Source of the DNA: Escherichia coli
GTDB lineage: Bacteria; Pseudomonadota; Gammaproteobacteria; Enterobacterales; Enterobacteriaceae
Assembly: GCF_044324875.1 (NCBI RefSeq)
Contig: NZ_CP172185.1
Length of the DNA: 64,000 bases
Strand: one strand, 5' to 3'
Part shown: positions 1 through 64,000 of the stretch, in pieces
Layout: each line of letters begins with the position of its first letter
Numbering within the stretch: position 1 is the first letter of the stretch
The notes under the pieces: generated by a model
What the model saw: the letters and a program-made list of their open reading frames with translations, nothing else
Told to the model about the DNA's origin: nothing
The model's database searches: none
Translations under genes and position numbers: made by a program

Positions 1-180
1 TGCTTTGCTAATACGCCCACAAACTCTGTAAATTAATGTATGAATAATCCGGGCATCATTTCAACGTCGAGTGCGCGAAAGGCTGTTTTGACGCGGACGT
101 TTGGGCTATGCTATGCGGATCTGAAAAACCACCTCAACGCTACATTTGTAGCCGTATTGAAAACAGGACCACTGGCTGCC

Positions 181-2763
181 ATGCAAGAGCAATACCGCCC
201 GGAAGAGATAGAATCCAAAGTACAGCTTCATTGGGATGAGAAGCGCACATTTGAAGTAACCGAAGACGAGAGCAAAGAGAAGTATTACTGCCTGTCTATG
301 CTTCCCTATCCTTCTGGTCGACTACACATGGGCCACGTACGTAACTACACCATCGGTGACGTGATCGCCCGCTACCAGCGTATGCTGGGCAAAAACGTCC
401 TGCAGCCGATCGGCTGGGACGCGTTTGGTCTGCCTGCGGAAGGCGCGGCGGTGAAAAACAACACCGCACCGGCACCGTGGACGTACGACAACATCGCGTA
501 CATGAAAAACCAGCTCAAAATGCTGGGCTTTGGTTATGACTGGAGCCGCGAGCTGGCAACCTGTACGCCGGAATACTACCGTTGGGAACAGAAATTCTTC
601 ACCGAGCTGTATAAAAAAGGCCTGGTATATAAGAAGACTTCTGCGGTCAACTGGTGCCCGAACGACCAGACCGTACTGGCGAACGAACAAGTTATCGACG
701 GCTGCTGCTGGCGCTGCGATACCAAAGTTGAGCGTAAAGAGATCCCGCAGTGGTTTATCAAAATCACTGCTTACGCTGACGAGCTGCTCAACGATCTGGA
801 TAAACTGGATCACTGGCCAGACACCGTTAAAACCATGCAGCGTAACTGGATCGGTCGTTCCGAAGGCGTAGAAATCACTTTCAACGTTAACGACTATGAC
901 AACACGCTGACCGTTTACACTACCCGCCCGGACACCTTTATGGGTTGTACCTACCTGGCGGTAGCGGCAGGTCATCCGCTGGCGCAGAAAGCGGCGGAAA
1001 ATAATCCTGAACTGGCCGCCTTTATTGACGAATGCCGTAACACCAAAGTTGCCGAAGCTGAAATGGCGACGATGGAGAAAAAAGGCGTCGATACTGGCTT
1101 TAAAGCGGTTCACCCATTAACGGGCGAAGAAATTCCCGTTTGGGCAGCAAACTTCGTATTGATGGAGTACGGCACGGGCGCAGTTATGGCGGTTCCGGGT
1201 CACGACCAGCGCGACTACGAGTTTGCCTCTAAATACGGCCTGAACATCAAACCAGTTATTCTGGCGGCTGACGGTTCTGAACCCGATCTTTCTCAGCAAG
1301 CCCTGACCGAAAAAGGCGTGCTGTTCAACTCTGGCGAGTTCAACGGTCTTGACCATGAAGCGGCCTTCAACGCTATCGCCGATAAACTGACTGCGATGGG
1401 CGTTGGCGAGCGTAAAGTGAACTACCGCCTGCGCGACTGGGGTGTTTCCCGTCAGCGTTACTGGGGCGCGCCGATTCCGATGGTGACGCTGGAAGACGGT
1501 ACCGTAATGCCGACCCCGGACGACCAGCTGCCGGTGATCCTGCCGGAAGATGTGGTGATGGACGGCATTACCAGCCCGATTAAAGCAGATCCGGAGTGGG
1601 CAAAAACTACCGTTAACGGTATGCCAGCGCTGCGTGAAACCGACACTTTCGACACCTTTATGGAGTCCTCCTGGTACTATGCGCGCTACACTTGCCCGGA
1701 GTACAAAGAAGGTATGCTGGATTCCAAAGCGGCTAACTACTGGCTGCCGGTGGATATCTACATTGGTGGTATCGAACACGCCATTATGCACCTGCTCTAC
1801 TTCCGCTTCTTCCACAAACTGATGCGTGATGCAGGCATGGTGAACTCTGACGAACCAGCGAAACAGTTGCTGTGTCAGGGTATGGTGCTGGCAGATGCCT
1901 TCTACTATGTTGGCGAAAACGGCGAACGTAACTGGGTTTCCCCGGTTGATGCTATCGTTGAACGTGACGAGAAAGGCCGTATCGTGAAAGCGAAAGACGC
2001 GGCAGGTCATGAACTGGTTTATACCGGCATGAGCAAAATGTCCAAGTCGAAGAACAACGGTATCGACCCGCAGGTGATGGTTGAACGTTACGGCGCGGAC
2101 ACCGTTCGTCTGTTTATGATGTTTGCTTCTCCGGCGGATATGACTCTCGAATGGCAGGAATCCGGCGTGGAAGGGGCTAACCGCTTCCTGAAACGTGTCT
2201 GGAAACTGGTTTACGAGCACACAGCGAAAGGTGATGTTGCGGCACTGAACGTTGATGCGCTGACTGAAGATCAGAAAGCGCTGCGTCGCGATGTGCATAA
2301 AACGATCGCTAAAGTGACCGATGATATCGGCCGTCGTCAGACCTTCAACACCGCAATTGCGGCGATTATGGAGCTGATGAACAAACTGGCGAAAGCACCG
2401 ACCGATGGCGAGCAGGATCGCGCTCTGATGCAGGAAGCACTGCTGGCCGTTGTTCGTATGCTTAACCCGTTCACCCCGCACATCTGCTTCACGCTGTGGC
2501 AGGAACTGAAAGGCGAAGGCGATATCGACAACGCACCGTGGCCGGTTGCTGACGAAAAAGCGATGGTGGAAGACTCCACGCTGGTCGTGGTGCAGGTTAA
2601 CGGTAAAGTCCGTGCAAAAATCACCGTTCCGGTGGACGCAACGGAAGAACAGGTTCGCGAACGTGCTGGCCAGGAACATCTGGTAGCAAAATATCTTGAT
2701 GGCGTTACCGTGCGTAAAGTGATTTACGTACCCGGTAAACTCCTCAATCTGGTCGTTGGCTAA
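181..2763 (+). CDS. leuS: leucine--tRNA ligase
   Basis: ORF 40..2763 trimmed to internal ATG at 181 ([12 protein letters not shown]...), giving 860 aa; class I aaRS HMGH ([11 protein letters not shown]) and KMSKS motifs present. Confidence 0.95.
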
Positions 2764-2777
2764 GCGCGGGAGGAAGC

Positions 2778-3341
2778 GTGCGATATCTGGCAACATTGTT
2801 GTTATCTCTGGCGGTGTTAATCACCGCCGGGTGTGGCTGGCATCTGCGTGATACCACGCAGGTTCCTTCCACTATGAAGGTCATGATCCTGGACTCAGGC
2901 GATCCGAACGGGCCATTAAGCCGTGCGGTGCGTAACCAGTTACGTCTGAATGGTGTCGAGTTGCTTGATAAAGAAACCACGCGTAAGGACGTTCCATCCC
3001 TGCGTTTGGGTTCTGTATCAATCTCGCAGGATACCGCTTCAGTTTTCCGTAATGGTCAAACAGCGGAATATCAGATGGTGATGACTGTCAGTGCGAGCGT
3101 ATTGATTCCGGGTCAAGATATTTACCCAATTAGCGCCAAAGTCTTCCGTTCGTTCTTTGATAACCCACAAATGGCGTTAGCGAAAGATAACGAACAGGAG
3201 ATGATTGTAAAAGAGATGTACGACCGTGCTGCCGAACAGTTGATCCGTAAACTGCCAAGCATCCGTGCTGCTGAAATTCGTTCTAACGAAGATGATGTAG
3301 CAGCAACGCCTGCACGCGTCTCTACCACGCTGGGTAACTGA
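2778..3341 (+). CDS. lptE: LPS assembly outer-membrane lipoprotein LptE (RlpB)
   Basis: GTG start; lipoprotein signal peptide with lipobox LITAGC; immediately downstream of leuS as in E. coli. Confidence 0.9.
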
Positions 3342-4372
3342 TGATTCGGTTGTACCCGGAACAACTCCGCGCGCAGCTCAATGAAGGGCTGCGCGCGGCG
3401 TATCTTTTACTTGGTAACGATCCTCTGTTATTGCAGGAAAGCCAGGACGCTATTCGTCAGGTAGCTGCGGTACAAGGATTCGAAGAACACCACACTTTTT
3501 CCATTGATCCCAACACTGACTGGAATGCGATCTTTTCGTTATGCCAGGCCATGAGTCTGTTTGCCAGTCGACAAACGCTATTGCTGTTGTTACCAGAAAA
3601 CGGACCGAATGCGGCGATTAATGAACAACTTCTCACACTCACCGGACTTCTGCATGACGACCTGCTGTTGATCGTCCGCGGTAATAAATTAAGCAAAGCG
3701 CAAGAAAATGCCGCCTGGTTTACTGCTCTTGCGAATCGCAGCGTGCAGGTGACCTGTCAGACACCGGAGCAGGCTCAGCTTCCCCGCTGGGTTGCTGCGC
3801 GCGCAAAACAGCTCAACTTAGAACTGGATGACGCGGCGAATCAGGTGCTCTGCTACTGTTATGAAGGTAACCTGCTGGCGCTGGCTCAGGCACTGGAGCG
3901 TTTATCGCTACTCTGGCCAGACGGCAAACTGACATTACCTCGCGTTGAACAGGCGGTGAATGATGCCGCGCATTTCACCCCTTTTCATTGGGTTGATGCT
4001 TTGTTGATGGGAAAAAGTAAGCGCGCGTTGCATATTCTTCAGCAACTGCGTCTGGAAGGCAGCGAACCGGTTATTTTGTTGCGCACATTACAACGTGAAC
4101 TGTTGTTACTGGTTAACCTGAAACGCCAGTCTGCCCATACGCCACTGCGTGCGTTGTTTGATAAGCATCGGGTATGGCAGAACCGCCGGGGCATGATGGG
4201 CGAGGCGTTAAATCGCTTAAGCCAGCCGCAGTTACGTCAGGCCGTGCAACTCCTGACACGAACGGAACTCACCCTCAAACAAGATTACGGTCAGTCAGTG
4301 TGGGCAGAGCTGGAAGGGTTATCTCTTCTGTTGTGCCATAAACCCCTGGCGGACGTATTTATCGACGGTTGA
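3341..4372 (+). CDS. holA: DNA polymerase III delta subunit
   Basis: 343-aa ORF, start overlaps lptE stop (ATGA); N-terminus [13 protein letters not shown] matches remembered HolA. Confidence 0.9.
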
Positions 4373-4373
4373 T

Positions 4374-5015
4374 ATGAAATCTTTACAGGCTCTGTTTGGT
4401 GGCACCTTTGATCCGGTGCACTATGGACATCTTAAACCCGTGGAAACGCTGGCGAATTTGATTGGTCTAACGCGGGTCACAATCATCCCTAATAATGTTC
4501 CTCCGCATCGTCCCCAGCCGGAAGCGAACAGCGTGCAGCGTAAACACATGCTTGAACTGGCGATTGCCGACAAGCCATTATTTACTCTTGATGAACGCGA
4601 GCTAAAGCGCAATGCCCCCTCTTACACTGCGCAAACACTGAAAGAGTGGCGGCAGGAACAAGGGCCAGACGTGCCGCTGGCGTTTATTATTGGTCAGGAT
4701 TCATTGCTGACCTTTCCGACCTGGTACGAATACGAAACGATACTCGACAATGCACATTTGATCGTCTGTCGGCGTCCAGGTTACCCACTTGAAATGGCGC
4801 AACCGCAATACCAGCAATGGCTGGAAGATCATTTGACACATAACCCGGAAGATCTTCACCTTCAGCCTGCCGGTAAAATTTATCTGGCTGAAACGCCGTG
4901 GTTTAACATCTCCGCGACCATCATCCGCGAACGTTTGCAAAACGGTGAATCGTGTGAAGATTTATTGCCGGAACCGGTACTGACTTACATTAACCAACAA
5001 GGCTTGTATCGCTGA
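4374..5015 (+). CDS. nadD: nicotinate-nucleotide adenylyltransferase
   Basis: 213 aa; nucleotidyltransferase motif [11 protein letters not shown] near N-terminus. Confidence 0.92.
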
Positions 5016-5038
5016 TACCTGTCGTTACGGAGGGCATG

Positions 5039-5650
5039 ATGCGACTGTGGTTAATTCGTCATGGCGAAACGCAAGCGAATATCGATGGTCTGTACAGCGG
5101 TCATGCTCCCACCCCCCTGACTGCGCGCGGTATTGAGCAAGCGCAAAATCTGCATACGCTGCTACATGGTGTTTCCTTTGACCTGGTTTTATGCAGTGAA
5201 CTGGAACGGGCACAGCATACCGCGCGACGGGTTCTCAGTGATCGCCAGCTCCCCGTGCAAATCATCCCTGAACTCAACGAAATATTTTTTGGCGACTGGG
5301 AGATGCGACATCATCGCGACCTCATGCAAGAAGATGCCGAAAACTATAGCGCGTGGTGCAATGACTGGCAGCATGCTATCCCCACGAACGGTGAAGGATT
5401 TCAGGCATTTTCACAACGTGTGGAACGGTTTATCGCAAGGCTTAGTGAATTTCAGCACTATCAGAATATTTTAGTCGTCAGCCATCAGGGTGTACTGAGT
5501 CTGTTAATCGCCCGTTTAATTGGTATGCCTGCCGAAGCTATGTGGCATTTTCGCGTTGACCAGGGGTGTTGGAGCGCCATTGATATCAACCAAAAATTCG
5601 CGACGCTACGCGTCCTCAATAGCCGTGCCATCGGGGTCGAGAATGCATGA
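5039..5650 (+). CDS. cobC: alpha-ribazole phosphatase / histidine phosphatase family (CobC/PhpB)
   Basis: RHGETQAN phosphohistidine motif; ORF track begins one codon earlier (5036, MM...); second ATG chosen. Confidence 0.85.
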   Translation: MRLWLIRHGETQANIDGLYSGHAPTPLTARGIEQAQNLHTLLHGVSFDLVLCSELERAQHTARRVLSDRQLPVQIIPELNEIFFGDWEMRHHRDLMQEDAENYSAWCNDWQHAIPTNGEGFQAFSQRVERFIARLSEFQHYQNILVVSHQGVLSLLIARLIGMPAEAMWHFRVDQGCWSAIDINQKFATLRVLNSRAIGVENA

Positions 5651-5686
5651 CTTTTCTGTTTTTTTACGGGTAAGCCGCAACGACCA

Positions 5687-5714
5687 TTGACAGCCCCGGG
5701 CAGGCTGATATTCT
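5687..5714 (+). promoter_or_regulatory. candidate sigma70 promoter upstream of rsfS-rlmH-mrdAB
   Basis: TTGACA, 16-nt spacer, TATTCT in the cobC-rsfS spacer; pattern match only. Confidence 0.3.
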
Positions 5715-5891
5715 CCGCAGCCAGACTTTTTTCGCCAGACACGACTTTGTAGAAATTGTTTTACAAAAATGGCGATGCAATCTGCGGCGCGGGGTGGGAT
5801 GATAGCCCACTTTCGAAAGCCGATTCGGCGACAATTGTCCCGAAATCGCCTCTGGTTCAGGTATACTGACAGACCATTTTTATCTATTTGA

Positions 5892-6227
<336 letters not shown>

Positions 6228-6230
6228 TGC

Positions 6231-6698
6231 GTGAAGCTGCAACTTGTCGCCGTGGGAACGAAAATGCCGGACTGGGTACAAACCGGTTTTACCGAGTACC
6301 TGCGTCGTTTTCCGAAAGATATGCCCTTCGAGCTGATTGAAATTCCGGCCGGAAAACGCGGCAAGAATGCGGACATCAAGCGCATACTCGACAAAGAGGG
6401 TGAGCAGATGTTGGCGGCCGCAGGCAAAAACCGCATTGTCACCCTCGATATTCCAGGCAAGCCCTGGGATACGCCGCAGTTAGCCGCTGAGCTGGAACGC
6501 TGGAAGCTGGATGGTCGCGACGTCAGTCTACTGATTGGCGGGCCTGAAGGGTTGTCGCCTGCCTGTAAAGCGGCGGCGGAGCAGAGCTGGTCGCTGTCGG
6601 CGCTTACCCTCCCCCATCCGTTGGTTCGCGTGCTGGTCGCAGAGAGTCTGTACCGGGCGTGGAGCATCACCACCAACCATCCTTATCACCGTGAGTGA
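6231..6698 (+). CDS. rlmH: 23S rRNA m3-pseudouridine1915 methyltransferase RlmH (YbeA)
   Basis: 155-aa ORF, GTG start 3 nt after rsfS stop; SPOUT-family size and sequence. Confidence 0.88.
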
Positions 6699-6728
6699 TA
6701 AGGGAGCTTTGAGTAGAAAACGCAGCGG

Positions 6729-8630
6729 ATGAAACTACAGAACTCTTTTCGCGACTATACGGCAGAGTCCGCGCTGTTTGTGCGCCGGGCGCTGGTCGCC
6801 TTTTTGGGGATTTTGCTGCTGACCGGCGTGCTTATCGCCAACCTGTATAATCTGCAAATTGTTCGCTTTACCGATTACCAGACCCGCTCTAATGAAAACC
6901 GCATTAAGCTGGTGCCTATCGCGCCCAGCCGCGGCATTATCTACGACCGTAACGGTATCCCTCTGGCACTTAACCGCACTATCTACCAGATAGAGATGAT
7001 GCCGGAGAAAGTCGATAACGTGCAGCAAACGCTGGACGCTTTGCGCAGCGTGGTTGATCTGACCGATGACGATATTGCTGCATTCCGAAAAGAGCGCGCA
7101 CGTTCACACCGTTTCACCTCCATTCCGGTGAAAACTAACCTGACCGAAGTACAAGTAGCTCGCTTTGCCGTCAATCAGTACCGTTTTCCGGGTGTTGAAG
7201 TTAAAGGCTATAAACGTCGTTACTATCCTTACGGTTCGGCGTTGACCCACGTCATCGGCTATGTGTCGAAAATCAACGATAAAGACGTCGAACGCCTGAA
7301 TAATGACGGCAAACTGGCCAACTATGCGGCAACGCATGATATCGGTAAGCTGGGCATTGAGCGTTACTATGAAGATGTGCTGCACGGTCAGACTGGTTAT
7401 GAAGAGGTTGAAGTTAACAACCGTGGGCGTGTTATCCGCCAGTTAAAAGAAGTGCCACCGCAAGCCGGACACGATATTTACCTGACGCTGGATCTCAAAC
7501 TCCAGCAATATATTGAAACGCTGCTGGCGGGTAGCCGCGCAGCGGTGGTAGTCACCGACCCGCGTACAGGTGGGGTGCTGGCGCTGGTTTCCACGCCTAG
7601 TTATGACCCAAACCTATTTGTTGACGGTATCTCCAGCAAAGATTATTCCGCCTTGCTGAACGACCCGAATACACCGCTGGTGAACCGCGCCACACAGGGG
7701 GTTTATCCTCCCGCGTCTACAGTTAAACCCTATGTGGCGGTTTCGGCATTGAGCGCCGGAGTGATCACGCGCAATACGACGCTGTTTGACCCAGGCTGGT
7801 GGCAACTGCCAGGTTCGGAAAAACGTTATCGTGACTGGAAAAAATGGGGCCACGGGCGTCTGAATGTCACAAGATCGCTGGAAGAATCTGCGGATACCTT
7901 CTTCTATCAGGTGGCCTACGATATGGGAATCGATCGCCTCTCCGAATGGATGGGTAAATTCGGTTATGGTCATTACACCGGTATCGACCTGGCGGAAGAA
8001 CGTTCCGGCAACATGCCTACCCGCGAATGGAAACAGAAACGCTTTAAAAAACCGTGGTATCAGGGTGACACCATTCCGGTTGGTATCGGTCAGGGTTACT
8101 GGACAGCGACCCCAATCCAGATGAGTAAGGCACTGATGATCCTGATTAATGACGGTATCGTGAAGGTTCCGCATTTGCTGATGAGCACCGCCGAAGACGG
8201 CAAACAGGTGCCATGGGTACAACCGCATGAACCGCCCGTCGGCGATATTCATTCCGGTTACTGGGAGCTGGCAAAAGACGGTATGTACGGTGTTGCTAAC
8301 CGCCCTAACGGTACGGCGCATAAATACTTTGCCAGCGCACCGTACAAAATTGCGGCGAAATCTGGTACCGCTCAGGTCTTCGGTCTGAAAGCGAACGAAA
8401 CCTATAATGCGCACAAAATTGCCGAGCGTTTACGTGACCACAAACTGATGACCGCCTTTGCGCCATACAACAATCCGCAAGTCGCTGTCGCCATGATTCT
8501 GGAGAACGGCGGTGCGGGTCCGGCGGTTGGTACGCTGATGCGCCAGATCCTCGACCACATTATGCTGGGTGATAACAACACCGATCTGCCTGCGGAAAAT
8601 CCAGCGGTTGCCGCAGCGGAGGACCATTAA
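6729..8630 (+). CDS. mrdA: peptidoglycan D,D-transpeptidase PBP2
   Basis: 633 aa; N-terminal membrane anchor; SxxK active site (STVKP); gene order with rodA. Confidence 0.95.
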
Positions 8631-8632
8631 TC

Positions 8633-9745
8633 ATGACGGATAATCCGAATAAAAAAACATTCTGGGATAAAGTCCATCTCGATCCCACAATGCTGCTGAT
8701 CTTACTGGCATTGCTGGTTTACAGCGCCCTGGTTATCTGGAGCGCCAGCGGTCAGGATATTGGCATGATGGAGCGTAAAATCGGCCAAATCGCGATGGGT
8801 CTGGTCATCATGGTGGTGATGGCGCAAATTCCTCCACGCGTTTATGAAGGCTGGGCCCCCTATCTCTATATCATCTGTATTATTTTGCTGGTGGCGGTAG
8901 ATGCTTTCGGTGCCATCTCTAAAGGCGCTCAACGCTGGCTGGACCTCGGTATTGTTCGTTTTCAGCCGTCGGAAATTGCCAAAATAGCCGTACCACTGAT
9001 GGTTGCGCGCTTTATCAACCGCGACGTTTGCCCGCCATCGTTGAAGAACACTGGCATCGCGCTGGTGCTGATATTTATGCCTACGCTGCTGGTGGCTGCA
9101 CAGCCTGACCTGGGAACATCAATCCTCGTTGCGCTTTCCGGTCTGTTTGTACTGTTCCTCTCTGGCCTTAGCTGGCGTCTGATTGGCGTCGCAGTAGTGC
9201 TGGTAGCGGCGTTCATTCCGATTCTGTGGTTCTTCCTGATGCATGATTACCAGCGCCAGCGCGTAATGATGCTCCTGGACCCGGAATCAGACCCACTCGG
9301 CGCGGGCTATCACATTATTCAGTCTAAAATTGCTATTGGCTCCGGCGGATTACGCGGCAAAGGCTGGCTGCATGGCACTCAGTCACAACTTGAATTTCTC
9401 CCCGAACGCCATACCGACTTTATCTTCGCGGTACTGGCGGAAGAGCTGGGATTAGTGGGCATTTTGATTCTGCTCGCTCTCTACATTCTGCTGATCATGC
9501 GCGGGCTGTGGATAGCCGCCAGAGCGCAAACCACCTTTGGTCGCGTCATGGCTGGCGGCTTAATGCTGATATTATTCGTTTATGTCTTCGTAAATATTGG
9601 TATGGTAAGCGGTATTCTGCCGGTTGTAGGGGTTCCGCTCCCACTGGTCAGTTATGGAGGATCGGCGCTAATTGTGCTGATGGCTGGGTTCGGGATTGTA
9701 ATGTCAATCCACACCCACAGGAAAATGTTGTCGAAAAGCGTGTAA
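8633..9745 (+). CDS. mrdB: SEDS-family peptidoglycan glycosyltransferase RodA
   Basis: 370 aa, multi-pass membrane protein directly after mrdA. Confidence 0.95.
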
Positions 9746-9755
9746 GAGGTGCGCA

Positions 9756-10844
9756 ATGCGTAAGCAGTGGCTCGGGATCTGCATCGCGGCAGGAATGCTC
9801 GCGGCATGTACAAGCGATGATGGTCAGCAACAGACGGTAAGTGTACCGCAGCCTGCGGTATGTAACGGCCCCATAGTTGAAATTAGCGGGGCGGACCCGC
9901 GTTTCGAACCACTGAACGCGACGGCAAATCAGGATTACCAGCGCGACGGTAAAAGCTACAAAATCGTGCAGGATCCGTCTCGATTTAGCCAGGCGGGACT
10001 GGCGGCAATCTATGATGCCGAACCCGGCAGTAACCTGACGGCCTCTGGCGAAGCTTTCGATCCGACACAGTTGACGGCGGCCCATCCAACGCTTCCGATC
10101 CCCAGCTACGCCAGAATCACTAACCTGGCTAACGGGCGAATGATCGTGGTGCGCATTAATGATCGCGGTCCTTACGGCAACGACCGCGTTATTTCGCTTT
10201 CTCGCGCGGCAGCTGACCGTCTTAACACGTCAAACAACACCAAAGTTCGTATCGATCCGATTATTGTCGCCCAGGATGGTTCGCTTTCTGGTCCTGGTAT
10301 GGCCTGTACCACAGTTGCTAAACAGACTTACGCCCTGCCTGCACCTCCCGATTTAAGCGGCGGCGCGGGAACAAGTTCAGTGTCTGGCCCGCAGGGTGAC
10401 ATTCTTCCGGTCAGTAATTCGACGCTAAAAAGCGAAGATCCGACCGGCGCGCCGGTAACCAGCAGCGGTTTCCTCGGTGCACCAACGACCTTAGCGCCTG
10501 GTGTTCTGGAAGGCAGCGAACCAACGCCTGCACCACAGCCCGTTGTTACAGCTCCGTCGACAACACCTGCAACCTCGCCTGCAATGGTGACACCGCAAGC
10601 CGCCTCGCAAAGCGCCAGCGGCAACTTTATGGTGCAAGTCGGGGCCGTTAGCGATCAGGCTCGTGCGCAACAGTACCAACAGCAACTGGGACAGAAGTTC
10701 GGCGTCCCCGGTCGCGTAACTCAAAATGGCGCGGTCTGGCGGATCCAGCTTGGCCCATTCGCCAGCAAAGCCGAAGCCAGTACCTTGCAGCAACGTTTAC
10801 AAACCGAAGCCCAATTACAGTCATTTATTACCACCGCGCAGTAG
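9756..10844 (+). CDS. rlpA: rare lipoprotein A (endolytic transglycosylase, SPOR domain)
   Basis: 362 aa; lipoprotein signal (LAACTSDD); Pro/Ser/Thr-rich linker; C-terminal SPOR-like region. Confidence 0.92.
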   Translation: MRKQWLGICIAAGMLAACTSDDGQQQTVSVPQPAVCNGPIVEISGADPRFEPLNATANQDYQRDGKSYKIVQDPSRFSQAGLAAIYDAEPGSNLTASGEAFDPTQLTAAHPTLPIPSYARITNLANGRMIVVRINDRGPYGNDRVISLSRAAADRLNTSNNTKVRIDPIIVAQDGSLSGPGMACTTVAKQTYALPAPPDLSGGAGTSSVSGPQGDILPVSNSTLKSEDPTGAPVTSSGFLGAPTTLAPGVLEGSEPTPAPQPVVTAPSTTPATSPAMVTPQAASQSASGNFMVQVGAVSDQARAQQYQQQLGQKFGVPGRVTQNGAVWRIQLGPFASKAEASTLQQRLQTEAQLQSFITTAQ

Positions 10845-10983
10845 CGTAAAGCAGGCATCTGATGTGTCAATTTCTGTAAATGACGTTAACAAAGTCACGC
10901 GGAAAGTCAGATGCCTGCCGGTAGTGCATTTGCTATAGTAGGGCACTTTTTTTAATTCCATCACGGATGTCGTAGTTCAGACC

Positions 10984-12195
10984 ATGAATACCATTTTTTC
11001 CGCTCGTATCATGAAGCGCCTGGCGCTCACCACGGCTCTTTGCACAGCCTTTATCTCTGCTGCACATGCCGATGACCTGAATATCAAAACTATGATCCCG
11101 GGTGTACCGCAGATCGATGCGGAGTCCTACATCCTGATTGACTATAACTCCGGCAAAGTGCTCGCCGAACAGAACGCAGATGTCCGCCGCGATCCTGCCA
11201 GCCTGACCAAAATGATGACCAGTTACGTTATCGGCCAGGCAATGAAAGCCGGTAAATTTAAAGAAACTGATTTAGTCACCATCGGTAACGACGCATGGGC
11301 TACCGGTAACCCGGTGTTTAAAGGCTCTTCGCTGATGTTCCTCAAACCGGGCATGCAGGTTCCGGTTTCTCAGCTGATCCGCGGTATTAACCTGCAATCG
11401 GGTAACGATGCTTGCGTCGCCATGGCCGATTTTGCCGCTGGTAGCCAGGACGCTTTTGTTGGCTTGATGAACAGCTACGTTAACGCCCTGGGCCTGAAAA
11501 ATACCCACTTCCAGACGGTACATGGTCTGGATGCTGATGGTCAGTACAGCTCCGCGCGAGATATGGCGCTGATCGGCCAGGCGTTGATCCGTGACGTACC
11601 GAATGAATACTCGATCTATAAAGAAAAAGAATTTACGTTTAACGGTATTCGCCAGCTGAACCGTAACGGCCTGTTATGGGATAACAGCCTGAATGTCGAC
11701 GGCATCAAAACCGGACACACTGACAAAGCAGGTTACAACCTTGTTGCTTCTGCGACTGAAGGCCAGATGCGCTTGATCTCTGCGGTGATGGGCGGACGTA
11801 CTTTTAAAGGCCGTGAAGCCGAAAGTAAAAAACTGCTAACCTGGGGCTTCCGTTTCTTCGAAACCGTTAACCCACTGAAAGTAGGTAAAGAGTTCGCCTC
11901 TGAACCGGTTTGGTTTGGTGATTCTGATCGCGCTTCGTTAGGTGTTGATAAAGACGTGTACCTGACCATTCCGCGTGGCCGCATGAAAGATCTGAAAGCC
12001 AGCTATGTGCTGAACAGCAGTGAATTGCATGCGCCGCTGCAAAAGAATCAGGTCGTCGGTACTATCAACTTCCAGCTTGATGGCAAAACGATCGAACAAC
12101 GCCCGCTGGTCGTGCTGCAAGAAATCCCGGAAGGCAACTTCTTCGGCAAAATCATTGATTACATTAAATTAATGTTCCATCACTGGTTTGGTTAA
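10984..12195 (+). CDS. dacA: D-alanyl-D-alanine carboxypeptidase PBP5
   Basis: 403 aa; signal peptide; SxxK (SLTK), SGN and KTG motifs. Confidence 0.95.
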
Positions 12196-12246
12196 AAATC
12201 GAACACTTGAAAGTGTAATTTCCGTCCCCATATACTAAGCATCAGT

Positions 12247-12280
12247 AAAAAACTCCCGCCTTCTGGCGGGAGTTGCTATT
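12247..12280 (+). terminator. rho-independent terminator downstream of dacA
   Basis: GC stem CTCCCGCC/GGCGGGAG with TTCT loop followed by T-rich tract. Confidence 0.6.
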
Positions 12281-12304
12281 TAATTACGTTACGCCGGAGC
12301 TGAC

Positions 12305-12568
12305 ATGAAAACCAAACTTAACGAACTGCTTGAATTCCCTACTCCTTTTACTTACAAAGTTATGGGGCAGGCGTTACCTGAGCTGGTTGATCAGGTGGTT
12401 GAAGTGGTACAGCGCCATGCGCCAGGTGACTACACCCCAACGGTAAAACCAAGCAGCAAAGGCAACTACCACTCGGTATCTATCACTATCAACGCGACTC
12501 ATATCGAGCAGGTTGAAACACTGTATGAAGAACTGGGCAAAATCGATATTGTCCGCATGGTTCTGTAA
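12305..12568 (+). CDS. ybeD: UPF0250 family protein YbeD
   Basis: 87-aa ORF matching remembered YbeD; position between dacA and lipB. Confidence 0.85.
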
Positions 12569-12668
12569 CTCGCTTCTCCGTTACCCGGCTCCTGGTCGGG
12601 TAACTCCCCTCTCCTCGCTGTGATATACTTTTCCCCCACTTTTACTCATTCTCCACGGAGATGCCGTT

Positions 12669-13310
12669 TTGTATCAGGATAAAATTCTTGTCCGCCAGCT
12701 CGGTCTTCAGCCTTACGAGCCAATCTCCCAGGCTATGCATGAATTCACCGATACCCGCGATGAAAGTACCCTTGATGAAATCTGGCTGGTCGAGCACTAT
12801 CCGGTATTTACCCAAGGGCAGGCAGGAAAAGCGGAGCACATTTTAATGCCGGGTGATATTCCGGTGATTCAGAGCGATCGCGGTGGGCAGGTGACTTATC
12901 ACGGGCCGGGGCAACAGGTGATGTATGTGTTGCTTAACCTGAAACGCCGTAAACTCGGTGTGCGTGAACTGGTGACCTTGCTTGAGCAAACAGTGGTGAA
13001 TACCCTGGCTGAACTGGGTATAGAAGCACATCCTCGGGCTGACGCGCCTGGTGTCTATGTCGGGGAAAAGAAAATTTGCTCACTGGGTTTACGTATTCGA
13101 CGCGGTTGTTCATTCCACGGTCTGGCATTAAACGTCAATATGGATCTTTCACCATTTTTACGTATTAATCCTTGTGGGTATGCCGGAATGGAAATGGCTA
13201 AAATATCACAATGGAAACCCGAAGCGACGACTAATAATATTGCACCACGTTTACTGGAAAATATTTTAGCGCTACTAAACAATCCTGACTTCGAATATAT
13301 TACCGCTTAA
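12669..13310 (+). CDS. lipB: octanoyltransferase LipB
   Basis: 213 aa, TTG start; sequence matches remembered LipB. Confidence 0.9.
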
Positions 13311-13569
13311 TTGCATACATCAATGGCCCAATTTACGCTGGGTCATTACTCATAATACCTGCTAATGCTTTACATCTCCTTCGCGTTTGTATATTTTCTT
13401 TATCACTTGCAGAAATGCGATGCTACGCCTTGCTCCGTAACTCACCCCATTGATTAACTTATTGAAATAGTTGATTATGGTGAGCAAAAGCGTTCCGTTC
13501 CAATTAGACATAAGATTATTGTAATTTTTTTTAATATTATTTTTCCATGAATAAAATTGGAGTAAGTGC

Positions 13570-14523
13570 GTGGATAGTAATAATCAAATTGAAACCTGTT
13601 TAAGCAGAAAGTCGTCAGAAGGTAAACCACAAATATTTACAACCTTACGAAATATTGATCTTAACCTTCTGACTATTTTTGAAGCTGTATATGTACATAA
13701 AGGGATCGTTAATGCAGCGAAAGTGCTTAATCTGACACCCTCGGCAATCAGTCAGTCTATTCAGAAACTGCGCGTTATATTCCCTGACCCATTGTTTATT
13801 CGCAAAGGCCAGGGCGTCACTCCTACCGCATTTGCGATGCATCTACATGAGTATATCAGTCAGGGCCTTGAGTCCATTCTTGGCGCGCTGGATATCGAAG
13901 GAAGCTATGATAAGCAACGAACGATAACTATTGCGACCACCCCCTCGGTCGGAGCCCTGGTCCTTCCTGTCATCTATCGGGCGATTAAATCTCACTATCC
14001 GCAGCTTTTACTGCGCAACCCGCCCATCAGCGACGCGGAAAACCAACTCAGTCAGTTTCAAACCGATCTCATCATCGATAACATGTTTTGCACCAATCGT
14101 ACGGTGCAACATCATGTTCTGTTCACCGACAATATGGTGTTAATTTGCCGTGAGGGAAATCCACTACTCTCTTTAGAAGATGACAGGGAGACTATCGACA
14201 ACGCTGCGCATATACTCCTGTTACCGGAAGGGCAAAATTTCAGCGGTCTGCGGCAGAGAGTTCAAGAGATGTTTCCGGACCGGCAAATCAGTTTCACCAG
14301 CTACAACATTTTGACAATCGCTGCACTGGTTGCCAACAGTGACATGTTAGCGATTATTCCCAGCCGTTTTTATAACCTGTTTAGCCGTTGCTGGCCGCTG
14401 GAAAAACTGCCTTTTCCGTCCTTAAATGAGGAGCAAATAGATTTCTCTATCCACTACAACAAATTCAGCCTGCGTGATCCCATCCTGCACGGGGTAATAG
14501 ATGTTATCCGTAATGCATTTTGA
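13570..14523 (+). CDS. ybeF: LysR-family transcriptional regulator YbeF
   Basis: 317 aa, GTG start; N-terminal HTH (LNLTPSAISQSIQKLR); AT-rich coding sequence. Confidence 0.8.
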   Translation: MDSNNQIETCLSRKSSEGKPQIFTTLRNIDLNLLTIFEAVYVHKGIVNAAKVLNLTPSAISQSIQKLRVIFPDPLFIRKGQGVTPTAFAMHLHEYISQGLESILGALDIEGSYDKQRTITIATTPSVGALVLPVIYRAIKSHYPQLLLRNPPISDAENQLSQFQTDLIIDNMFCTNRTVQHHVLFTDNMVLICREGNPLLSLEDDRETIDNAAHILLLPEGQNFSGLRQRVQEMFPDRQISFTSYNILTIAALVANSDMLAIIPSRFYNLFSRCWPLEKLPFPSLNEEQIDFSIHYNKFSLRDPILHGVIDVIRNAF

Positions 14524-14731
14524 AAAAGTATTGTTACAGCCAGATCACAGCGAAGAACGAAAAAATGGCACAATCCAACAACAATTTTACATTTTCGCGA
14601 CCGCTTTGGCTGCTTTCAGGTCCGTTTCAATGATATACTGCCAGTCGTTAATTCAAAAATAGTTGATAATTACAACAATCTATTGAATTGAAACGCTTTC
14701 CTTCGTAATTCGCAACTGGAACACGCACGCT

Positions 14732-15697
14732 ATGAGTAAACCCATTGTGATGGAACGCGGTGTTAAATACCGCGATGCCGATAAGATGGCCCTTATCCCG
14801 GTTAAAAACGTGGCAACAGAGCGCGAAGCCCTGCTGCGCAAGCCGGAATGGATGAAAATCAAGCTTCCAGCGGACTCTACACGTATCCAGGGCATCAAAG
14901 CCGCAATGCGCAAAAATGGCCTGCATTCTGTCTGCGAGGAAGCCTCCTGCCCTAACCTGGCGGAATGCTTCAACCACGGCACAGCAACGTTTATGATCCT
15001 CGGCGCTATTTGTACCCGCCGTTGTCCGTTCTGTGACGTTGCCCACGGTCGCCCGGTAGCTCCGGATGCCAATGAACCAGTGAAACTGGCGCAGACCATT
15101 GCCGATATGGCGCTGCGTTATGTGGTTATCACCTCCGTTGACCGTGATGACCTGCGCGATGGCGGTGCCCAGCACTTTGCGGATTGCATTACTGCCATTC
15201 GGGAAAAAAGCCCGCAAATCAAAATTGAAACTCTGGTGCCGGATTTCCGCGGTCGTATGGATCGTGCTCTGGATATTCTGACCGCCACACCACCAGATGT
15301 GTTCAACCATAACCTGGAAAACGTACCGCGTATTTACCGTCAGGTACGGCCTGGTGCAGATTACAACTGGTCGCTGAAGCTGCTGGAACGCTTTAAAGAA
15401 GCGCATCCGGAAATCCCGACCAAGTCTGGTCTGATGGTGGGTCTGGGTGAAACCAATGAAGAAATTATTGAGGTAATGCGCGACCTGCGCCGTCATGGTG
15501 TGACGATGTTAACGCTGGGGCAATATTTGCAGCCAAGCCGCCATCACCTGCCGGTTCAACGTTACGTTAGCCCGGATGAGTTCGACGAAATGAAAGCCGA
15601 AGCGCTGGCGATGGGCTTTACCCATGCTGCATGCGGTCCGTTTGTCCGCTCGTCTTACCACGCCGATTTGCAGGCGAAAGGGATGGAAGTTAAGTAA
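14732..15697 (+). CDS. lipA: lipoyl synthase (radical SAM)
   Basis: 321 aa; CX3CX2C radical-SAM cluster motif (CTRRCPFC) and second Cys cluster (CPNLAEC). Confidence 0.95.
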
Positions 15698-15726
15698 TCC
15701 TGTAATAATTACTTACATCTGTCTGA

Positions 15727-15757
15727 TAAAAAACCCGCTTTTTGAAGCGGGTTTTTT
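15727..15757. terminator. bidirectional rho-independent terminator between lipA and tatE
   Basis: AAAAAACCCGC-TTTTTGAA-GCGGGTTTTTT: hairpin flanked by A-run and T-run, usable on both strands. Confidence 0.8.
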
Positions 15758-15797
15758 GTATCGAACAAGATATTGAGGGAGCGTCCTGCTCGCCACG

Positions 15798-16001
15798 TCA
15801 CTCTTTATGAGAGAGCTTTTCAGCCTGAAGATCAACGTCTGCGCCTTTTTTCGCCGCAGCATCGTCATCATTCATCGCCTTCTTGAACCCTTTAATGGCC
15901 GCTCCAAGGTCTCCGCCCAGCGTACGTAACTTCTTAGTCCCAAACAGCAGAACGACCAGCGCCGCAACTACCAGCAGTTTGGTAATACTAATCTCACCCA
16001 T
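15798..16001 (-). CDS. tatE: twin-arginine translocase subunit TatE
   Basis: 67-aa ORF; TatA/E-type N-terminal TM helix followed by amphipathic region. Confidence 0.9.
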
Positions 16002-16129
16002 AGATACCTTCTTGACATATAACCGGCAACAGAACGCGCCTTAAAAACCAGAGAATATTAACGGTCATTCGACGCGCGCACACAATAGCAATCTGTAACA
16101 AGGTGAATCAAGCGCCGAGTAAAAAAACA

Positions 16130-16924
16130 TCATAATAATTGCGGCGGCGCAAAGCGACGGTTGTTTAAAACGGGAAGTTGCGCGCGCACCTGACGCACAC
16201 GTTCGGGCGTCACTTCCGCCATAATGAGTGCAGGCATTTCTGACGCTGCCGCAATGGTGACGCCAAAGGGATCTATAATCCGGCTTTGCCCGATATTTTT
16301 GTTCCCGCACTCCCCCGCCGCCACCATATAACAGGTGGTATCCAGCGCACGAGCGGCAAGCAACGTTGACCAGTGATGCTCCTTGAGCGGCCCACGAACC
16401 CAGGCGGCAGGAAGTACCAGGATTTCAGCTCCCTGTAATGCCTGTGCCAGCGCCAGCTCTGGAAAGCGTAAGTCATAACAGGTCATCAGACCGACCTTCA
16501 TCCCTTCCACCTCCAGTAACGGAGCTATTTCATTACCAGCATCAACATGGCGTGATTCCTGAATGGCAAATGCATCATAGAGATGCAGTTTGGCATAACG
16601 GGCGACGATGTTTCCTGCCTGTAGCGCCACCAGCATATTCCATGCGCGCCCCGGTGTTGAAGGAACATGAATCGTCAGAATTGTCGTCATCATGTTACGT
16701 TTACTTTCTCGACGTAAACGTCCGAGGAATTCGCCTTCCAGCAGCTGTGCTGATTTAACCGATAGATCTGCATCATGATCATCACGCGCCAACAATGCTT
16801 CCGGCAGGACAAACAGCGAAACGTCGTTTTCCGCCGCCTGCGCCATCAACGAGGCACAAATCTCAGCGTTCTTTTCCCACACAGATGTAACAGCAAACTG
16901 TCCTGCGGCAACCAGCATTGCCAC
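16130..16924 (-). CDS. ybeM: nitrilase-superfamily C-N hydrolase YbeM (Nit1-like amidase), intact
   Basis: 264-aa uninterrupted ORF with Glu/Lys/Cys catalytic-triad contexts ([23 protein letters not shown]). Confidence 0.8.
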
Positions 16925-17013
16925 CTCCTCCTGTCAGAGTCGTAAAATTCGCCAACGGCGATTATTCGGCGTTACACTTATCACTCATACAAATCAAATA
17001 GCAGGATTTTGCA

Positions 17014-17397
17014 GTGTTACAACTTCTTTTAGCAGTTTTTATTGGCGGTGGTACGGGAAGCGTGGCGAGATGGCTGTTAAGTATGCGATTTAACCCGCTG
17101 CATCAGGCGATTCCGTTGGGGACGCTGGCAGCAAACCTGATTGGGGCATTCATCATAGGAATGGGATTCGCCTGGTTTAGCAGGATGACGAACATTGATC
17201 CAGTGTGGAAAGTATTAATCACCACCGGATTTTGTGGCGGTCTAACAACCTTCTCAACATTTTCGGCAGAAGTGGTGTTTTTGTTACAAGAGGGCCGCTT
17301 TGGCTGGGCGTTACTGAACGTTTTCGTCAACCTTCTGGGGTCTTTTGCCATGACCGCACTGGCTTTCGGGCTGTTTTCCGCCTCAACCGCACACTAA
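17014..17397 (+). CDS. crcB: fluoride channel CrcB/FluC
   Basis: 127 aa, GTG start; four-TM small membrane protein matching remembered CrcB. Confidence 0.9.
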
Positions 17398-17402
17398 AGA
17401 CC

Positions 17403-17431
17403 AAAAAAAACCCGCTGATTAAGCGGGTTTT
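17403..17431. terminator. bidirectional rho-independent terminator between crcB and cspE
   Basis: AAAAAAAACCCGC-TGATTAA-GCGGGTTTT hairpin with flanking A/T runs. Confidence 0.8.
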
Positions 17432-17450
17432 GAATTCTTGCTGACGTATC

Positions 17451-17660
17451 TTACAGAGCGATTACGTTTGCAGCAGAAGGGCCTTTGGCACCGTTAGTGA
17501 TTTCGAACTCTACGCGCTGACCTTCAGCAAGAGTTTTAAAACCATTAGTCTGGATTGCAGAGAAGTGTACGAACACGTCTTTGCTGCCGTCTTCCGGAGT
17601 AATGAAACCGAATCCTTTGGACTCATTAAACCACTTAACGTTACCTTTAATCTTAGACAT
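17451..17660 (-). CDS. cspE: cold-shock protein CspE
   Basis: ORF 17451..17744 trimmed to [12 protein letters not shown] start (69 aa); RNP motifs KGFGFI and VFVHF. Confidence 0.93.
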
Positions 17661-17834
17661 CAAAATTACCTTTACATGAAAAATAGACACAAATGCTGTG
17701 TCGGTTACCAGTACACCAATTGTGGTACGCTTTGTCCAGTGCAACTTTACTAAAAAGTGATAAAAGTCGCGTTATTTTTGATGTTAATTATTTTACCCAT
17801 TGATTTTAAAGAGTTTACTAAAATTTCATTTGTC

Positions 17835-18395
17835 TCAAAACTGAAAGCGCATCCAGGCAAAGTACACATTGCCATTGTTATAGGTACCCGGAATGTAGGT
17901 CATCTGAAAAGTCACTGGACCATAACCCACAGAGGCCAATGGCAGTAGAACCGGGAGAGGGATGTAATTCCAGTTATCGCGTGCCGTTACGCCAGCGGTG
18001 AATCCCAGTCCTAAATGAAAATTTTCATCTGCCAGCGGTCGCCAGGTACTTTCCCATCCGTATCCGGCAATCGGTTCCCATTTGTTCCACGAGTCCTTAA
18101 ATGCCATGGCATACAGGCCATGCCAGTTTCCTTTTTCATCCCAACGCGACTGACCAAAACCGCCACCCCACGGTCGCTCGTTATAGCGATCGGTTTTTTC
18201 TTTGTCGTAAGCGAAACGTGCATGCCAGGTGATGGCAGGAATATATAAATCATAATGTTCAGGCTGTTGCCAGGTTTGTGCAATATTTTCTCTAAACGTT
18301 GTCATCCACTCATCTGCGTTAGCAAAAACTTTACCAACGCTGATTAACTGAATAAAAACAAAGGAAAAGATAGCGACATATTTACTCACGTTCAT
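17835..18395 (-). CDS. pagP: lipid A palmitoyltransferase PagP (CrcA)
   Basis: ORF trimmed to MNVSKY start (186 aa); signal peptide; outer-membrane beta-barrel with C-terminal aromatic. Confidence 0.9.
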
Positions 18396-18981
18396 TTGTG
18401 ACCATAAAACATTTATCAAAAATCTACTACTAGCATAGCAAAGCTACAATTAACATAACCTTAATAGCCCCAACATAAAGAACAATCTGAATAGCTGCTC
18501 TATTTATTTCCGCTTGTTTAAGTTAAATATTTCCGCGCATCGATTAAAGATGATGTATCGTTTTCTGCTATGGGAATAGTCATAAAAAAACCAAGTCTTT
18601 TTTGATGACAAAATACAACCAAGAAAAAATTACTTTATTTTTTAATAGGATACAAAAAAATCTCTTAACGAAGAATATATTATATATCGTCAACCTATGC
18701 TCATGTTAGATTATTTTTTGAGCGCACAGCCGCAGCTAACACCATTGCAATTAACAAATTTGCATCAATCCACCATCAATTTACACACATTATTATGTGA
18801 TAATTGCCAACCGCTAAATATGCGTTTTGTTATCTATGTATAAAAACAGCAAATTCAATGTCTTAATGGCAGTTTTTCTTGATTTTAATCAGCATTCATC
18901 GCCAATTTATTGGGCATATTTTTTCCTTAAGCTTTAGGAATTTTTTATTATTTACTTTGGGGCCTGGAGACAGGAAAAATT

Positions 18982-20367
18982 ATGCTGACATTCATTGAAC
19001 TCCTTATTGGAGTTGTGGTTATTGTGGGTGTAGCTCGCTACATCATTAAAGGGTATTCCGCCACTGGCGTGTTATTTGTCGGTGGCCTGTTATTGCTGAT
19101 TATCAGTGCCATTATGGGGCACAAAGTGTTACCGTCCAGCCAGGCTTCAACAGGCTACAGCGCCACGGATATCGTTGAATACGTTAAAATATTGCTAATG
19201 AGCCGCGGCGGCGACCTCGGCATGATGATTATGATGCTGTGTGGCTTTGCCGCTTACATGACCCATATCGGCGCGAATGATATGGTGGTCAAGCTGGCGT
19301 CAAAACCATTGCAGTATATTAACTCCCCTTACCTGCTGATGATTGCCGCCTATTTTGTCGCCTGTCTGATGTCTCTGGCCGTCTCTTCCGCGACCGGTCT
19401 GGGTGTTTTGCTGATGGCAACCCTGTTTCCGGTGATGGTAAACGTTGGTATCAGCCGTGGTGCAGCTGCTGCTATTTGTGCCTCCCCGGCGGCGATTATT
19501 CTCGCACCGACTTCAGGGGATGTGGTGCTGGCGGCGCAGGCTTCCGAAATGTCGCTGATTGACTTCGCCTTCAAAACAACGCTGCCTATCTCAATTGCTG
19601 CAATTATCGGCATGGCAATCGCCCACTTCTTCTGGCAACGTTATCTGGATAAAAAAGAACACATCTCTCATGAAATGTTAGATGTCAGTGAAATCACCAC
19701 CACTGCCCCTGCGTTTTATGCCATTTTGCCGTTCACGCCGATCATCGGAGTGCTGATTTTTGACGGCAAATGGGGCCCGCAATTACACATCATCACTATT
19801 CTGGTGATTTGTATGCTGATTGCCTCCATTCTGGAGTTCATCCGCAGCTTTAATACCCAGAAAGTTTTCTCTGGTCTGGAAGTGGCTTATCGCGGGATGG
19901 CAGATGCATTTGCAAACGTGGTGATGCTGCTGGTTGCCGCTGGGGTATTCGCTCAGGGGCTTAGCACCATCGGCTTTATTCAAAGTCTGATTTCTATCGC
20001 TACCTCGTTTGGTTCGGCGAGCATCATCCTGATGCTGGTATTGGTGATCCTGACAATGCTGGCGGCAGTCACGACCGGTTCAGGCAATGCGCCGTTTTAT
20101 GCGTTTGTTGAGATGATCCCGAAACTGGCGCACTCTTCCGGCATTAACCCGGCGTATTTGACTATCCCAATGCTGCAGGCGTCAAACCTCGGCCGTACCC
20201 TGTCACCCGTTTCTGGCGTAGTCGTTGCGGTTGCCGGGATGGCGAAAATCTCACCATTTGAAGTCGTAAAACGCACCTCGGTGCCGGTGCTTGTTGGGCT
20301 GGTGATTGTTATCGTTGCTACAGAGCTGATGGTGCCAGGAACGGCAGCCGCGGTCACAGGCAAGTAA
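18982..20367 (+). CDS. dcuC: anaerobic C4-dicarboxylate transporter DcuC
   Basis: 461 aa polytopic membrane protein matching remembered DcuC. Confidence 0.93.
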   Translation: MLTFIELLIGVVVIVGVARYIIKGYSATGVLFVGGLLLLIISAIMGHKVLPSSQASTGYSATDIVEYVKILLMSRGGDLGMMIMMLCGFAAYMTHIGANDMVVKLASKPLQYINSPYLLMIAAYFVACLMSLAVSSATGLGVLLMATLFPVMVNVGISRGAAAAICASPAAIILAPTSGDVVLAAQASEMSLIDFAFKTTLPISIAAIIGMAIAHFFWQRYLDKKEHISHEMLDVSEITTTAPAFYAILPFTPIIGVLIFDGKWGPQLHIITILVICMLIASILEFIRSFNTQKVFSGLEVAYRGMADAFANVVMLLVAAGVFAQGLSTIGFIQSLISIATSFGSASIILMLVLVILTMLAAVTTGSGNAPFYAFVEMIPKLAHSSGINPAYLTIPMLQASNLGRTLSPVSGVVVAVAGMAKISPFEVVKRTSVPVLVGLVIVIVATELMVPGTAAAVTGK

Positions 20368-20375
20368 ATAGTCAT

Positions 20376-20402
20376 GCCGGAGGCAAGTTTCCTCCGGCTT
20401 TA
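20376..20402. terminator. terminator hairpin between convergent dcuC and dpiA
   Basis: GCCGGAGG-CAAGTTT-CCTCCGGC followed by TTTA. Confidence 0.7.
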
Positions 20403-20407
20403 TCATG

Positions 20408-21088
20408 TCACCCACTGTGGTATATGCGTTGCGGTCTGCCAACTTTGCCGTGAACAATTTCAGCAATAATCAGATGGCGGCTGGCGCAATATTCAAGATA
20501 ACGTCTGGCAGTGGTGCGGCTGATAGTCAGTGCCTGCGCCACCGTTTCTGCCGTATGTTGCACACCAGGCTCTTTAAACAGTTTTCGCACCGCGTTTAGC
20601 GTCAAGGGGTCAATGCCGGTCGGCAGTTCGTCTTTGGGTTCACCGCGAGCATAGGCATTAAACATCTCATCAATTTGCTTCTGGCTGGCGCTATCAATAC
20701 TTTCCAGCATATGTTTACGCTGGCGGAATCGGGTTAGCGTTTGCCCCAGCCGTTCATAGGCAATTGGCTTAATGAGATAATCAAATACACCACAACGTAC
20801 GGCTTCAGACACCGTTTCCATATCACTGGCTGCAGTGGTAAACACCACGTCGCCGGGATAATGCGCCTGCACCAGTTCATGCAGTAAATTAATCCCTCTA
20901 CCGTCAGGAAGATAGTTATCAAGCAAGATTAGCCCCGGCTTAAAACGCTCGATCATCATTCGGGCCTGCGCCAGGTTTCCCGCCAGTAATATCTGACTGA
21001 ATCCGGGAATGTGACGAATATATTCCGCATGCATCTCTGCCAGCGGCGTTTCGTCCTCAACGATCAATAGGGTTAATGGAGCTGTCAT
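20408..21088 (-). CDS. dpiA: two-component response regulator DpiA (CitB)
   Basis: 226 aa; receiver domain (LLIVEDE, LLDNYLPDG) plus C-terminal HTH; start overlaps dpiB 3' end by 32 nt. Confidence 0.9.
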   Translation of the reverse strand: MTAPLTLLIVEDETPLAEMHAEYIRHIPGFSQILLAGNLAQARMMIERFKPGLILLDNYLPDGRGINLLHELVQAHYPGDVVFTTAASDMETVSEAVRCGVFDYLIKPIAYERLGQTLTRFRQRKHMLESIDSASQKQIDEMFNAYARGEPKDELPTGIDPLTLNAVRKLFKEPGVQHTAETVAQALTISRTTARRYLEYCASRHLIIAEIVHGKVGRPQRIYHSG

Positions 21089-22715
21089 TAGGTTTCACTT
21101 TCGGAATATAGATTGAAAATAAGGTACCGCAGGGATCATTATCTTCGAGAGTGATAACACCACCGCAGCGCGTTACGTAGCTGGCAATCAAGTACAACCC
21201 AATGCCATGTTCGCCGGGCTCGTCAGCACGCGTACTGACACCCTGCTCAAATATTTTGTCTCGTAGAGACTCTGGAACGCCGCAGCCCTGATCGGCGACT
21301 TCAATCACCACATCATCGCCTTCATCGCTGAGGAATAATTCAACGATCTTGTTTCCTTCATCGCTACGCAGGCTGGCTTCGAAGGCGTTATCAAGTAAAT
21401 TGCCAACAATGGCTGCAAACTCGGTGCTGTCCAGTCCTGGCGGCAGTTGCGAAAGCTGACTTCCGGGGACGATGACCATTTTTAGCCCCAGTTCGCGGGC
21501 GCGCTGCACTTTACCAAAAAGCAGCCCCGCCACCTGGCGATCGGCAAACGCCTCGCGCAGGCTATCAATAAGCTGTTGCTGGGCCTGAGACTCCCCCTGC
21601 ACCATCGCCAACACGCGATCATACTCTTTCATCTGCAACAGACCATTGAGCGTCGACATCCAATTGAGATGCTCGTGTCGCAATGTGCGCAGGCTCTCGA
21701 CGTATTGTTTAATTTGCGTCAGTTGCGCATTGAGGGTGGATATTTCGTCTTTACTACGAAAGCTGATAATGGCCCCCAGCAAATCATCACCAGAACGAAT
21801 AGCTTCCCGGTTGGCAATAACGCTCAGACCGTTAAAGTTCGCCACCACATCCTGACGTTTTTCATCAATCTGTTCGGTAAAGAAATCGGCGGGCCTGACC
21901 ACTTCAGCAATGGGTTTACCCAACCATTGCCGTCCGGGGGAACTCAGACCCAGCATCTTTCTTGCGTTACGATTGATGGCGGTAATGTAACCATGCGGAT
22001 CCACCGCAATGAGCCCTTCATAAACCGAACTAAACAGCGCCTCTTGCTGACGGACCACGCGTGCGATTTGCTTTGGCTCCATGCCCATCATCTGCCGACG
22101 GATATGCGCGGCCAGGAACCACGACAGCAACATCAGAATCCCTAACAGCACGACAAACACGCCAGCCATCGGTAATAAAAACTCAGCCCGCCAGCTATCG
22201 ATTTTACTCACCAGGTAGCCAATCGACACCACGCCGATGACTTTTCCATCGTCATCAAAGATTGGCGTTTTGGCACGCATCGCCATGCCAATTGACCCTT
22301 TCCCGGTGATGAAGTAGCTCTCCCCTTTCTCCAGCGCGCCCGGTTTGGTGAACTGCATAGGATAACCAATTTTCTCCGGATTAGGATGGTAAAGACGAAT
22401 CGAGTGCCGATCGCCAATCACCACATAATCGAAATCAGTATCTCTTTGTAATTTGTTAGCGATGGTCGCCAGCCTCTTGTAGTCACGCGTTTTCACTGCG
22501 CTGATGATACTGTCATTAGAAGCAATAATTTTTGCCTGATTCATTGCCATGTCGCGCACATGAAGCGTTAAATAGTCCTCAAAACTGGCCGTAAAATATT
22601 GCGCCAGGGCTGCAATGACAAATATTGAGAACACCAGAATCAGCAAAAAGATACGCAGCGGAAATGCCAGTCTTTGGAAAAATGCAAACTGTTTATTCTC
22701 GTTAAGCTGCAACAT
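21057..22715 (-). CDS. dpiB: citrate-sensing histidine kinase DpiB (CitA)
   Basis: ORF 21057..22775 trimmed to MLQLNENK start (552 aa); two TM segments flanking a periplasmic sensor domain; H-box HEHLNWM; ATPase domain. Confidence 0.9.
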   Translation of the reverse strand: MLQLNENKQFAFFQRLAFPLRIFLLILVFSIFVIAALAQYFTASFEDYLTLHVRDMAMNQAKIIASNDSIISAVKTRDYKRLATIANKLQRDTDFDYVVIGDRHSIRLYHPNPEKIGYPMQFTKPGALEKGESYFITGKGSIGMAMRAKTPIFDDDGKVIGVVSIGYLVSKIDSWRAEFLLPMAGVFVVLLGILMLLSWFLAAHIRRQMMGMEPKQIARVVRQQEALFSSVYEGLIAVDPHGYITAINRNARKMLGLSSPGRQWLGKPIAEVVRPADFFTEQIDEKRQDVVANFNGLSVIANREAIRSGDDLLGAIISFRSKDEISTLNAQLTQIKQYVESLRTLRHEHLNWMSTLNGLLQMKEYDRVLAMVQGESQAQQQLIDSLREAFADRQVAGLLFGKVQRARELGLKMVIVPGSQLSQLPPGLDSTEFAAIVGNLLDNAFEASLRSDEGNKIVELFLSDEGDDVVIEVADQGCGVPESLRDKIFEQGVSTRADEPGEHGIGLYLIASYVTRCGGVITLEDNDPCGTLFSIYIPKVKPNDSSINPIDR

Positions 22716-22912
22716 TGTTTTCCTTGCGGGTTGTCCCGAGCCTCTTTGACGGATGTAATTAAAATGTTGAATCAAAATACATAGATATTAAATATAATCG
22801 TGGCAAATTTTATTCATTAAATCAATTAAATCACTTAAACCTGCGGGTCATTTCGTAATTACATTAATTAAAAAACTTAAAACCATTAAATAAATAAAAA
22901 ACCACTAACTCT

Positions 22913-22936
22913 ATGTGAAATAAATCAAAATTTCAC
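22913..22936. promoter_or_regulatory. perfect 7-bp inverted repeat in the dpiB/citC divergent control region
   Basis: TGTGAAAT-N8-ATTTCACG inside an A/T-rich spacer with reiterated ATTAAAT-like motifs; binding factor not assigned. Confidence 0.3.
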
Positions 22937-23094
22937 GCTGCAATACTCCTTAGGATGTATAGCGAAAGGAGAAAAAGATATACCTCGATCGCCCCCCTTT
23001 CTCCCAAGTGAAAATAAAAGGTTATCAGTTTGCAACATCGAACAACATTCGTTGCAAATCGATAACAACATGCACCTTCAGGATACTATTTATT

Positions 23095-24153
23095 ATGTTC
23101 GGCAATGATATTTTCACCCGTGTAAAACGTTCAGAAAATAAAAAAATGGCGGAAATCGCCCAATTCCTGCATGAAAATGATTTGAGCGTTGACACCACAG
23201 TCGAAGTATTTATTACCGTAACCCGCGATGAAAAGCTTATCGCGTGCGGTGGAATTGCCGGAAATATTATTAAATGCGTTGCTATCAGTGAATCCGTTCG
23301 CGGTGAAGGACTGGCGCTGACATTAGCCACCGAGCTAATTAACCTCGCCTATGAGCGGCACAGCACGCATCTGTTTATTTATACCAAAACCGAATACGAG
23401 GCGCTGTTCCGCCAGTGCGGTTTTTCCACGCTGACCAGTGTACCCGGCGTGATGGTGCTGATGGAAAACAGCGCCACGCGACTGAAACGCTATGCCGAAT
23501 CGCTGAAAAAATTTCGTCATCCAGGGAACAAGATTGGCTGCATTGTGATGAACGCCAATCCCTTTACGAATGGTCACCGTTATCTGATTCAACAGGCTGC
23601 AGCACAGTGCGACTGGTTGCATCTGTTTTTAGTTAAAGAAGATTCTTCACGCTTTCCCTATGAAGACCGGCTGGATCTGGTGTTAACAGGCACCGCCGAT
23701 ATTCCACGCCTGACTGTGCATCGCGGCTCCGAATACATCATCTCCCGCGCTACGTTCCCTTGCTACTTCATTAAAGAACAGAGCGTCATTAACCATTGTT
23801 ACACCGAAATTGATCTGAAGATTTTCCGTCAGTACCTCGCTCCCGCGCTGGGTGTAACTCACCGCTTTGTCGGTACTGAACCCTTTTGTCGCGTTACCGC
23901 CCAGTACAACCAGGATATGCGCTACTGGCTGGAAACGCCGACTATCTCCGCACCGCCCATCGAACTGGTTGAAATTGAGCGGCTGCGTTACCAGGAGATG
24001 CCGATATCCGCTTCCCGGGTACGTCAACTGCTGGCGAAAAACGATCTCACGGCTATCGCGCCGCTGGTCCCTGCAGTCACGCTGCATTATTTGCAGAACC
24101 TGCTTGAGCACTCCCGCCAGGACGCGGCAGCTCGTCAAAAGACCCCCGCATGA
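23095..24153 (+). CDS. citC: [citrate (pro-3S)-lyase] ligase
   Basis: ORF 23008..24153 trimmed to MFGNDIF start (352 aa); first gene of citCDEFXG. Confidence 0.88.
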   Translation: MFGNDIFTRVKRSENKKMAEIAQFLHENDLSVDTTVEVFITVTRDEKLIACGGIAGNIIKCVAISESVRGEGLALTLATELINLAYERHSTHLFIYTKTEYEALFRQCGFSTLTSVPGVMVLMENSATRLKRYAESLKKFRHPGNKIGCIVMNANPFTNGHRYLIQQAAAQCDWLHLFLVKEDSSRFPYEDRLDLVLTGTADIPRLTVHRGSEYIISRATFPCYFIKEQSVINHCYTEIDLKIFRQYLAPALGVTHRFVGTEPFCRVTAQYNQDMRYWLETPTISAPPIELVEIERLRYQEMPISASRVRQLLAKNDLTAIAPLVPAVTLHYLQNLLEHSRQDAAARQKTPA

Positions 24154-24167
24154 GAAACAGGTGAAAA

Positions 24168-24464
24168 ATGAAAATAAACCAGCCCGCCGTTGCAGGCACC
24201 CTTGAGTCTGGGGATGTGATGATACGCATCGCCCCACTCGATACGCAGGATATCGACCTGCAAATCAACAGCAGCGTTGAGAAACAGTTTGGCGATGCAA
24301 TTCGCACCACCATTCTGGACGTTCTCGCCCGCTACAACGTGCGCGGCGTACAGCTGAATGTCGATGACAAAGGCGCACTGGACTGCATTTTACGTGCACG
24401 ACTGGAAGCCCTGCTGGCACGCGCCAGCGGTATCCCGGCTCTGCCATGGGAGGATTGCCAATGA
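24168..24464 (+). CDS. citD: citrate lyase acyl carrier protein (gamma subunit)
   Basis: 98 aa matching remembered CitD. Confidence 0.9.
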
Positions 24465-25369
24465 TTTCCGCTTCGCTGCAACAACGTAAAACTCGCACCC
24501 GCCGCAGCATGTTGTTTGTGCCTGGTGCCAATGCCGCGATGGTCAGCAACTCCTTCATCTACCCGGCTGATGCCCTGATGTTTGACCTCGAAGACTCCGT
24601 GGCATTACGTGAAAAAGACACCGCCCGCCGCATGGTTTACCACGCGCTGCAACATCCGCTGTATCGCGATATTGAAACCATTGTGCGTGTAAACGCGCTG
24701 GATTCCGAATGGGGTGTTAACGACCTGGAAGCCGTCGTTCGCGGTGGTGCGGACGTTGTGCGTCTGCCGAAAACCGATACCGCTCAGGATGTTCTGGATA
24801 TCGAAAAAGAGATCCTGCGCATCGAAAAAGCCTGTGGTCGTGAACCCGGCAGCACCGGCCTGCTGGCAGCGATTGAATCTCCGCTGGGCATTACCCGCGC
24901 GGTGGAAATCGCTCACGCTTCCGAGCGTTTGATCGGTATCGCCCTCGGAGCAGAAGACTATGTGCGCAACCTGCGTACAGAACGCTCCCCGGAAGGAACA
25001 GAACTGCTGTTCGCACGCTGCTCCATTTTGCAGGCCGCGCGCTCTGCGGGTATTCAGGCGTTCGATACCGTCTATTCCGACGCTAACAACGAAGCCGGAT
25101 TCCTGCAAGAAGCCGCCCACATCAAACAGCTGGGCTTTGACGGCAAATCGCTGATCAACCCGCGTCAGATTGATCTGCTGCACAACCTCTACGCACCGAC
25201 CCAGAAAGAAGTGGATCACGCCCGCCGCGTCGTAGAAGCCGCTGAGGCCGCCGCTCGCGAAGGCCTCGGCGTGGTTTCCCTGAACGGCAAGATGGTGGAC
25301 GGTCCGGTTATCGATCGCGCCCGTCTGGTGCTCTCCCGCGCAGAACTTTCCGGCATCCGCGAAGAATAA
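24461..25369 (+). CDS. citE: citrate lyase beta subunit (citryl-CoA lyase)
   Basis: ORF trimmed to MISASLQQ start (302 aa); ATGA overlap with citD. Confidence 0.9.
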
Positions 25370-25379
25370 GGCAATCAAA

Positions 25380-26912
25380 ATGACGCAGAAAATTGAACAA
25401 TCTCAACGACAAGAACGGGTAGCGGCCTGGAATCGTCGCGCTGAATGCGATCTTGCCACTTTCCAGAACTCACCAAAGCAAACCTACCAGGCTGAAAAAG
25501 CGCGCGATCGCAAACTGTGCGCCAACCTGGAAGAAGCGATTCGTCGCTCTGGTTTACAGGACGGCATGACGGTTTCCTTCCATCACGCTTTCCGTGGCGG
25601 TGACCTGACCGTCAATATGGTGATGGACGTCATCGCGAAGATGGGCTTTAAAAACCTGACTCTGGCCTCCAGCTCCCTGAGTGATTGCCATGCGCCGCTG
25701 GTAGAACACATTCGCCAGGGCGTGGTTACCCGCATTTATACCTCTGGCCTGCGCGGTCCACTGGCGGAAGAAATCTCCCGCGGTCTGCTGGCGGAACCGG
25801 TGCAAATCCACTCTCACGGCGGACGTGTGCATCTGGTACAGAGCGGCGAACTGAATATTGATGTGGCTTTCCTCGGCGTCCCATCCTGTGATGAATTCGG
25901 TAATGCCAACGGCTACACCGGTAAAGCCTGCTGCGGCTCCCTCGGCTATGCAATGGTTGATGCCGACAACGCGAAACAGGTTGTGATGCTCACTGAAGAA
26001 CTGCTGCCTTATCCGCATAATCCGGCAAGCATTGAGCAAGATCAGGTTGATCTGATCGTCAAAGTTGATCGCGTTGGCGATGCCGCGAAAATCGGCGCTG
26101 GCGCGACCCGTATGACCACTAACCCGCGCGAACTGCTTATTGCCCGTAGCGCTGCGGATGTGATTGTCAACTCAGGCTACTTTAAAGAAGGTTTCTCCAT
26201 GCAGACCGGCACCGGCGGCGCATCGCTGGCGGTAACCCGTTTCCTGGAAGACAAAATGCGTAGCCGCGATATTCGCGCCGACTTCGCCCTTGGCGGTATT
26301 ACCGCAACGATGGTTGATCTGCACGAAAAAGGGCTGATCCGCAAACTGCTGGATGTACAGAGCTTTGACAGCCACGCTGCACAATCGCTGGCCCGTAACC
26401 CCAATCACATCGAAATCAGCGCCAACCAGTACGCTAACTGGGGTTCAAAAGGCGCATCGGTTGATCGTCTCGACGTGGTGGTACTGAGCGCGCTGGAAAT
26501 TGACACCCAGTTCAACGTTAACGTGCTGACCGGCTCTGACGGCGTACTGCGTGGTGCTTCCGGTGGTCACTGCGATACCGCGATTGCCTCTGCGCTTTCC
26601 ATCATCGTCGCGCCGCTGGTACGCGGTCGTATTCCGACTCTGGTGGATAACGTGCTGACCTGCATCACCCCGGGCTCCAGTGTCGATATTCTGGTCACTG
26701 ACCACGGTATCGCAGTTAACCCGGCACGTCCGGAGCTGGCAGAACGTCTGCAGGAAGCGGGCATTAAAGTGGTTTCCATTGAGTGGCTGCGTGAACGTGC
26801 GCGTCTGCTGACCGGTGAACCACAGCCGATTGAATTCACCGACCGCGTCGTTGCCGTTGTGCGTTACCGCGATGGCTCGGTGATCGATGTTGTGCATCAG
26901 GTGAAGGAATAA
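25380..26912 (+). CDS. citF: citrate lyase alpha subunit (citrate CoA-transferase)
   Basis: 510 aa matching remembered CitF. Confidence 0.92.
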   Translation: MTQKIEQSQRQERVAAWNRRAECDLATFQNSPKQTYQAEKARDRKLCANLEEAIRRSGLQDGMTVSFHHAFRGGDLTVNMVMDVIAKMGFKNLTLASSSLSDCHAPLVEHIRQGVVTRIYTSGLRGPLAEEISRGLLAEPVQIHSHGGRVHLVQSGELNIDVAFLGVPSCDEFGNANGYTGKACCGSLGYAMVDADNAKQVVMLTEELLPYPHNPASIEQDQVDLIVKVDRVGDAAKIGAGATRMTTNPRELLIARSAADVIVNSGYFKEGFSMQTGTGGASLAVTRFLEDKMRSRDIRADFALGGITATMVDLHEKGLIRKLLDVQSFDSHAAQSLARNPNHIEISANQYANWGSKGASVDRLDVVVLSALEIDTQFNVNVLTGSDGVLRGASGGHCDTAIASALSIIVAPLVRGRIPTLVDNVLTCITPGSSVDILVTDHGIAVNPARPELAERLQEAGIKVVSIEWLRERARLLTGEPQPIEFTDRVVAVVRYRDGSVIDVVHQVKE

Positions 26913-26915
26913 GCC

Positions 26916-28320
<1,405 letters not shown>

Positions 28321-28369
28321 TAATTTAAGCACTTGATAAAATTGGAATATTAATTGTCGGAGAACCCGT

Positions 28370-29833
28370 ATGTCTTTAGCAAAAGATAATATATGGAAAT
28401 TATTGGCGCCCCTGGTGGTGATGGGTGTCATGTTTCTTATCCCTGTACCTGACGGTATGCCGCCGCAGGCGTGGCATTACTTTGCAGTGTTTGTGGCAAT
28501 GATTGTCGGCATGATCCTCGAGCCAATTCCGGCAACGGCGATCAGTTTTATTGCGGTTACTATTTGCGTTATTGGCAGTAATTACCTGCTCTTTGATGCC
28601 AAAGAATTAGCTGACCCAGCGTTTAATGCGCAAAAACAGGCGCTGAAATGGGGTCTGGCTGGTTTTTCCAGCACCACGGTATGGCTGGTATTTGGCGCAT
28701 TTATTTTTGCATTAGGGTATGAAGTTTCCGGGTTAGGTCGTCGCATTGCCCTTTTCCTGGTGAAATTCATGGGCAAACGCACGCTGACGTTGGGTTATGC
28801 GATTGTCATTATCGACATTCTGCTGGCACCGTTTACACCGTCCAACACCGCGCGTACCGGGGGTACGGTTTTTCCGGTCATTAAAAACCTGCCGCCGCTG
28901 TTTAAATCATTCCCGAACGATCCGTCCGCGCGTCGTATTGGCGGCTATTTGATGTGGATGATGGTCATTAGTACCAGTCTGAGTTCGTCCATGTTTGTCA
29001 CCGGTGCGGCACCAAACGTACTGGGTCTGGAGTTCGTCAGCAAAATTGCCGGTATCCAGATTAGCTGGTTGCAGTGGTTCCTCTGCTTCCTGCCGGTTGG
29101 GGTTATCTTGCTTATCATTGCGCCGTGGCTTTCCTACGTGCTGTACAAACCGGAAATCACACACAGTGAAGAAGTGGCAACCTGGGCGGGTGATGAACTA
29201 AAAACCATGGGTGCGCTGACACGCAGAGAGTGGACGCTGATTGGTCTTGTATTGCTCAGCTTAGGTTTGTGGGTATTTGGCAGTGAAGTCATTAATGCTA
29301 CTGCGGTAGGTCTGCTGGCAGTTTCGCTGATGCTGGCGCTGCACGTTGTGCCGTGGAAAGACATTACTCGCTATAACAGCGCATGGAACACGCTGGTCAA
29401 CCTGGCAACGCTGGTTGTTATGGCGAATGGCCTGACCCGTTCTGGCTTTATCGACTGGTTCGCCAACACGATGAGTACACACCTGGAAGGCTTCTCACCA
29501 AACGCAACGGTGATTGTACTGGTTCTGGTGTTCTACTTTGCGCACTACCTGTTTGCCAGCCTGTCTGCGCACACCGCAACCATGCTGCCGGTTATTCTGG
29601 CCGTCGGTAAAGGTATTCCGGGCGTACCAATGGAACAACTGTGTATCCTGCTGGTGCTGTCTATCGGTATCATGGGCTGTCTGACGCCGTATGCAACCGG
29701 TCCTGGGGTGATTATTTACGGCTGTGGCTATGTGAAATCAAAAGATTACTGGCGACTTGGTGCAATCTTCGGGGTGATTTACATCTCTATGCTGCTGTTG
29801 GTTGGCTGGCCGATTCTCGCCATGTGGAACTAA
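28370..29833 (+). CDS. citT: citrate:succinate antiporter
   Basis: 487 aa polytopic membrane protein of the DASS family, directly after citG. Confidence 0.9.
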   Translation: MSLAKDNIWKLLAPLVVMGVMFLIPVPDGMPPQAWHYFAVFVAMIVGMILEPIPATAISFIAVTICVIGSNYLLFDAKELADPAFNAQKQALKWGLAGFSSTTVWLVFGAFIFALGYEVSGLGRRIALFLVKFMGKRTLTLGYAIVIIDILLAPFTPSNTARTGGTVFPVIKNLPPLFKSFPNDPSARRIGGYLMWMMVISTSLSSSMFVTGAAPNVLGLEFVSKIAGIQISWLQWFLCFLPVGVILLIIAPWLSYVLYKPEITHSEEVATWAGDELKTMGALTRREWTLIGLVLLSLGLWVFGSEVINATAVGLLAVSLMLALHVVPWKDITRYNSAWNTLVNLATLVVMANGLTRSGFIDWFANTMSTHLEGFSPNATVIVLVLVFYFAHYLFASLSAHTATMLPVILAVGKGIPGVPMEQLCILLVLSIGIMGCLTPYATGPGVIIYGCGYVKSKDYWRLGAIFGVIYISMLLLVGWPILAMWN

Positions 29834-29864
29834 TACGTTCGCCAAACGCTGAATAAATCATCAC

Positions 29865-29898
29865 GCCCGCCAGGTAAGCCCACCTGGCGGGCTTTTTT
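29865..29898 (+). terminator. rho-independent terminator of the cit operon
   Basis: GCCCGCCAGGT-AAGCCC-ACCTGGCGGGC followed by TTTTTTAT. Confidence 0.8.
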
Positions 29899-29946
29899 AT
29901 GATTTAATAGATAGTATTCAGTGTATGTATGAGTTCCACACCCATT

Positions 29947-30753
29947 ATGAAAGCATTCTGGCGTAACGCCGCGTTGCTCGCGGTTTCTCTGCTTCCCTTC
30001 TCTTCTGCCAACGCCGTGGCGTTGCAGGCAAAACAGTATGGCGATTTTGATCGCTATGTCCTGGCCCTCTCCTGGCAAACCGGATTTTGCCAGAGTCAAC
30101 ACGATCGAAATCGTAACGAACGAGATGAATGTCGCCTGCAAACCGAAACGACCAACAAAGCTGATTTTCTGACCGTACATGGTCTGTGGCCAGGATTGCC
30201 TAAATCGGTTGCTGCCCGTGGTGTTGATGAACGCCGCTGGATGCGCTTCGGTTGCGCTACCCGCCCAATCCCGAATCTACCAGAAGCGCGCGCCAGCCGA
30301 ATGTGTTCATCGCCGGAAACTGGGTTATCGCTGGAAACGGCAGCTAAACTAAGTGAAGTCATGCCAGGAGCTGGCGGACGTTCCTGCCTGGAACGCTACG
30401 AATATGCCAAACACGGTGCCTGCTTTGGTTTTGATCCAGACGCATACTTCGGCACGATGGTACGCCTGAATCAAGAAATTAAAGAGAGCGAAGCCGGAAA
30501 ATTCCTTGCGGATAATTACGGTAAAACAGTGAGCCGCCGTGACTTTGACGCCGCCTTTGCCAAAAGCTGGGGAAAAGAGAACGTGAAAGCAGTTAAGCTA
30601 ACGTGCCAGGGTAACCCTGCGTATTTGACTGAAATTCAGATCTCGATCAAAGCTGACGCCATCAACGCTCCGCTTTCTGCCAACTCATTCTTGCCACAAC
30701 CACACCCAGGCAACTGTGGCAAAACCTTTGTGATTGATAAAGCAGGTTATTAA
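29947..30753 (+). CDS. rna: periplasmic ribonuclease I (RNase T2 family)
   Basis: ORF trimmed to MKAFWRNAALLA start (268 aa); signal peptide; RNase T2 CAS motifs (FLTVHGLWP, YAKHGACF). Confidence 0.9.
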   Translation: MKAFWRNAALLAVSLLPFSSANAVALQAKQYGDFDRYVLALSWQTGFCQSQHDRNRNERDECRLQTETTNKADFLTVHGLWPGLPKSVAARGVDERRWMRFGCATRPIPNLPEARASRMCSSPETGLSLETAAKLSEVMPGAGGRSCLERYEYAKHGACFGFDPDAYFGTMVRLNQEIKESEAGKFLADNYGKTVSRRDFDAAFAKSWGKENVKAVKLTCQGNPAYLTEIQISIKADAINAPLSANSFLPQPHPGNCGKTFVIDKAGY

Positions 30754-30900
30754 TCCTCTGATTTACAAAACACGCTAATTCGTCTTCCATAAACCATGAC
30801 GATTAAGATTTATACATAATGCACTGCATTGAGGAATTCCCTGAATGTGACGCAAATCACTTCAAAGAGTGAGCAACAGTCAGTATCATCATGTGAGTTA

Positions 30901-30935
30901 AACCCTCGCCGCCTGACGGTGAGGGTTTTCTTTTG
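30901..30935 (+). terminator. terminator hairpin downstream of rna
   Basis: AACCCTC-N13-GAGGGTT followed by TTCTTTTGGG. Confidence 0.6.
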
Positions 30936-30982
30936 GGTATGTTTATCTGCGACACTCGCAGTACCGACGACATGGAGTAAAA

Positions 30983-31393
30983 ATGTCCAGACCAACTATC
31001 ATCATTAACGACCTGGATGCCGAACGCATCGATATTCTGCTGGAGCAACCCGCCTATGCTGGTTTGCCAATCGCCGACGCGTTAAACGCAGAGTTGGATC
31101 GCGCCCAAATGTGTTCGCCAGAAGAGATGCCACACGACGTGGTGACAATGAACAGCCGGGTTAAATTCCGCAATCTTAGCGATGGCGAAGTGCGTGTGCG
31201 CACGCTGGTGTATCCGGCAAAAATGACCGACAGCAATACTCAGCTTTCCGTTATGGCTCCGGTAGGTGCCGCACTGCTGGGGCTGCGCGTTGGCGATTCC
31301 ATTCACTGGGAACTTCCGGGCGGCGTTGCAACCCACCTTGAAGTGCTGGAACTCGAATACCAGCCAGAAGCTGCTGGCGACTACCTGCTTTAA
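30983..31393 (+). CDS. rnk: regulator of nucleoside diphosphate kinase Rnk (GreA/GreB-like)
   Basis: 136 aa matching remembered Rnk. Confidence 0.88.
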
Positions 31394-31425
31394 TCCCATC
31401 TGCACAAGCGATAACTCGCTTTGCC

Positions 31426-31449
31426 CAGAGGATGCACTCGCATCCTCTT
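31426..31449 (+). terminator. hairpin downstream of rnk
   Basis: AGAGGATGC-ACTC-GCATCCTCT followed by a weak T tract. Confidence 0.5.
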
Positions 31450-31535
31450 TCCGCTCAAATATCAACCAGATTTATCATTTTGCTCTTAAGCGCAGCATTC
31501 TAATCTGAACTGGTTATTCATCTGCGGAACCTCAT

Positions 31536-31625
31536 ATGAGCGAAGCTCTCGGTATCACTGCATTTTATATATTCATAGCCGCAATTATTGTTGCTGCAGT
31601 GCTATACCTTGAACAACGCTGGTAG
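31536..31625 (+). CDS. candidate 29-codon micro-ORF encoding a single-TM peptide (hypothetical)
   Basis: ATG...TAG, MSEALGITAFYIFIAAIIVAAVLYLEQRW; GGAA about 8 nt upstream; hydrophobic core of about 19 residues; below the 60-aa cutoff of the supplied ORF track. Confidence 0.2.
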   Translation: MSEALGITAFYIFIAAIIVAAVLYLEQRW

Positions 31626-31748
31626 CGCCTGGTTTTATTTATTTTCCAGCTCAATAGCAAATTCAGATCAAATCAGCCTCGCAAATCATAGATTCATAAC
31701 CAATAATGTGCTGTTATGTATACATGCAAAAACAAGGAGAGAATGCTT

Positions 31749-32177
31749 ATGTACAAAACAATCATCATGCCAGTGGATGTTTTCGAAATGGAATTGAGCG
31801 ACAAAGCGGTTCGCCACGCTGAATTCCTCGCCCAGGATGACGGAGTTATTCATCTACTTCACGTACTACCGGGGTCAGCCAGCCTGAGCCTGCACCGTTT
31901 TGCCGCTGATGTACGTCGTTTTGAAGAGCATCTGCAACATGAAGCAGAAGAACGTTTGCAAACGATGGTCAGCCACTTCACCATCGATCCTTCCCGCATT
32001 AAGCAACATGTCCGTTTTGGTAGTGTGCGGGATGAAGTTAACGAGTTAGCGAAAGAACTTGATGCAGATGTAGTAGTGATTGGTTCGCGTAACCCATCAA
32101 TTTCAACTCATCTGTTGGGTTCTAACGCCTCGAGCGTGATCCGCCACGCCAATTTGCCGGTGCTGGTTGTGCGTTAA
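31749..32177 (+). CDS. uspG: universal stress protein G
   Basis: ORF trimmed to [10 protein letters not shown] start (142 aa), preceded by AGGAG RBS; Usp-fold C-terminus (VVIGSRN...). Confidence 0.88.
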
Positions 32178-32196
32178 TTGCCAGAATAAGTATCCC

Positions 32197-32229
32197 GCCC
32201 TGCCCGGAGCCATCCCGGTGGGGCTTTTT
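32197..32229 (+). terminator. terminator hairpin downstream of uspG
   Basis: GCCCTGCC...GGTGGGGC stem (two G-U pairs) followed by TTTTTA. Confidence 0.5.
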
Positions 32230-32235
32230 ATTGCC

Positions 32236-32267
32236 ACAAAAAAGCCGCCAGGTTTGACCCCGGCGGC
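32236..32267 (-). terminator. rho-independent terminator of ahpF
   Basis: minus strand reads GCCGCC-GGGGTCAAACCT-GGCGGC followed by TTTTTTGT. Confidence 0.7.
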
Positions 32268-32297
32268 TAAGCAATTGCAGGTGAATCTTACTTCTTC

Positions 32298-33863
32298 TTA
32301 TGCAGTTTTGGTGCGAATCAGGTAGTCAAAAGCACTCAGAGAGGCTTTGGCACCTTCGCCAGTGGCGATGATGATCTGCTTGTACGGAACCGTCGTACAG
32401 TCACCCGCTGCGAACACGCCTTTCACGTTGGTTTCGCATTTCGCATCAATGATAATCTCGCCCATGCGGTTACGTTCGACTGCGCCTTCGAGCCAGTTGG
32501 TGTTCGGCAGCAGACCAATCTGCACGAAAATACCGGCCAGTTCGATGTTGTGAATATCGCCGCTGACACGATCGCGATATTCCAGACCAACGACTTTGCT
32601 GCCGTCGCCTTTCACTTCCGTGGTTTGCGCATTCAGAATAATTTCGACGTTTTTCAGGCTGCGCAGTTTGTCCTGCAGAACCTGGTCGGCTTTCATTTCT
32701 GGCGCAAATTCCAGCAGCGTTACGTGCTCAACGATACCCGCCAGGTCAATTGCCGCTTCCACGCCGGAGTTACCGCCGCCGATAACCGCTACGCGTTTAC
32801 CTTTAAACAGCGGGCCGTCGCAGTGCGGGCAGTAGGTCACGCCTTTGGTGCGATACTGATCTTCGCCCGGAACGTTCATGTTGCGCCATTTTGCACCGGT
32901 CGCCACGATAATGCTGCGTGCTTTCAGTACCGCGCCAGAAGCTGTTTCAATCTGATGCAGGCCACCTTCAACCGCTGCCGGGATCAGTTTGCTGGCGCTC
33001 TGGCTGTCGATCACATCAACGTCGTATTCATCAACGTGAACTTTCAGCGCACCTGCCAGTTTCTGGCCTTCGGTCTTCGGTACAGAAATGTAGTTTTCGA
33101 TATCAACGGTATCGAGGATCTGACCACCAAAACGTTCGCCCATCAGACCGGTACGGATGCCTTTACGTGCGGAGTAAATTGCTGCCGCTGCACCCGCCGG
33201 GCCGGAACCGACGATTAATACGTCATAAGCATCACGCTTGTTCAGCTCTTCTGCCGCACGTTTTTCCGCGCCAGTATCAATTTTGGCGACGATTTCAGTC
33301 AACGTCATGCGACCCTGACCAAACTCTTTCCCGTTTACGAACACTGCCGGAACGCCCATCACGTTGCGATCGGTGATTTCGTTCTGGAAGGTGCCGCCGT
33401 CAATTGCAGTGTGCTTGATGCGCGGGTTCAGTACGCTCATCAGGTTCAGCGCCTGCACCACGTCCGGGCAGTTGTGGCAAGAGAGCGAGTAATAGGTTTC
33501 GAATTCAAAATCACCGTCAATATGGCGAATCTGCTCCAGCAGAGACTGCGCTTCTTTCGACGGATGACCACCGGTCCACAACAACGCCAGTACCAGCGAG
33601 GTAAACTCGTGGCCCAGCGGGGAACCTGCAAAACGTGGCCCCTGGTTAGAACCTGGGTTAGTGATCAGGAAAGACGGCTTACGCACCGGCAAGCTGTTAT
33701 CTTCTTTAAAGGTGACTTTGTCTGACAGTTCTGCGATTTCAGCCAACAGTTCCTTGATTTCTGCCGATTTAGCGCTGTCATCCAGCGTGGCAATTAACTC
33801 AACAGGCTTGGTCAATTTCTCAAGGTAAGCCTTGAGTTGAGTTTTCATATTTGTGTCGAGCAT
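32298..33863 (-). CDS. ahpF: alkyl hydroperoxide reductase subunit F
   Basis: ORF trimmed to MLDTNMKTQ start (521 aa); two redox CxxC centres (CHNCPD, CPHCDG); FAD/NAD GxGxxG motifs. Confidence 0.95.
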
Positions 33864-33885
33864 GTTTATCTCCTGGGCTTTAAAC

Positions 33886-33969
33886 ATCATCATGCAAGCG
33901 GCCTCTGCGGCTACCTGGATGCAGCTTGCATCATGGTGCGGGGAAGAAAATCGGGTGCCGCAGCACCCG
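33886..33969 (-). other. nested hairpins in the ahpC-ahpF spacer (candidate partial terminator/processing structure)
   Basis: 12-bp inverted repeat CATCATGCAAGC...GCTTGCATCATG (33886..33936) and CGGGTGC-CGCA-GCACCCG (33952..33969). Confidence 0.4.
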
Positions 33970-34033
33970 AAGAATTAGGTGAATTTCCGAAGTATTTCGC
34001 GCCGGAGTTGGTAGCGCGAAAGACGAAGGAAAT

Positions 34034-34597
34034 TTAGATTTTACCAACCAGGTCCAGAGACGGAGCCAGAGTTACTTCACCTTCTTTCCATTTAGCCGGG
34101 CAAACTTCACCTGGGTGAGAAGCTACGTACTGTGCTGCTTTGATTTTACGCAGCAGGTCAGACGCGTCACGGCCAATGCCTTCAGCGGTAACTTCGATTG
34201 CCTGGATGATACCCTGCGGGTCAACAACGAAGGTCGCACGGTCAGCCAGACCTTCATCTTCACGCATGTTGTCGAAGTTACGGGTCAGGGCGCCAGTCGG
34301 GTCGCCGATCATCGCATATTTGATTTTAGCGATGGTTTCAGAGCTGCTGTGCCATGCTTTGTGGGTGAAGTGAGTATCGGTAGATACTGCGTATACGTCT
34401 ACGCCCAGTTTCTGCAGTTCTTCGTAGTGGTCAGCAACGTCACCCAGTTCGGTCGGGCATACGAAAGTAAAGTCAGCCGGGTAGAAGAAGAAGACGCTCC
34501 AGCGGCCTTCGGTATCTTTTTCGGTGATTTCGATGAATTCGCCGTTTTTGAATGCCTGGTTTTTAAAAGGTTTAATTTTGGTGTTAATCAAGGACAT
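34034..34597 (-). CDS. ahpC: alkyl hydroperoxide reductase subunit C (peroxiredoxin)
   Basis: 187 aa; peroxidatic Cys motif FTFVCPTE and resolving Cys near the C-terminus. Confidence 0.95.
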
Positions 34598-34968
34598 CTA
34601 TACTTCCTCCGTGTTTTCGATGAGATGTAAGGTAACCAATTTTTGCCGATTCGGCTAATGCGTTTCCATTATCAAATCGATAAGTTTTACCTTACAACCT
34701 TCGTAAGACAACTTTGTGAACTTTGCACCGCCAGCGGCGATAAAAAGTAAAATGGCCCCCTTTCCAGGTGACCGTGTAATCTGAACTACCCTTTGGTATC
34801 TTCAGCGCCTGCCTGCAGGCTGAGGTGTTGCCCTTACAAATGCAACAACGACATGGATTACAACACCCTCATAAACAAAGGGCAATCACCTGATCTAAGC
34901 TCTTACCTATGACAGTGATAGGTTATGCCTTTTACCCGACTTTTGCACTGACTGAAAAGGACAAATTA

Positions 34969-35715
34969 ATGTTAAAAAAGATACTTTTACTGGCTCTGCT
35001 TCCTGCAATCGCCTTCGCAGAGGAACTTCCTGATCCAGTAAAAGCGATTGAAAAACAGGGTATTACGATCATCAAAACGTTCGATGCCCCCGGAGGAATG
35101 AAAGGTTATCTCGGAAAGTATCAGGATATGGGCGTCACCATCTACCTGACTCCAGATGGTAAGCACGCTATCTCTGGTTACATGTACAACGAGAAAGGTG
35201 AAAACCTGAGTAACACACTTATCGAAAAAGAAATTTACGCACCAGCCGGACGCGAAATGTGGCAACGGATGGAACAATCCCACTGGCTCCTCGACGGTAA
35301 AAAAGACGCGCCGGTCATTGTTTACGTCTTCGCCGATCCGTTCTGCCCGTATTGTAAACAGTTCTGGCAGCAGGCGCGCCCGTGGGTAGATTCTGGCAAA
35401 GTGCAATTAAGAACATTGTTGGTTGGGGTTATCAAGCCAGAAAGCCCGGCGACAGCAGCGGCAATTCTTGCCTCCAAAGATCCCGCAAAAACCTGGCAAG
35501 AATATGAAGCCTCTGGTGGCAAGCTTAAGCTAAACGTGCCTGCAAACGTAAGTACAGAGCAAATGAAAGTGTTAAGCGACAACGAGAAACTGATGGACGA
35601 TCTGGGGGCAAATGTCACACCAGCTATCTATTACATGAGTAAGGAAAATACTCTGCAACAGGCCGTGGGGTTGCCCGATCAGAAAACGCTTAATATCATT
35701 ATGGGGAATAAATAA
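34969..35715 (+). CDS. dsbG: periplasmic thiol:disulfide interchange protein DsbG
   Basis: ORF trimmed to [11 protein letters not shown] start (248 aa); signal peptide; thioredoxin-fold CPYC motif; divergent from ahpC. Confidence 0.9.
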
Positions 35716-35922
35716 AATATAATTCATGGATGGTTGAAATATATCCCTGCTTTTCAACCATCCTAAAAAAGCATGAATTGCTCGCTCTACCCTAAGTGGC
35801 TGTGCTATTTTAGAAAAACTTAATCCTGAGTTAAGCAAAAAAACATAATACAAATAAATACAACAGCAACATTATTGATCAAGTGAATGATTTATAGAAG
35901 AGATAATATAACGGAGTATGTT

Positions 35923-36825
35923 ATGGCGAATCTTTATGACCTAAAAAAATTTGATCTGAATTTACTGGTCATATTTGAGTGTATTTATCAACATCTCAGC
36001 ATTAGTAAAGCGGCAGAATCATTATATATAACGCCCTCTGCTGTTAGTCAGTCGTTACAACGTTTACGTGCGCAATTTAATGACCCGTTATTCATTCGCT
36101 CAGGGAAAGGTATCGCGCCGACTACGACAGGGTTAAATCTGCATCATCATCTTGAGAAAAATCTCAGAGGCATTGAACAAACGATCAATATTGTTAATAA
36201 GTCTGAGCTAAAGAAAAATTTTATTATCTACGGTCCTCAGCTTATTTCTTGTACTAATAACAACATGCTAATCCGCTGTCTTAGACAAGATACTTCAATC
36301 GATATAGAATGCCATGACATACTGCTTTCAGCTGAAAATGCCGAAGAACTGTTGGTTCAACGCAAAACTGACCTGGCAATTACACTACAACCAGTAATTA
36401 GCCGCTCTGTCATCTGCATGCCGTTACATACTATTCGCAATTCTCTTATATGTAGCAACAAACATCCTCGTATTACCGATACCAGTAACTATGAACAAAT
36501 TATCGCCGAAGAATTCACCTTGTTAATATCTAAATCAGCAGGGATTGACGAAATTCAAATGGACATAGATGAACGTTTTATGAACCGTAAAGTTTCATTT
36601 CGCAGTTCTTCTTTGTTGACGATAATTAATAGTATTTCTGTTACTGACTTATTGGGCATTGTGCCCACCGAACTGTACGATTTACATCGTGATTTTTTGA
36701 AGTTACAAGAGATAAAACTGGAACGACCACTTCCTGCGGTTAAACTTTATATTTCCTATAACAAGGCTTCGTTGAACAACCTTGTCTTCTCACGATTCAT
36801 AGATCGTTTAAATGATAGCTTCTGA
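35923..36825 (+). CDS. ybdO: LysR-family transcriptional regulator YbdO
   Basis: ORF trimmed to MANLYDLKKFDLNLL start (300 aa); N-terminal HTH; conspicuously AT-rich coding sequence. Confidence 0.8.
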   Translation: MANLYDLKKFDLNLLVIFECIYQHLSISKAAESLYITPSAVSQSLQRLRAQFNDPLFIRSGKGIAPTTTGLNLHHHLEKNLRGIEQTINIVNKSELKKNFIIYGPQLISCTNNNMLIRCLRQDTSIDIECHDILLSAENAEELLVQRKTDLAITLQPVISRSVICMPLHTIRNSLICSNKHPRITDTSNYEQIIAEEFTLLISKSAGIDEIQMDIDERFMNRKVSFRSSSLLTIINSISVTDLLGIVPTELYDLHRDFLKLQEIKLERPLPAVKLYISYNKASLNNLVFSRFIDRLNDSF

Positions 36826-36971
36826 TTTATTACCACGGATAAATGTTATATTACGCATCAATTGATTCATTGTGTGAATATAAAATAATGTGCTCTATCT
36901 TGCTTCGTTTACCCTATAATTAGCGGATTCATCTCACGAGTCACCCCGTAACGTTCAGAGAGCGTTTTCAG

Positions 36972-38192
36972 ATGTCTATTTATAAAATCCCGCTTCCACT
37001 GAATATTCTGGAAGCTGCAAAAGAACGTATTACCTGGACACTTAACACCCTACCCCGCGTCTGCGTTTCTTTTTCGGGTGGTAAAGATTCCGGATTAATG
37101 CTGCATCTGACCGCCGAACTTGCCCGACAAATGGGCAAAAAAATTTGTGTTTTATTTATCGACTGGGAAGCTCAGTTCTCTTGCACCATTAACTATGTTC
37201 AGTCCCTGCGCGAGTTGTACACCGATGTCATCGAAGAGTTTTACTGGGTTGCGCTCCCGCTTACAACGCAAAATTCCCTATCACAATACCAACCCGAATG
37301 GCAGTGCTGGGAACCTGATGTCGAATGGGTACGTCAGCCCCCGCAAGATGCGATAACCGATCCTGACTTTTTCTCCTTTTACCAGCCTGGCATGACCTTC
37401 GAACAATTTGTGCGTGAGTTTGCCGAATGGTTTTCGCAAAAACGTCCGGCGGCGATGATGATCGGCATCCGTGCGGATGAGTCCTACAACCGTTTTGTCG
37501 CCATCGCCAGTTTAAATAAACAACGTTTTGCCGATGATAAGCCCTGGACCACTGCCGCACCAGGCGGTCATAGCTGGTACATTTACCCCATCTACGACTG
37601 GAAAGTCGCTGATATCTGGACCTGGTATGCTAGCCATCAACGCCTCTGTAACCCACTGTATAATATAATGTATCAGGCAGGCGTTCCTCTACGTCATATG
37701 CGAATTTGCGAACCTTTTGGTCCGGAACAACGGCAAGGATTATGGCTCTATCACGTTATCGAACCGGATCGCTGGGCTGCTATGTGCGCACGAGTCAGCG
37801 GGGTAAAAAGTGGCGGCATTTACGCCGGACATGACAACCATTTTTATGGTCATCGGAAAATCCTCAAGCCCGAACATTTAGACTGGCAGGAGTATGCATT
37901 ATTGCTACTCAACAGCATGCCGGAGAAAACAGCTGAGCATTATCGCAATAAAATCGCCATTTATTTGCACTGGTATCAGAAAAAAGGCATCGAGGTTCCA
38001 CAAACCCAGCAAGGGGACATTGGCGCGAAAGATATCCCCTCCTGGCGGCGAATATGCAAAGTTTTACTCAATAACGATTACTGGTGTCGGGCATTATCAT
38101 TTAGCCCGACCAAAGCGAAGAACTATCAGCGTTATAACGAACGAATAAAAGGAAAACGTCAGGAATGGGGGATACTATGCAACAACGATTAA
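36972..38192 (+). CDS. ybdN: PAPS-reductase-like / PP-loop ATP pyrophosphatase family protein YbdN (IbrA-like)
   Basis: 406 aa; PP-loop SGGKDS at residues 35-40 (nt 37074..37091); 3' end overlaps ybdM by 28 nt. Confidence 0.8.
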   Translation: MSIYKIPLPLNILEAAKERITWTLNTLPRVCVSFSGGKDSGLMLHLTAELARQMGKKICVLFIDWEAQFSCTINYVQSLRELYTDVIEEFYWVALPLTTQNSLSQYQPEWQCWEPDVEWVRQPPQDAITDPDFFSFYQPGMTFEQFVREFAEWFSQKRPAAMMIGIRADESYNRFVAIASLNKQRFADDKPWTTAAPGGHSWYIYPIYDWKVADIWTWYASHQRLCNPLYNIMYQAGVPLRHMRICEPFGPEQRQGLWLYHVIEPDRWAAMCARVSGVKSGGIYAGHDNHFYGHRKILKPEHLDWQEYALLLLNSMPEKTAEHYRNKIAIYLHWYQKKGIEVPQTQQGDIGAKDIPSWRRICKVLLNNDYWCRALSFSPTKAKNYQRYNERIKGKRQEWGILCNND

Positions 38193-38794
38193 CGCAGGAT
38201 TTAACCCAATTTCTCGCCAGCTTGCCGGAAGACGATCGCATCAAAGCGATTAATGAAATCCGCATGGCGATCCATCAGGTTAGCCCCTTTCGAGAAGAGC
38301 CAGTGGATTGCGTTCTGTGGGTTAAAAACAGCCAACTTATGCCTAATGATTACAACCCAAACAACGTGGCACCACCCGAAAAAAAACTGCTGAAAAAATC
38401 CATTGAAATAGATGGTTTTACCCAACCCATTGTGGTCACGCATACGGATAAAAATGCCCTGGAAATCGTGGATGGTTTTCACCGCCATGAAATTGGTAAA
38501 GGCTCATCATCGTTAAAATTACGCTTAAAAGGTTATTTGCCGGTGACCTGTCTGGAAGGTACGCGTAATCAACGCATCGCCGCGACTATTCGTCATAACC
38601 GCGCTCGTGGTCGCCACCAAATCACTGCCATGTCCGAAATTGTTCGTGAACTCAGCCAGTTGGGATGGGACGATCATAAAATCGGCAAAGAGCTGGGAAT
38701 GGACAGCGACGAAGTGCTGCGCCTGAAACAAATTAATGGCCTGCAAGAGTTGTTTGCCGACCGTCAATATTCCCGTGCCTGGACTGTCAAATAA
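38165..38794 (+). CDS. ybdM: ParB/Srx-like domain protein YbdM (IbrB-like)
   Basis: 209 aa; DGFHR motif (nt 38471..38485) resembling the DGQHR/ParB box. Confidence 0.8.
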   Translation: MGDTMQQRLTQDLTQFLASLPEDDRIKAINEIRMAIHQVSPFREEPVDCVLWVKNSQLMPNDYNPNNVAPPEKKLLKKSIEIDGFTQPIVVTHTDKNALEIVDGFHRHEIGKGSSSLKLRLKGYLPVTCLEGTRNQRIAATIRHNRARGRHQITAMSEIVRELSQLGWDDHKIGKELGMDSDEVLRLKQINGLQELFADRQYSRAWTVK

Positions 38795-39955
38795 CTACAG
38801 CTGGCGCAGGCGTTCAGCTGCAGCCAGCAACGTCGATTCCTTCTTGGCAAAACAGAGACGAATCAGTTTATGGGGGAAGGGATCGGCGCAAAACACCGAC
38901 AGCGGAATCGCCGCTACACCGTGCTCCCGCGTCAGCCACTGGCAAAACTCAACGTCATCCAGCGAAGAAACCGCGCTGTAATCCACCAGCAAAAAGTAAG
39001 TGCCTTCGCACGGTAAAATCTCCAGCCGACTCTCACTTAAGGCATTCACCAGAATATCGCGTTTCTGGCGATAAAAGTCCGGTAACGCAAGATAATGCTC
39101 AGGTTCTGCACGTAGCATATCCGCAAGTGCCAGCTGTGCCGGGGTATTCACCGAAAAGGTCAGATACTGGTGTACCTTGCGAATTTCAGCGCTGATGGGC
39201 GCTGGCGCAACGCAATAACCCACTTTCCAGCCGGTCATATGATAGGTCTTGCCAAATGAAGAAACTGCCACCGCCCGCTCACGCAGCTGCGGATGCGCCA
39301 GCACGCTGGCATGGCCCTGTTGTGAAAAGTTGATGTGCTCGTAAACTTCATCGCTAATGACAAAAATCTCGTGCCCGCCGATCGCCTGCCACAAAGCGGC
39401 GAAATCAGCCTGCTGCCAGACAGTTGCACTGGGGTTATGCGGGGTGTTGAGGATCACCAGTCGGGTGCGCTCGCTTAACAATGCGGCAAATTCCTGCCAG
39501 TCCACGCGAAAATGCGGTGGTTGCAGTGCAATACGTTTCACTATTCCCCCCGAAAGCGCGATGGCGGGCGCGTAACTGTCATAGCTGGGATCAAAGCAGA
39601 TCACTTCATCACCATTGCGCACCAATGCGGTAATCGCTGCATATAACGCTTCCGTCGCCCCTGCCGTTACGGTGATATCGCTATCGGCATCCGGTTGATA
39701 GCCATACAGACGTTCCGTTTTCTGAGCAATCGCCTCGCGCAAGGCCTGCACGCCAGTCATAGGCGCGTATTGGTTTGCCCCCTGGGCAACGTGGTACGCC
39801 AGCCGCTCCTGCAAATAGCGCGGACCATCAAAATCAGGAAAGCCTTGTGACAGGTTAATCGCCTGGTGTTGCTGCGCCAGCGCGCTCATCTGGGTGAAAA
39901 TAGTGGTGCCAAGTTGTGGAAGTTTGCTTTGTGGAATCAGAGGGTTATTTGTCAT
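38795..39955 (-). CDS. ybdL: methionine aminotransferase (PLP-dependent, class I)
   Basis: 386 aa; PLP-lysine context SSFGKTYHMTGWKVGY; stop codon abuts ybdM stop (convergent, zero spacer). Confidence 0.88.
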   Translation of the reverse strand: MTNNPLIPQSKLPQLGTTIFTQMSALAQQHQAINLSQGFPDFDGPRYLQERLAYHVAQGANQYAPMTGVQALREAIAQKTERLYGYQPDADSDITVTAGATEALYAAITALVRNGDEVICFDPSYDSYAPAIALSGGIVKRIALQPPHFRVDWQEFAALLSERTRLVILNTPHNPSATVWQQADFAALWQAIGGHEIFVISDEVYEHINFSQQGHASVLAHPQLRERAVAVSSFGKTYHMTGWKVGYCVAPAPISAEIRKVHQYLTFSVNTPAQLALADMLRAEPEHYLALPDFYRQKRDILVNALSESRLEILPCEGTYFLLVDYSAVSSLDDVEFCQWLTREHGVAAIPLSVFCADPFPHKLIRLCFAKKESTLLAAAERLRQL

Positions 39956-40062
39956 TTTTTATTGTGCCTGACGAAGTTGTGTTGAAGGCACTATAACACG
40001 ATGCTAGCATTTGGCAATCAAGACGTTTAGATGTCTAAATAAAACAATAAGGACAACACAAC

Positions 40063-41151
40063 ATGCCTCACAATCCTATCCGCGTGGTCGTCGGCCCGGC
40101 TAACTACTTTTCACATCCAGGAAGTTTCAATCACCTGCACGATTTTTTCACTGATGAACAGCTTTCTCACGCGGTGTGGATCTACGGCGAACGCGCCATT
40201 GCTGCGGCGCAAACCAAACTTCCGCCAGCGTTTGAACGGCCAGGGGCAAAGCATATTTTGTTTCGCGGTCATTGCAGCGAAAGCGATGTACAACAACTGG
40301 CGGCTGACTCCGGTGACGACCGCAGCGTGGTGATTGGCGTCGGCGGCGGCGCACTGCTCGACACCGCGAAAGCCCTCGCCCGCCGTCTCGGTCTGCCGTT
40401 TGTTGCCGTTCCGACGATCGCCGCTACCTGCGCAGCCTGGACACCGCTCTCCGTCTGGTATAACGATGCCGGACAGGCGCTGCATTATGAGATTTTCGAC
40501 GACGCCAATTTTATGGTGCTGGTGGAACCGGAGATTATCCTCAACGCGCCGCAAGAATATCTGCTGGCGGGGATCGGTGACACGCTGGCGAAATGGTATG
40601 AAGCGGTGGTGCTGGCCCCGCAACCAGAAACGTTGCCGTTAACCGTGCGGCTGGGGATCAATAATGCGCAGGCCATTCGCGACGTATTGTTAAACAATAG
40701 CGAACAGGCGCTTGCCGATCAGCAAAATCAACAGTTAACGCAATCATTTTGCGATGTGGTGGATGCGATTATCGCCGGAGGTGGAATGGTCGGTGGTCTG
40801 GGCGATCGTTTTACGCGTGTGGCGGCGGCCCATGCCGTGCATAACGGTCTGACCGTGCTGCCGCAAACCGAGAAGTTTCTCCACGGCACCAAAGTCGCCT
40901 ACGGAATTCTGGTGCAAAGCGCCTTGCTGGGTCAGGATGATGTGCTGGCACAATTAACCGGGGCGTATCAGCGTTTTCATCTGCCGACTACGCTGGCGGA
41001 GCTGGAAGTGGATATCAATAATCAGGCGGAGATCGACAAAGTGATTGCCCACACCTTACGTCCGGTGGAATCCATTCATTACCTGCCGGTCACGCTGACA
41101 CCAGATACGTTGCGTGCAGCGTTCGAAAAAGTGGAATCGTTTAAAGCCTGA
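40063..41151 (+). CDS. ybdH: iron-containing alcohol/hydroxycarboxylate dehydrogenase family protein YbdH
   Basis: 362 aa; nucleotide-binding GGGALLDTAKA motif. Confidence 0.85.
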   Translation: MPHNPIRVVVGPANYFSHPGSFNHLHDFFTDEQLSHAVWIYGERAIAAAQTKLPPAFERPGAKHILFRGHCSESDVQQLAADSGDDRSVVIGVGGGALLDTAKALARRLGLPFVAVPTIAATCAAWTPLSVWYNDAGQALHYEIFDDANFMVLVEPEIILNAPQEYLLAGIGDTLAKWYEAVVLAPQPETLPLTVRLGINNAQAIRDVLLNNSEQALADQQNQQLTQSFCDVVDAIIAGGGMVGGLGDRFTRVAAAHAVHNGLTVLPQTEKFLHGTKVAYGILVQSALLGQDDVLAQLTGAYQRFHLPTTLAELEVDINNQAEIDKVIAHTLRPVESIHYLPVTLTPDTLRAAFEKVESFKA

Positions 41152-41160
41152 CGTACATAT

Positions 41161-41358
41161 TTAGCAGCAGCGCGCGCCGCCTTTTCCACCGTAGCGCGCG
41201 TCCTGCCGCTCACGGAAAAACTCCTCGTAGGTCATCGGCGTTTGATCGGGATGGTTAACCCGCATATGTTCGACATAGTTGTCGTAATCAGGCATACCAA
41301 TCATCAGCTTCGCCGCCTGACCTAAATATTTTCCGGCTTTTGCCAGTGAATCAAACAT
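41161..41358 (-). CDS. ybdD: DUF466 small protein YbdD (partner of CstA)
   Basis: 65-aa ORF matching remembered YbdD, downstream of cstA on the same strand. Confidence 0.8.
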
Positions 41359-41390
41359 TAATACCTCCGGTAATCAGGTTGCCAGGAGAG

Positions 41391-41428
41391 TGCCGGATGC
41401 GGCGTGAACGCCTTATCCGGCCTACAAA
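41391..41428. repeat. REP (repetitive extragenic palindromic) element
   Basis: TGCCGGATGCGGCGTGAACGCCTTATCCGGCCTAC, canonical E. coli REP; the same sequence recurs at 63137. Confidence 0.75.
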
Positions 41429-41450
41429 TGCTATCAACGCGCTCGGTCAG

Positions 41451-41496
41451 TCCCCTCGCCCCATCGGGGAGAGGGTTAGGGTGAGAGGGAACCCTC
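41451..41496. repeat. G/C-rich palindromic intergenic repeat adjacent to REP
   Basis: CCCCTCGCCCC-ATC-GGGGAGAGGG followed by GAGGG-AA-CCCTC; imperfect palindromes typical of BIME-associated units. Confidence 0.4.
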
Positions 41497-41539
41497 GGCA
41501 CTATGCCAACATTCGCCAACATCCCCCCTCACTCTGACT

Positions 41540-43645
41540 TTAGTGTGCGCCTTTTGCCTGCGCCACGATCTCCTCGACATTTTCCGGCATCGGCTCATAC
41601 GGCGTTTCTTTCGCCGTTGGCTTCGGCTCTTTCAATGCCGCCAGTGCCGTCTTAATCGAGAACAGCGCCAGAACCACCACGACCACCATAAAGAAGATGG
41701 TTAACCCAGCATCCAGACGGTTGTTGAATACCAGTTGCGCCAGTTGTGACTCAGTATACTGCGACGGAATATTGCCGCTGTCGATCATTGCCTGGAACTT
41801 GTTAGCAATCGCCAGGAAGCCGACTTTCGCATCCGGGCTAAACGCTTTCTGCCAGCCAGCGGTCAGTGTACAAATCAGCAGCCAGGCCGTTGGTACCAGC
41901 GCCACCCAGGCGTAACGTTGACGTTTCATTTTGAACAGCACCACGGCACAAAGCATCAGCGCCATTCCTGCCAGCATCTGGTTGGCAATACCAAACAGCG
42001 GCCACAGAGTGTTAATACCGCCCAGCGGATCGACCACACCCTGATGGAGGAAGTAGCCCCACGCCAGTACGCACAGCGCCGTTGCCAGCAGGTTAGCAGG
42101 CAGTGAATCGGTCCGTTTCAGGCCCGGAGACACCACGCCCAGCAGATCCTGCAACATAAAACGCGCAGCTCGCGTACCTGCATCCACCGCCGTCAGAATA
42201 AACAGTGCTTCAAACAGAATGGCGAAGTGATACCAGAACGCCACATCCATCATGCCGCCCAGCGCGCCGTGCAGAATGTAGGCCATCCCCACCGCCAGCG
42301 TCGGCGCACCGCCCGCACGGGAAATGATCGACTGTTCACCCACTTCGCTGGCAATCTGGTTGAGCGTATCTGGTGTAATGCTAAAGCCCCAGCTACTCAC
42401 CACCTGCGCGGCAGAAGCGACCACATCCGCCGTCCCTGCCGGAGCCAGCACCGCCATCGGGCTGTTCATAGCGAAGTACACACCTGGATCGATGATACAG
42501 GCGGAAACCAGCGCCATAATCGCCACGAAGGATTCCATTAACATCCCGCCGTAGCCGATAAAACACGCCTGCCCTTCGTTCGCCAGCATCTTCGGCGTGG
42601 TACCGGAAGAGATCAGCGCATGGAAGCCAGACACCGCGCCACAAGCGATGGTGATAAACAGGAACGGGAACAGGTTACCGGTCCATACCGGGCCAGTGCC
42701 ATCAACAAACTTAGTCAGCGCAGGCATGGTCAGCGTCGGGCGCATAATCAAAATGCCTACTGCCAGGCCGACGATAGTCCCGATTTTCAGGAAGGTAGAG
42801 AGGTAGTCACGCGGGGCCAGCAGCAACCACACCGGCAGCACCGCCGCCACGAAGCCGTAACCCACCAGCATCCAGGTCAGCTGCACACCCGTAAAATCAA
42901 AGTACGGTGCCCAGGTCGGGCTTTCTGCCACCCAGCCGCCAGAGATAATGGCGAAAATCAGGAATACCAGGCCAATCACCGATACTTCGCCAATACGCCC
43001 CGGACGCAGATAACGCAGGTAGATCCCCATAAACAGCGCCAGCGGAATGGTGAACGCAACGGTATACGTTCCCCACGGACTATGGGTCAGGGCTTTCACC
43101 ACGATCATCGCCAGCACGGCAAGGATAATGACCATGATCATAAAGCAGGCCACCAGCGCAATCACCCCGGCGGTTGGCCCCATCTCTTCTTTGACCAACT
43201 CACCCAGCGAGCGACCGTCACGACGCGTAGAAACAAACAGCACCATGAAATCCTGCACTGCACCGGCGAGAACCACCCCGGCGAGTAGCCAGATCATCCC
43301 TGGCAGGTAGCCCATTTGCGCTGCCAGCACCGGCCCAACCAACGGACCTGCTCCGGCAATGGCCGCAAAATGGTGACCGAACAGCACTTTCTTGTCCGTC
43401 GGCACATAGTCCAGGCCGTCGTTATGGCGCACCGCTGGCGTCATACGCGTCGGGTCAACTGCCAGCACATTTTTGGCGATATACAGGCCATAAAAACGGT
43501 AAGCGATCAGATAGATACAGACCGACGCCACCACAATCCACAGTGCGTTGATCTGTTCCCCACGATTTAAAGCAATGTATCCCAGAGCAAATGCTCCCAT
43601 TACAGAGAGCACTGTCCAGACGAGGTATTTCCCTGATTTGTTCAT
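41540..43645 (-). CDS. cstA: carbon starvation protein A (peptide/pyruvate transporter family)
   Basis: 701 aa polytopic membrane protein matching remembered CstA. Confidence 0.92.
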   Translation of the reverse strand: MNKSGKYLVWTVLSVMGAFALGYIALNRGEQINALWIVVASVCIYLIAYRFYGLYIAKNVLAVDPTRMTPAVRHNDGLDYVPTDKKVLFGHHFAAIAGAGPLVGPVLAAQMGYLPGMIWLLAGVVLAGAVQDFMVLFVSTRRDGRSLGELVKEEMGPTAGVIALVACFMIMVIILAVLAMIVVKALTHSPWGTYTVAFTIPLALFMGIYLRYLRPGRIGEVSVIGLVFLIFAIISGGWVAESPTWAPYFDFTGVQLTWMLVGYGFVAAVLPVWLLLAPRDYLSTFLKIGTIVGLAVGILIMRPTLTMPALTKFVDGTGPVWTGNLFPFLFITIACGAVSGFHALISSGTTPKMLANEGQACFIGYGGMLMESFVAIMALVSACIIDPGVYFAMNSPMAVLAPAGTADVVASAAQVVSSWGFSITPDTLNQIASEVGEQSIISRAGGAPTLAVGMAYILHGALGGMMDVAFWYHFAILFEALFILTAVDAGTRAARFMLQDLLGVVSPGLKRTDSLPANLLATALCVLAWGYFLHQGVVDPLGGINTLWPLFGIANQMLAGMALMLCAVVLFKMKRQRYAWVALVPTAWLLICTLTAGWQKAFSPDAKVGFLAIANKFQAMIDSGNIPSQYTESQLAQLVFNNRLDAGLTIFFMVVVVVLALFSIKTALAALKEPKPTAKETPYEPMPENVEEIVAQAKGAH

Positions 43646-43825
43646 AGTTGTTATCCGTGTGCGTGTCCATAGAGATGTTACATTTTGTTTCTATAACATC
43701 TTTGTACAATTTAACAACACAGCAACCATGTAAATCGGAGTTGAAACCAATATTTAACTTAACAATGTTAACTCGATCACTCCGTTAACCGAGTTTTCCT
43801 GCAATCTCATTTAATTCTGTCGGGC

Positions 43826-44987
<1,162 letters not shown>

Positions 44988-44988
<1 letters not shown>

Positions 44989-45845
44989 TATTTCACCTCG
45001 CGGGAGAGTAGCTTCCACCAGGCATCGATGGTCGGGTTTTTCGCCAGCATGACAAAGTCGATATCGCCATGCACTTTGCGCCAGCGCGCCGCCAGCGCCA
45101 TCATCCGCACCGAATCCAGACCGTAGTCGATCAGGTTGTCGTCATCGAACGGTTCATCGGACTCGTCCAGCAACGGCAGGATCACCTCACGCAGCGCCGC
45201 TTTGCTGGCGGGGATAGGTGCTGGCAGCAATTCTTCGGTCATCACCACCCGGCCAGAACGTCCGGCCACATATTTCAGCGACATCAAATGCTCGTCACGG
45301 CTGAAATCGGCCAGCGCATCTGCCACCATAAACGGTTTAATATCGCGCATAAATGCGTCCGTTGCGGTGGTCATACAGCCAATGTGGGCATATACCCCGG
45401 TAATAATCAGCTGGTTACGTCCACTCTCTTTGAGCATTTGCTCCAGCGGAGAACGATGAAACGCGCTGTAGCGCCACTTCACCAGCACCGTGTCGTCGGC
45501 ATCTGGCGTCAGGCGATCCACCACCTTTTGCTGTTCCGGCGAACGGGTCAGGCCTGGCCCCCACATATCATTCAACAGCGCCCGATCTTCATCGCTCTGC
45601 TCTTTCGGCTGGGCGGTGTAATAAACCGGGATATTGTGCTGTTTGCAGTAGTCGCGTAGTGCCGCAATATTCGCGATCACCTGCTCCATCATCGGGCAGT
45701 TCTCGCCCCAGAAGCTGACAAAATAGTCCTGCATATCATGGATTAACAACGCGGCACGTTGCGGTTCAAAGGCCCAGTCTACTTTATTCTGCGGAATATC
45801 GTGAGACTCCGGCAGTGCGTAAGCCTCTAATTTTGGAATAGCCAT
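44988..45845 (-). CDS. entB: isochorismatase / aryl carrier protein EntB
   Basis: 285 aa; isochorismatase domain plus C-terminal ArCP with phosphopantetheine site (DYGLDSVRMM). Confidence 0.93.
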
Positions 45846-45858
45846 CGTGTTCTCTCCT

Positions 45859-47469
45859 TCAGGCTGATGCGCGTGACGCCAGCCACTGACGTAATTGTTT
45901 TTTATCGACTTTCCCGACCGCCGTCAGCGGAAGTGAATCTACACACTCCACGCGATCCGGTAATTTAAACTCGGCAATACCCTGTTCACGCAGGAAACGA
46001 CGCACCTGCACCGCGCGCAGCGGCTCTTTTACCACCAGATAAGCACAGCTTTTTTCGCCCATCAGCTCATCTTCCATGCTCACCAGTGCGGCGTAGATCA
46101 CCGCCGGGTGGCGCAGCAGCAGGTTTTCGATCTCTTCGGCAGCGATCTTCTCGCCGCCACGGTTAATCTGATCTTTCTCGCGCCCCTGCACGGTGATGTA
46201 ACCCTCTGGATCAATAGAGATCAGATCGCCGGAACAGTAAAAACCGTTGGCATCAAAGGCGCTGGCATTGTGCTGCGGGCTTTTGTAATAGCCGCGGAAG
46301 GTGTACGGACCGCGCGTCATCAGGCGTCCGACTTCCCCTTGCGGCAGTGGATTTCCTTCGGCATCGGCAACCCACACTTCATCGTCCGGGCACATTGGGT
46401 AACCCTGGGTATGGATAATTTTCTCCGCGCTATCATCAAGACGGGTGTAGTTCACCAGCCCTTCCGCCATGCCAAACACCTGCTGCAACTGGCAGCCAAT
46501 CTCAGCGGGAATACGCGCAGCAAGCGTGGCAGAAAGACGTGCACCACCGACCTGTAACAGTTTCAGCGAGGCAAGCTGCGCCCGGCTTTCGCCTTCAGCC
46601 AGCGCCTGTAACCACAGGCTGACTGCGGGCGGCACCAGCGCGGTGACGTTCACCTGATGTTTTTCAATCAATGGGAAGCAAAGCGTGGCGCTGGGGTCGG
46701 CCGCCAGAACCACAGTGCCGCCAGCGAGAAATACCCCCAACGATCCCGGTGAACTCATGGCGTAGTTATGAGCCGCCGGGATCGCGCACAGGTAGCGTGT
46801 CTGTTGTGTGAACTGACAAATCTCGACGCTACGACGCACGCTGTAGTAATAGTCATTATGAGTACGTGGGATCAGTTTCGGTGTGCCGGTGGTGCCGCCG
46901 GAAAGCTGGAAATAGGCCACTTCATCAGCAGGTGACGGCGTGGCAGTAAAATCCTCAGCCGGATGGTTAATCGCATCCTGCAAATTATGCTCACCGCTGT
47001 CGTTGTGCAGTTGCACCACGCGAATGGAGGAATGCTCTGCAACAAATGTATTGAGGAAATCATCTCCGCTAAACAGCGCATGCTGGCGATCGGCAATCAG
47101 TAACGCCGGTTCAATCTGGCTGGCATAGGCGTTCAGTTCACTACGCTGATGGCTGAACAGCGCCAGCACCGGCGCAACGCCCAGTTTCAGCAACGCGAAA
47201 AAGGTAATGTAAAGTTCAGCGACGTTACCCAGTTGTACCAGCGCGGTTTCACCAGGTTTAATGCCCTGACGGCGCAAACTACACGCGAGGTTATCCGCCG
47301 CCTGATTCAGCTCCCGGTAACTCAACTGCCGCTCGCCGTCGATGACCGCGATGCTGTCGCTTGCGGCATGACGGGTCAGAATGTCGGTCAGCGGCAAATC
47401 CTGCCAGTAGCCTTTTTCCCGATAGCGACGGGCAAACTCTTCCGGCCAGCGGGTGAATGGAATGCTCAT
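45859..47469 (-). CDS. entE: 2,3-dihydroxybenzoate-AMP ligase
   Basis: ORF trimmed to [12 protein letters not shown] start (536 aa); adenylation motifs ([13 protein letters not shown]). Confidence 0.93.
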
Positions 47470-47478
47470 CCTCACTCC

Positions 47479-48654
<1,176 letters not shown>

Positions 48655-48667
48655 ATCATCCTCCACA

Positions 48668-48705
48668 AAATGATAAAGGCTTTAATAATGATTATCATTT
48701 ATATT
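48668..48705. promoter_or_regulatory. Fur box in the divergent entC/fepB control region
   Basis: AATAATGATTATCATT closely matches the Fur consensus GATAATGATAATCATTATC. Confidence 0.75.
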
Positions 48706-48842
48706 TTCGGTCGCTAACCTAAAAGCAAACGCGCACTATGTCAACTCTTGAGGTAACGCAATCTGCAACTCGGGGTTGCATCTGCTTGTGGTTACAATGA
48801 AAATGAGAAGCATTAACTTCATTAATAACAGGAAGCTGATTT

Positions 48843-49799
48843 GTGAGACTCGCCCCGCTCTACCGCAACGCCCTTCTATTAACAGGACTTTTGCTTTCAG
48901 GAATAGCCGCAGTTCAGGCCGCCGACTGGCCGCGTCAGATTACTGACAGCCGTGGCACTCATACCCTGGAAAGCCAGCCGCAGCGTATTGTTTCCACAAG
49001 CGTCACCCTGACCGGCTCACTGCTGGCGATTGATGCTCCGGTGATTGCCAGCGGCGCGACCACGCCAAATAACCGCGTCGCGGATGACCAGGGCTTTTTA
49101 CGCCAGTGGAGCAAGGTAGCGAAAGAACGCAAATTGCAACGACTCTATATCGGTGAACCAAGTGCCGAAGCAGTTGCCGCGCAAATGCCGGATCTGATTT
49201 TAATTAGCGCAACCGGCGGTGATTCGGCGCTGGCGCTGTACGATCAGCTTTCCACCATCGCCCCGACATTAATCATCAATTACGACGACAAAAGCTGGCA
49301 GTCGCTGTTAACGCAACTTGGCGAAATTACCGGGCATGAGAAACAAGCGGCAGAGCGGATTGCGCAGTTTGATAAGCAACTGGCGGCGGCGAAAGAGCAA
49401 ATCAAATTACCGCCGCAGCCGGTCACTGCCATTGTCTATACCGCCGCTGCACACAGTGCCAATCTCTGGACGCCTGAATCAGCACAAGGGCAGATGCTGG
49501 AACAACTCGGCTTTACGCTGGCGAAGTTGCCCGCAGGGTTAAACGCCAGCCAAAGCCAGGGCAAACGCCATGACATCATTCAGCTTGGTGGGGAAAATCT
49601 GGCTGCAGGGTTAAATGGTGAGTCACTATTCCTGTTCGCCGGTGATCAGAAAGACGCCGATGCTATTTATGCTAATCCGCTGCTCGCGCACCTGCCTGCA
49701 GTACAAAACAAGCAGGTTTATGCGCTGGGAACCGAGACGTTCCGACTGGATTACTACAGCGCCATGCAAGTGCTGGAACGACTTAAGGCGCTGTTTTAA
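48843..49799 (+). CDS. fepB: ferrienterobactin periplasmic binding protein
   Basis: 318 aa, GTG start; signal peptide; long structured leader upstream. Confidence 0.9.
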
Positions 49800-49802
49800 G
49801 CA

Positions 49803-51053
49803 TTAACTGTCGGACGCTGTCATCTGCGGCGGCGTCTGGCGAAAACGTCGCAACTCCACCAGCACCAGCAATAACAACACGCCGATAATCAACAAACCAA
49901 AACCGCTCGCGCTTGCGGAAGCAACCGGTGTCATCATCGCTCCCAAACCGCCCAGCAGCGCCGCGCCTATGGCATCGCCCGTCACGTTTTGCGCCGTCCA
50001 CAAACCGTTAATCCGCCCTAACATCGCTTCCGGGGTTTGTGTTTGCAGCATTGTGTATTGCAGCAACGAACTAACCGCGCTCAGCCAGCCGAACAGCGCC
50101 AGACAAACCACGCCTAAAATCCACATCGGCATCAGGCCAAACAGACCAATGGCGAGGAACGATCCCAGCGTGGAGAGCAGCATCAACAACCCTGGTCGCG
50201 CACTATGTGCCAGCTTCCCGCTGGTTAACGCGCCAATAGCCGCGCCGAGCGGGATCGCCGCATAGAGAAAACCAATCTGTGCCGCCGACATCTGCCAGTT
50301 GTCAGCCAGCGCCGGATACAGTACCCGCACCGCGCTCGCCATCGTCAATAAACCACCCAGCAGCGCAATCCCTCCCACCAGCGGGCTGGCGAGCAGAAAA
50401 CGAAATCCTGCCAGTAATGATTTCAACGGATGCTCACGCGGCTGCGGTGGCGGTGGCAACGCCGGAAGGCTTAACAACGGTAGCAAGGTAATAAACGTGC
50501 CCGCCGCCGCCAGCCCGTAGTTCCAGGCTACGCCGCCGGTCGCCAGCAATAAACCGCCAATCATAGGCGAAATCACCGACCCCAGGCGCACGGTCAACAT
50601 GGTGATCGCCCCGGCCTGCATTAAGTTTTCACGCCCTACCAGTGCAGGCGTCGCCGCCAGTAGCGCCGTAACGCCAAGTGATGCGAAAAAACCATCCCAT
50701 AAACCAAGTAAATAGATTGCCAGCAATGACGGCTCCGGCAGCAGTGCATTAAGGCACAGTCCAATGAAGCCAATGCCACAGGTGCCGCGCGCCAGCAAAA
50801 TCACTTTTTTGCGCTCATAGCGATCCGCCAGCACACCGCCGACCATCAGGCCAACAAACATCGCGCCGCCGGTCAGCGTCACCGAAAGCCCCACCTGCCA
50901 GGTAGAATGCGTCATCATCTGGATCTGCACGGGCACCGCGACGCCGAGCAAACCCAGAGACACAATTGAGATAAAACGAGCGAGGAATACTGCACGAAAC
51001 GCCGGGTGCGTTTTCAACAGGCTGAGGTTAAGCAGCCAGGATTGTTTATTCAT
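49803..51053 (-). CDS. entS: enterobactin exporter (MFS)
   Basis: 416 aa, 12-TM MFS profile. Confidence 0.9.
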
Positions 51054-51126
51054 TACAATGCCTTGCCATCAAATATTTTAAATACCTATTCTTAGGCTGC
51101 ACATGCTAACATATCCAAATAAGATC

Positions 51127-51153
51127 GATAACGATAATTAATTTAATTATCAT
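51127..51153. promoter_or_regulatory. Fur box in the divergent entS/fepD control region
   Basis: GATAACGATAATTAATTTAATTATCAT, iron-box-like dyad between divergent starts. Confidence 0.6.
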
Positions 51154-51163
51154 GGAAGTTCGT

Positions 51164-52168
51164 ATGTCTGGTTCTATTGCCGTGACACGCGCCATTGCCG
51201 TGCCCGGATTGCTGTTATTACTGATTATCGCGACGGCATTAAGCCTGCTCATTGGGGCAAAATCACTCCCCGCTTCCGTAGTGCTGGAGGCCCTCTCCGG
51301 CACCTGCCAGAGCGCCGACTGCACCATCGTGCTCGACGCGCGACTGCCGCGCACCCTTGCCGGTTTACTGGCAGGCGGTGCGCTTGGCCTTGCCGGGGCG
51401 TTGATGCAAACCCTCACCCGAAACCCACTTGCCGACCCCGGCTTGCTTGGCGTGAACGCCGGAGCCAGCTTTGCCATTGTGCTGGGTGCGGCGCTGTTTG
51501 GTTACTCATCCGCGCAGGAACAACTGGCGATGGCCTTCGCCGGGGCGCTGGTGGCCTCATTGATTGTTGCCTTTACCGGCAGCCAGGGCGGCGGGCAGTT
51601 AAGTCCGGTGCGTTTAACCCTGGCGGGCGTGGCGCTGGCGGCGGTGCTGGAAGGGCTGACCAGCGGCATCGCCCTGCTTAATCCTGACGTCTACGATCAG
51701 TTGCGTTTCTGGCAAGCCGGTTCGCTGGATATTCGTAATCTATATACCTTAAAAGTTGTGCTGATCCCGGTGCTGATCGCCGGAGCAACCGCGCTATTAC
51801 TGAGCCGCGCGCTGAACAGTTTAAGCCTCGGCAGTGACACCGCGACGGCGCTAGGCAGTCGCGTGGCGCGCACACAGTTGATTGGTCTGCTGGCGATTAC
51901 CGTGCTTTGCGGTAGTGCAACGGCGGTAGTTGGCCCGATTGCCTTTATTGGCCTGATGATGCCGCATATGGCGCGTTGGCTGGTAGGTGCCGATCATCGC
52001 TGGTCGCTGCCCGTCACGCTACTTGCTACCCCTGCCCTGCTGCTGTTTGCCGATATCATCGGGCGTGTGATTGTGCCCGGCGAACTGCGCGTTTCTGTAG
52101 TCAGTGCCTTTATTGGCGCACCGGTGCTGATCTTCCTCGTGCGACGTAAAACGCGAGGTGGCGCATGA
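51164..52168 (+). CDS. fepD: ferrienterobactin ABC transporter permease FepD
   Basis: ORF 51152..52168; start set at the ATG preceded by GGAAG (334 aa); the upstream ATG at 51152 lies inside the Fur box; FecCD-family permease. Confidence 0.85.
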   Translation: MSGSIAVTRAIAVPGLLLLLIIATALSLLIGAKSLPASVVLEALSGTCQSADCTIVLDARLPRTLAGLLAGGALGLAGALMQTLTRNPLADPGLLGVNAGASFAIVLGAALFGYSSAQEQLAMAFAGALVASLIVAFTGSQGGGQLSPVRLTLAGVALAAVLEGLTSGIALLNPDVYDQLRFWQAGSLDIRNLYTLKVVLIPVLIAGATALLLSRALNSLSLGSDTATALGSRVARTQLIGLLAITVLCGSATAVVGPIAFIGLMMPHMARWLVGADHRWSLPVTLLATPALLLFADIIGRVIVPGELRVSVVSAFIGAPVLIFLVRRKTRGGA

Positions 52169-53157
52169 TTTACGTCTCTCGCCGATTAATCATCACCTGT
52201 TTGCTGCTAATTACCGCCTGTGTGGTTGCAGGTATCTGGGGATTACGCAGCGGTACCGTCGCGCTGGAAACCTCGCAGATATTCGCCGCGCTGATGGGCG
52301 ATGCGCCGCGCAGTATGACGATGGTGGTCACTGAATGGCGTTTACCACGCGTGCTGATGGCGCTGTTGATTGGTGCGGCACTGGGCGTCAGCGGCGCGAT
52401 TTTTCAGTCGCTGATGCGTAACCCGCTCGGCAGCCCTGACGTAATGGGCTTTAACACCGGGGCGTGGAGCGGCGTGCTGGTGGCGATGGTGCTGTTTGGT
52501 CAGGACCTGACGGCTATCGCCCTGGCAGCAATGGCGGGGGGCATTATCACTTCGCTGTTGGTCTGGCTGCTTGCCTGGCGTAACGGCATCGACACCTTTC
52601 GGTTGATTATTATCGGCATCGGCGTTCGCGCCATGCTGGTGGCCTTTAATACCTGGCTGTTGCTGAAAGCGTCTTTAGAAACGGCGCTAACAGCGGGTTT
52701 ATGGAATGCCGGATCGCTCAACGGCCTGACGTGGGCAAAAACCTCGCCTTCCGCACCCATCATTATATTGATGCTCATTGCCGCCGCCTTGCTGGTGCGG
52801 CGAATGCGCTTGCTGGAAATGGGCGATGATACCGCGTGTGCGCTGGGCGTCAGCGTCGAACGTTCGCGGCTGTTAATGATGCTGGTCGCCGTAGTGCTTA
52901 CCGCAGCCGCCACTGCGCTGGCGGGGCCGATTTCCTTTATTGCTTTAGTCGCGCCACACATTGCCCGCCGCATTAGCGGCACCGCTCGCTGGGGGCTGAC
53001 CCAGGCGGCGCTGTGCGGAGCGCTGTTACTGCTGGCGGCCGATCTCTGCGCCCAACAACTGTTTATGCCGTATCAACTTCCGGTTGGCGTCGTTACCGTC
53101 AGCCTCGGCGGTATTTACCTTATCGTCTTGTTAATTCAGGAGTCTCGCAAAAAATGA
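52165..53157 (+). CDS. fepG: ferrienterobactin ABC transporter permease FepG
   Basis: 330 aa; ATGA overlap with fepD. Confidence 0.9.
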   Translation: MIYVSRRLIITCLLLITACVVAGIWGLRSGTVALETSQIFAALMGDAPRSMTMVVTEWRLPRVLMALLIGAALGVSGAIFQSLMRNPLGSPDVMGFNTGAWSGVLVAMVLFGQDLTAIALAAMAGGIITSLLVWLLAWRNGIDTFRLIIIGIGVRAMLVAFNTWLLLKASLETALTAGLWNAGSLNGLTWAKTSPSAPIIILMLIAAALLVRRMRLLEMGDDTACALGVSVERSRLLMMLVAVVLTAAATALAGPISFIALVAPHIARRISGTARWGLTQAALCGALLLLAADLCAQQLFMPYQLPVGVVTVSLGGIYLIVLLIQESRKK

Positions 53158-53969
53158 CCGAATCAGTAGCCCGTTTGCGTGGCGAACAGTTAACCCTCGG
53201 ATATGGCAAATATACCGTTGCGGAAAATCTGACTGTAGAAATTCCTGATGGTCACTTCACGGCAATTATCGGGCCAAATGGCTGCGGTAAATCCACGTTA
53301 TTGCGTACCTTAAGCCGCCTGATGACGCCTGCTCACGGGCATGTCTGGCTGGATGGTGAGCACATTCAACATTACGCCAGTAAAGAGGTTGCACGCCGGA
53401 TTGGCCTGTTGGCGCAAAACGCCACCACGCCGGGAGATATCACCGTGCAGGAGCTGGTGGCGCGTGGGCGTTACCCGCATCAACCGCTGTTTACCCGCTG
53501 GCGCAAAGAAGATGAAGAAGCGGTAACGAAAGCGATGCAGGCCACGGGAATCACCCATCTGGCAGATCAAAGCGTGGATACCCTTTCTGGCGGACAACGC
53601 CAGCGAGCGTGGATCGCGATGGTGCTGGCCCAGGAAACGGCAATTATGCTGCTCGATGAACCAACGACCTGGCTGGATATCAGTCATCAGATTGATCTAC
53701 TGGAACTGCTAAGCGAACTGAACCGCGAGAAAGGCTATACCCTGGCGGCAGTGCTGCACGATCTTAATCAGGCCTGTCGTTACGCCAGCCATTTGATTGC
53801 ATTGCGGGAAGGGAAAATTGTTGCTCAGGGAGCGCCGAAGGAGATTGTCACTGCTGAATTGATCGAGCGCATTTATGGTCTGCGCTGCATGATTATTGAC
53901 GATCCGGTAGCCGGAACGCCGCTCGTGGTGCCGCTCGGACGAACGGCACCTTCAACTGCCAAGATTTAA
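53154..53969 (+). CDS. fepC: ferrienterobactin ABC transporter ATPase FepC
   Basis: ORF 53013..53969 trimmed to MTESVARLRG start (271 aa); Walker A GPNGCGKST, signature LSGGQRQR, Walker B LLDEP. Confidence 0.93.
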   Translation: MTESVARLRGEQLTLGYGKYTVAENLTVEIPDGHFTAIIGPNGCGKSTLLRTLSRLMTPAHGHVWLDGEHIQHYASKEVARRIGLLAQNATTPGDITVQELVARGRYPHQPLFTRWRKEDEEAVTKAMQATGITHLADQSVDTLSGGQRQRAWIAMVLAQETAIMLLDEPTTWLDISHQIDLLELLSELNREKGYTLAAVLHDLNQACRYASHLIALREGKIVAQGAPKEIVTAELIERIYGLRCMIIDDPVAGTPLVVPLGRTAPSTAKI

Positions 53970-55099
53970 ACTAAGTGCTCTTCCATCACGGCATCCTGTT
54001 TTCTGGATGCCATCGCATGGCGCAACAGCACGCCACCACAAGCCACCATCCCGCCGATCATCGCAGAAAGGATCACAATAATCGCCTTACCCGGACCGTC
54101 TTTTTTCACTGGCAATGACGGGCTTAACTGATATTTAAACGGCGTAAAATTCACATCGTTGATATTTGTTTTTGTTAGCTGCTCAACAAGATACTGACGA
54201 TTACGTAATTCACCGTTCAGTTCCGCAACGTCAGTAACCGCTTTTTCAATTTCCAGTTTGCGTTCAATACCGTCTGCGCCGAGAGAAATAGAGAAATCGG
54301 GGTCATCTTTAACGGCCTGACCATTACTGTAAACGGGCTTTTTAATTCCTGCCGCGTTAGCAATGTCGAGTGAATAATTGAGGCGCTGAATGTTTGCATC
54401 AAGTTGATTTTTCGTTTTAATGCGATCCTGAGCCAGTTTTTCTTTTTCAAACTGGGTTTTGATCTCCAGTTTATTACGGACGTTTTCTATCGACTCTTTC
54501 ACCACCAACGCAGAGATATAATCGATATACCCGCTCAAAACGGTCTGCGCCTCTTCGCTGGTTGGCGCGGTAAAACTTAGCGTCCAGGAGGTATACAGTG
54601 ACGGTTCATCTTTTTTCTTACTGGCATTGTCATCAACCGCTTTCATTTTTTCGCTCAATGCGACAATTGCGCGATGCAAATCCAGTTCGTCGATTTTCGC
54701 CTCTTTTAATTGGTCCATCACATAAGGTGTTGAGCGCAGGTACTCTTCCAGCAAGCTAACCGACTGAAACTTCTTGATAAACAGGTTAAATGCTTCTGTA
54801 CGATCAATTTTGATATCCAGATCCAGCACACGAAGCTTAGTGAATGTTTTCTCAAGCGCCTGCCACTGAACAGGTTCTGGAGGCGTGACAACCGCCGCGC
54901 TGGTCCATTTTTGCGACAGGATGAAAGAGATCAGTAAACCTGCGCAGGCAAACGCAAAAACGACCGCCATGACCGTTTTTTTGGCCCGCCATAAAACTCC
55001 AATTAGATTAAGTAAATCAATTTCATTATTACTGGGCGACGCCAGAGGATACTCAGGAAAATGAGCGTCACTTCCCTGTTTAATATTCAGTGATGACAT
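53966..55099 (-). CDS. fepE: polysaccharide co-polymerase (Wzz-like) FepE
   Basis: ORF trimmed to MSSLNIKQGS start (377 aa); N- and C-terminal TM segments flanking a coiled-coil periplasmic domain; 3' end overlaps fepC 3' end by 4 nt. Confidence 0.88.
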   Translation of the reverse strand: MSSLNIKQGSDAHFPEYPLASPSNNEIDLLNLIGVLWRAKKTVMAVVFAFACAGLLISFILSQKWTSAAVVTPPEPVQWQALEKTFTKLRVLDLDIKIDRTEAFNLFIKKFQSVSLLEEYLRSTPYVMDQLKEAKIDELDLHRAIVALSEKMKAVDDNASKKKDEPSLYTSWTLSFTAPTSEEAQTVLSGYIDYISALVVKESIENVRNKLEIKTQFEKEKLAQDRIKTKNQLDANIQRLNYSLDIANAAGIKKPVYSNGQAVKDDPDFSISLGADGIERKLEIEKAVTDVAELNGELRNRQYLVEQLTKTNINDVNFTPFKYQLSPSLPVKKDGPGKAIIVILSAMIGGMVACGGVLLRHAMASRKQDAVMEEHLV

Positions 55100-55265
55100 G
55101 GGGTATAACCTGAAAATGAGTCCAATAGGGGAAATCTCCACGGCGCTCACTTTACCAGTTGGTGAGAATTATCCGAAGCTGAAGTTTGTAAATTCCTTCC
55201 ACTGAATGCAACATTCACTCTATTTAAGAGAAATATCCACCAAACTTATAAATTAAATAAATGAT

Positions 55266-55298
55266 AAACCCATAATTATTTCCTGTAATTATGGGTTT
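55266..55298 (-). other. 13-bp-stem hairpin in the entF-fepE spacer (candidate intra-operon attenuator)
   Basis: AAACCCATAATTA-TTTCCTG-TAATTATGGGTTT, perfect inverted repeat downstream of the entF stop. Confidence 0.4.
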
Positions 55299-55313
55299 AT
55301 AGATAATATTAAT

Positions 55314-58300
55314 TTACCTGTTTAGCGTAGCGCGAATAATCGGCCCAATTTTTTCAAACGCCCCTGGAGAGATAATATCCACATGCGCACAATCCTGACG
55401 ATAGATATCCAGCTCCGCAATCCACGGCGACCAGGCGCGTTCGGGATTCATACCTTCCTGAAGCGTGCGTTCAGCAACAAACAGCGTCGCTTTACCGTCA
55501 AACGGTACACTATGAGCAGTCGTCAGCAGGCGCACAGCATCAGCGTAGTTGCCTTCAATGGTGGTAAACAACTCCGTTGAAGTACTTCCCTGCTGTGCCG
55601 CCAGGAAGGCCTCGCGCTCGCGGTTAATCTCCGCCAGCACTTCCGGGTCCAGGCCATTAGCCTCTTTTTCCTGCCAGTTTTGCGTTTCTGGCGGCCAGGT
55701 ATCCAGCAAGCCAAGAAATGCCACCTGTTCGCCACGGGCACGCAGCCGCGCCGCAATACCCTGCGCCAGCGTACCGCCCAGCGAATAACCCAGCAGGTAA
55801 TAAGGGCCGTGCGGTTGATGCTCAAGTAACGTTGCCAGATGCGCTTCGCAGACTTCATCCAGATTTGCCGCGGTCTGCATGGGGCCATTGGGGCGCGGCG
55901 ACTGAATGCCGATAATCGACCATTGTGGATCGAGATAACGCGAGAGCACGCTGAACTGCCAGGCAAAACCGGACGCAGGATGGAAACAAAACAGCGTCGG
56001 GCCATTACCTTCACGCAACGGCAGAATGGTTTCGAATCCCATGCGCCGGGAGCTGTCCTCTTCACCATCAATAATCGTTGCCAGTTTGGCGACGGTTGAT
56101 GCGACCATCACCTGCCCCGGCGTCACCTGACGGGCAAAGTGTCGACTTAACTGCGCTGCCAGTTTCATTGCCAGTAGCGAATGACCGCCAAGCGCGAAGA
56201 AATCAGCATCGGCATCCTGCACGTCACAACCCAGCAACGACGAGAATGCCGCGGCGATAATCGTTTCACTGCCCGCTTTCGGCGCACGCCCCGGCGCTTG
56301 TGCCTTCAGTTCAGGCAACGGTAAGGCTTTGCGATCCAGCTTGCCGTTGGCGCTAAGCGGCAACTGCGGAAGTTGCAGCAGAACCACGGGCACCATATGC
56401 GGTGGCAATGTTTCGCGCAACTGCGCCTGCAATGCAGTGGTATCCAGCGGCAGGCCTGATTGCGACACAAGATACCCAACCAACTGACGCGCATCGCCTC
56501 CCGTTGCGGCAGCCTGGTTAATGACGCAGGCGTGGGTAACGGCCTGTTCGACATCCGGCAGTGCCTGCATCACGCGATCGATTTCGCCCAGTTCGATACG
56601 CTGCCCGCGAATTTTTAGCTGATCGTCACTGCGCCCGAGGTACTCCACCGCGCCGTTATCCAGCCAGCGGGCAACGTCTCCGGTACGGTACATCCGTTCA
56701 CCTGGGGCAAAAGGATCGGCAATAAAGCGGCTGGCTGTCAGATCGGGTCGTCCAAGATACCCCTGCGCCAGTTGAATACCGGTGAGATAGAGATCTCCCG
56801 CCACACCTGGCGGCACCGGATGCATCATCGCATCAAGAATACGCAGGCCCGTATTCCACACCGGATAACCAATCGGCACACTGCTGCCGCGCACCTGTGC
56901 CAGTTCCTCGCCAAAAGCCGGATACCAGCTGACATCTACCGCCGCTTCCGTCGGGCCATATAGATTATGCAACGGCACGCTGGTTAACTGTTGCCATTCG
57001 CGGCATAAATCAGCGGGTAAGGCCTCACCACTACAGAAAACCTGTTTCAACGTCGCGCAATTCTGGCGAGCGGTTTGCGGAGTCAGCGATGCAACAAAAG
57101 CTGCCAGCATCGACGGCACAAAGTGCGTGGTCGTTACGCCATATTCGGCAAAGAATTGCTGCATAGCGAGCGGGTCGCGGTGCGCTTCCGGTTCAGCCAT
57201 CACCAGTTTAGCCCCGGCAATAAACGGCCAGAAAAACTCCCACACCGAGACATCAAAACTGCACGGCGTTTTTTGGGCAACGACATCTTCGCCTGTAAGC
57301 GGGTAGTGGTTTTGCATCCAAAGCAGGCGGTTAACGATAGCCGTCTGCCCGACCATTACCCCTTTCGGCCTGCCGGTGGAGCCAGAGGTAAAGATGATAT
57401 AAGCCGTGTGGTGCGGTTGTGAAAGTTTCAGCGGCGCACTGCCCTGCGGTGTAAGCGGGGCGTTATAGCAAAGGCTGGTTAAATCTGGAACATCGGCAAA
57501 GCGCGGCAGTTGATCGTCGGTGGTGATTAACAGCGACGGACGCGCATCTTCCAGCATCATTTTCAGGCGATCGTCCGGATAGCCGGTATCCAGCGGTAAC
57601 CAGGCCGCACCAGCCTCAACAATTGCATGTAGCGCCAGAGTCAAAAAGACCGAGCGCGGTAGCGCCACCGCCACGCTGTCGCCTGGTTTAACGCCGCGCT
57701 CACGCAGCAGATTCGCCAGCGCCACCACCTGCTCGCGCATTTCCCGATAGCTAAACTGGTAACTCGCATCAACCAGCGCCGGAGCATGCGGTGTTTTTGC
57801 CGCCTGTTCCGCCACCAGCGCGCTCAGCGTGGTTTCTGGAATCTCAACCTGAGTGGCGTTGATCTGCGCCAGCTGCACATATTCACCTGGCAGCATAATA
57901 TCGACATCGCCGCACAACAGCGCCGGATCCGCGGCGAACTGGGCAATCAGCATTTTCAGGCGTTCAGCGTGTTGAATTAACGTTGGCTCATCGTAACGCT
58001 GTTTATTGGCGAGGATCTCAATACTCAAATCACCGTGTTCATCCGGGAACAGTGCCAGTTCAAGGTCATTAACCGGACCGGTTGCCAGGGTATGGGTTTG
58101 CGCCTGAACACCAGGAATATCCAGTTGGTAATCAAATACCTTGATATTGAGTACCGGACCAAACAGCGGTTCATCACCTGCCGCTCGCCCGCTGTCACGG
58201 ACAATTTGTTCGGCATCGTAACGTTGATGACGACGCATTTTTTTCAGTTGTGCTGCCAGTCGGGTTGCCAGTTGCGGCAGCGTTTCTTGCGCCTCAATAT

Positions 58301-59195
58301 GAATACCCAACGGCAAAACGTTGAGCACGGGTCCGGTAGCCGTCAGCGCCGCCGAGCCCAGTCGACGCATAAAGATAAATCCGGCGGCGTAGTCCATGCG
58401 ATTGCACAATCGCCCCAGCCATAAGGCCACCAGCGCAAGGGCTAAATCGGTACGCTGCACACCTGAAAGTTGCGTAGCCAGCTGGCGGAATTCCCCGTCA
58501 GTAAATTCCAGTTTCAGGCGAAGAATATCTGCCGAAGCGCTGCGCCCCGGTAAAGGTGCCGGAGAAAGTGACGCGGGCGGCGGCAATTGACGACGCTGTT
58601 CCGCCCAGAATGCCGCATCACGCTGCCAGGCTTCGCTTTCGCGGTATTGCTGGTACTCTTCCACTACATCAGCGAAAGGCGTAAACGGCGAAGCAGGCGT
58701 TGGTTCGCCACGCAGCCATGCGCAGTAAATATTGGCGATCTGGCGGGTAATGGCCGGGAAACTGAAGCCATCGACCAGCAAATGGTGATAACGCTGATAC
58801 CAGTACCAGCGGTTATCCGCCACCTGTATCAACTGATGAAAGACCAGTGGTTTACCGCTATCGACGCGCAAATCTTGTTGCAAATCCGCCTGCATTAATG
58901 CCCGCGCAGTACCGTGCGGATCAATGTTGGTTCGCAGGTCGATAATTTCTGGCAATTCGAACGTCTGCGCATCATCGACCCACTGCCAGACTTCGCCGTT
59001 ATCTTCCGTAAAACGCATCCGCAGCGTATCTGCTTGCGCTAATCCGGCAACCACCGCGCGGGCCAGTAATGGCGCATCAACCTCTCCGGTTAACTCAACG
59101 TAATGCGCCACGCTCCAGGCGGAGGGTAAATCCGACAGTTTTTCTGCCATCCAGATGCCGGGCTGTGCGGCGACCAAAGGTAAATGCTGGCTCAT
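55314..59195 (-). CDS. entF: enterobactin synthase NRPS component F (C-A-PCP-TE)
   Basis: ORF trimmed to MSQHLPLVAAQPGIWMAEKL start (1293 aa); A-domain core FTSGSTGRPKG, PCP site LGGHSL, thioesterase GYSLGG. Confidence 0.95.
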   Translation of the reverse strand: MSQHLPLVAAQPGIWMAEKLSDLPSAWSVAHYVELTGEVDAPLLARAVVAGLAQADTLRMRFTEDNGEVWQWVDDAQTFELPEIIDLRTNIDPHGTARALMQADLQQDLRVDSGKPLVFHQLIQVADNRWYWYQRYHHLLVDGFSFPAITRQIANIYCAWLRGEPTPASPFTPFADVVEEYQQYRESEAWQRDAAFWAEQRRQLPPPASLSPAPLPGRSASADILRLKLEFTDGEFRQLATQLSGVQRTDLALALVALWLGRLCNRMDYAAGFIFMRRLGSAALTATGPVLNVLPLGIHIEAQETLPQLATRLAAQLKKMRRHQRYDAEQIVRDSGRAAGDEPLFGPVLNIKVFDYQLDIPGVQAQTHTLATGPVNDLELALFPDEHGDLSIEILANKQRYDEPTLIQHAERLKMLIAQFAADPALLCGDVDIMLPGEYVQLAQINATQVEIPETTLSALVAEQAAKTPHAPALVDASYQFSYREMREQVVALANLLRERGVKPGDSVAVALPRSVFLTLALHAIVEAGAAWLPLDTGYPDDRLKMMLEDARPSLLITTDDQLPRFADVPDLTSLCYNAPLTPQGSAPLKLSQPHHTAYIIFTSGSTGRPKGVMVGQTAIVNRLLWMQNHYPLTGEDVVAQKTPCSFDVSVWEFFWPFIAGAKLVMAEPEAHRDPLAMQQFFAEYGVTTTHFVPSMLAAFVASLTPQTARQNCATLKQVFCSGEALPADLCREWQQLTSVPLHNLYGPTEAAVDVSWYPAFGEELAQVRGSSVPIGYPVWNTGLRILDAMMHPVPPGVAGDLYLTGIQLAQGYLGRPDLTASRFIADPFAPGERMYRTGDVARWLDNGAVEYLGRSDDQLKIRGQRIELGEIDRVMQALPDVEQAVTHACVINQAAATGGDARQLVGYLVSQSGLPLDTTALQAQLRETLPPHMVPVVLLQLPQLPLSANGKLDRKALPLPELKAQAPGRAPKAGSETIIAAAFSSLLGCDVQDADADFFALGGHSLLAMKLAAQLSRHFARQVTPGQVMVASTVAKLATIIDGEEDSSRRMGFETILPLREGNGPTLFCFHPASGFAWQFSVLSRYLDPQWSIIGIQSPRPNGPMQTAANLDEVCEAHLATLLEHQPHGPYYLLGYSLGGTLAQGIAARLRARGEQVAFLGLLDTWPPETQNWQEKEANGLDPEVLAEINREREAFLAAQQGSTSTELFTTIEGNYADAVRLLTTAHSVPFDGKATLFVAERTLQEGMNPERAWSPWIAELDIYRQDCAHVDIISPGAFEKIGPIIRATLNR

Positions 59196-59410
59196 TGTGC
59201 CTCCTGCAACTGGGTGAAATTCGTCGGTGTCAGAGTACGCCAGTGGGCTTCCAGCCACTGCTGGCAGGACGCCTGTGACTGCGGCTGACACACAACGTCC
59301 CAGCCTGCCGGTAAGGCGCATTGTTGCGGCCACAGACTGAATTGCCCCTGCGCATTGCGCAAAATGTAAAACGCTCCCTGCGGATCATCGAAGGGATTAC
59401 TGAATGCCAT
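59192..59410 (-). CDS. ybdZ: MbtH-like protein YbdZ
   Basis: ORF trimmed to MAFSNPFDDP start (72 aa); conserved Trp residues of MbtH family; 4-nt overlap with entF start. Confidence 0.85.
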   Translation of the reverse strand: MAFSNPFDDPQGAFYILRNAQGQFSLWPQQCALPAGWDVVCQPQSQASCQQWLEAHWRTLTPTNFTQLQEAQ

Positions 59411-59412
59411 AT

Positions 59413-60615
59413 TCAACTCCTGTCATGGAAAAGTGGTTGCCAGAGGTCGATTAGCCCCTGCATCAAGCCACCGCGCCAACAAAGCGCATCATGTCCGCCG
59501 TCAACCTGACGCCAGAAAATGGATTCTTTTATGGGGTGTAATTGCGCATACAGCGCCTGATTGGCCCGCATGATCATCGGCTCGCGAATACCCGCTTCCA
59601 GCACAATGCGCAGACCTTCGGCGCTAACTTCACCAGCTTTAAGTTGCTCAAGTAAAACACCTTCTTGCTGCCCGCCCCGATGCGGCCACCAGTACGATCC
59701 TGACTGGCTTAATACACAGCCAAAGCGTTCAGGCCAGTGCAGTCCGGCATACAGCGCGGAAAGCCCACCAAAACTCTGCCCGGCGACTACGGTGCGATCG
59801 GCGCGATCGCTAAAAGGGGCAATAGCTTTCACCAGGGGTAATAACTCTTGCTGTACTGCCAGCCAGAAATCCGCATTACACGGCAGTTCGTGGGCGCGGT
59901 GCGTGGTGTCAATAGCGTCGATCAACACATACACGGCGGGAGGAAGTTGCTGACGATGGGTCAACGAAGTCAGCACAGGCCAGACAGGCATACTCTGCGC
60001 CCAAAATTCGCCATCGAGCAAAACTGCCAGCGGGCGTTCTCCTGCTGTTGCATCGCCGGTGGTAAAAATCCATACACGGCGTGAATTTTTCAACCGCTCA
60101 CTTTTCCAGATAATTTCTTTGGCAGGCGTTTCTGGCGCTTGCGGACAATCCCATCCCGGTTGTAGGGGCGCTTGCGGCATTTCGAGTGCAGAAACAGCGT
60201 GCCCTCGCCCGCCTTTCCAGCTTTGTGGATTCAGCGGATCGGCTATCGCCTGGGGCAATAGTTTTCGCCAGCCTTCACGTAATTCGAGGCGATCGGGGGA
60301 TGGTGCAGAAAAAATGTCATCGCGTTCGGTGGGAATAAAACAGTAGCTGCCGCGCCAGTTGGCATTAAGTTGTGTCGTCCACTGCCAGACGTTGGTACCT
60401 GCAATTCGCTGCATCGACTGGGGCTGGCTGTTCTGATGGTGATCGGTCACACCAGTGACGTAGACCCATACCCGCTTTATCGTCGAGTATTCTTCAGAAC
60501 CTTGGGGATCACGCCACCAGAAAGTGACCTCAAACATTTCGTCATTCAGACGCTGCCATTCCGGGCCATGTTTCGACTGCCACCAGCTCTCACTTCCTAC
60601 TTTTAACGCCGTCAC
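59413..60615 (-). CDS. fes: enterochelin esterase
   Basis: 400-aa ORF, GTG start; esterase motif GQSFGG. Confidence 0.9.
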   Translation of the reverse strand: MTALKVGSESWWQSKHGPEWQRLNDEMFEVTFWWRDPQGSEEYSTIKRVWVYVTGVTDHHQNSQPQSMQRIAGTNVWQWTTQLNANWRGSYCFIPTERDDIFSAPSPDRLELREGWRKLLPQAIADPLNPQSWKGGRGHAVSALEMPQAPLQPGWDCPQAPETPAKEIIWKSERLKNSRRVWIFTTGDATAGERPLAVLLDGEFWAQSMPVWPVLTSLTHRQQLPPAVYVLIDAIDTTHRAHELPCNADFWLAVQQELLPLVKAIAPFSDRADRTVVAGQSFGGLSALYAGLHWPERFGCVLSQSGSYWWPHRGGQQEGVLLEQLKAGEVSAEGLRIVLEAGIREPMIMRANQALYAQLHPIKESIFWRQVDGGHDALCWRGGLMQGLIDLWQPLFHDRS

Positions 60616-60666
60616 ACCATAACCCCATGTTTACTGTGCAATTTTTCATTGATTGCAGAAATATAT

Positions 60667-60701
60667 TGATAATATTATTGATAACTATTTGCATTTGCAA
60701 T
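60667..60701. promoter_or_regulatory. Fur box(es) in the divergent fes/fepA control region
   Basis: GATAATATTATTGATAACTATTTGCATTTGCAAT, overlapping iron-box hexamer repeats. Confidence 0.65.
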
Positions 60702-60857
60702 AGCGTAATGGCGCGCCGTGGGAAGCGCGGACATTAATTAACCAACTGCACTGCGTGTCTTTCAGGATCAAAGGTTTTCGCGGTAGCGGGATGCGTCGTG
60801 TTGATGACGACCATGCCCGACAGTTGCAATTCGTGGCAAAAATGCAGGAATAAAACA

Positions 60858-63098
60858 ATGAACAAGAAGATTCATTCCCTGGCCTTGTTGGTCAATCTGG
60901 GGATTTATGGGGTAGCGCAGGCACAAGAGCCGACCGATACTCCTGTTTCACATGACGATACCATTGTCGTTACCGCCGCCGAGCAGAACTTGCAGGCACC
61001 TGGCGTTTCGACCATCACCGCAGATGAAATCCGCAAAAACCCGGTTGCCCGCGATGTGTCGGAGATCATCCGTACCATGCCAGGCGTTAACCTGACCGGT
61101 AACTCCACCAGTGGTCAGCGTGGGAATAACCGACAGATTGATATTCGCGGCATGGGTCCGGAAAACACGCTGATTTTGATTGACGGCAAACCGGTAAGCA
61201 GCCGTAACTCGGTGCGTCAGGGCTGGCGTGGCGAGCGCGATACCCGTGGTGATACCTCCTGGGTGCCACCTGAAATGATTGAACGTATTGAAGTTCTGCG
61301 TGGTCCGGCAGCTGCGCGTTATGGCAACGGCGCGGCGGGCGGCGTGGTTAACATCATTACCAAAAAAGGCAGTGGTGAGTGGCACGGCTCGTGGGACGCA
61401 TATTTCAATGCGCCAGAACATAAAGAGGAAGGTGCCACCAAACGCACTAACTTTAGCCTCACCGGTCCGCTGGGCGACGAATTCAGCTTCCGCTTGTATG
61501 GCAACCTCGACAAAACTCAGGCTGACGCGTGGGATATCAACCAGGGCCATCAGTCCGCGCGTGCCGGAACGTATGCCACGACGTTACCAGCCGGGCGCGA
61601 AGGGGTAATTAACAAAGATATTAATGGCGTGGTGCGCTGGGACTTCGCGCCTCTGCAATCACTCGAACTGGAAGCGGGCTACAGCCGCCAGGGTAACCTG
61701 TATGCTGGCGACACCCAGAACACCAACTCTGACTCCTATACCCGCTCGAAATATGGCGATGAAACCAACCGTCTGTATCGCCAGAACTACTCGCTGACAT
61801 GGAACGGCGGCTGGGATAACGGCGTGACCACCAGCAACTGGGTGCAGTACGAACACACCCGTAACTCGCGTATTCCGGAAGGTCTGGCGGGCGGTACCGA
61901 AGGGAAATTTAACGAAAAAGCGACACAGGATTTCGTCGATATCGATCTCGATGACGTGATGCTGCACAGCGAAGTTAACCTGCCGATTGATTTCCTCGTT
62001 AACCAGACGCTGACGCTGGGTACGGAGTGGAATCAGCAGCGGATGAAGGATTTAAGTTCCAACACCCAGGCGCTCACTGGGACGAATACCGGCGGTGCTA
62101 TTGATGGCGTGAGTGCCACCGACCGTAGCCCGTATTCAAAAGCAGAAATTTTCTCGCTATTTGCCGAAAACAATATGGAGCTGACTGACAGCACCATCGT
62201 AACGCCGGGGCTGCGTTTCGATCATCACAGCATTGTTGGCAATAACTGGAGTCCGGCTCTAAACATATCGCAAGGTTTAGGCGATGACTTCACGCTGAAA
62301 ATGGGCATTGCCCGTGCTTATAAAGCGCCGAGTCTGTACCAGACTAACCCAAACTACATTCTCTACAGTAAAGGTCAGGGCTGCTATGCCAGCGCGGGCG
62401 GCTGCTATCTGCAAGGTAATGATGACCTGAAAGCGGAAACCAGTATCAACAAGGAGATTGGTCTGGAGTTCAAACGCGACGGCTGGCTGGCGGGCGTCAC
62501 CTGGTTCCGCAACGATTATCGCAATAAGATCGAAGCAGGCTATGTTGCTGTAGGGCAAAACGCAGTCGGCACCGATCTCTATCAGTGGGATAACGTGCCG
62601 AAAGCGGTGGTTGAAGGTCTGGAAGGATCGTTAAACGTACCGGTTAGCGAAACGGTGATGTGGACCAATAACATCACTTATATGCTGAAGAGTGAAAACA
62701 AAACCACGGGCGACCGTTTGTCGATCATCCCGGAGTATACGTTGAACTCAACGCTGAGCTGGCAGGCACGGGAAGATTTGTCGATGCAAACGACCTTCAC
62801 CTGGTACGGCAAGCAGCAGCCGAAGAAGTACAACTATAAAGGTCAGCCAGCGGTTGGACCGGAAACCAAAGAAATCAGCCCGTACAGCATTGTTGGCCTG
62901 AGCGCGACCTGGGATGTGACGAAGAATGTCAGTCTGACCGGCGGCGTGGACAACCTGTTCGACAAACGTTTGTGGCGTGCAGGTAATGCCCAGACCACGG
63001 GCGATCTGGCAGGAGCCAACTATATCGCCGGTGCCGGGGCGTATACCTATAACGAGCCGGGACGTACGTGGTATATGAGCATTAATACTCACTTCTGA
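60858..63098 (+). CDS. fepA: TonB-dependent ferrienterobactin outer-membrane receptor
   Basis: ORF 60798..63098 trimmed to MNKKIHSLALL start (746 aa); signal peptide; TonB box DTIVVTA; C-terminal ...NTHF. Confidence 0.95.
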   Translation: MNKKIHSLALLVNLGIYGVAQAQEPTDTPVSHDDTIVVTAAEQNLQAPGVSTITADEIRKNPVARDVSEIIRTMPGVNLTGNSTSGQRGNNRQIDIRGMGPENTLILIDGKPVSSRNSVRQGWRGERDTRGDTSWVPPEMIERIEVLRGPAAARYGNGAAGGVVNIITKKGSGEWHGSWDAYFNAPEHKEEGATKRTNFSLTGPLGDEFSFRLYGNLDKTQADAWDINQGHQSARAGTYATTLPAGREGVINKDINGVVRWDFAPLQSLELEAGYSRQGNLYAGDTQNTNSDSYTRSKYGDETNRLYRQNYSLTWNGGWDNGVTTSNWVQYEHTRNSRIPEGLAGGTEGKFNEKATQDFVDIDLDDVMLHSEVNLPIDFLVNQTLTLGTEWNQQRMKDLSSNTQALTGTNTGGAIDGVSATDRSPYSKAEIFSLFAENNMELTDSTIVTPGLRFDHHSIVGNNWSPALNISQGLGDDFTLKMGIARAYKAPSLYQTNPNYILYSKGQGCYASAGGCYLQGNDDLKAETSINKEIGLEFKRDGWLAGVTWFRNDYRNKIEAGYVAVGQNAVGTDLYQWDNVPKAVVEGLEGSLNVPVSETVMWTNNITYMLKSENKTTGDRLSIIPEYTLNSTLSWQAREDLSMQTTFTWYGKQQPKKYNYKGQPAVGPETKEISPYSIVGLSATWDVTKNVSLTGGVDNLFDKRLWRAGNAQTTGDLAGANYIAGAGAYTYNEPGRTWYMSINTHF

Positions 63099-63136
63099 TG
63101 CTAACGTCAGATTGTTGACAAAGTGCGCGTAGTTCA

Positions 63137-63236
63137 TGCCGGATGCGGCGTGAACGCCTTATCCGGCCTACAAAAATCTTGCCAATTCAATATATTGCAG
63201 GACCACGTAGGCCTGATAAGCGTAGCGCATCAGGCA
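63137..63236. repeat. BIME: two REP elements in opposite orientation downstream of fepA
   Basis: TGCCGGATGCGGCGTGAACGCCTTATCCGGCCTAC at 63137 and GTAGGCCTGATAAGCGTAGCGCATCAGGC at 63207. Confidence 0.75.
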
Positions 63237-63263
63237 GTTTTGCGTTTGTCATCAGTCTCTAAT

Positions 63264-63893
63264 ATGGTCGACATGAAAACTACGCATACCGCCCTCCCCT
63301 TTGCCGGACATACGCTGCATTTTGTTAAGTTCGATCCGGCGAGTTTTTGTGAGCAGGATTTACTCTGGCTGCCACACTACGCACAACTGCAACACGCTGG
63401 ACGTAAACGTAAAACAGAGCATTTAGCCGGACGGTTCGCTGCAGTTTATGCGCTGCGGGAATATGGCTATAAATGTGTGCCCGCAATCGGCGAGTTACGC
63501 CAACCTGTGTGGCCTGCGGAGGTATACGGCAGTATTAGCCACTGTGGGGCTACGGCATTAGCCGTGGTATCTCGTCAACCAATTGGCATTGATATCGAAG
63601 AGATTTTCTCTGTACAAACCGCAAGAGAATTGACAAACAACATTATTACACCAGCAGAACACGAGCGACTCGCAGAATGCGGTTTAACCTTTTCTCTGGC
63701 GCTGTCACTGGCATTTTCCGCCAAAGAGAGCGCATTTAAGGCAAGCAAGATACAGGCGGCTCAAGGTTTTCTGGATTATCAGATAATTAGCTGGAATAAA
63801 CAGCAGATCATCATTCGACTAGAGGATGAGCAGTTTGCTGTGCACTGGCAGATAAAAGAAAAAATAGTCATAACGCTGTGCCAACACGATTAA
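63264..63893 (+). CDS. entD: enterobactin synthase 4'-phosphopantetheinyl transferase
   Basis: ORF 63123..63893 runs upstream through the REP elements and is trimmed to MVDMKTTHT (alternative ATG at 63273); PPTase motifs GIDIEE and FSAKESAFKA. Confidence 0.85.
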   Translation: MVDMKTTHTALPFAGHTLHFVKFDPASFCEQDLLWLPHYAQLQHAGRKRKTEHLAGRFAAVYALREYGYKCVPAIGELRQPVWPAEVYGSISHCGATALAVVSRQPIGIDIEEIFSVQTARELTNNIITPAEHERLAECGLTFSLALSLAFSAKESAFKASKIQAAQGFLDYQIISWNKQQIIIRLEDEQFAVHWQIKEKIVITLCQHD

Positions 63894-64000
63894 TTGACAA
63901 CATCTGGTACGATTCGCCCGCAGCCATCACTGACCACGGGCGAAAGTGTAAAGCAGGTGCCTTACCATCCTGACCTGACAACCGGATATGCGGGGATTAC

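Follow-up and report, generated by a model that had tools for sequence, protein, structure and literature searches.

The minus-strand reading frame at 16130..16918 of the window (the whole stretch of 64,000 nucleotides of Escherichia coli DNA analysed here) is very probably an intact chromosomal ybeM encoding a deaminated glutathione (dGSH) amidase of the Nit1 type, and it appears to be the ancestral majority allele of a gene whose K-12 copy has lost its function. Comparing its sequence with curated family models, solved structures, enterobacterial orthologs and complete E. coli genomes, we place the probability of this reading at about 0.93. The gene, its name and its pseudogene status in K-12 are already known and are part of standard annotation.

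Reading frame, start codon and gene neighbourhood

The ORF listing of the 64-kb window contains an uninterrupted frame of 264 aa, counted from a GTG, at 16130..16924 on the minus strand. A preliminary description of this DNA had called the frame an intact ybeM of 264 aa, leaving its strand unstated. The frame is indeed unbroken, and a chance ORF is excluded by its matches to Pfam CN_hydrolase and to the NCBIfam model NF033621 (see below); the figure of 264 aa is correct for the GTG ORF but probably not for the product. The features that bear on the start codon, together with the neighbouring genes, are as follows.

16130..16918, minus strand: ybeM coding sequence from ATG, 262 codons plus a TGA stop; deaminated glutathione amidase, nitrilase superfamily
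16919..16924, minus strand: two extra in-frame codons, GTG GCA, with the GTG next to the Shine-Dalgarno run; annotated homologs begin at the ATG
16924..16932, minus strand: Shine-Dalgarno-like AGGAGGAGG, 5 nt upstream of the ybeM ATG
14732..15697, plus strand: lipA, a neighbour of ybeM
15798..16001, minus strand: tatE, a neighbour of ybeM
17014..17397, plus strand: crcB, a neighbour of ybeM

The bases upstream of ybeM in the window read ...GACAGGAGGAGGTGGCAATG, so that the GTG abuts the Shine-Dalgarno run without any spacer, whereas 5 nt separate that run from the ATG two codons further on. Both the ATG start and the resulting CDS length of 789 nt are those of the RefSeq CDSs in O169:H41 and BL21(DE3). 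On account of this spacing and of the RefSeq annotation of orthologs we dropped the GTG start in favour of the ATG: the product of the window gene is most likely 262 aa rather than 264 aa long, and the GTG GCA codons probably belong to the untranslated 5' UTR. The Shine-Dalgarno sequence itself is variable: the window and O169:H41 share AGGAGGAGG, and MG1655 has AGGAGG (a 3-nt indel). Genomes with the intact allele give match lengths of either 1048 or 1051 nt around ybeM, and the 3-nt difference suggests a common length polymorphism that is independent of the frameshift described below.

The position of ybeM between crcB and tatE, and the order crcB-ybeM-tatE-lipA, agree with annotated E. coli genomes, in which the gene at the crcB-tatE position is named deaminated glutathione amidase; cspE and pagP also lie nearby, and the arrangement is standard for the species. 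The same gene, at the same locus and with the same length of 262 aa, is represented by the NF033621 proteins WP_001305561.1 (O169:H41) and WP_000959109.1 (BL21(DE3)). The nearest CDS copy in a complete genome lies two synonymous bases from that of the window (99.7% identity), with nothing material differing, and the exact 262-aa protein occurs in at least 1000 public contigs as 'deaminated glutathione amidase [Escherichia coli]'.

An out-of-frame ORF of 47 aa lies within ybeM at 16525-16668 on the minus strand, and its N-terminus is near-identical to MFLQRRGAH, a 9-aa peptide from a 29-bp fragment of UTI89 ybeM that causes filamentation on over-expression (PMC6206680). Over-expressed out-of-frame fragments of UTI89 ybeM filament cells in that work, whereas the full-length ORF does not (PMC6206680); the filamentation is probably an over-expression artefact and not the mark of a real gene.

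The K-12 frameshift and its distribution in E. coli

The annotation of MG1655 (NC_000913.3) lists ybeM (b4581; 658031..658818, 788 nt) as a pseudogene, as the preliminary description had stated, and the pairwise alignment proposed there locates the lesion. The sole CDS indel between MG1655 and the window is a G missing from MG1655 at CDS nt 200, within a single arginine codon.

16718..16720, minus strand: codon 67 (CGT, Arg), whose middle base, 16719, is the G absent from MG1655

With a G present at 16719 and the frame open, the window does not carry the K-12-type pseudogene allele. The MG1655 frame ends at a double stop after ~75 codons, leaving a stub that retains the catalytic Glu40 and lacks Lys110 and Cys147; the frameshift also excludes an identical intact ORF in MG1655, the finding that would have told against the preliminary description. 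Locus and flanking genes are otherwise the same in MG1655, which differs in the absence of G200 and in a Shine-Dalgarno run 3 nt shorter. At the DNA level the two copies are 98% identical, with 16 substitutions, and the codon changes divide into 12 synonymous and 3 nonsynonymous (V33A, V37A, H124R). This synonymous excess, combined with the otherwise undamaged state of the MG1655 sequence beyond the lesion when read in the shifted frame, fits purifying selection on ybeM followed by its recent inactivation in K-12. The MG1655 copy is regarded as a pseudogene in practice as well, serving as a neutral chromosomal insertion site (PMC4788846).

Full-length orthologs of 262 aa, which bear the name deaminated glutathione amidase, are kept across genera, with identities of 83% in E. 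fergusonii, 80-84% in Citrobacter, 73-76% in Leclercia and Kosakonia and 71-74% in Salmonella. Judged by these orthologs and by the counts given next, the intact allele is the ancestral and majority state, which bears out the earlier suggestion that the window holds the ancestral allele. The ortholog search also returned large clusters of E. coli fragments of 205-215 aa (P0058, P0060, P0073), probably gene-caller output from broken ybeM alleles.

The allele lacking G200 is present in 860 of 5,424 complete E. coli genomes (~16%), counted as exact matches to a 61-nt probe of MG1655 sequence across the deletion. The remaining genomes align with a 1-nt gap, so that ~84% are intact at this site, among them BL21(DE3), O157:H7 strains, Nissle 1917, UMNK88, APEC O78 and 83972. 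K-12 is a pseudogene lineage, as had been supposed, though not the only one, and the deletion is not sufficient alone to separate K-12 from other E. coli. A laboratory origin for the lesion was ruled out by wild isolates that carry the identical deletion and are annotated as 'frameshifted'; examples are 300709, from human stool in Mozambique, and JP538, from a pig in Japan.

We ranked an evenly spaced sample of 60 rows by similarity to the 1008-nt MG1655 locus. Only the best 9 of the 60 had the K-12 length, all of them at least 99.8% identical to MG1655, and the rows that followed were 99.7% identical and 1 nt longer. The deleted G does not lie within a homopolymer, and this, together with the shared K-12-like haplotype, suggests that the deletion arose once, on such a haplotype. 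By sampling estimate, ~360 genomes match MG1655 perfectly across the locus (the rows sampled being laboratory or engineered strains) and ~450 lie 2 SNPs from it (the rows sampled being natural isolates). We consider it likely that the K-12 frameshift is a natural, circulating loss-of-function allele on one K-12-like haplotype, about half of whose carriers are non-laboratory strains from humans, pigs, dogs and the environment.

Two further alleles were noted in the course of this comparison. BL21(DE3) has an intact ybeM of 789 nt (WP_000959109.1; 3393-4181 of the extracted locus), so that only one of the two main laboratory lineages would have this putative repair enzyme. In E. coli 08-3914 one A has been lost from the A-run at CDS nt 46-49 (393-1180 of the extracted locus), and the gene is annotated as frameshifted; the haplotype is unlike that of K-12, and the lesion could be an independent second loss, or else a sequencing error in the homopolymer.

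Family membership, proposed reaction and alternative readings

Pfam PF00795 (CN_hydrolase) matches the frame at E=4.3e-41 with 141.4 bits, against a gathering score of 23.2, and the match spans residues 5-247 of the 264-aa ORF and positions 2-255 of the 256-position profile. NCBIfam NF033621 (de_GSH_amidase, E. coli type), a model of type 'exception' rather than equivalog, gives 451.5 bits (cutoff 355) over positions 2-260 of 260. Window YbeM falls far below the cutoffs of the Yersinia-type dGSH amidase model NF043013 (82.7 bits, cutoff 500), the YafV/Nit2 omega-amidase model NF007757 (61.5 bits, cutoff 249) and the archaeal model for nitrilase proper, NF040852 (61.5 bits, cutoff 500). The term 'nitrilase-family' used in the preliminary description consequently applies at the level of the superfamily (PF00795) and not to nitrilase in the strict sense, the protein being in all likelihood a Nit1-type dGSH amidase.

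Among solved structures, the top relatives found by phmmer are both of the Nit1 branch, worm NitFhit (1EMS, E=1.7e-29) and yeast Nit2 (4H5U); mouse Nit2 (2W1V, E=4e-22) and yeast Nit3 (1F89, E=6e-20) are matched too. Alignment to the Nit1-branch structures assigns the putative catalytic residues to the following codons.

16799..16801, minus strand: catalytic Glu40 (LPE context), aligned with E54 of NitFhit 1EMS
16589..16591, minus strand: catalytic Lys110 (YAKLHL context), aligned with K127 of NitFhit 1EMS
16478..16480, minus strand: nucleophile Cys147, aligned with the CYD cysteine of NitFhit and yeast Nit2

The TCYD motif of YbeM begins at residue 146. We take the catalytic triad of NitFhit to be E54, K127 and C169, and the CYD-motif cysteine of 1EMS to be C169. 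The Glu, Lys and Cys contexts pointed out in the preliminary description thus align with the NitFhit residues, and E40, K110 and C147 are invariant in 9 of 9 enterobacterial orthologs (an alignment covering E. fergusonii, Citrobacter, Leclercia, Salmonella, Enterobacter and Kosakonia). With the eukaryotic Nit1 branch (mammalian Nit1, yeast Nit2, worm and fly NitFhit) YbeM has the fold family and the aligned triad in common; the Nit1-branch structures 1EMS and 4H5U are nevertheless distant (phmmer E=1e-29 to 1e-27), and YbeM, unlike its eukaryotic counterparts, is a stand-alone domain of 262 aa with neither a Fhit fusion nor a targeting peptide.

Deaminated glutathione is 2-oxoglutaryl-Cys-Gly, a by-product of transaminases acting on glutathione. 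We infer the substrate and chemistry of YbeM from the naming of its family and from a 2017 study by Peracchi et al., in which E. coli YbeM itself was reportedly assayed. By homology, Cys147 would attack the amide carbonyl of dGSH to give a thioester with the 2-oxoglutaryl moiety, with Glu40 acting as general base and Lys110 stabilising the intermediate or oxyanion, and hydrolysis would release 2-oxoglutarate and Cys-Gly in what would amount to a metabolite-repair or salvage reaction. Hydrolysis of deaminated glutathione is the reaction reported for Nit1 (PMC7041631). The K-12 deletion, by truncating the protein ahead of Lys110 and Cys147, would be expected to abolish function. YbeM is dispensable, as the K-12 frameshift in ~16% of complete genomes shows, and the harmless or phenotypically mild loss of Nit1 in other organisms (PMC7041631) fits with natural loss of ybeM in E. 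coli.

One alternative is that YbeM is an amidase with another substrate, for example an omega-amidase of the Nit2/YafV kind acting on 2-oxoglutaramate or a small amide, onto which the dGSH name has been over-transferred. Besides YbeM, E. coli has one nitrilase-superfamily amidase, YafV, whose chemistry is similar; it is encoded at a separate locus and has 2-oxoglutaramate as its assigned substrate. The Nit1 and Nit2 branches resemble one another, mouse Nit2 and yeast Nit3 are also matched by YbeM, and the 'exception' type of NF033621 leaves some room for such a substrate; we nonetheless regard this reading as improbable, as window YbeM lies far under the NF007757 cutoff while exceeding that of NF033621, its nearest structures are those of the Nit1 branch, and the literature treats YbeM (deaminated glutathione amidase) as the equivalent of NIT1 and YafV as that of NIT2 (PMC8788347). 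That YbeM is a true nitrilase acting on nitriles is the least credible of the readings weighed here: membership of the superfamily and the E-K-C triad would be expected of such an enzyme, but the NF040852 score is a small fraction of its cutoff and the nearest relatives are Nit-branch amidases rather than branch-1 nitrilases. Both the omega-amidase and the true nitrilase identities were dropped on the scores of the curated models.

A different kind of alternative accepts the identity of the gene and holds that the intact copy is silent or decaying, an unexpressed relic which in the lineage of the window has yet to acquire a lesion. Its appeal lies in the repeated loss of ybeM, with the K-12-type frameshift in 860 genomes and a separate one in 08-3914, and in the upstream region: a simple promoter and terminator scan of 15700..17450 found no sigma-70-like promoter in the crcB-ybeM intergenic region, with counts no higher than in shuffles. 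Against a relic stand the 262-aa orthologs with an invariant triad at 71-84% identity across genera, the 12:3 synonymous excess relative to MG1655 and the strong Shine-Dalgarno sequence ahead of the gene. In CFT073, moreover, ybeM is differentially expressed under NO stress, its level being lowered under NO in a CFT073 mutant, and it is close to an NsrR ChIP peak that has been linked to ybeM in both K-12 and CFT073 (PMC5320621). We therefore think a relic very unlikely, more so than a different amide substrate, and infer that the window allele of this Nit1-type dGSH amidase gene is expressed.

On the preferred reading of ybeM as an intact dGSH amidase gene, K-12 strains and a sizeable natural clade would lack a metabolite-repair amidase whose gene is present in BL21(DE3) and most wild E. 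coli, a difference that could matter for glutathione-related metabolomics across laboratory strains. If the K-12 frameshift is indeed a natural allele, a successful E. coli clade would manage without dGSH repair, and metabolomics based on K-12 would be conducted without the dGSH repair step that BL21 has. The 1-nt lesion may in addition provide a handy lineage marker.

Relation of the window to MG1655 outside ybeM

The window is collinear with MG1655 674,963->609,352 in reverse orientation; its first 31 kb are 98.1% identical to MG1655, and the sequence beyond them 95-97%. At only 95-98% identity throughout the collinear stretch, it belongs to a lineage other than K-12, one of the two possibilities that the preliminary description had thought probable. 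Among complete genomes the best match over 24 kb reaches 99.6%, and no complete RefSeq E. coli genome is identical to the window.

Several local differences from MG1655 accompany this divergence. At 31454-31731 the window has ~276 nt in place of MG1655 641,885-643,495 (~1.6 kb, with ybdR and yldA flanked by uspG and rnk), and it appears to lack ybdR. Identity over 34014-48815 (ahpC-dsbG-citR-ybdN/M/L-cstA-ent) is 95.3%, compared with 98.1% in the first 31 kb, a drop that may reflect mosaic ancestry or recombination. Absent from the window are ~184 nt of the MG1655 fepB-entC intergenic region, at ~48813-48815, and ~80 nt between ahpC and ahpF, at ~34007-34014; these MG1655-only segments might be repetitive extragenic elements. 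No Rfam family overlaps ybeM or its upstream region, the nearest match being the cspA-type element at cspE. Rfam families scoring above their gathering scores in the window comprise the cspA-type thermoregulator element at cspE (17403-17761, minus strand), the rnk leader (30829-30937, plus strand) and the sRNAs STnc70 (34742-34835, minus strand) and ES036/CssrF (63173-63214, plus strand).

Follow-up and report, generated by a model that had tools for sequence, protein, structure and literature searches.

The long A/T-rich spacer between pagP and dcuC of Escherichia coli is probably a shared, H-NS-bound regulatory region with a promoter at each end

The long A/T-rich spacer between the divergent genes pagP and dcuC of Escherichia coli is very probably a shared regulatory region, coated by H-NS, that serves two conditionally expressed genes and contains no separate gene of its own. 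This reading draws on sequence elements within the spacer and their conservation, on the published occupancy of the region by FNR, sigma70 and H-NS in K-12, and on the reported effects of hns and fnr. The region is ordinary and already characterised: its two promoters and their inputs from H-NS, FNR, PhoP and SlyA can all be found in the literature. Positions below refer to the window, the whole 64-kb stretch of E. coli DNA that was analysed, and the features discussed are collected in table 1.

The spacer lies on the E. coli core chromosome in the gene order crcB, cspE, pagP, dcuC, dpiA, dpiB, and the sequence-only reading of this DNA had named its two neighbours correctly. That reading placed the spacer at 18420–18981 (562 bp). 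The right end stands, but the left end has to be moved: 18420 was chosen because the longest pagP open reading frame begins at a TTG at 18419, whereas RefSeq pagP (561 bp, 186 aa) begins at an ATG at 18395, a start shared by all the E. coli records that were inspected, curated MG1655 among them. The true spacer therefore runs from 18396 to 18981, 586 bp with 30.5% G+C, and the analysis thus replaces the earlier left boundary. In a crude gene map this is the longest of the 53 gaps in the window (median gap 89 bp), while the 500-bp windows of lowest G+C (0.30, against an average of 0.519 over the 64 kb) all fall at about 18.3–18.6 kb. The description of the spacer as long and A/T-rich is thus borne out.

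The spacer was found in 5381 of the 5426 complete E. coli genomes, as a single copy in each. The divergent arrangement of pagP and dcuC is also present in other Escherichia species and in Citrobacter, Salmonella, Enterobacter, Klebsiella, Raoultella, Yokenella, Trabulsiella, Pluralibacter and Mangrovibacter, with spacers of about 280–720 bp and 29–42% G+C, the E. coli spacer being among the longer ones. This recurrence across genera indicates that the length and A/T-richness of the spacer go back far in the history of the locus. No feature is annotated within it in six PGAP records or in the curated MG1655 RefSeq entry, where the spacer occupies 655,969–656,556. In version 2 of the MG1655 sequence (U00096.2), which is offset from version 3 by 777 bp, the spacer lies at 655,192–655,779, between the start codons of dcuC (ATG at 655,191) and pagP (ATG at 655,780). 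All the occupancy data considered here come from K-12, whose allele of the spacer core differs from that of the window by approximately 8%.

Long A/T-rich divergent spacers often hold nucleoid-protein sites, as the sequence-only reading had pointed out, and for this spacer the K-12 data agree. Two H-NS ChIP-chip regions, 654,590–655,558 and 655,584–656,283 (U00096.2; supplements of Myers et al. 2013), map to about 17892–18591 and 18615–19583 of the window, covering the whole spacer and the 5′ parts of both genes. The dcuC/pagP spacer is flagged ‘HNS’ in an RpoD gSELEX table, and expression of a pagP-lacZ fusion was reported to rise 18-fold in a BW25113 hns mutant. Derepression in an hns mutant was found in the literature for pagP only, with none found for dcuC. 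The FNR peak at dcuC is reported in both the wild type and an hns/stpA mutant, with the entry ‘None’ in the nucleoid-protein column.

These features resemble those of H-NS-silenced regions that are subject to counter-silencing by SlyA, PhoP or RcsB: the spacer is approximately 70% A+T, H-NS covers all of it, pagP is derepressed by loss of hns and needs SlyA, and IS insertions occur both naturally and under selection. The resemblance has limits, since pagP/dcuC is a core, vertically inherited locus, unlike H-NS-silenced islands that were acquired horizontally, and H-NS does not prevent FNR from binding at the dcuC end. H-NS-silenced A/T-rich regions such as bgl and flhDC are frequent targets of IS5 and IS1, and IS5 insertions in the pagP/dcuC spacer recurred in kanamycin-selected lines. 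Among sequenced strains, 873.10 carries IS1 and IS3-family elements within the spacer, and MINF_8D carries an IS1 with dcuC-dpiAB deleted.

Cross-genus alignment revealed only two conserved footprints in the spacer, one at each end: 18403–18470 on the pagP side and 18873–18925 on the dcuC side. The second of these contains an FNR box that is invariant or nearly so in the 14 strains and genera of Enterobacteriaceae that were aligned. The window's box is identical to the K-12 FNR PWM site CTGATTAAAATCAA at 655,281 (U00096.2), which coincides with an FNR ChIP-seq peak (Myers et al. 2013). The same study places dcuC in the directly FNR-activated category, with a difference of about 20-fold between aerobic and anaerobic growth (ratio 0.05). 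After the FNR box comes a block, TTTATT(G/C)GGCA(T/C)ATTT, that is conserved across genera and includes a conserved −10-like hexamer 22 nt downstream of the box; a sigma70 ChIP-seq peak at 655,235 (U00096.2; Myers et al. 2013) falls at about 18938 of the window. We infer from these elements a dcuC transcription start site (TSS) near 18927 and a 5′ UTR of about 55 nt. Taken from the −10-like CATATT and the sigma70 peak, the centre of the FNR box would lie at about −41.5, the geometry of a class II promoter. Myers et al. remark of dcuC ‘TSS not in peak region’, so the recorded start may differ from the one predicted here. The dcuC end shares with the class II FNR promoters of E. coli a box matching 9 of 10 consensus positions, a conserved −10-like hexamer and FNR binding in vivo in K-12, as well as FNR-dependent, anaerobically induced expression of the gene; it differs from those with a mapped TSS in that the −41.5 spacing is a predicted one.

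The Shine–Dalgarno motif of dcuC, ACAGG(A/G)(A/G), is likewise conserved across genera. Upstream of the FNR box, the segment 18746–18878 diverges by 0.8–3% within E. coli, and its motifs AAAAACA and TTAAT are partly conserved across genera. It includes an A-rich stretch at 18840–18868, and because this stretch sits where such contacts usually fall, the segment is a candidate for contacts with an upstream activator or with the alpha-CTD.

At the pagP end the case for a PhoP site comes from comparison between genera. The best match to the PhoP-box pattern scanned, (T/G)GTTTA-N5-(T/G)GTTTA, is TATTAAggttaTGTTAA, with three mismatches; the window holds 181 equally good matches against 125 expected, which is chance level for the pattern by itself. 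Of the two kinds of site for which the sequence-only reading had proposed a search, the FNR box is thus the one that emerges as a motif, while the PhoP match does not stand out as a bare pattern. However, both half-sites of the direct repeat listed in table 1 are kept from Escherichia to Klebsiella, and the second half of the PhoP box footprinted with DNase at Salmonella pagP, CTGTTTATAGTTTGTTAAG, aligns with one of the E. coli half-sites. This conservation and this alignment suggest that the repeat at pagP is of PhoP type. The repeat is also the best match to the 11-bp-phased ArcA pattern, with one mismatch to TGTTA-N6-TGTTA, in agreement with an ArcA PWM site, lacking a ChIP peak, that has been reported upstream of dcuC/crcA (PMC3798270).

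The putative pagP −10 hexamer is of a conserved GCTAyAAT type, the E. coli TATGCT aligning with TATTAT in Salmonella and TACAAT in Citrobacter. It predicts a TSS near 18425 and a 5′ UTR of about 30 nt; the TSS of Salmonella pagP lies 16 nt from the ATG, giving a 16-nt 5′ UTR. A sigma70 ChIP-seq peak at 655,742 (U00096.2), which corresponds to about 18433 of the window, rises about 10-fold anaerobically, from 37 to 366 (Myers et al. 2013 and supplements). The PhoP-activated pagP promoter of Salmonella enterica has been assigned to architecture IV, with two PhoP boxes and a short 5′ UTR (Zwir et al. 2012). The E. coli promoter is like it in the orthologous gene and position, in the aligned phased half-sites and −10 element, and in the short leader predicted for both. 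It is unlike it in that the best-fitting E. coli repeat aligns 11 bp, or one half-site, further downstream than the footprinted box, and the distance from repeat to −10 is 12 nt in E. coli versus 23 nt in Salmonella. The action of PhoP at the pagP promoter was demonstrated in Salmonella. A study of E. coli biofilms reported that, under its conditions, the induction of pagP did not depend on PhoP and did depend on H-NS and SlyA, SlyA being required for it. RcsB has been reported to act upstream of SlyA.

Among consensus scans for PhoP, FNR, sigma54, CRP, ArcA, NarL, IHF, SlyA and H-NS sites, only the FNR box stands out. No sigma70 match of at least 9/12 occurs anywhere in the spacer of the window's allele, where dinucleotide shuffles have 4.2 ± 2.3 and 0.7% of them are as poor; at 8/12 there is no depletion of sigma70-like matches. 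The anaerobic sigma70 ChIP-seq list contains only two peaks in the spacer, each about 40 bp upstream of a start codon. The suggestion of multiple promoters therefore holds for the two expected ones and not for any further promoter; as far as the sigma70 ChIP data go, only the two expected start sites are seen, the outcome that the sequence-only reading had itself named as telling against its proposal. RpoN/NtrC gSELEX peaks have been reported at 655,760, and no good sigma54 motif accounts for them: the spacer holds only three-mismatch matches to TGGCAC-N5-TTGCW (GG at −24, GC at −12), at 18848–18863 on the minus strand and 18912–18927 on the plus strand. The latter lacks the −12 GC, and such matches are fewer across the window than expected from shuffles.

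Table 1. Features of the pagP–dcuC spacer in window coordinates, and frequencies of the core alleles among 5426 complete E. coli genomes.
Feature	Position	Strand	Basis or frequency
Whole pagP–dcuC divergent regulatory region	18396–18981		Composition; core E. coli distribution; H-NS-bound in K-12
Putative pagP −10 hexamer, TATGCT	18432–18437	−	Alignment with other genera; 12 nt downstream of the repeat
PhoP-type direct repeat, TATTAA-ggtta-TGTTAA	18450–18466	−	Pattern match and cross-genus conservation
Fast-evolving A/T-rich core (226 bp)	18520–18745		Mosaic alleles in E. coli
Upstream part of the dcuC control region	18746–18878	+	Conserved within Escherichia
FNR box, TTGATTTTAATCAG	18879–18892	+	9/10 consensus positions of TTGAT-N4-ATCAA (1 mismatch)
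Putative dcuC −10 hexamer, CATATT	18915–18920	+	Within the conserved block TTTATTGGGCATATTT
dcuC Shine–Dalgarno region, GGAGACAGGAA	18968–18975	+	Upstream of the ATG at 18982
Core allele, K-12 type			About 3277 genomes at ≥95%
Core allele, Nissle/B2 type			About 1029 genomes at ≥95%
Core allele, O157 type			About 455 genomes at ≥95%
Core allele, window's type			About 141 genomes at ≥95%

The sequence-only reading had also raised the possibility of an unannotated small RNA, an idea that we find unsupported. In its most concrete form it would be an sRNA like the predicted Shigella ‘Ssr31’, made within the spacer from the pagP strand and acting in trans or on pagP. Ssr31 (pagP/dcuC, 693,980–694,274, pagP strand) was positive by RT-PCR in S. 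flexneri 2a 301, and the spacer is long enough for an RNA of this type. However, the RT-PCR result was not backed by northern blotting or RACE, and an amplicon on the pagP strand beside pagP could represent read-through, an upstream pagP transcript or DNA carry-over. An Rfam covariance-model scan of 16900–19600, the kind of check that the earlier reading had proposed, yielded nothing credible in the spacer, where the only matches had E ≥ 4.6 and scored far under the gathering threshold; its sole real match was a cspA-type thermoregulator on cspE. Folds of 100-nt sliding windows on both strands gave z-scores within ±2 over the spacer interior, no better than shuffles, and a 305-nt minus-strand fold gave z = +0.47. 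The spacer contains no terminator-like hairpin and, in the window's allele, no promoter match of at least 9/12, and K-12 shows no central sigma70 ChIP peak. The Term-seq supplements of Adams et al. 2021 (PMC7815308) have no entry for dcuC or pagP, curated MG1655 lists nothing here, and the RNA would have to occupy the middle of the spacer, the most variable and least conserved part of the locus. Such an sRNA is thus highly improbable.

We give hardly any weight to a long structured 5′ leader (a riboswitch, thermosensor or attenuator) of dcuC or pagP extending over much of the spacer. Room for a distal start is left by the recorded dcuC TSS, which is not within the FNR peak region (Myers et al.), and two 100-nt windows spanning the dcuC start codon gave z-scores of about −2.3 to −2.7. 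This signal disappears in a dedicated fold of the dcuC leader (18925–19020, z = +0.32), and RNAalifold on 14 sequences returned −0.88 kcal/mol with no covarying pair, the only ‘pairs’ being the FNR palindrome. There is no Rfam leader in the spacer, and both the sigma70 peaks approximately 40 bp from each ATG and the 16-nt 5′ UTR of Salmonella pagP argue for short leaders. Coding potential is equally sparse: as claimed from the sequence, no open reading frame reaches 60 aa and the micro-ORFs are trivial ones, five ATG/GTG frames of 12–48 codons, the longest encoding 48 aa. We rejected these as small protein genes, since their start or frame is lost in O157, Nissle or other Escherichia and none of the five has a Shine–Dalgarno sequence. 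The analysis thus adds a clear negative result, on sRNAs, leaders and small proteins alike, to the reading of the spacer as a divergent regulatory region.

The centre of the spacer behaves very differently from its conserved ends. The core, 18520–18745, cannot be aligned across genera, nor with other Escherichia clades, and is absent or shorter in genera other than Escherichia; in E. whittamii-like clades it is at least 50% different, against 20–40% for the parts of the spacer on either side. Among six E. coli genomes, nucleotide diversity (pi) in the core is 0.095–0.137 (about 0.10–0.14) versus 0.00–0.05 in the surrounding 3.5 kb, and core alleles within the species differ by 8–15%. Discrete allele classes emerged at ≥95% identity when each allele was queried against the 5426 genomes. 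There are few intermediates: the Nissle query matched 1029 genomes at ≥95% but one at 90–95% and 777 at 80–90%. Haplotype blocks are mosaic, as in strain L26, whose left part resembles K-12 and whose right part resembles O157. Between K-12 and O157 the core differs by 14.5% and the third codon positions of pagP and dcuC by 0.8%; K-12 and isolate 624 present the reverse pattern (core 1.3%, flanks 7.1%), and in most pairs of strains the divergence of the core exceeds that of the flanking third codon positions only by a factor of about 1.5–2. When about 960 overlapping 200-bp windows covering 48 kb were ranked in four strains, the core came between 2nd and 39th, and it sits among 2–7 distinct divergent regions per strain pair, a consistent but not a unique hotspot. 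The centre of the spacer can thus be added to the fastest-diverging segments of its 48-kb neighbourhood, with alleles that are discrete and recombining. All alleles have a G+C content of 30–35%, which is close to the mutational equilibrium of E. coli.

Several origins for this variability were considered and set aside. The core is not a repeat or mobile-element remnant, being single copy in each genome, and its alleles are not ancient trans-specific ones, since they are 8–15% apart within E. coli versus 22–55% from other Escherichia clades. Ongoing hypermutation is unlikely, given that each class is internally stable, with 307 genomes at ≥99% identity to the O157-type allele.

The simplest reading of the core is that it is under compositional constraint only and is exchanged by short-patch recombination. 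Alternatively, it could be a polymorphic module of at least four mosaic classes, kept by diversifying or lineage-specific selection, whose alleles set H-NS silencing or provide a distal promoter, so that expression of pagP and/or dcuC differs between lineages. The discreteness of the classes and the scarcity of intermediates would fit such selection, as would the mosaic blocks and the contrast between core and flanking third positions in K-12 versus O157. The K-12-type allele has two 9/12 sigma70 matches facing dcuC, one of which, ATGACA-17-AATTAT, is the dcuC promoter proposed in the gSELEX paper, while the O157 allele has one and the other alleles, including that of the window, have none; the recurrent IS5 insertions in kanamycin-selected lines point in the same direction. 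However, K-12 anaerobic sigma70 ChIP gave no peak at the allele-specific promoter-like sites, several other segments in the same 48 kb are equally or more divergent, and relaxed constraint with recombination would explain the modest excess of divergence seen in most pairs. We therefore consider selection on the core unlikely.

Divergent intergenic alleles have reportedly been described in E. coli core genomes under the name ‘horizontal regulatory switching’. The core is like these in being a short non-coding segment whose allele classes diverge far beyond the flanking genes and are distributed independently of them. It is unlike them in that its alleles are homologous and 8–15% apart, with no wholesale replacement by unrelated sequence. 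Of all the elements of the spacer, only the fast-evolving core with its alleles holds some potential for new biology; it is mildly interesting and belongs to a known class of intergenic polymorphism.

On the reading of the spacer as a shared, H-NS-coated region with compositional constraint at its centre, its three parts would work as follows. The pagP end (about 18425–18470, minus strand) would be a weak sigma70 promoter that relies on activators or anti-silencers, with PhoP acting on the phased direct repeat, and SlyA and RcsB lifting H-NS repression of pagP. The dcuC end (about 18840–18927, plus strand) would be a class II FNR-activated promoter that switches dcuC on anaerobically. The middle (about 18520–18745) would contribute A/T-rich DNA, about 230 bp long, on which sequence-specific constraint is slight or absent. 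Because the core is near the mutational-equilibrium G+C, H-NS would bind it and may spread or bridge over both promoters, keeping the genes off until specific activators act. If only composition matters, the core can be expected to drift fast, to recombine in short patches and to tolerate IS insertions. The core would serve as a platform for H-NS rather than as mere filler.

The analysis ties published inputs to exact coordinates in the window, and its importance beyond such housekeeping is small. The two genes act in lipid A palmitoylation (pagP) and anaerobic C4-dicarboxylate transport (dcuC), and the locus affects outer-membrane remodelling, with a role in aminoglycoside tolerance suggested (PMC6307192). 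If the core alleles were to differ functionally, the spacer would represent a compact natural regulatory polymorphism at an H-NS-silenced locus of the E. coli core genome.

Around pagP, the window is locally mosaic. When window positions 17835-20367 were compared with the K-12 locus (L001) and with locus L002, the PagP protein was 99.5% identical to that of K-12 versus 98.4% to that of strain NY1601, while the pagP-dcuC spacer was 99.8% identical to that of NY1601 and only 95.4% to that of K-12. This opposite affinity of gene and spacer implies a recombination breakpoint near the start of pagP.

Comparison of the window with K-12, O157 and Nissle revealed further strongly divergent segments (see table), so the A/T-rich core of the spacer is not the sole divergence hotspot there. 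Divergence reached 30% in the citR/dsbG region and 46% against Nissle at about 41.3 kb, which on the Nissle gene map probably corresponds to the gap separating ybdD from cstA; around 3.0 kb, at a place that the K-12 gene map puts within or close to lptE, it reached about 17%. Gene content also varies: ybdR sits between yldA and uspG in K-12 and O157 and is absent from Nissle. In the window, rnk (30983-31393) is followed by an ORF at 31716-32177, and this spacing suggests that ybdR is likewise missing (about 31400-31720).

Features located in the window and in the K-12 spacer
Feature	Position	Strand or direction	Remarks
Two promoter-like sites, ATGACA-17-AATTAT and ACAACA-17-TATAAT	L001 spacer offsets 212 and 259	facing dcuC	9/12 matches to sigma70 consensus; K-12-type core allele
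cspA thermoregulator (Rfam model) on cspE mRNA	17403-17761	-	123 bits; gathering score 78
cspE terminator	about 17403-17440		between crcB and cspE, which are convergent
Divergent segment	about 35850-36900		vs K-12/O157/Nissle
Divergent segment	about 41250-41450		vs K-12/O157/Nissle
Divergent segment	about 2900-3200		vs K-12/O157/Nissle
Divergent segment	about 33850-34150		vs K-12/O157/Nissle

The spacer takes natural IS insertions. E. coli 873.10 (L096 1747-3966) carries an IS1B-like and an IS3-family element, both between pagP and dcuC, and MINF_8D (L085 4182-4879) has an IS1 in the spacer, which is joined to citC by deletion of dcuC-dpiA-dpiB. Recurrent IS5 insertions in the spacer have been described in kanamycin-selected laboratory lines (PMC6307192).

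Beyond pagP, the thermoregulator match covers the 5' UTR, coding region and terminator of cspE; the terminator also gave several weak matches to leader and sRNA models. For pagP itself, TTG 18419 offers a possible upstream extension of the ORF from the RefSeq start, ATG 18395. The putative -10 element and TSS (18425-18437) lie upstream of both codons, so promoter position does not choose between them, and the 24-bp extension (18395-18419) falls within the predicted 5' UTR.

Published gSELEX data place binding of RpoN holoenzyme and NtrC in the spacer at MG1655 v2 655,760, equivalent to about 18415 in the window. No convincing sigma54 -24/-12 motif was found in the spacer; the best sigma54-like match near this position, TGGTAAAGTTTTTGCT (18321-18336, minus strand), is within the pagP coding region.

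The window allele of the spacer (18396-18981) contains no sigma70 match of at least 9/12, against 4.2 ± 2.3 in dinucleotide shuffles, of which 0.7% were as low; no depletion of 8/12 matches was seen. At one of the two K-12-type sites, AATTAT is AATTAC in the window allele (18602-18640), the final T being lost. This promoter-like content is allele-specific and lies within a region bound by H-NS in K-12.

Follow-up and report, generated by a model that had tools for sequence, protein, structure and literature searches.

Divergent promoters for citrate fermentation have been described between citS and citC of Klebsiella pneumoniae, where phospho-CitB activates transcription together with cAMP-CRP. 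The A+T-rich targets of CitB in the citC control region, and the binding of CRP to the same region, are credited to Meyer et al. (1997, 2001) in a later paper (PMC2735749), and the targets of the Escherichia coli CitB protein, also named DpiA, are in turn credited to Yamamoto et al. (2008 and 2009); CitB targets from genomic SELEX have been reported as well. EcoCyc places DpiA sites in the spacer between dpiB and citC, and the citC promoter of C. rodentium, PcitC, no longer responds once the aligned sites are truncated (PMC12405535). The same paper describes anaerobic induction of PcitC by citrate and strong inhibition in the presence of nitrate, and attributes its control to DpiAB, NarL and cAMP-CRP. 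The dpiBA promoter was also picked as a "gold standard" in the Reg-Seq study, the site table of which is taken here as a summary of RegulonDB/EcoCyc with two mapped dpiB starts.

The locus analysed here lies in a stretch of E. coli DNA of 64,000 nucleotides, referred to as the window. It is the known, experimentally studied control region between the dpiBA (citAB) and citCDEFXGT operons, in agreement, on a general level, with its initial annotation as a cit control region: dpiB and citC flank the spacer, and the literature puts CitB/DpiA sites there. The RefSeq annotation of an identical spacer gives dpiB, for the sensor kinase, on the − strand and citC, for the citrate lyase ligase, on the + strand, with dpiA and dcuC located past dpiB, and citDEFXG past citC. 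The spacer measures 379 bp (22716-23094), has a G+C content of 32%, and was found in 5419 of 5426 complete E. coli genomes, many chromosomes being 100% identical. A length of 319 bp with a left edge at 22776 had been given earlier, because the TTG at 22775 that begins the maximal dpiB open reading frame (21057..22775, 572 aa) was taken as the dpiB start. The annotated start is the ATG at 22715 (552 aa), at which most orthologues also start in the alignment, and the shorter length is therefore incorrect.

Compared with the curated dpiBA (citAB)–citCDEFXGT region of E. coli K-12 (RegulonDB/EcoCyc), the locus and the genes are the same and no substantive difference is observed. The spacer of K-12 MG1655 is 99% identical in the alignment, with about nine substitutions and, at 22992, a 1-bp indel. 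The differences include a C to T change at 22883, inside the sequence designated module II below, and two changes just to the right of a short inverted repeat; all the other conserved blocks are free of differences between K-12 and the window strain. K. pneumoniae shares with the present locus the arrangement of divergent citrate-fermentation promoters, but there the neighbour of citC is citS-oadGAB-citAB and not dpiBA. A Klebsiella locus in our survey (L068) is built differently and carries a co-directional transporter on its upstream side. Since the region has already been curated and characterised in kind and in detail, its analysis has little discovery value, and the outcome is mainly corrective. 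The best explanation of the spacer, to which we assign a probability of roughly 0.8, is that of a compact multi-input dpiBA/cit promoter region containing DpiA-type modules and a CRP-type site, in which the inverted repeat is incidental. The features on which this reading is built are collected in Table 1.

Table 1. Sequence features of the dpiB–citC control region, with positions counted from the first nucleotide of the window
Feature	Position	Strand	Basis
Complete divergent intergenic control region	22716..23094		RefSeq annotation, K-12 alignment, 5419/5426 genomes
dpiB 5' UTR segment CCGUCAAAGAGG, 12-nt perfect complement of ChiX (RybC/MicM)	22741..22752	-	ChiX from K-12 b4585
Proximal dpiBA -10, TAATAT	22785..22790	-	Cited transcription start mapped via K-12 alignment
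Module I (candidate site), three TTAAA (22817, 22826, 22835) in cATTAAATCAATTAAATCACTTAAACC	22817..22841	+	Conservation, repeat statistics
Module II (candidate site), TAATTAAAAAACTTAAAACCATTAAA, TTAAA at 22868, 22877, 22886	22865..22890	+	Conservation, repeat family
CRP-type site, TGTGA-AATAAA-TCAAA, centre 22921.5	22914..22929		Core match, conservation
Dyad GTGAAAT-N8-ATTTCAC	22915..22936		Inverted-repeat search, pattern match
NarL 7-2-7-like sequence (candidate), TACTCCT-TA-GGATGTA, overlapping the putative citC -10	22944..22959		2 mismatches to TACYYMTNNAKRRGTA
Putative citC -10, TAGGAT	22951..22956	+	TAnnAT at fixed distance in 27 representatives

Conservation was assessed on three levels. 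A scan for CitC in one genome per species yielded 80 loci, about 50 of which have a divergent dpiB upstream and a spacer of similar length. A close alignment comprises 18 spacers, six from Escherichia and 12 from Citrobacter and Salmonella, and a more distant set of 27 representative spacers was stacked without gaps on the CRP-type site. The blocks invariant in the close alignment are 22754-22768, 22797-22809, 22817-22829, 22865-22890, 22914-22930 (TGTGAAATAAATCAAAA), 22942-22959 and 23010-23027.

The part of the spacer proximal to dpiB contains the A/T-rich repeats. Between 22776 and 22912 the G+C content is only 22%, compared to 52% for the window, and both the extreme A/T richness and the reiterated ATTAAAT/TTAAA motifs recognised at the outset prove to be genuine. 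ATTAAAT is present in four copies on the + strand of the spacer. TTAAA is present on this strand in eight copies (starting at 22759, 22788, 22817, 22826, 22835, 22868, 22877 and 22886), against none of its complement TTTAA, and against a mean of 2.7 in 2000 dinucleotide-preserving shuffles (P = 0.0025). Pairs of TTAAA exactly 9 bp apart occur four times, where the shuffles give an expectation of 0.02 (P < 0.0005). The motifs form two triplets, each phased at 9 bp, and an independent repeat search returns a family of 34-nt direct repeats spaced by 42, 9 and 9 bp.

The two triplets define modules I and II, module II being a direct repeat of module I at a distance of 42 bp. In module I the sequence TTAAATCAATTAA (22817-22829) is unchanged in the 18 Escherichia, Citrobacter and Salmonella spacers and is kept as far as Hafnia and Buttiauxella. 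Module II is the best-conserved block of the entire spacer: its 26 bp (TAATTAAAAAACTTAAAACCATnAAA) are invariant in the 18 sequences, most of its columns are at least 85% conserved among the 27 Enterobacterales representatives, where its position relative to the CRP-type site is fixed and free of gaps, and its core AAAACCATTAA is retained across Enterobacterales. The A/T-rich motifs thus fall on the two blocks of the spacer with the highest conservation, and the proposal that operators for DpiA and for a global regulator are located here is, in general terms, upheld. Short, directly repeated A/T-rich motifs are also found in the sites of DcuR, a CitB-family regulator, at the dcuB and frd promoters. 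These sites resemble the modules by description, and two DcuR sites are listed upstream of dpiB. Module I, at about −39 to −63 relative to the proximal dpiB start, is a candidate site for a CitB-family response regulator, DcuR and/or DpiA, and its location fits the listed DcuR sites and/or autoregulation by DpiA, the choice of protein being presumptive. Module II is a candidate activator site for DpiA (CitB). Both modules are A+T-rich and conserved upstream of the cit promoters, as is expected for CitB/DpiA targets; that such sites are needed for induction is taken from PMC12405535. On these grounds the repeats are interpreted as conserved response-regulator modules, with the pairing of each block to its protein that we infer from position and literature.

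The same tract could instead serve mainly for silencing by H-NS/StpA, or as a stretch of curved DNA, without being composed of specific response-regulator sites. Its G+C content of 22% would suit such a role, and, according to Table S11 of Myers 2013, the expression of citCDEFXGT depends on O2 only when hns and stpA are mutated. However, silencing requires neither base-specific nor strand-specific conservation, and both are present, with 26 invariant base pairs in module II, AAAACCATTAA across Enterobacterales, and eight TTAAA versus zero TTTAA; in addition, truncation of the DpiA sites abolishes induction (PMC12405535). It is therefore improbable that silencing or curvature is the main function of the repeats, and silencing probably coexists with specific binding at the spacer. 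A numeric search of the supplements of Myers 2013 for H-NS peaks over the spacer returned sigma-70 peaks only, one of which is inside dpiB.

The inverted repeat to the right of the modules consists of the arms GTGAAAT (22915-22921) and ATTTCAC (22930-22936), which are separated by 8 nt and are perfectly complementary over 7 bp. The perfect 7-bp dyad of the initial annotation does exist in this form, but its coordinates were one base off, and the 8-mers TGTGAAAT and ATTTCACG quoted there are not complementary at the outer base. It had been suggested as an operator, and could as such be the target of a dimeric regulator with an unusual spacing of its half-sites. Apart from the perfect arms, this idea can draw on the uniqueness of the pattern in the 64-kb window (0.02 expected from whole-window composition), on a single-strand DNA hairpin with a z of −3.3, and on the retention of the dyad in all six Escherichia sequences. 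Against the A/T-rich composition of the spacer itself the dyad is, however, unexceptional: perfect inverted repeats that reach 7 bp or more, with loops no longer than 20 nt, arise in 54% of the dinucleotide shuffles of the spacer, and the dyad is therefore no more than chance for this composition and alone is not evidence of function. Furthermore, its right arm is restricted to Escherichia. In all 12 Citrobacter and Salmonella spacers it reads ATTTACC or ATTTATC, and it is not among the invariant blocks of the close alignment, in contrast to the left arm, which is invariant together with the next 9 bp. The second and third of the seven base pairs are broken in 12 of the 18 sequences, with zero compensating changes. 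In a symmetric operator the arms are expected to be conserved or to co-vary, and GTGAAAT-N8-ATTTCAC shows neither; the unit that is conserved is TGTGA-N6-TCAA. The conservation data have thus largely refuted the dyad as an operator, and this role is very unlikely. The dyad is incidental, composed of the conserved left half of a CRP-type site and of Escherichia-specific sequence that happens to be complementary to it.

The remark in the initial annotation that the spacing of the dyad differs from textbook CRP sites is wrong, because the left arm is one half of a TGTGA-N6-TCAAA sequence with the exact CRP spacing. At 22914-22929 the CRP core (TGTGA-N6-TCACA) is matched at nine of ten positions with the canonical 6 bp between the half-sites, and, against an expectation of 0.23, the pattern TGTGAN6TCAMA has a single match in the 64-kb window. 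A search that tolerated up to 2 mismatches recovered one such TGTGA-N6-TCAA site from the window and from 45 of 48 orthologous spacers, spanning Escherichia to Edwardsiella, Leminorella and Pragia. Across the orthologues the central hexamer changes (AATAAA, AACAGT, AATTAG, AGCAGA and others) between half-sites that remain constant, a combination that is the signature of a putative two-half-site operator. In the 23 distinct orthologous versions T4, T6, G7, A8, T15, C16 and A17 are invariant, as are the A residues at positions 9 and 12, whereas positions 10, 11, 13 and 14 vary. Position 18 is A, and never C, in all 23 versions, such that the right half is TCAA throughout and never TCAC.

The invariant right half raises the question whether the conserved unit is read by FNR, or by FNR and CRP both, which would supply an anaerobic input. 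(A)TCAA is a perfect FNR half-site, the expression of the cit genes is anaerobic, and the Reg-Seq supplement assigns an FNR site to the distal dpiB promoter. With respect to the FNR consensus TTGAT-N4-ATCAA the E. coli site matches at eight of ten positions. The left half, however, is GTGAA, with the CRP-type GTGA, and not TTGAT in 21 of the 23 versions, the mean core matches are higher for CRP (8.6 of 10) than for FNR (7.7 of 10), and citC and dpiB are absent from the FNR ChIP peak tables of Myers et al. 2013 and from their list of predicted FNR sites, the hns stpA strain included. A role of FNR at this site thus appears unlikely, and the conserved unit is favoured as a CRP site, to which binding is predicted from the sequence comparison; the CRP genomic SELEX paper mentions neither citC nor dpiB. 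Pure recognition by CRP nevertheless does not explain the invariant TCAA of the right half and the A residues at positions 9 and 12. Whatever small chance of novelty is left rests on this asymmetry of CRP and FNR half-sites and on A9/A12. It is a long shot that both parts of a joint proposal apply, namely that the unit is a hybrid CRP/FNR operator (GTGA with TCAA and A9/A12, from Escherichia to Pragia) and that the 9-bp phasing of TTAAA represents the recognition code of the CitB family. If true, the hybrid operator could integrate carbon and oxygen signals, or serve another protein of the CRP/FNR family. The 9-bp phasing on one strand could be a recognition code for CitB-family regulators that has apparently not been spelled out before.

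Downstream of the CRP-type site a TAnnAT hexamer is found, the first base of which is 29.5 bp from the centre of the site in all 27 representatives, with flanking bases that vary. The hexamer itself appears as TAGGAT, TACGAT, TATGAT, TAATAT, TATTAT and similar variants. From Escherichia to Edwardsiella and Pragia module II, the CRP-type site and TAnnAT are kept at constant ungapped distances, in contrast to the distance to the citC ATG, which varies among orthologues from 128 to 228 bp. If TAnnAT is read as the −10 element, citC transcription would start near 22963, giving a 5' UTR of about 132 nt, and the centre of the CRP-type site would therefore be at −41.5, the class II position, with the centre of module II at about −86. 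The citC promoter would in this case be of the class II type (−41.5; exemplified by galP1 and melAB), with which it shares the 6-bp half-site spacing, the distance of 29.5 bp between the site centre and TAnnAT, and the lack of a clear −35 element, none being recognisable. It differs from these promoters in that the right half is invariantly TCAA instead of TCAC, and in that here the start and the binding of CRP are predicted. A simple scan of the spacer for the sigma-70 consensus found no promoter, which is expected for an activator-dependent promoter and does not constitute positive evidence for one.

The putative −10 is overlapped by a sequence that resembles a NarL 7-2-7 site, with two heptamers separated by 2 bp, the left one matching TACYYMT perfectly and the right one at five of seven positions. 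Such a match alone is not significant, as two matches are found and 2.66 are expected. The block AATACTCCTTAnGATGTA (22942-22959) that holds it is invariant in the 18 sequences, and the NarL-like sequence is a candidate nitrate-repression site, consistent with the strong inhibition of PcitC by nitrate.

The favoured multi-input arrangement combines an anatomy, statistics, conservation and register that were computed with regulating proteins known from the literature, and with block–protein pairs, a citC −10 and start, and a class II geometry that are of our own inference. In this arrangement the TTAAA modules, 42 bp apart and phased at 9 bp, would bind regulators of the CitB family, i.e. phospho-DpiA/CitB and, on the dpiB side, DcuR. 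Module II, centred at about −86 of the putative citC start, may cooperate with the CRP-type site at the class II position, 41.5 bp upstream of this start. The −10 element (TAGGAT) would be weak and the −35 unrecognisable, and transcription would therefore need both citrate-activated DpiA and a global activator. Nitrate repression would be exerted through the NarL-like 7-2-7 sequence over the −10. The description of the region is thus corrected to a spacer of 379 bp in which the dyad is coincidental and the conserved unit is an ordinary CRP-type site in putative class II register with a conserved putative −10 and an upstream DpiA-type module. A cross-genus model of the PcitC architecture could help those who build citrate or gut biosensors on this promoter (PMC12405535).

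On the dpiB side the Reg-Seq supplement gives a transcription start at K-12 position 652172, which it attributes to Mandin & Gottesman 2009. Via the K-12 alignment this position maps to 22778 of the window on the − strand, 3 nt upstream of the TTG at 22775, and the Reg-Seq footprint of RNA polymerase (−37..−14) corresponds to 22792-22815. For this proximal start the supplement lists two DcuR sites, both within −115..+45, and NarL, and for the distal dpiB start three DpiA sites, ArcA, NarL, FNR and CRP. Within the dpiB leader the + strand at 22741-22752 (CCTCTTTGACGG) is the same as nucleotides 46-57 of the small RNA ChiX. ChiX (RybC) is reportedly a repressor of dpiBA. The complementary site is degraded in E. 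albertii and is missing from the Citrobacter and Salmonella leaders. When ChiX and the dpiB leader were folded as an RNA duplex, the extended structure obtained was unrealistic and no better than those of shuffled sequences, and the perfect 12-nt complementarity was relied on instead.

The proximal dpiB transcript also includes, at +11 to +25, the invariant block 22754-22768 (TGTAATnAAAATGTT), which as TGTAA-N6-TGTTT is kept out to Hafnia and Edwardsiella. In the window it reads TGTAA-N6-TGTTG, which resembles the ArcA direct repeat TGTTA-N6-TGTTA with its 11-bp phase and is a speculative ArcA-like site. According to PMC3539929, citAB is under positive control by ArcA; in the text and the searched supplements of the ArcA ChIP paper (Park 2013) citC and dpiB are absent. 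Outside the spacer, about 365 bp inside dpiB, Myers et al. 2013 report a strong sigma-70 ChIP-seq peak that is higher under anaerobic conditions (K-12 ~651823 in U00096.2, roughly 22350 in the window), which may reflect an internal dpiB promoter.

On the citC side a longer inverted repeat, GTTATCAGTTTGCAAC/GTTGCAAATCGATAAC (23021-23036 and 23051-23066), extends over 16 nt with 88% complementarity and a 14-nt loop. In size it exceeds the dyad, and the initial annotation did not mention it. The repeat is largely specific to Escherichia, with only the outer GTT/AAC pairs invariant. An RNA role of this repeat, or of the dyad, such as that of a leader, an attenuator or a small RNA, can draw on the 15-bp hairpin that 23021-23066 forms in the putative citC 5' UTR. 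However, the fold of the predicted 5' UTR has a z of only −1.2, the covariation of the hairpin is not beyond that of shuffles, and the terminator consensus scan found none in the spacer. Rfam gives one spurious sub-threshold match to SCARNA7 (17.6 bits, with a gathering score of 65), and the dyad lies upstream of the putative citC start and outside the proximal dpiB transcript. With the UTR fold weak, covariation unsupported, and the Rfam and terminator scans empty, an RNA element was dropped from consideration as extremely unlikely. The conserved blocks in the putative citC 5' UTR are TGAAAAnAAAAnGTTATCA (23010-23027), CAACA (23043-23047) and AACAA (23064-23068).

Two further reading frames touch this part of the spacer. 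An in-frame GTG at 23008, which corresponds to the long citC annotation of the EHEC style, is not conserved as coding sequence. A GTG-initiated open reading frame of 101 codons on the − strand (23025-23330), antisense within citC, corresponds to nog1, described as a 'novel overlapping gene' in EHEC (PMC4683798); its 3' end and stop codon fall inside the spacer, within the citC 5' UTR as annotated in K-12.

Among the loci of the survey, two spacers are enlarged, that of Intestinirhabdus alba to 556 bp (L020) and that of a Citrobacter MAG to 514 bp (L018), and in both the architecture on the citC side is unchanged. The extra DNA in I. alba is G+C-rich and sits between the first conserved block and the dpiB ATG. 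A 484-bp contig of a Terrisporobacter mayombei assembly (L079) and a locus from 'Chryseobacterium sp. 18061' (L032) encode CitC with 99% and 77% identity to the E. coli protein, respectively, and probably represent contamination or mislabelling in public assemblies.

Follow-up and report, generated by a model that had tools for sequence, protein, structure and literature searches.

The 29-codon reading frame of the ybdR-less rnk–uspG spacer in Escherichia coli is very probably yldA, a gene for a predicted small membrane protein

The rnk–uspG spacer and its 29-codon reading frame

The stretch of DNA analyzed here, hereafter the window, comprises 64,000 nucleotides of Escherichia coli (RefSeq assembly GCF_044324875.1, contig NZ_CP172185.1) in which rnk, ending at 31393, and uspG, starting at 31749, enclose a spacer of 355 bp (31394-31748). 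These coordinates had been given in an initial annotation made from the sequence alone, together with the statement that the spacer holds no long open reading frame (ORF), and both are borne out: the longest ORF lying wholly inside the spacer encodes at most 31 residues, and the longer ones that enter it (127, 80, 69 and 55 aa) all extend into rnk or uspG. The features of the locus are listed below.

29929-30753, plus strand: rna
30829-30937, plus strand: rnk leader RNA (Rfam RF01771 'Enterobacteria rnk leader', 124.9 bits against a gathering score of 50, full length 1-109)
30983-31393, plus strand: rnk, nucleoside diphosphate kinase regulator; left flank of the spacer, 99.8% nucleotide identity to K-12
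31402-31424 and 31427-31448, plus strand: two hairpins 3' of rnk, from folding
31455-31730, plus strand: haplotype-specific segment of 276 bp, the K-12 counterpart of which is 1,611 bp
31526-31529, plus strand: weak Shine-Dalgarno sequence GGAA, 6 nt 5' of the yldA ATG
31536-31625, plus strand: yldA, 29 codons and a stop codon, Escherichia-type allele (RefSeq WP_001287361.1, NF041476)
31626-31748, plus strand: yldA-uspG spacer of 123 bp, without terminator-like structure
31749-32177, plus strand: uspG, universal stress protein G; right flank of the spacer, with the same start as in RefSeq, haplotype-linked allele
32298-33863, minus strand: ahpF

A terminator-like hairpin at 30900-30928 closes the match to the rnk leader, just 5' of rnk.

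The micro-ORF to which the initial annotation drew attention has the position and the ATG start proposed for it and encodes MSEALGITAFYIFIAAIIVAAVLYLEQRW. The weak GGAA sequence described ahead of it is found 6 nt from the ATG, at a site where the aligned loci of relatives carry a G-rich motif. Residues 5-23 of the product form a hydrophobic core (mean Kyte-Doolittle value of 2.67) that is compatible with one transmembrane helix, and the suggestion that the ORF is a gene for a small protein with a single transmembrane segment agrees both with this predicted helix and with the conservation of the frame described below. By itself, an ORF of 29 codons is no more than chance expectation in a spacer rich in AT. 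The frame might be a fortuitous one in a non-coding spacer made up of the 3' end of rnk and the promoter of uspG, its RefSeq label having been propagated by similarity. This reading draws on the unremarkable length of the ORF for 355 bp of AT-rich DNA, on the several other ORFs of 20-31 aa listed in the same spacer, on the weak Shine-Dalgarno sequence and the failure to find a promoter, and on the caution expressed by VanOrsdel et al. that the annotation of sORFs is unreliable (PMC6001520). We consider it extremely unlikely in view of the comparative evidence presented in the next section and of the detection of the K-12 orthologue as a protein.

The gene is in fact already known, with a name, an NCBIfam model, a RefSeq accession and a published detection. 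RefSeq labels the ORF 'yldA: small membrane protein YldA' in matching genomes, among them that of strain AR_0013, which is 100% identical over the 751-bp query (31200-31950) and has yldA annotated at the same place (WP_001287361.1). The product matches the NCBIfam equivalog NF041476 ('membrane_YldA') over model positions 1-29 of 29 with 59 bits and an E-value of 3.2e-16, the cut-off being 45 bits; the K-12 allele scores 57.9 bits against the same model. The features of the family are present, namely a length of 29 aa, one hydrophobic helix, the AVLYLE end and the invariant residues A21, V22, L25 and E26, and so is its conserved position on the same strand as rnk and 3' of it, with the ATG 142 nt after the rnk stop codon. 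We put at about 90% the probability that 31536-31625 is yldA, a real and catalogued gene for a predicted 29-residue, single-pass inner membrane protein, lying here in the short, ybdR-less haplotype that is one of two common ones.

In K-12 MG1655, yldA (b4734, YP_009518757.1; 643330-643419) maps between ybdR (b0608) and rnk (b0610). The statement in the initial annotation that K-12 carries ybdR between uspG and rnk is therefore correct, and the window strain is without it; the placing of the micro-ORF 'where K-12 carries ybdR' has to be amended, since K-12 has both genes. The K-12 and window proteins belong to the same NF041476 family, have the same length of 29 aa, are encoded 3' of the rnk terminator and are alike in their C-terminal half (AAIIV-x-AVLYLE), but are identical at only 15 of 29 residues (52%), the two alleles sharing about 54-55% of their nucleotides. 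The neighborhoods differ as well: K-12 yldA converges on ybdR, from whose stop codon it is separated by 3 bp, whereas the window has no ybdR, and the next gene after its yldA is uspG, in the same orientation.

YldA (MAEAFYILIGFLIMAAIIVMAVLYLENHS) is among the 'SPs detected in this study' reported by VanOrsdel et al. in 2018 by SPA tagging of the chromosomal gene (PMC6001520); this detection concerns the K-12 allele only, with which the window allele has 15 of 29 residues in common. From homology and the purifying selection documented below, we infer that the window allele is also made as a protein. The membrane localization of YldA is predicted only from its hydropathy. Neither a function or partner of YldA, nor a functional study or fractionation data, was found in the searchable literature.

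Conservation of yldA in Enterobacteriaceae

Scanning one genome per species with Rnk as the query yielded 80 Enterobacteriaceae loci, 34 of which carry a 29-codon, ATG-initiated ORF 3' of rnk, with or without ybdR. Both yldA and ybdR are present at 12 of the 80 loci, yldA alone at 21, ybdR alone at 10 (Salmonella, for example) and neither gene at 34; the three remaining loci end before the next gene, and one of these three carries yldA. At 32 of the 34 species loci, approximately 128-150 nt separate the rnk stop codon from the start codon of yldA. All 36 yldA sequences collected have an ATG start and exactly 29 codons in spite of DNA that is only about 50-70% identical between genera.

Variation among the 36 sequences is concentrated at third codon positions (summed column entropies of 19.1, 14.0 and 34.3 for positions 1, 2 and 3, respectively) and the mean pN/pS is 0.37, a substitution pattern that reads as the signature of a peptide under selection. 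Of the 36 sequences, 33 have stop codons in one of the two alternative frames of yldA and 27 in the other. At the protein level, the family follows the consensus MxExLxITLxFLIxxAIIVxAVLYLERHW, in which six residues (M1, E3, A21, V22, L25 and E26) are invariant. It is the conservation of the ORF (its fixed length, its fixed position and the concentration of changes at third positions), not its length as such, that argues for a real peptide gene, and the same constancy of length and start codon, third-position variation, pN/pS value and invariant residues speak against a chance ORF.

yldA has undergone repeated losses. Two subspecies of Salmonella enterica, diarizonae and arizonae, have kept ybdR and lost yldA, with only ~90 bp left between rnk and ybdR, and the six loci of the Citrobacter freundii group have neither yldA nor ybdR, their rnk-uspG interval amounting to ~186-205 bp.

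Relationship to YoaI and possible mode of action of YldA

The window YldA scores 30 bits (E 4e-7) and the K-12 YldA 22.5 bits (E 8.7e-5) against NF041475, the NCBIfam model of the small protein YoaI. Both values fall short of the cut-off of 45, and the assignment of YldA to the YoaI family was rejected on these grounds. YldA nevertheless appears to be a relative of YoaI standing outside that family. Aligned with K-12 YoaI by hhalign, a profile of 33 YldA sequences gave a probability of 91.7% and an E-value of 7.7e-7, the alignment pairing V22 of YldA with V27 of YoaI, E26 with E31 and Glu3 with Glu8. An HMM built from YldA gave YoaI 18.9 bits (17.0 as a six-frame segment). The top score among 20,555 six-frame decoys was 7.3 bits, and 10,000 shuffles all stayed below 18.9 bits.

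YoaI (b1788; 34 aa) is a PhoB-induced membrane protein that binds to the sensor kinase EnvZ and activates it. It resembles YldA in having a single transmembrane helix, an acidic N-terminus and a conserved glutamate at the start of a short cytoplasmic tail; YldA is five residues shorter at the N-terminus and is encoded at another locus. Ser26, Val27 and Glu31 are invariant in YoaI (PMC11429745). The valine and the glutamate are conserved at the aligned positions of YldA, and Ser26 is aligned to an invariant alanine. Glu31, located in the cytoplasmic tail of YoaI, is required for the binding of EnvZ and for the activation of an EnvZ-OmpR reporter (omrB) (PMC11429745). As an alternative to paralogy, it is possible that the likeness reflects the convergence of two short transmembrane peptides, given that the comparison involves 29 mostly hydrophobic residues and that shuffles preserving the ends of YoaI scored up to 18.6 bits, close to the 18.9 of YoaI itself.

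The relatedness of YldA and YoaI, together with the retained glutamate, provides a testable hypothesis for an uncharacterized protein. YldA would probably insert in the membrane with its short acidic N-terminus outside and its E-Q/R-R/H-W tail in the cytoplasm and, by analogy with YoaI and EnvZ, would probably bind a larger membrane protein through the invariant AV-L-Y-L-E motif formed by the end of the transmembrane helix and the juxtamembrane Glu26. An N-out, C-in single-pass protein binding a larger membrane partner is, in our opinion, the best-supported hypothesis on the action of YldA. Small single-pass membrane regulators of enterobacteria (reviewed in PMC12648545) include MgrB, which acts on PhoQ. 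Regulators of the MgrB type resemble YldA in their size (<50 aa), in their single transmembrane helix and in the presumed binding of a larger membrane protein but bear no sequence relationship to it.

Two haplotypes and their transcriptional context

The initial annotation viewed the spacer as a strain-level indel point. The comparison with K-12 calls for a different description, that of a segment replaced, 276 bp in the window (31455-31730) standing for 1,611 bp in K-12. The 98-99% match to K-12 runs up to 31454, just past the second rnk hairpin, and restarts at 31731, 18 nt short of the uspG start codon; the 1,611 bp of K-12 contain the K-12-type yldA, the convergent ybdR and a divergent ybdR-uspG spacer. 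No match to YbdR was returned by tblastn over the whole 64-kb window, so that ybdR has not been relocated within these 64 kb, and the K-12 query maps to a single place in short-form genomes, so that these have no close copy of it elsewhere. When the spacer was searched by Smith-Waterman alignment for traces of ybdR and of the intergenic DNA of K-12, the scores were at the chance level (13 against 10.6 +/- 1.8 and 9 against 8.4 +/- 1.7 for shuffles).

The divergence extends into uspG, which is 92.7% identical to its K-12 counterpart at the nucleotide level, compared with 99.8% for rnk and 98.8% for ahpF. Across its length (31749-32177), uspG is a mosaic relative to K-12, with patches of 83-88% identity, notably at 31731-31830 and 32031-32130, within sequence that is 96-98% identical. 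Such patches suggest that recombination has had breakpoints within uspG, in linkage with the yldA/ybdR haplotype.

As to the extent of the polymorphism, a megablast search with 31200-31950 against 5,426 complete E. coli genomes found matches in 5,422. The short form (at least 80% of the query) is present in 1,815 of them, the long K-12-type form in 3,600 and something else in about seven. The locus is therefore polymorphic among strains, as the initial annotation had surmised, yet this is no strain oddity; the dimorphism is species-wide. The short group includes a strain of O25b:H4-ST131 and the long group includes K-12, HS, O157:H7 and O145 strains. No papers dealing with ybdR together with phylogroup were found in the literature.

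Outside the species, the short form was found in E. albertii, in Escherichia sp. MOD1-EC7003 and in a divergent lineage labeled 'E. coli' (L004), all three of which are without ybdR. Their YldA sequences match that of the window at 28 or 29 of 29 residues, and the underlying DNA, at 88-95% identity, has diverged to a flank-like extent. On grounds of parsimony, the occurrence of the short form at such divergence in these three lineages suggests that the short haplotype is probably the form native to Escherichia. The K-12 yldA allele has no relative above ~69% nucleotide identity in the 80-species sample, where it comes closest to Citrobacter koseri and the C. amalonaticus group; K-12 ybdR is ~79.5% identical to the ybdR genes of Salmonella and C. 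sedlakii, a value within the range seen for the flanking genes. No recent donor of the K-12 haplotype was thus apparent among the 80 species, the closest candidates standing at ~69% for yldA and ~80% for ybdR, and we infer that the long haplotype was either imported long ago or retained as an ancestral polymorphism.

A simpler history, in which the short spacer results from a recent deletion of ybdR from a K-12-like ancestor, has in its favor the presence of ybdR at the same place in K-12, Salmonella, C. sedlakii and many Enterobacter, and the flank-range identity of K-12 ybdR just mentioned, which would fit an old, vertically inherited ybdR lost repeatedly in the family. Such an event would be expected to leave behind a K-12-type yldA and junction, both of which are absent from the window, and it accounts neither for yldA alleles that share 54-55% of their DNA and are set in unalignable non-coding sequence, nor for the contrast between uspG and rnk in their identity to K-12, nor for a short form common to E. 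albertii and two further Escherichia lineages. We regard a recent deletion as very unlikely and favor the replacement of the whole segment. The presence or absence of ybdR itself is ordinary pan-genome variation. We note that work on K-12 YldA is not automatically transferable to about one third of E. coli strains, including ST131, because the short-form allele differs at half its residues and has another transcriptional context.

Folding of 31394-31540 gave a minimum free energy of -43.4 kcal/mol (z -5.05), and the second of the two hairpins 3' of rnk, AGAGGATGC-ACTC-GCATCCTCT, is followed by TT only, on account of which it is probably a leaky rnk terminator. Among 18 aligned loci, which come from several genera, 17 have this hairpin (AGAGGATGC-N4-GCATCCTCT) in nearly unchanged form. 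A scan for consensus sigma-70 promoters and terminators found none before yldA or uspG. The fixed distance of yldA from rnk suggests that the gene depends at least in part on read-through from rnk, and yldA is probably transcribed with rnk or just after it, through the weak terminator.

The 123 bp between yldA and uspG are less structured than shuffled sequences (z +1.94), and their folding disclosed no terminator or riboswitch-like element. No known RNA family was found in the spacer by an Rfam scan of 30700-32400 at permissive E-values, the rnk leader upstream being the only one recovered; a snoRNA-like match in the spacer (27 bits against a gathering score of 45) was dismissed as a chance hit. 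Since no terminator-like structure separates the two genes, transcription may run on from yldA into uspG in the short haplotype, and either the uspG promoter must lie within 31626-31748 in this haplotype or the segment must be read through from yldA. In K-12, the convergent transcripts of ybdR and yldA overlap, an arrangement termed an 'excludon' (PMC12288877); interference of this kind is impossible in the haplotype of the window, from which ybdR is absent.

The arrangement of rnk, yldA and uspG on one strand, the lack of a terminator between yldA and uspG and a uspG upstream region unrelated to that of K-12 would also be compatible with yldA being translated as a cis-acting leader or upstream ORF that sets the expression of uspG, the peptide itself having no role. 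What is conserved, however, is the amino acid sequence itself, beyond the act of translation. Moreover, yldA ends 123 nt from the uspG ATG, and K-12 and 12 species retain it at loci whose next gene is the convergent ybdR, so that nothing lies downstream to be regulated. A purely leader-like role is for these reasons very unlikely in our estimation.

A broader proposal would combine the two lines of evidence: YldA would be paralogous to YoaI and would use its invariant Glu26 to modulate a sensor kinase or some other membrane protein, and E. coli would maintain two very old alleles of it, tied to the presence or absence of ybdR and to distinct uspG promoters and alleles. We advance this proposal as speculative and, taken as a whole, rather unlikely. 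If true, two major groups of strains would differ in their small-protein signaling input and in their control of uspG.

Two other differences from K-12 were observed in the vicinity. Positions 35857-36955 are ~68-80% identical to K-12 amid DNA that is 97-100% identical and, by offset from AR_0013, coincide with citR (formerly ybdO), encoding a LysR-type repressor; with citR, deep allelic divergence occurs a second time, ~4 kb away from the yldA/ybdR dimorphism. The ahpF-ahpC spacer (33931-34056) displays an indel, measuring 128 bp in the window haplotype and 244 bp in K-12, where the extra sequence may be a REP-type element.

Follow-up and report, generated by a model that had tools for sequence, protein, structure and literature searches.

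Few proteins of Escherichia coli are more abundant than AhpC and AhpF, which are its main scavenger of low-level hydrogen peroxide. In the segment of E. coli chromosome analysed here (64 kb in length, and referred to as the window), the gene order is rnk-uspG-ahpF-ahpC-dsbG, and ahpC and ahpF are separated by a spacer for which a first-pass annotation had claimed a high density of palindromic structure. The structure had been read as a sign of regulated read-through or differential mRNA stability, setting the AhpC:AhpF ratio. The locus therefore raises the question of what these structures are, and of whether they act on the transcript, on translation, as DNA signals, or not at all.

Structure of the ahpC-ahpF spacer

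The boundaries originally assigned to the spacer, between the ahpC stop codon and the ahpF start codon, are right (Table 1). In the order of transcription, the ahpC stop is followed by hairpin A, by hairpin B with its U-tract, by hairpin C, and then by the Shine-Dalgarno sequence and start codon of ahpF. The claim of high structure is borne out as well. Folding of the minus-strand RNA gives a minimum free energy (MFE) of -60.4 kcal/mol, compared with a mean of -43.4 +/- 4 kcal/mol for dinucleotide shuffles (z = -4.25), and none of 200 such shuffles folds as well as the spacer transcript. When the hairpins are folded individually and compared with shuffles, the z-scores are -5.2 for A, -5.6 for B and -2.5 for C.

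Table 1. Features of the ahpC-ahpF region. Positions are those of the window, except for the K-12 element, which is given in the K-12 locus (L004).
Feature	Position	Strand	Details
ahpC coding sequence	34034..34597	minus	187 aa; ORF list and annotation in matching E. coli genomes
ahpC stop codon TAA	34036-34034	minus	
ahpC-ahpF spacer	33864-34033	minus	170 nt
Hairpin A	33982..34034	minus	short, internally deleted ERIC/IRU; begins at last base of ahpC stop
Hairpin B stem-loop	33951..33970	minus	UCGGGUGC-UGCG-GCACCCGA; 8 bp, 6 G-C; terminator scan
Terminator U-tract	33943..33950	minus	UUUUCUUC; directly after hairpin B
Hairpin C	33884..33939	minus	RNase III processing hairpin
A/U-rich inverted repeat	33862-33887		ATGTTTA/TAAACAT
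ahpF Shine-Dalgarno AGGAG	33870..33874	minus	6 nt 5′ of ATG; from sequence
ahpF start codon ATG	33863-33861	minus	RefSeq start identical in K-12 and other strains
ahpF coding sequence	32298..33863	minus	521 aa; N-terminus MLDTNMKT
Full ERIC element of K-12	L004:299-427		same ahpC 3′ site

An inverted-repeat scan recovers all three of the repeats that had been reported. The palindromes had been called nested, but they are three independent hairpins arranged in tandem. The supposedly perfect 12-bp repeat CATCATGCAAGC...GCTTGCATCATG is imperfect, because the reverse complement of CATCATGCAAGC is GCTTGCATGATG, while the sequence has GCTTGCATCATG; it really consists of 8 bp, one G.G mismatch and 3 bp, and sits in a longer irregular helix of about 20 positions (hairpin C). 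The CGGGTGC-CGCA-GCACCCG hairpin (hairpin B) is as described, with 8 bp if the flanking T/A pair is included. The TCGCGC...GCGCGA hairpin is also as described, with 9 bp, and is part of a 21-nt imperfect repeat. An Rfam scan of positions 33500-34700 (E <= 10) returned only chance matches, far under the gathering scores, and neither a second copy of hairpin A, B or C nor any ERIC was found in the 64-kb window.

A 7-bp A/U-rich inverted repeat flanks the ahpF Shine-Dalgarno sequence, the GGA core of which is unchanged throughout a 13-sequence spacer alignment, and overlaps the start codon. This repeat is probably a chance occurrence, since its fold is weak (-3.9 kcal/mol, z = -0.45) and confined to Escherichia. 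It does bear on the possibility that the structure acts on translation, with either this AU stem or a CU-rich tract masking the ahpF Shine-Dalgarno sequence or start until the transcript is cut by RNase III. The AU stem would cover both the Shine-Dalgarno sequence and the AUG, and in the MFE structure of the whole spacer, a CUUCC past the terminator is paired to GGAG in the Shine-Dalgarno sequence. However, the CUUCC/GGAG pairing is missing from the centroid and from the 13-species consensus structure, and the AU stem folds no better than shuffles and is unconserved outside Escherichia. A translational mask of this kind is extremely improbable.

A mechanical ORF call lengthens AhpF by 10 codons upstream (531 aa versus the annotated 521 aa), because ATGATGATG, located in the 3′ arm of hairpin C (33885-33893), is in frame with ahpF. 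A conserved mini-ORF or N-terminal extension beginning at ATGATGATG was considered and rejected, since the frame and the stop differ between genera. The frame is that of ahpF in Escherichia, encodes MMMF followed by a stop in Enterobacter, and is out of frame in Citrobacter.

The terminator and the RNase III hairpin

Hairpin B consists of a G+C-rich stem-loop followed immediately by a U-rich tract, the arrangement expected of an intrinsic terminator. It folds with -16.6 kcal/mol and has a 4-nt loop and the tail UUUUCUU. Among the matches listed, hairpin B is present in every Enterobacterales spacer recovered, and the spacers of Pantoea, Providencia, Brenneria, Arsenophonus and Erwinia, which measure 68-79 nt, contain this hairpin and little else. 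In an alignment of 22 Enterobacterales species, pairing is maintained in 95.4% of cells, and four of the eight pairs show compensatory changes on both sides. The observed score was matched by none of 500 shuffles, and slid controls were 30-44% paired. Hairpin B is thus a conserved intrinsic terminator.

Over hairpins B and C, the strain studied here is identical to K-12 in an alignment. The curated K-12 Term-seq 3′ ends of Adams et al. (2021, eLife, PMC7815308, Supplementary file 1) include one at 639668, found in two conditions, and one at 639670, found in one; the conditions used were LB at OD 0.4, LB at OD 2.0 and M63 glucose. These ends are printed with the exact sequence of the hairpin B tail and are classed as 'orphan', not as an ahpC terminator (PMC7815308). 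In window coordinates they are at 33948 and 33946, which places them three to five nucleotides past the hairpin B stem. Term-seq had been suggested as a check in the first-pass annotation, and in K-12, 3′ ends do occur in the spacer. The proposed control of read-through is supported to the extent that transcripts end past hairpin B in K-12; the read-through may be constitutively partial and not regulated. It could be that some of the ends at hairpin B were produced by 3′-to-5′ trimming after the RNase III cut, and not by termination.

In the portion of the Adams et al. (2021) supplementary files available, the table of Rho-termination regions included, ahpF is absent and ahpC occurs once (PMC7815308). 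That single mention concerns an unrelated 3′ end upstream of ahpC. The supplements of PMC9023263, PMC11092163 and PMC12207403 contain nothing on ahpC or ahpF.

Adams et al. (2021, PMC7815308) record an 'orphan' Term-seq 3′ end at K-12 position 638796, 149 nt upstream of the ahpC start, in all three conditions. This end is oriented in the direction of ahpC and maps between dsbG and ahpC, at about position 34746 of the window (minus strand), where the sequence (GGGGGCCATTTTACT followed by TTTT) is identical to that of K-12. On the far side of the operon, the ahpF 3′ UTR is cited as the source of a characterised Hfq-associated sRNA in a Salmonella iRIL-seq paper (PMC10703908). The counterpart of that source region is the ahpF-uspG intergenic region downstream of the ahpF stop (about 32178-32297, minus strand).

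Hairpin B resembles intra-operon attenuator terminators in its G+C-rich 8-bp stem, its 4-nt loop, its U-rich tail and the position of a 3′ end within that tail. Its U-tract is short and interrupted (AUUUUCUU, of which a repaired version would be UUUUUUUU), as expected of a leaky terminator, and termination at hairpin B is probably only partial. In species that have hairpin C, the longest U run after the terminator is 2-4, the tracts being short or interrupted, whereas runs of 6-8 occur in most species without it (Erwinia, Enterobacter sp. Ag1, Arsenophonus, Pantoea stewartii and Brenneria). Because short U runs accompany hairpin C, this comparison, a small sample (L005-L025 and L043) in which kinship is ignored, suggests that the terminator may be weaker where the RNase III hairpin is present.

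Hairpin C folds with -23 kcal/mol into about 20 stacked positions (3+3+8+2+2 bp, with 1x1 mismatches between them). The layout runs 3 bp, C.A, 3 bp, G.G, 8 bp, U.C, 2 bp and so on, and gives a duplex of about two helical turns with tolerated internal mismatches, as found in RNase III substrates. In K-12, the same locus, with identical sequence, is a known RNase III site. Gordon, Cameron and Pfleger (2017, mBio, PMC5371410) compared RNA-seq coverage between wild type and an rnc deletion mutant. One of their sites, 'intergenic (ahpC-ahpF)', is at NC_000913.3:639695, where the mutant has 3,598 reads and the wild type 4, a ratio of 900. It corresponds to L004:487 and, within the upper stem of hairpin C, to position 33921 of the window. 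Purified RNase III also cuts the ahpC-ahpF transcript in vitro (PMC5371410). The half-life of ahpC mRNA is about 14 min in the wild type and about 6 min in the rnc mutant, while the stability of ahpF mRNA is the same in both (PMC5371410). These half-lives, measured on identical sequence, bear out the suggestion of differential stability between the ahpC and ahpF messages. Gordon et al. proposed that, once cut, the ahpC message carries a protective hairpin at its 3′ end, and that cleavage contributes to setting subunit stoichiometry (PMC5371410). The two strains do differ upstream of the RNase III site, where K-12 has a full ERIC and the window strain a short one.

Of 5,426 complete E. coli genomes, 5,421 have the stretch comprising hairpins B and C, 5,076 of them at no less than 99% identity. 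Among the matches listed, hairpin C occurs in Escherichia, Citrobacter, Enterobacter, Leclercia, Superficieibacter and related MAGs, and is absent from Klebsiella sp. BIGb0407, Mangrovibacter, Pantoea, Erwinia, Providencia and others. In 13 Enterobacteriaceae sequences, pairwise identity is 87% in the 5′ arm and 94% in the 3′ arm, compared with 61% in the apical part and with 64.5% and 62.8% at the four-fold sites of ahpC and ahpF, respectively. The arms are under strong purifying selection. They are near-invariant and show no compensatory changes, and the rare changes in the stem break pairs or give G.U. Because compensatory substitutions are lacking, the comparative data point to constraint on sequence and do not alone prove pairing; the structural case for hairpin C rests on the RNase III experiments in K-12.

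Conservation of the arms without covariation is also what would be seen at a DNA site recognised by a protein or by the polymerase. It may be asked, then, whether hairpin C is a DNA signal, either an internal ahpF promoter or a regulator palindrome, with ahpF expressed mostly from its own start and the RNase III cut incidental. At other loci, some RNase III products mimic promoter-derived 5′ ends (Gordon et al., PMC5371410). However, a sigma-70 scan found no promoter-like site on the minus strand of the spacer, and the arms of hairpin C are 24-30 nt apart, a distance variable in length and sequence that suits a hairpin better than a dimer site. Deletion of rnc, moreover, raises read coverage at the apex of hairpin C 900-fold over that of the wild type. 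Because the depletion depends on RNase III to this degree, most of the RNA that crosses hairpin C is transcribed through it and then cut. A DNA signal is an improbable explanation, and hairpin C is better regarded as an RNase III processing site.

ERIC-like sequences at the ahpC 3′ end

Hairpin A has a 7-bp outer stem (AAUUUCC/GGAAAUU) around a 9-bp inner stem (UUUCGCGCU-like/GCGCGAAA) and folds with -19.1 kcal/mol. At the identical site, K-12 carries a full ERIC of about 127 nt, and alignment places the extra 75 nt or so exactly within hairpin A. This K-12 element shows the ERIC hallmarks of a 7-bp terminal inverted repeat and a flanking TA, matches the ERIC-PCR primers ERIC1R and ERIC2 at 20/22 and 21/22 positions in the expected head-to-head arrangement, and is dispersed, occupying a median of 8 places in E. 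coli genomes and at most 15. Hairpin A retains nucleotides 1-18 and 109-129 of this element around a 16-nt centre. Like ERIC/IRU repeats, a multicopy family dispersed between genes, it has the shared terminal inverted repeat and outer arms, lies at a transcribed intergenic site and adjoins a TA. Unlike those repeats, which are imperfect palindromes of about 127 bp, it is only 53 nt long and is without the central core that the ERIC-PCR primers target; the best primer matches in the spacer of the studied strain are 13/22 and 11/22. Because both ends of the K-12 element are kept and the core is gone, hairpin A is best described, by sequence comparison, as an ERIC-derived deletion form and not as a full member of the family.

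ERIC or IRU repeats are attributed to Sharples & Lloyd (1990), Hulton et al. (1991) and Wilson & Sharp (2006) in PMC2229807 and PMC10969869. According to the same sources, Yersinia ERICs at gene 3′ ends are reported to change mRNA stability through RNase E (PMC2229807, PMC10969869). In its ERIC nature, hairpin A belongs to a repeat family known since 1990-91. Hulton et al. reportedly list an ERIC at the ahp locus.

The length of the spacer varies within E. coli, as found by a megablast search of the region against 5,426 complete genomes. The short ERIC allele is present in about 2,537 genomes (approximately 47%, the count being 4,301 - 1,764) and the full ERIC allele in 1,764 (approximately 33%). 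A third allele, of the O157:H7 type, is found in 1,142 genomes (approximately 21%) and has no ERIC; an unrelated 22 nt (GTTCCGCAATCGCGTAATTAAT) lies between the ahpC stop and hairpin B (L002:365-390). The ahpC 3′ UTR accordingly measures 44 nt (-22 kcal/mol) with no ERIC, 86 nt (-36 kcal/mol) with the short form and 160 nt (-63 kcal/mol) with the full form. Since 1,142 genomes are without it, hairpin A is dispensable within E. coli. In one DH5alpha assembly (NZ_CP045741.1, 4339483-4339714), the query of 301 nt matches over its first 158 nt alone (49% covered), unlike in other K-12 derivatives. This spacer may have been rearranged locally or hold an insertion, or the assembly may be faulty there.

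Other genera have repeats at the same place, at about 2065-2200 in each locus among the matches listed. A full ERIC lies just past the ahpC stop in Citrobacter werkmanii, Enterobacter sp. Bisph1, Superficieibacter and one MAG (L007, L008, L013 and L018), a short one in E. albertii and another MAG (L006 and L011), and a tiny relic in Citrobacter sp. FP75 (L009). In Enterobacter asburiae, Leclercia and strain RIT691 (L010, L012 and L015), REP-like palindromes occupy this position. The cross-genus genome scan gave no Salmonella ahpC-ahpF locus among the matches listed. Because full, short or relic ERICs or REP-like palindromes are found there depending on the genus, the position directly 3′ of the ahpC stop is a hot spot for small mobile repeats across genera of the Enterobacteriaceae. 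At this site, the K-12 and Superficieibacter ERICs are 92% identical, compared with an average of about 63-65% at four-fold sites of the flanking genes.

The presence of stable hairpins between cistrons recalls the REP/BIME intercistronic stabilisers, which are thought to shield upstream mRNA from 3′ exonucleases and thereby skew operon expression (Higgins et al. 1982, PMC3184786). The spacer of the studied strain differs from these in that the REP consensus is absent, REP-like palindromes being found there only in other genera.

It might be supposed that none of the hairpins has a role in ahpCF expression, and that all are passive leftovers of mobile repeats (ERIC, REP-like or MITE) which accumulated where an intergenic site tolerated them. 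The ERIC derivation of hairpin A, its lack in the O157:H7-type genomes and the varied repeats found after the ahpC stop in different genera would agree with this view. Hairpins B and C, however, occur in a single place per genome among complete E. coli genomes, and so are not dispersed repeats; such a status was considered for hairpin C in particular and is ruled out on this ground. The covariation of hairpin B extends far past the genera that carry ERICs, the arms of hairpin C are strongly constrained, and both have mapped RNA ends or cleavage in K-12. As an account of the whole spacer, passive relics are very improbable, and this reading holds for hairpin A only.

Expression of AhpC and AhpF from one promoter

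The spacer is very probably a series of three elements on the ahpCF transcript: the leaky terminator B, the RNase III site C and the ERIC relic A. Transcription driven by OxyR from the ahpC promoter would first meet the terminator, where a share of the RNA would end as monocistronic ahpC mRNA. In RNA that reads through, RNase III would cut within hairpin C. The products would be an ahpC fragment, guarded at its 3′ end by hairpins A and B, and an ahpF mRNA that has a short leader. The former would then outlive uncut ahpCF RNA, while the ahpF mRNA would decay at its own rate. The outcome would be an excess of AhpC over AhpF from a single OxyR-controlled promoter. Hairpin A, a remnant of an ERIC inserted at the TA of the ahpC stop, would have no dedicated regulatory role and would contribute at most extra 3′ UTR structure.

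Several of these steps have been demonstrated in K-12 on identical sequence, namely the 3′ ends at hairpin B, RNase III cleavage at hairpin C both in vivo and in vitro, and the effect on ahpC half-life. These data are likely to mean that the ahpC 3′ end is shielded by hairpins A and B, and that the leaky terminator and the RNase III site together set the protein ratio of AhpC to AhpF. The initial interpretation of the spacer, as a place of partial read-through and differential mRNA stability, was essentially right and is already published. Since both the terminator and the RNase III site at ahpC-ahpF were already mapped in K-12, the studied strain adds no new mechanism, and the finding is real but ordinary.

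The ERIC alleles present a separate issue. It is rather unlikely, although conceivable, that the three alleles change ahpC mRNA stability or terminator read-through. If they do, the AhpC level or the AhpC:AhpF ratio would vary heritably between E. coli lineages by way of a mobile-repeat polymorphism. The polymorphic ERIC relic could provide a natural allelic series for examining 3′ UTR effects.

The production of far more AhpC than AhpF from one promoter is a textbook-like example of how an operon sets the stoichiometry of its products. The hairpin B terminator is ancient in the Enterobacterales. The RNase III hairpin is a younger one, and its sequence is conserved in the Escherichia-Citrobacter-Enterobacter group. 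It may be that in this clade the RNase III hairpin and a weakened U-tract evolved together, as a single module for stoichiometry.

Follow-up and report, generated by a model that had tools for sequence, protein, structure and literature searches.

The ybdO gene of Escherichia coli lies in DNA of very low G+C content between core genes, which raises the question whether ybdO and the downstream genes ybdN and ybdM are a horizontally acquired module that is kept silent by H-NS. The original prediction for this locus assumed this, with ybdO leading the ybdN-ybdM cassette. We analysed the locus in a stretch of 64,000 nucleotides of E. coli DNA (the window; all positions refer to it). The data are very probably accounted for by an AT-rich citR (ybdO) silenced by H-NS, a ybdNM pair repressed by CitR, long residence at the present site, old recombining alleles, and a hairpin that belongs to dsbG. 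The low-GC LysR gene and its control by H-NS were thus correctly predicted, while recent acquisition, the role of ybdO as cassette leader, and H-NS as silencer of ybdNM did not hold. The core idea is already known: H-NS acts on ybdO (Higashi 2016; Fan 2022) and CitR acts on ybdNM (Rodionova 2022), and the literature already treats ybdO as a model "ancient HTG" that is AT-rich and silenced by H-NS.

The AT-Rich Island Consists of ybdO and Its Two Spacers

34969–35715, plus strand: dsbG coding sequence, left flank of the AT-rich island, 98.1% identical to dsbG of K-12
35923–36825, plus strand: ybdO/citR coding sequence, alpha-class allele, 300-aa LysR-type regulator, NCBIfam CitR equivalog

The segment 35716–36825 has a G+C content of 0.359, compared to a mean of 0.519 (sd 0.049) for segments of 1110 bp across the 64 kb, and only 0.27% of such segments are as low; the lowest of all begins at 35801. 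A sliding-window calculation, one of the checks proposed with the prediction, placed the trough at about 35.55 to 37.05 kb. Values for the spacers are 0.316 (dsbG-ybdO) and 0.363 (ybdO-ybdN), and for ybdO itself 0.366–0.371 (GC3 0.345), compared to 0.463 for dsbG, 0.498 for ahpC, 0.474 for ybdN, 0.470 for ybdM and 0.545 for ybdL. The codon check gave the same picture: 65% of the ybdO codons end in A or T versus 39–52% in the neighbours, and ATA occurs ten times. The AT-rich run ATGATTTATAGAAGAGATAATATAACGG at 35887–35914 is part of the ybdO 5′ UTR. This confirms the low G+C of ybdO and of the spacer upstream of it. The A+T excess applies to ybdO and not to ybdN and ybdM, which are only about 5–9 points below ybdL and hcxA and close to dsbG. 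The island is ybdO plus two AT-rich spacers, about 1.3–1.5 kb in total. The dsbG open reading frame reaches further upstream, to an ATG at 34909.

The locus, annotated as citR, ybdN and ybdM, was found in 5422 of 5426 complete E. coli genomes. In K-12, ybdO/citR (b0603), ybdN (b0602) and ybdM (b0601) have the same location, order and orientation as in the window, with dsbG, ahpCF, ybdL and hcxA as common neighbours. K-12 carries the beta allele of ybdO, whereas the window carries alpha (79.7% nucleotide and 88.4% amino acid identity; 70% for the ybdO-ybdN spacer).

The annotated start codon of CitR is the ATG at 35923 (300 aa), preceded by a Shine-Dalgarno sequence GGAG at 35913–35916. YbdO has the architecture of LysR-type regulators, with an N-terminal HTH (HTH_1 at 12–70, 1.7e-18) and a C-terminal substrate-binding domain (LysR_substrate at 137–298, 4.9e-10; both Pfam) in about 300 aa. 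An NCBIfam search assigned it to the CitR equivalog NF047710 with 452 bits (cut-off 400). The next-best families, YbeF (169 bits) and LeuO (100 bits), scored below their cut-offs, which sets YbdO apart as an orthologous group of its own. The AT-rich gene is ybdO (citR), whose product belongs to the LeuO/YbeF subgroup of LysR-type regulators. LeuO is a textbook case of an H-NS-silenced LysR-type regulator that counteracts H-NS; YbdO resembles LeuO and YbeF as its next-best families, and a LeuO-like antagonism to H-NS is only putative for CitR. The ybeF gene, at a distance of about 22 kb in the window, likewise lies within a G+C trough.

H-NS Represses ybdO from Two Elements

35674–35748: H-NS upstream regulatory element (URE), K-12 positions −250 to −176, from deletion analysis (PMC4720273)
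35803–35811, plus strand: extended −10 of PybdO, TGcTATTTT; all Escherichia haplotypes carry an unchanged TGCTAYTTTAG, a motif that Citrobacter also has
35819–35835: palindrome CTTAA-N7-TTAAG, candidate CitR operator, ybdO transcript positions about +3 to +19
35949–36086: H-NS downstream regulatory element (DRE), +27 to +164, located in the coding sequence of ybdO, from deletion analysis (PMC4720273)

H-NS occupancy at ybdO was demonstrated by ChAP-seq in K-12, SE11 and SE15 (Higashi 2016, PMC4720273), and an hns mutation derepresses a PybdO-lac fusion (PMC4720273). EMSA showed binding of H-NS to the ybdO promoter (Fan 2022, PMC9141747); in a K1 hns mutant ybdO expression is increased 2.2-fold, and repression is eased by acid pH (PMC9141747). 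According to the literature, stationary phase also eases it. The published regulatory experiments were done mainly with the beta allele (K-12, SE11), plus SE15 or RS218. Binding data and ybdO reporters in hns mutants, the further checks suggested with the prediction, were thus already available with a positive outcome, and they support the view that this low-GC LysR gene, with its G+C content clearly under the average, is an H-NS target.

The positions of the URE were moved from K-12 to the window by alignment (±1 nt). Both the left arm and the loop of the hairpin behind dsbG overlap with the URE, and the 3′ end of dsbG falls inside it; Higashi et al. (PMC4720273) tabulate dsbG as H-NS-bound in all three strains. 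The combination of URE and intragenic DRE was explicitly likened to the paired upstream and downstream H-NS elements of bgl and proU (PMC4720273); ybdO differs from these in that its product is a regulator, while theirs is a catabolic or transport operon. The ybdO coding region also holds strain-specific, H-NS-independent negative elements (PMC4720273).

The transcriptional start of ybdO was mapped to −107/−106 from the ATG by 5′-RACE and dRNA-seq (PMC4720273), which corresponds to about 35816–35817 in the window. The palindrome lies just downstream. Its half-sites are invariant and its spacer variable across all Escherichia haplotypes, and Citrobacter has TTAA-N7-TTAA at the matching position. 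CTTAA-N7-TTAAG has one exact match in the window, the motif frequency by itself not being significant; a window-wide search revealed no second copy at PybdN or cit promoters. A ChIP-exo peak of CitR and a footprint-predicted site were reported upstream of citR (Rodionova 2022, PMC9068703), and we consider the palindrome a candidate operator of the LysR T-N11-A type for CitR autoregulation. Our promoter and terminator scan showed no enrichment over shuffled sequences; neither the mapped PybdO nor the hairpin was picked up by it, and it is therefore uninformative.

ybdNM Is a Separate Operon Repressed by CitR

36826–36971, plus strand: ybdO-ybdN spacer, 146 bp, 36.3% G+C, with the ybdNM promoter and a conserved 5′ UTR
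36972–38192, plus strand: ybdN, PAPS-reductase-like PP-loop domain plus DUF3440, CitR-repressed target
38165–38794, plus strand: ybdM (RefSeq annotation), ParB-N-terminal, IbrB-like, 28-nt overlap with ybdN and co-transcribed with it

The spacer downstream of ybdO contains a −10 sequence TATAAT at 36915–36920 that is shared by all three haplotype classes (alpha, beta and gamma). The proximal 5′ UTR of ybdN is also conserved in all three, though the remaining spacer is only 63–71% identical. Several lineages have ybdNM adjoining dsbG in the absence of ybdO. In agreement with this, ybdO was described as a single cistron (PMC4720273) and ybdNM as a separate operon (PMC9068703). The assumption that ybdO leads the cassette is incompatible with the internal promoter, the monocistronic ybdO and the occurrence of ybdNM without it. 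The terminator scan predicted no terminator-like site after ybdO, so some read-through into ybdNM is possible.

Deletion of citR raises ybdN and ybdM levels, that is, CitR represses ybdNM (Rodionova 2022, PMC9068703). The citCDEF genes are also upregulated by this deletion (PMC9068703), while CitR was reported to activate kpsM in K1 strains. The silencing of the cassette had been attributed to H-NS; the demonstrated repressor of ybdNM is CitR (PMC9068703), and the operon is not simply H-NS-silenced.

The published data give the following circuit. H-NS bound to the URE (about 35674–35748) and the DRE (35949–36086) holds the ybdO promoter at a basal level. The little CitR made binds upstream of citR, probably at the palindrome 35819–35835, and represses the separate ybdNM operon and citCDEF. 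H-NS thus represses citR, and CitR represses ybdNM.

In YbdN, Pfam domains PAPS_reduct (30–234) and DUF3440 (237–383) were detected, and the protein has full-length relatives in PHROG and on plasmids. YbdM matches the ParB-like phrog_2159 with 234 bits. Overlapping two-gene pairs similar to ybdNM (about 58% identical) occur on 855 plasmids. Pairs of the IbrA/IbrB type (PAPS-reductase plus ParB-N-terminal) on plasmids, in phages and on islands share the overlapping two-gene layout of ybdNM. The plasmid pairs sit in cargo regions (fec/iro, fimbriae) with no CitR orthologue nearby, whereas the chromosomal ybdNM shows synteny across Enterobacteriaceae and vertical inheritance. The pair belongs to a family that is abundant on plasmids and phages, which provides a lead for further work. 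PADLOC found no defence system in YbdO, YbdN and YbdM and only weak domain matches to DndC, BrxP and MTase (E 1e-5 to 1e-3). A PDB sequence search with YbdN and YbdM gave only marginal matches (Noc; phage tail protein). An AT-rich LysR gene beside such a pair on an IncF plasmid was considered as part of a mobile LysR, PAPS-reductase and ParB module and was rejected; its product is not a CitR orthologue (38% over 56 aa only).

ybdO Probably Occurs in Old, Recombining Allele Classes

35781–35800: dimorphic segment at the −35 of PybdO; by alignment, its strain split cuts across the coding-region classes
35848–37100: hyper-divergent haplotype block, alpha versus beta, coinciding with the G+C trough

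Sliding identity to K-12 is 65–87% inside the block 35848–37100 and 93–100% outside. The block covers the 5′ UTR and coding sequence of ybdO, the ybdO-ybdN spacer and the first approximately 130 bp of ybdN. Across E. coli the identity of the ybdO coding sequence to the window is bimodal, with 1771 genomes at 95–100%, two at 90–95% and about 3570 at about 79–80%. The alpha class (window, SE15, ATCC 25922, 2017C-4173W12) and the beta class (K-12, O157:H7, 95JB1) share 78.6–79.8% identity in the coding sequence and 66–71% in the spacer, compared to 94.4–99.7% in the flanks. For ybdO of the window and K-12 we calculated a dS of 2.07, to be taken as a lower-bound-type estimate like any dS above 1, and a dN/dS of 0.032. 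Codons 1–83 have 30 silent changes and no amino acid change, and 54% of the 4-fold sites differ in ybdO, versus 22% in ybdN and 8% in dsbG. Between the alpha, beta and gamma classes dS is about 2 or more, again a lower-bound-type value, and dN/dS about 0.03.

Within a class the picture is different. Using one genome per non-coli Escherichia species (NG86 and NJ), dS was 0.61 between the window and its alpha-class counterpart L005 (flanks 0.46–0.72), and 0.20 between K-12 and its beta-class counterpart L003 (flanks 0.17–0.46). Alpha and beta are thus each common to a different non-coli lineage, at flank-like divergence, and the trees of ybdO and its flanks conflict at 100% bootstrap support. 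The flank-like divergence within classes and the sharing of classes across lineages argue for ancient recombining alleles and not for faster H-NS-driven evolution. The classes have the marks of ancient or trans-species alleles: they are discrete, silent-saturated, embedded in normal flanks, shared between species and in conflict with the flank trees. By these comparisons, the within-species diversity of ybdO appears to consist of at least three old classes (alpha, beta and gamma) under strong purifying selection, with recombination breakpoints probably in the conserved core promoter and in ybdN's 5′ end.

The −35 segment is partitioned differently among strains. The window, K-12, O157 and 95JB1 have type 1; ATCC 25922, 2021CK and MOD1-EC7003 have type 2. 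Identity over 35716–35799 is 95–100% within and 72–83% between the types. The window haplotype appears to be a recombinant, in which a type-1 upstream segment is joined to an alpha coding block.

It is conceivable, though not more likely than not, that this is a trans-species polymorphism: alpha, beta and gamma would predate the Escherichia species, and alpha and beta would coexist in E. coli, re-assorted together with an independently assorting −35 module by exchanges through the unchanging core promoter and operator. If true, the "fast evolution under H-NS" of ybdO would be deep coalescence, and the carried allele could explain contradictory CitR phenotypes in K1, APEC and K-12. Phenotypes of ybdO mutants conflict between studies.

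Alternatively, a single old allelic replacement (e.g., of beta in phylogroups A/B1/E), brought in from a different Escherichia lineage by homologous recombination through the conserved dsbG and ybdN flanks, could have been followed by vertical inheritance with no balancing selection. This is possible but somewhat doubtful. One old replacement would suffice for the strain split between alpha and beta, which is compatible with a deep phylogroup split, and it would also fit the sharp block edges at about 35848 and about 37100 and the close counterpart that each class has in another Escherichia species. On the other hand, E. coli and non-coli members of a class have diverged as much as their flanks, so neither alpha nor beta looks like a late import. 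The independent dimorphism of the −35 segment, with its different strain partition, requires at least two exchange events. Moreover, a similar discordance exists in the Citrobacter freundii complex. Citrobacter pairs have 90–94% identity in YbdN, yet 65–72% in YbdO; for the loci L026 and L028 the values are 94.8% (YbdN) and 97.0% (YbdO). The non-clock pattern in the C. freundii complex hints that ybdO may behave as a trans-species polymorphism family-wide. In practice, experiments on ybdO should specify the allele (alpha or beta) and the promoter type.

A Conserved Stem-Loop Follows dsbG

35728–35763, plus strand: stem-loop with a perfect 12-bp stem and a 12-nt loop; arms 35728–35739 and 35752–35763

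A hairpin with a 12-bp stem had been noticed just after dsbG. It begins 13 nt past the stop codon (12 nt in between), and the perfect stem was confirmed, with its end shifted by one position to 35763. Its fold beats all of 200 shuffled sequences (z = −3.5). In an alignment across Escherichia a conserved stem encloses a variable loop, and Escherichia sp. E1V33 shows three compensatory double changes in the stem, which together point to selection on pairing. Citrobacter, Pseudocitrobacter and genera that do not have ybdO possess a stem-loop of different sequence at the matching position after dsbG.

The element is not a canonical intrinsic terminator, as there is no U-tract on the plus strand and the loop exceeds 8 nt. 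Only 5 of the 12 stem pairs are G-C, TAAAAAAG follows the stem, and the scan did not call it. The conserved structure with compensatory changes indicates that the stem-loop is genuine, though of a different or weaker type. Rfam gave only a sub-threshold chance match over 35500–37100, with no known RNA family over the hairpin or the spacers. We consider it unlikely that the hairpin has a DNA-level or regulatory role for ybdO, such as that of an H-NS nucleation site, a cruciform or an insulator against read-through from dsbG, even though it is located within the mapped URE or at its border, has no canonical U-tract, and would be halved, by alignment-moved coordinates, by the −176 deletion that abolishes H-NS-dependent repression (PMC4720273): the compensatory changes and variable loop point to selected pairing, and genera with no ybdO have an equivalent structure. 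The hairpin is best read as a 3′-end stem-loop of dsbG, a putative terminator or mRNA stabiliser, and not as part of the ybdO island.

Evolutionary Rate and Age of the Locus

The diversity of ybdO serves in the literature as an example of diversification facilitated by H-NS. Higashi et al. proposed that it arises in place, since silencing by H-NS relaxes constraint and leads to faster substitution. In their data (PMC4720273), ybdO and its upstream spacer are among the top 50 for substitution rate, and core genes bound by H-NS show higher dN and slightly higher dS genome-wide. Between genera, YbdO indeed diverges about 3–4 times faster than YbdN (dN 0.33–0.45 versus 0.09–0.13). Within a class, however, ybdO evolves at the rate of its flanks (small sample), and identity over 5346 genomes is bimodal with almost no intermediates. 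The low dN/dS of 0.03 shows no relaxation, the tree conflict has full bootstrap support, and in some species pairs YbdO is more conserved than YbdN. Relaxed constraint is therefore an improbable source of this diversity, which is better explained by old recombining classes under purifying selection. This bears on the genome-wide interpretation of the "evolutionary rates" of H-NS-bound genes.

As to the age of the locus, the order ahpC-(dsbG)-ybdO-ybdN-ybdM-ybdL is kept in more than 10 genera of Enterobacteriaceae (Escherichia, Citrobacter, Salmonella, Enterobacter, Lelliottia, Pseudocitrobacter and others). The G+C content of ybdO minus that of ybdN is −0.082 ± 0.021 over 42 loci, a stable deficit, and ybdO is 8–14 G+C points low throughout the sampled genera. 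Given the conserved order and stable deficit, any acquisition predates these genera. No tRNA is present in 28–44 kb, and repeats flanking the island are short, at chance level and not convincing; its neighbours are core genes. The distribution is not patchy (ybdO in 5346 of the 5426 E. coli genomes). The locus thus does not bear out a recent horizontal acquisition. It shares with acquired islands under xenogeneic silencing the low G+C, the occupancy by H-NS and the low expression relieved in hns mutants. It differs from them as a single-gene island of 1.3 kb with no mobility hallmarks, which is syntenic family-wide and shows no amelioration across genera.

That ybdO, ybdN and ybdM are one recent AT-rich foreign module, led by ybdO and wholly silenced by H-NS, is very improbable: the G+C trough is real, H-NS represses ybdO, ybdNM have low base means in laboratory culture (PMC9068703) and their pair family occurs widely on plasmids and in phages, but this view is contradicted by the family-wide synteny, the near-host G+C of ybdNM (0.47, like dsbG), their own conserved promoter and occurrence without the monocistronic ybdO, CitR as their repressor, and the absence of all tRNA, integrase and repeat hallmarks. 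AT-richness and H-NS binding do not equal recent acquisition, and adjacency does not equal co-silencing. According to the reading preferred here, ybdO has been at its present chromosomal site since before the sampled Enterobacteriaceae genera diverged, and different Escherichia species hold its allele classes in common, with recombination re-assorting them. The AT-richness at ybdO fits upkeep for H-NS-dependent control and not a trace of recent transfer.

ybdO is lost repeatedly. It is missing from 80 of the E. coli genomes, IS1 insertions were found, and C. amalonaticus retains a pseudogene remnant.

The ybdO locus and its base composition

The dsbG-ybdO(citR)-ybdN-ybdM-ybdL locus was found in 5422 of the 5426 complete E. 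coli genomes, and in the window it is collinear with K-12 b0604-b0600. YbdO, with LysR HTH and substrate-binding Pfam domains, passes the NCBIfam equivalog 'DNA-binding transcriptional repressor CitR' (452 bits, cut-off 400), followed in rank by the families YbeF and LeuO. CitR as annotated has 300 aa, starting at an ATG at 35923 with GGAG upstream. YbdN combines a PAPS-reductase-like PP-loop with DUF3440, and YbdM is an IbrB-like protein with a ParB-N-terminal domain.

Sliding G+C and codon endings confirmed the original prediction that ybdO and its upstream spacer are AT-rich compared to the flanks. At 35.9%, the G+C content of 35716-36825 falls below the window average (51.9%, sd 4.9 points for 1110-bp windows); no more than 0.27% of all 1110-bp windows in the 64 kb reach so low a value, and the lowest of all starts at 35801. 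In a 300-bp profile the trough (30-38%) extends from ~35.55 to ~37.05 kb. Codons ending in A or T account for 65% in ybdO versus 39-52% in its neighbours, ATA occurs 10 times, and the AT run quoted earlier (35887-35914) lies within the ybdO 5' UTR. The genes behind it, ybdN and ybdM, lack such marked AT-richness.

G+C content of genes and spacers at the locus
ahpC: 49.8%
dsbG: 46.3%
dsbG-ybdO spacer: 31.6%
ybdO: 36.6-37.1% (GC3 34.5%)
ybdO-ybdN spacer: 36.3%
ybdN: 47.4%
ybdM: 47.0%
ybdL: 54.5%

A second trough (13001-13951, minimum 35%) lies over the ybeF 5' end and the spacer between ybeF and lipB. Among the paralogues of YbdO, YbeF is the closest (NCBIfam YbeF, 169 bits), so that both LysR paralogues flanking the cit locus are AT-rich. 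Further troughs comprise the dcuC-pagP spacer with pagP (18051-19251, minimum 29.8%) and the citC 5' end with the citC-dpiB control region (22301-23401, minimum 35.2%).

Silencing by H-NS and regulation by CitR

Published experiments bear out that this AT-rich LysR gene is silenced by H-NS (PMC4720273, PMC9141747). Higashi et al. (2016) worked with ybdO as their test example of a 'horizontally transferred gene' bound by H-NS, observed H-NS ChAP-seq peaks over it in K-12, SE11 and SE15, and showed derepression of fusions of its promoter (PybdO) to lac in an hns mutant. Transcription starts 107/106 nt 5' of the ATG, repression requires upstream (-250 to -176) and intragenic (+27 to +164) elements, ybdO 'seems to be a single cistron', and its spacer and coding region belong to the top 50 by substitution rate (PMC4720273). 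For a K1 strain, Fan et al. (2022) demonstrated H-NS binding by EMSA, relief at acid pH and activation of kpsM by CitR (PMC9141747); opposite virulence effects were reported in an APEC study (PMC11681634). Since binding and derepression data are published, the central idea of the original prediction is already established experimentally, and the H-NS-silenced AT-rich ybdO as such is known. The observation stands and its interpretation is supported in part; the allele classes and mosaic promoter described below add slightly to its interest.

Rodionova et al. (2022), who renamed YbdO CitR, mapped a ChIP-exo peak to the region upstream of citR; deletion of citR strongly increased ybdN and ybdM and also raised citCDEF (PMC9068703). 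The demonstrated silencer of ybdNM is therefore CitR and not, as had been proposed, H-NS. In this circuit H-NS represses citR, and CitR in turn represses ybdNM. Nor does ybdO act as leader gene of ybdNM: a TATAAT (36915-36920) and the 5' UTR in the ybdO-ybdN spacer are kept in every Escherichia haplotype, while the remainder of this spacer is only 63-71% identical.

Age and loss of ybdO

A synteny scan with one genome per species yielded 67 loci with ybdN orthologues. The order ahpC-(dsbG)-ybdO-ybdN-ybdM-ybdL is kept in Escherichia, Citrobacter, Salmonella, Enterobacter, Lelliottia, Pseudocitrobacter, Superficieibacter and Huaxiibacter. At all 42 scorable loci the G+C content of ybdO is below that of ybdN (by 8.2 +/- 2.1 points) and ybdL (by 14.2 +/- 2.1 points), and this deficit follows the host genome and does not fade. 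A search around the locus for tRNA genes, an integrase or convincing flanking repeats found none. These data contradict a recent horizontal acquisition; any transfer of ybdO is older than these genera. Its long-lasting AT-richness is probably a maintained property tied to H-NS control.

The three genes do not form one module, since dsbG adjoins ybdNM without ybdO in the C. amalonaticus group, Phytobacter, Kosakonia and Pluralibacter. In C. amalonaticus S646 a pseudogene encoding a 70-aa LysR HTH remnant persists (locus L017, 4976-5188), IS1 lies within citR in several E. coli genomes (H13-H15, H60, H61), and 80 of the 5426 E. coli genomes have no ybdO match. Thus, ybdO has been inactivated repeatedly. 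Two short contigs in Bacteroides and Lachnospiraceae MAGs (L002, L063) match E. coli ybdN at 99% identity and carry a beta-type ybdO (see below); they are almost certainly E. coli DNA contamination from binning.

Allele classes of ybdO

Identity of the ybdO coding sequence to the window is sharply bimodal among the 5426 E. coli genomes: 95-100% in 1771, 90-95% in 2 and ~79-80% in ~3570. This is unlike ybdNM and ybdL, which are 95-99% identical in ~4500 genomes. Three classes were distinguished.

Allele classes of ybdO
alpha: window, 2017C-4173W12, ATCC 25922, 2021CK-00607
beta: K-12, O157:H7, 95JB1
gamma: common to E. whittamii and Escherichia sp. E1V33

Alpha and beta are 78.6-79.8% identical in the coding sequence and 66-71% in the spacer, while the flanks are 94.4-99.7% identical whatever the class. 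The divergent block (~35848 to ~37100) coincides with the G+C trough. Between window and K-12, ybdO is 79.7% identical in nucleotides and 88.4% in amino acids (dS 2.07, dN/dS 0.032); 54% of 4-fold sites differ, versus 22% in ybdN and 8% in dsbG, and codons 1-83 (HTH) differ by 30 silent substitutions but in no amino acid.

The high 'substitution rate' of ybdO could be explained by relaxed, H-NS-sheltered evolution. Against this stand the bimodality, the low dN/dS and the divergence within classes, which in ybdO does not exceed that of its flanks: dS is 0.61 (flanks 0.46-0.72) for the alpha pair of window and SCPM-O-B-8794, a basal Escherichia lineage deposited as E. coli, and 0.20 (flanks 0.17-0.46) for the beta pair of K-12 and Escherichia sp. 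MOD1-EC7003. Bootstrapped NJ trees also conflict. The ybdO tree groups alpha E. coli with SCPM-O-B-8794 and beta E. coli with MOD1-EC7003 (each 100%), while the flank tree unites all E. coli with MOD1-EC7003 (100%) and places SCPM-O-B-8794 basally (100%). The Citrobacter freundii complex shows non-clock behaviour too: in species pairs with YbdN 90-94% identical YbdO is only 65-72% identical, and in another pair the values are 94.8% and 97.0%. We therefore argue for recombining haplotypes that coalesce deeply and are under strong purifying selection. As each outgroup species is represented by one genome, the classes may stem either from a maintained trans-species polymorphism or from old introgression.

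Promoter elements and the hairpin after dsbG

Two elements are invariant inside the otherwise divergent spacers upstream of ybdO.

Conserved elements of PybdO
35803-35813: extended -10 element TGCTAYTTTAG, invariant in all Escherichia haplotypes, recognisable in Citrobacter
35819-35835 (~+3 to +19): palindrome CTTAA-N7-TTAAG, invariant in all Escherichia haplotypes with a variable spacer, recognisable in Citrobacter

We propose the palindrome as a putative CitR auto-operator; the frequency of the motif by itself has no significance. The -35 segment (35781-35800) occurs in two forms, type 1 (window, K-12) and type 2, with a strain distribution that differs from the coding-region classes. The window haplotype is therefore recombinant, with a type-1 segment upstream joined to an alpha block. 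This dimorphism could account for the promoter differences between strains that Higashi et al. described (PMC4720273).

The predicted 12-bp-stem hairpin is present and perfect (arms 35728-35739 and 35752-35763, 12-nt loop), although its end had been placed one nucleotide short. Its fold beats 200 of 200 shuffles (z = -3.5). Stem conservation with a variable loop is seen across all Escherichia, and Escherichia sp. E1V33 carries three compensatory double changes (GGATGGTTGAAA/TTTCAACCATCC to GGATAACTGAAA/TTTCAGTTATCC). Other genera, including those lacking ybdO, have a stem-loop of different sequence at the same position after dsbG, and the hairpin is best assigned to dsbG. A canonical intrinsic terminator was ruled out, as the U-tract is absent and the loop has 12 nt. 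Because the hairpin overlaps the published H-NS upstream regulatory element (URE), it may have a role in this element.

The ybdNM gene pair

No PADLOC system matches ybdNM, and no informative solved structure was found. PHROG contains full-length families for both YbdN and YbdM, and pairs ~58% identical to ybdNM (PAPS-reductase/DUF3440 plus ParB-N-terminal; window 36972-38794) are present on 855 plasmids.

Plasmid ybdNM-like pairs
L075: 6989-8850
L076: 7001-8871

One such pair sits between fecIRA and iroBCDN on a virulence plasmid of Klebsiella, another 3' of a fimbrial operon on an IncF plasmid of E. coli; an AT-rich LysR gene beside the latter was rejected as a CitR orthologue. The plasmid pairs and PHROG families tie the ybdNM family to mobile elements, but on the chromosome ybdNM is old and syntenic. 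YbdM, called completely uncharacterised, rose 29-fold in cells with a CTX-M-15 plasmid (PMC8764527). Distant pairs in a Tenericutes MAG (L065 2133-4318) and a Dechloromonas MAG (L067 6001-7748), with identities of 32-39% and 48-50%, show that the two-gene unit is far wider than the Enterobacteriaceae locus.

Elsewhere in the window, the strain has no ybdR and yldA, and ~276 bp unmatched in K-12 (31455-31730) replace ~1.6 kb of the K-12 segment (L074 386-1996). The ahpC-ahpF spacer (~34007-34014) has ~80 bp extra in K-12, which may be a REP-type element present or absent between strains.
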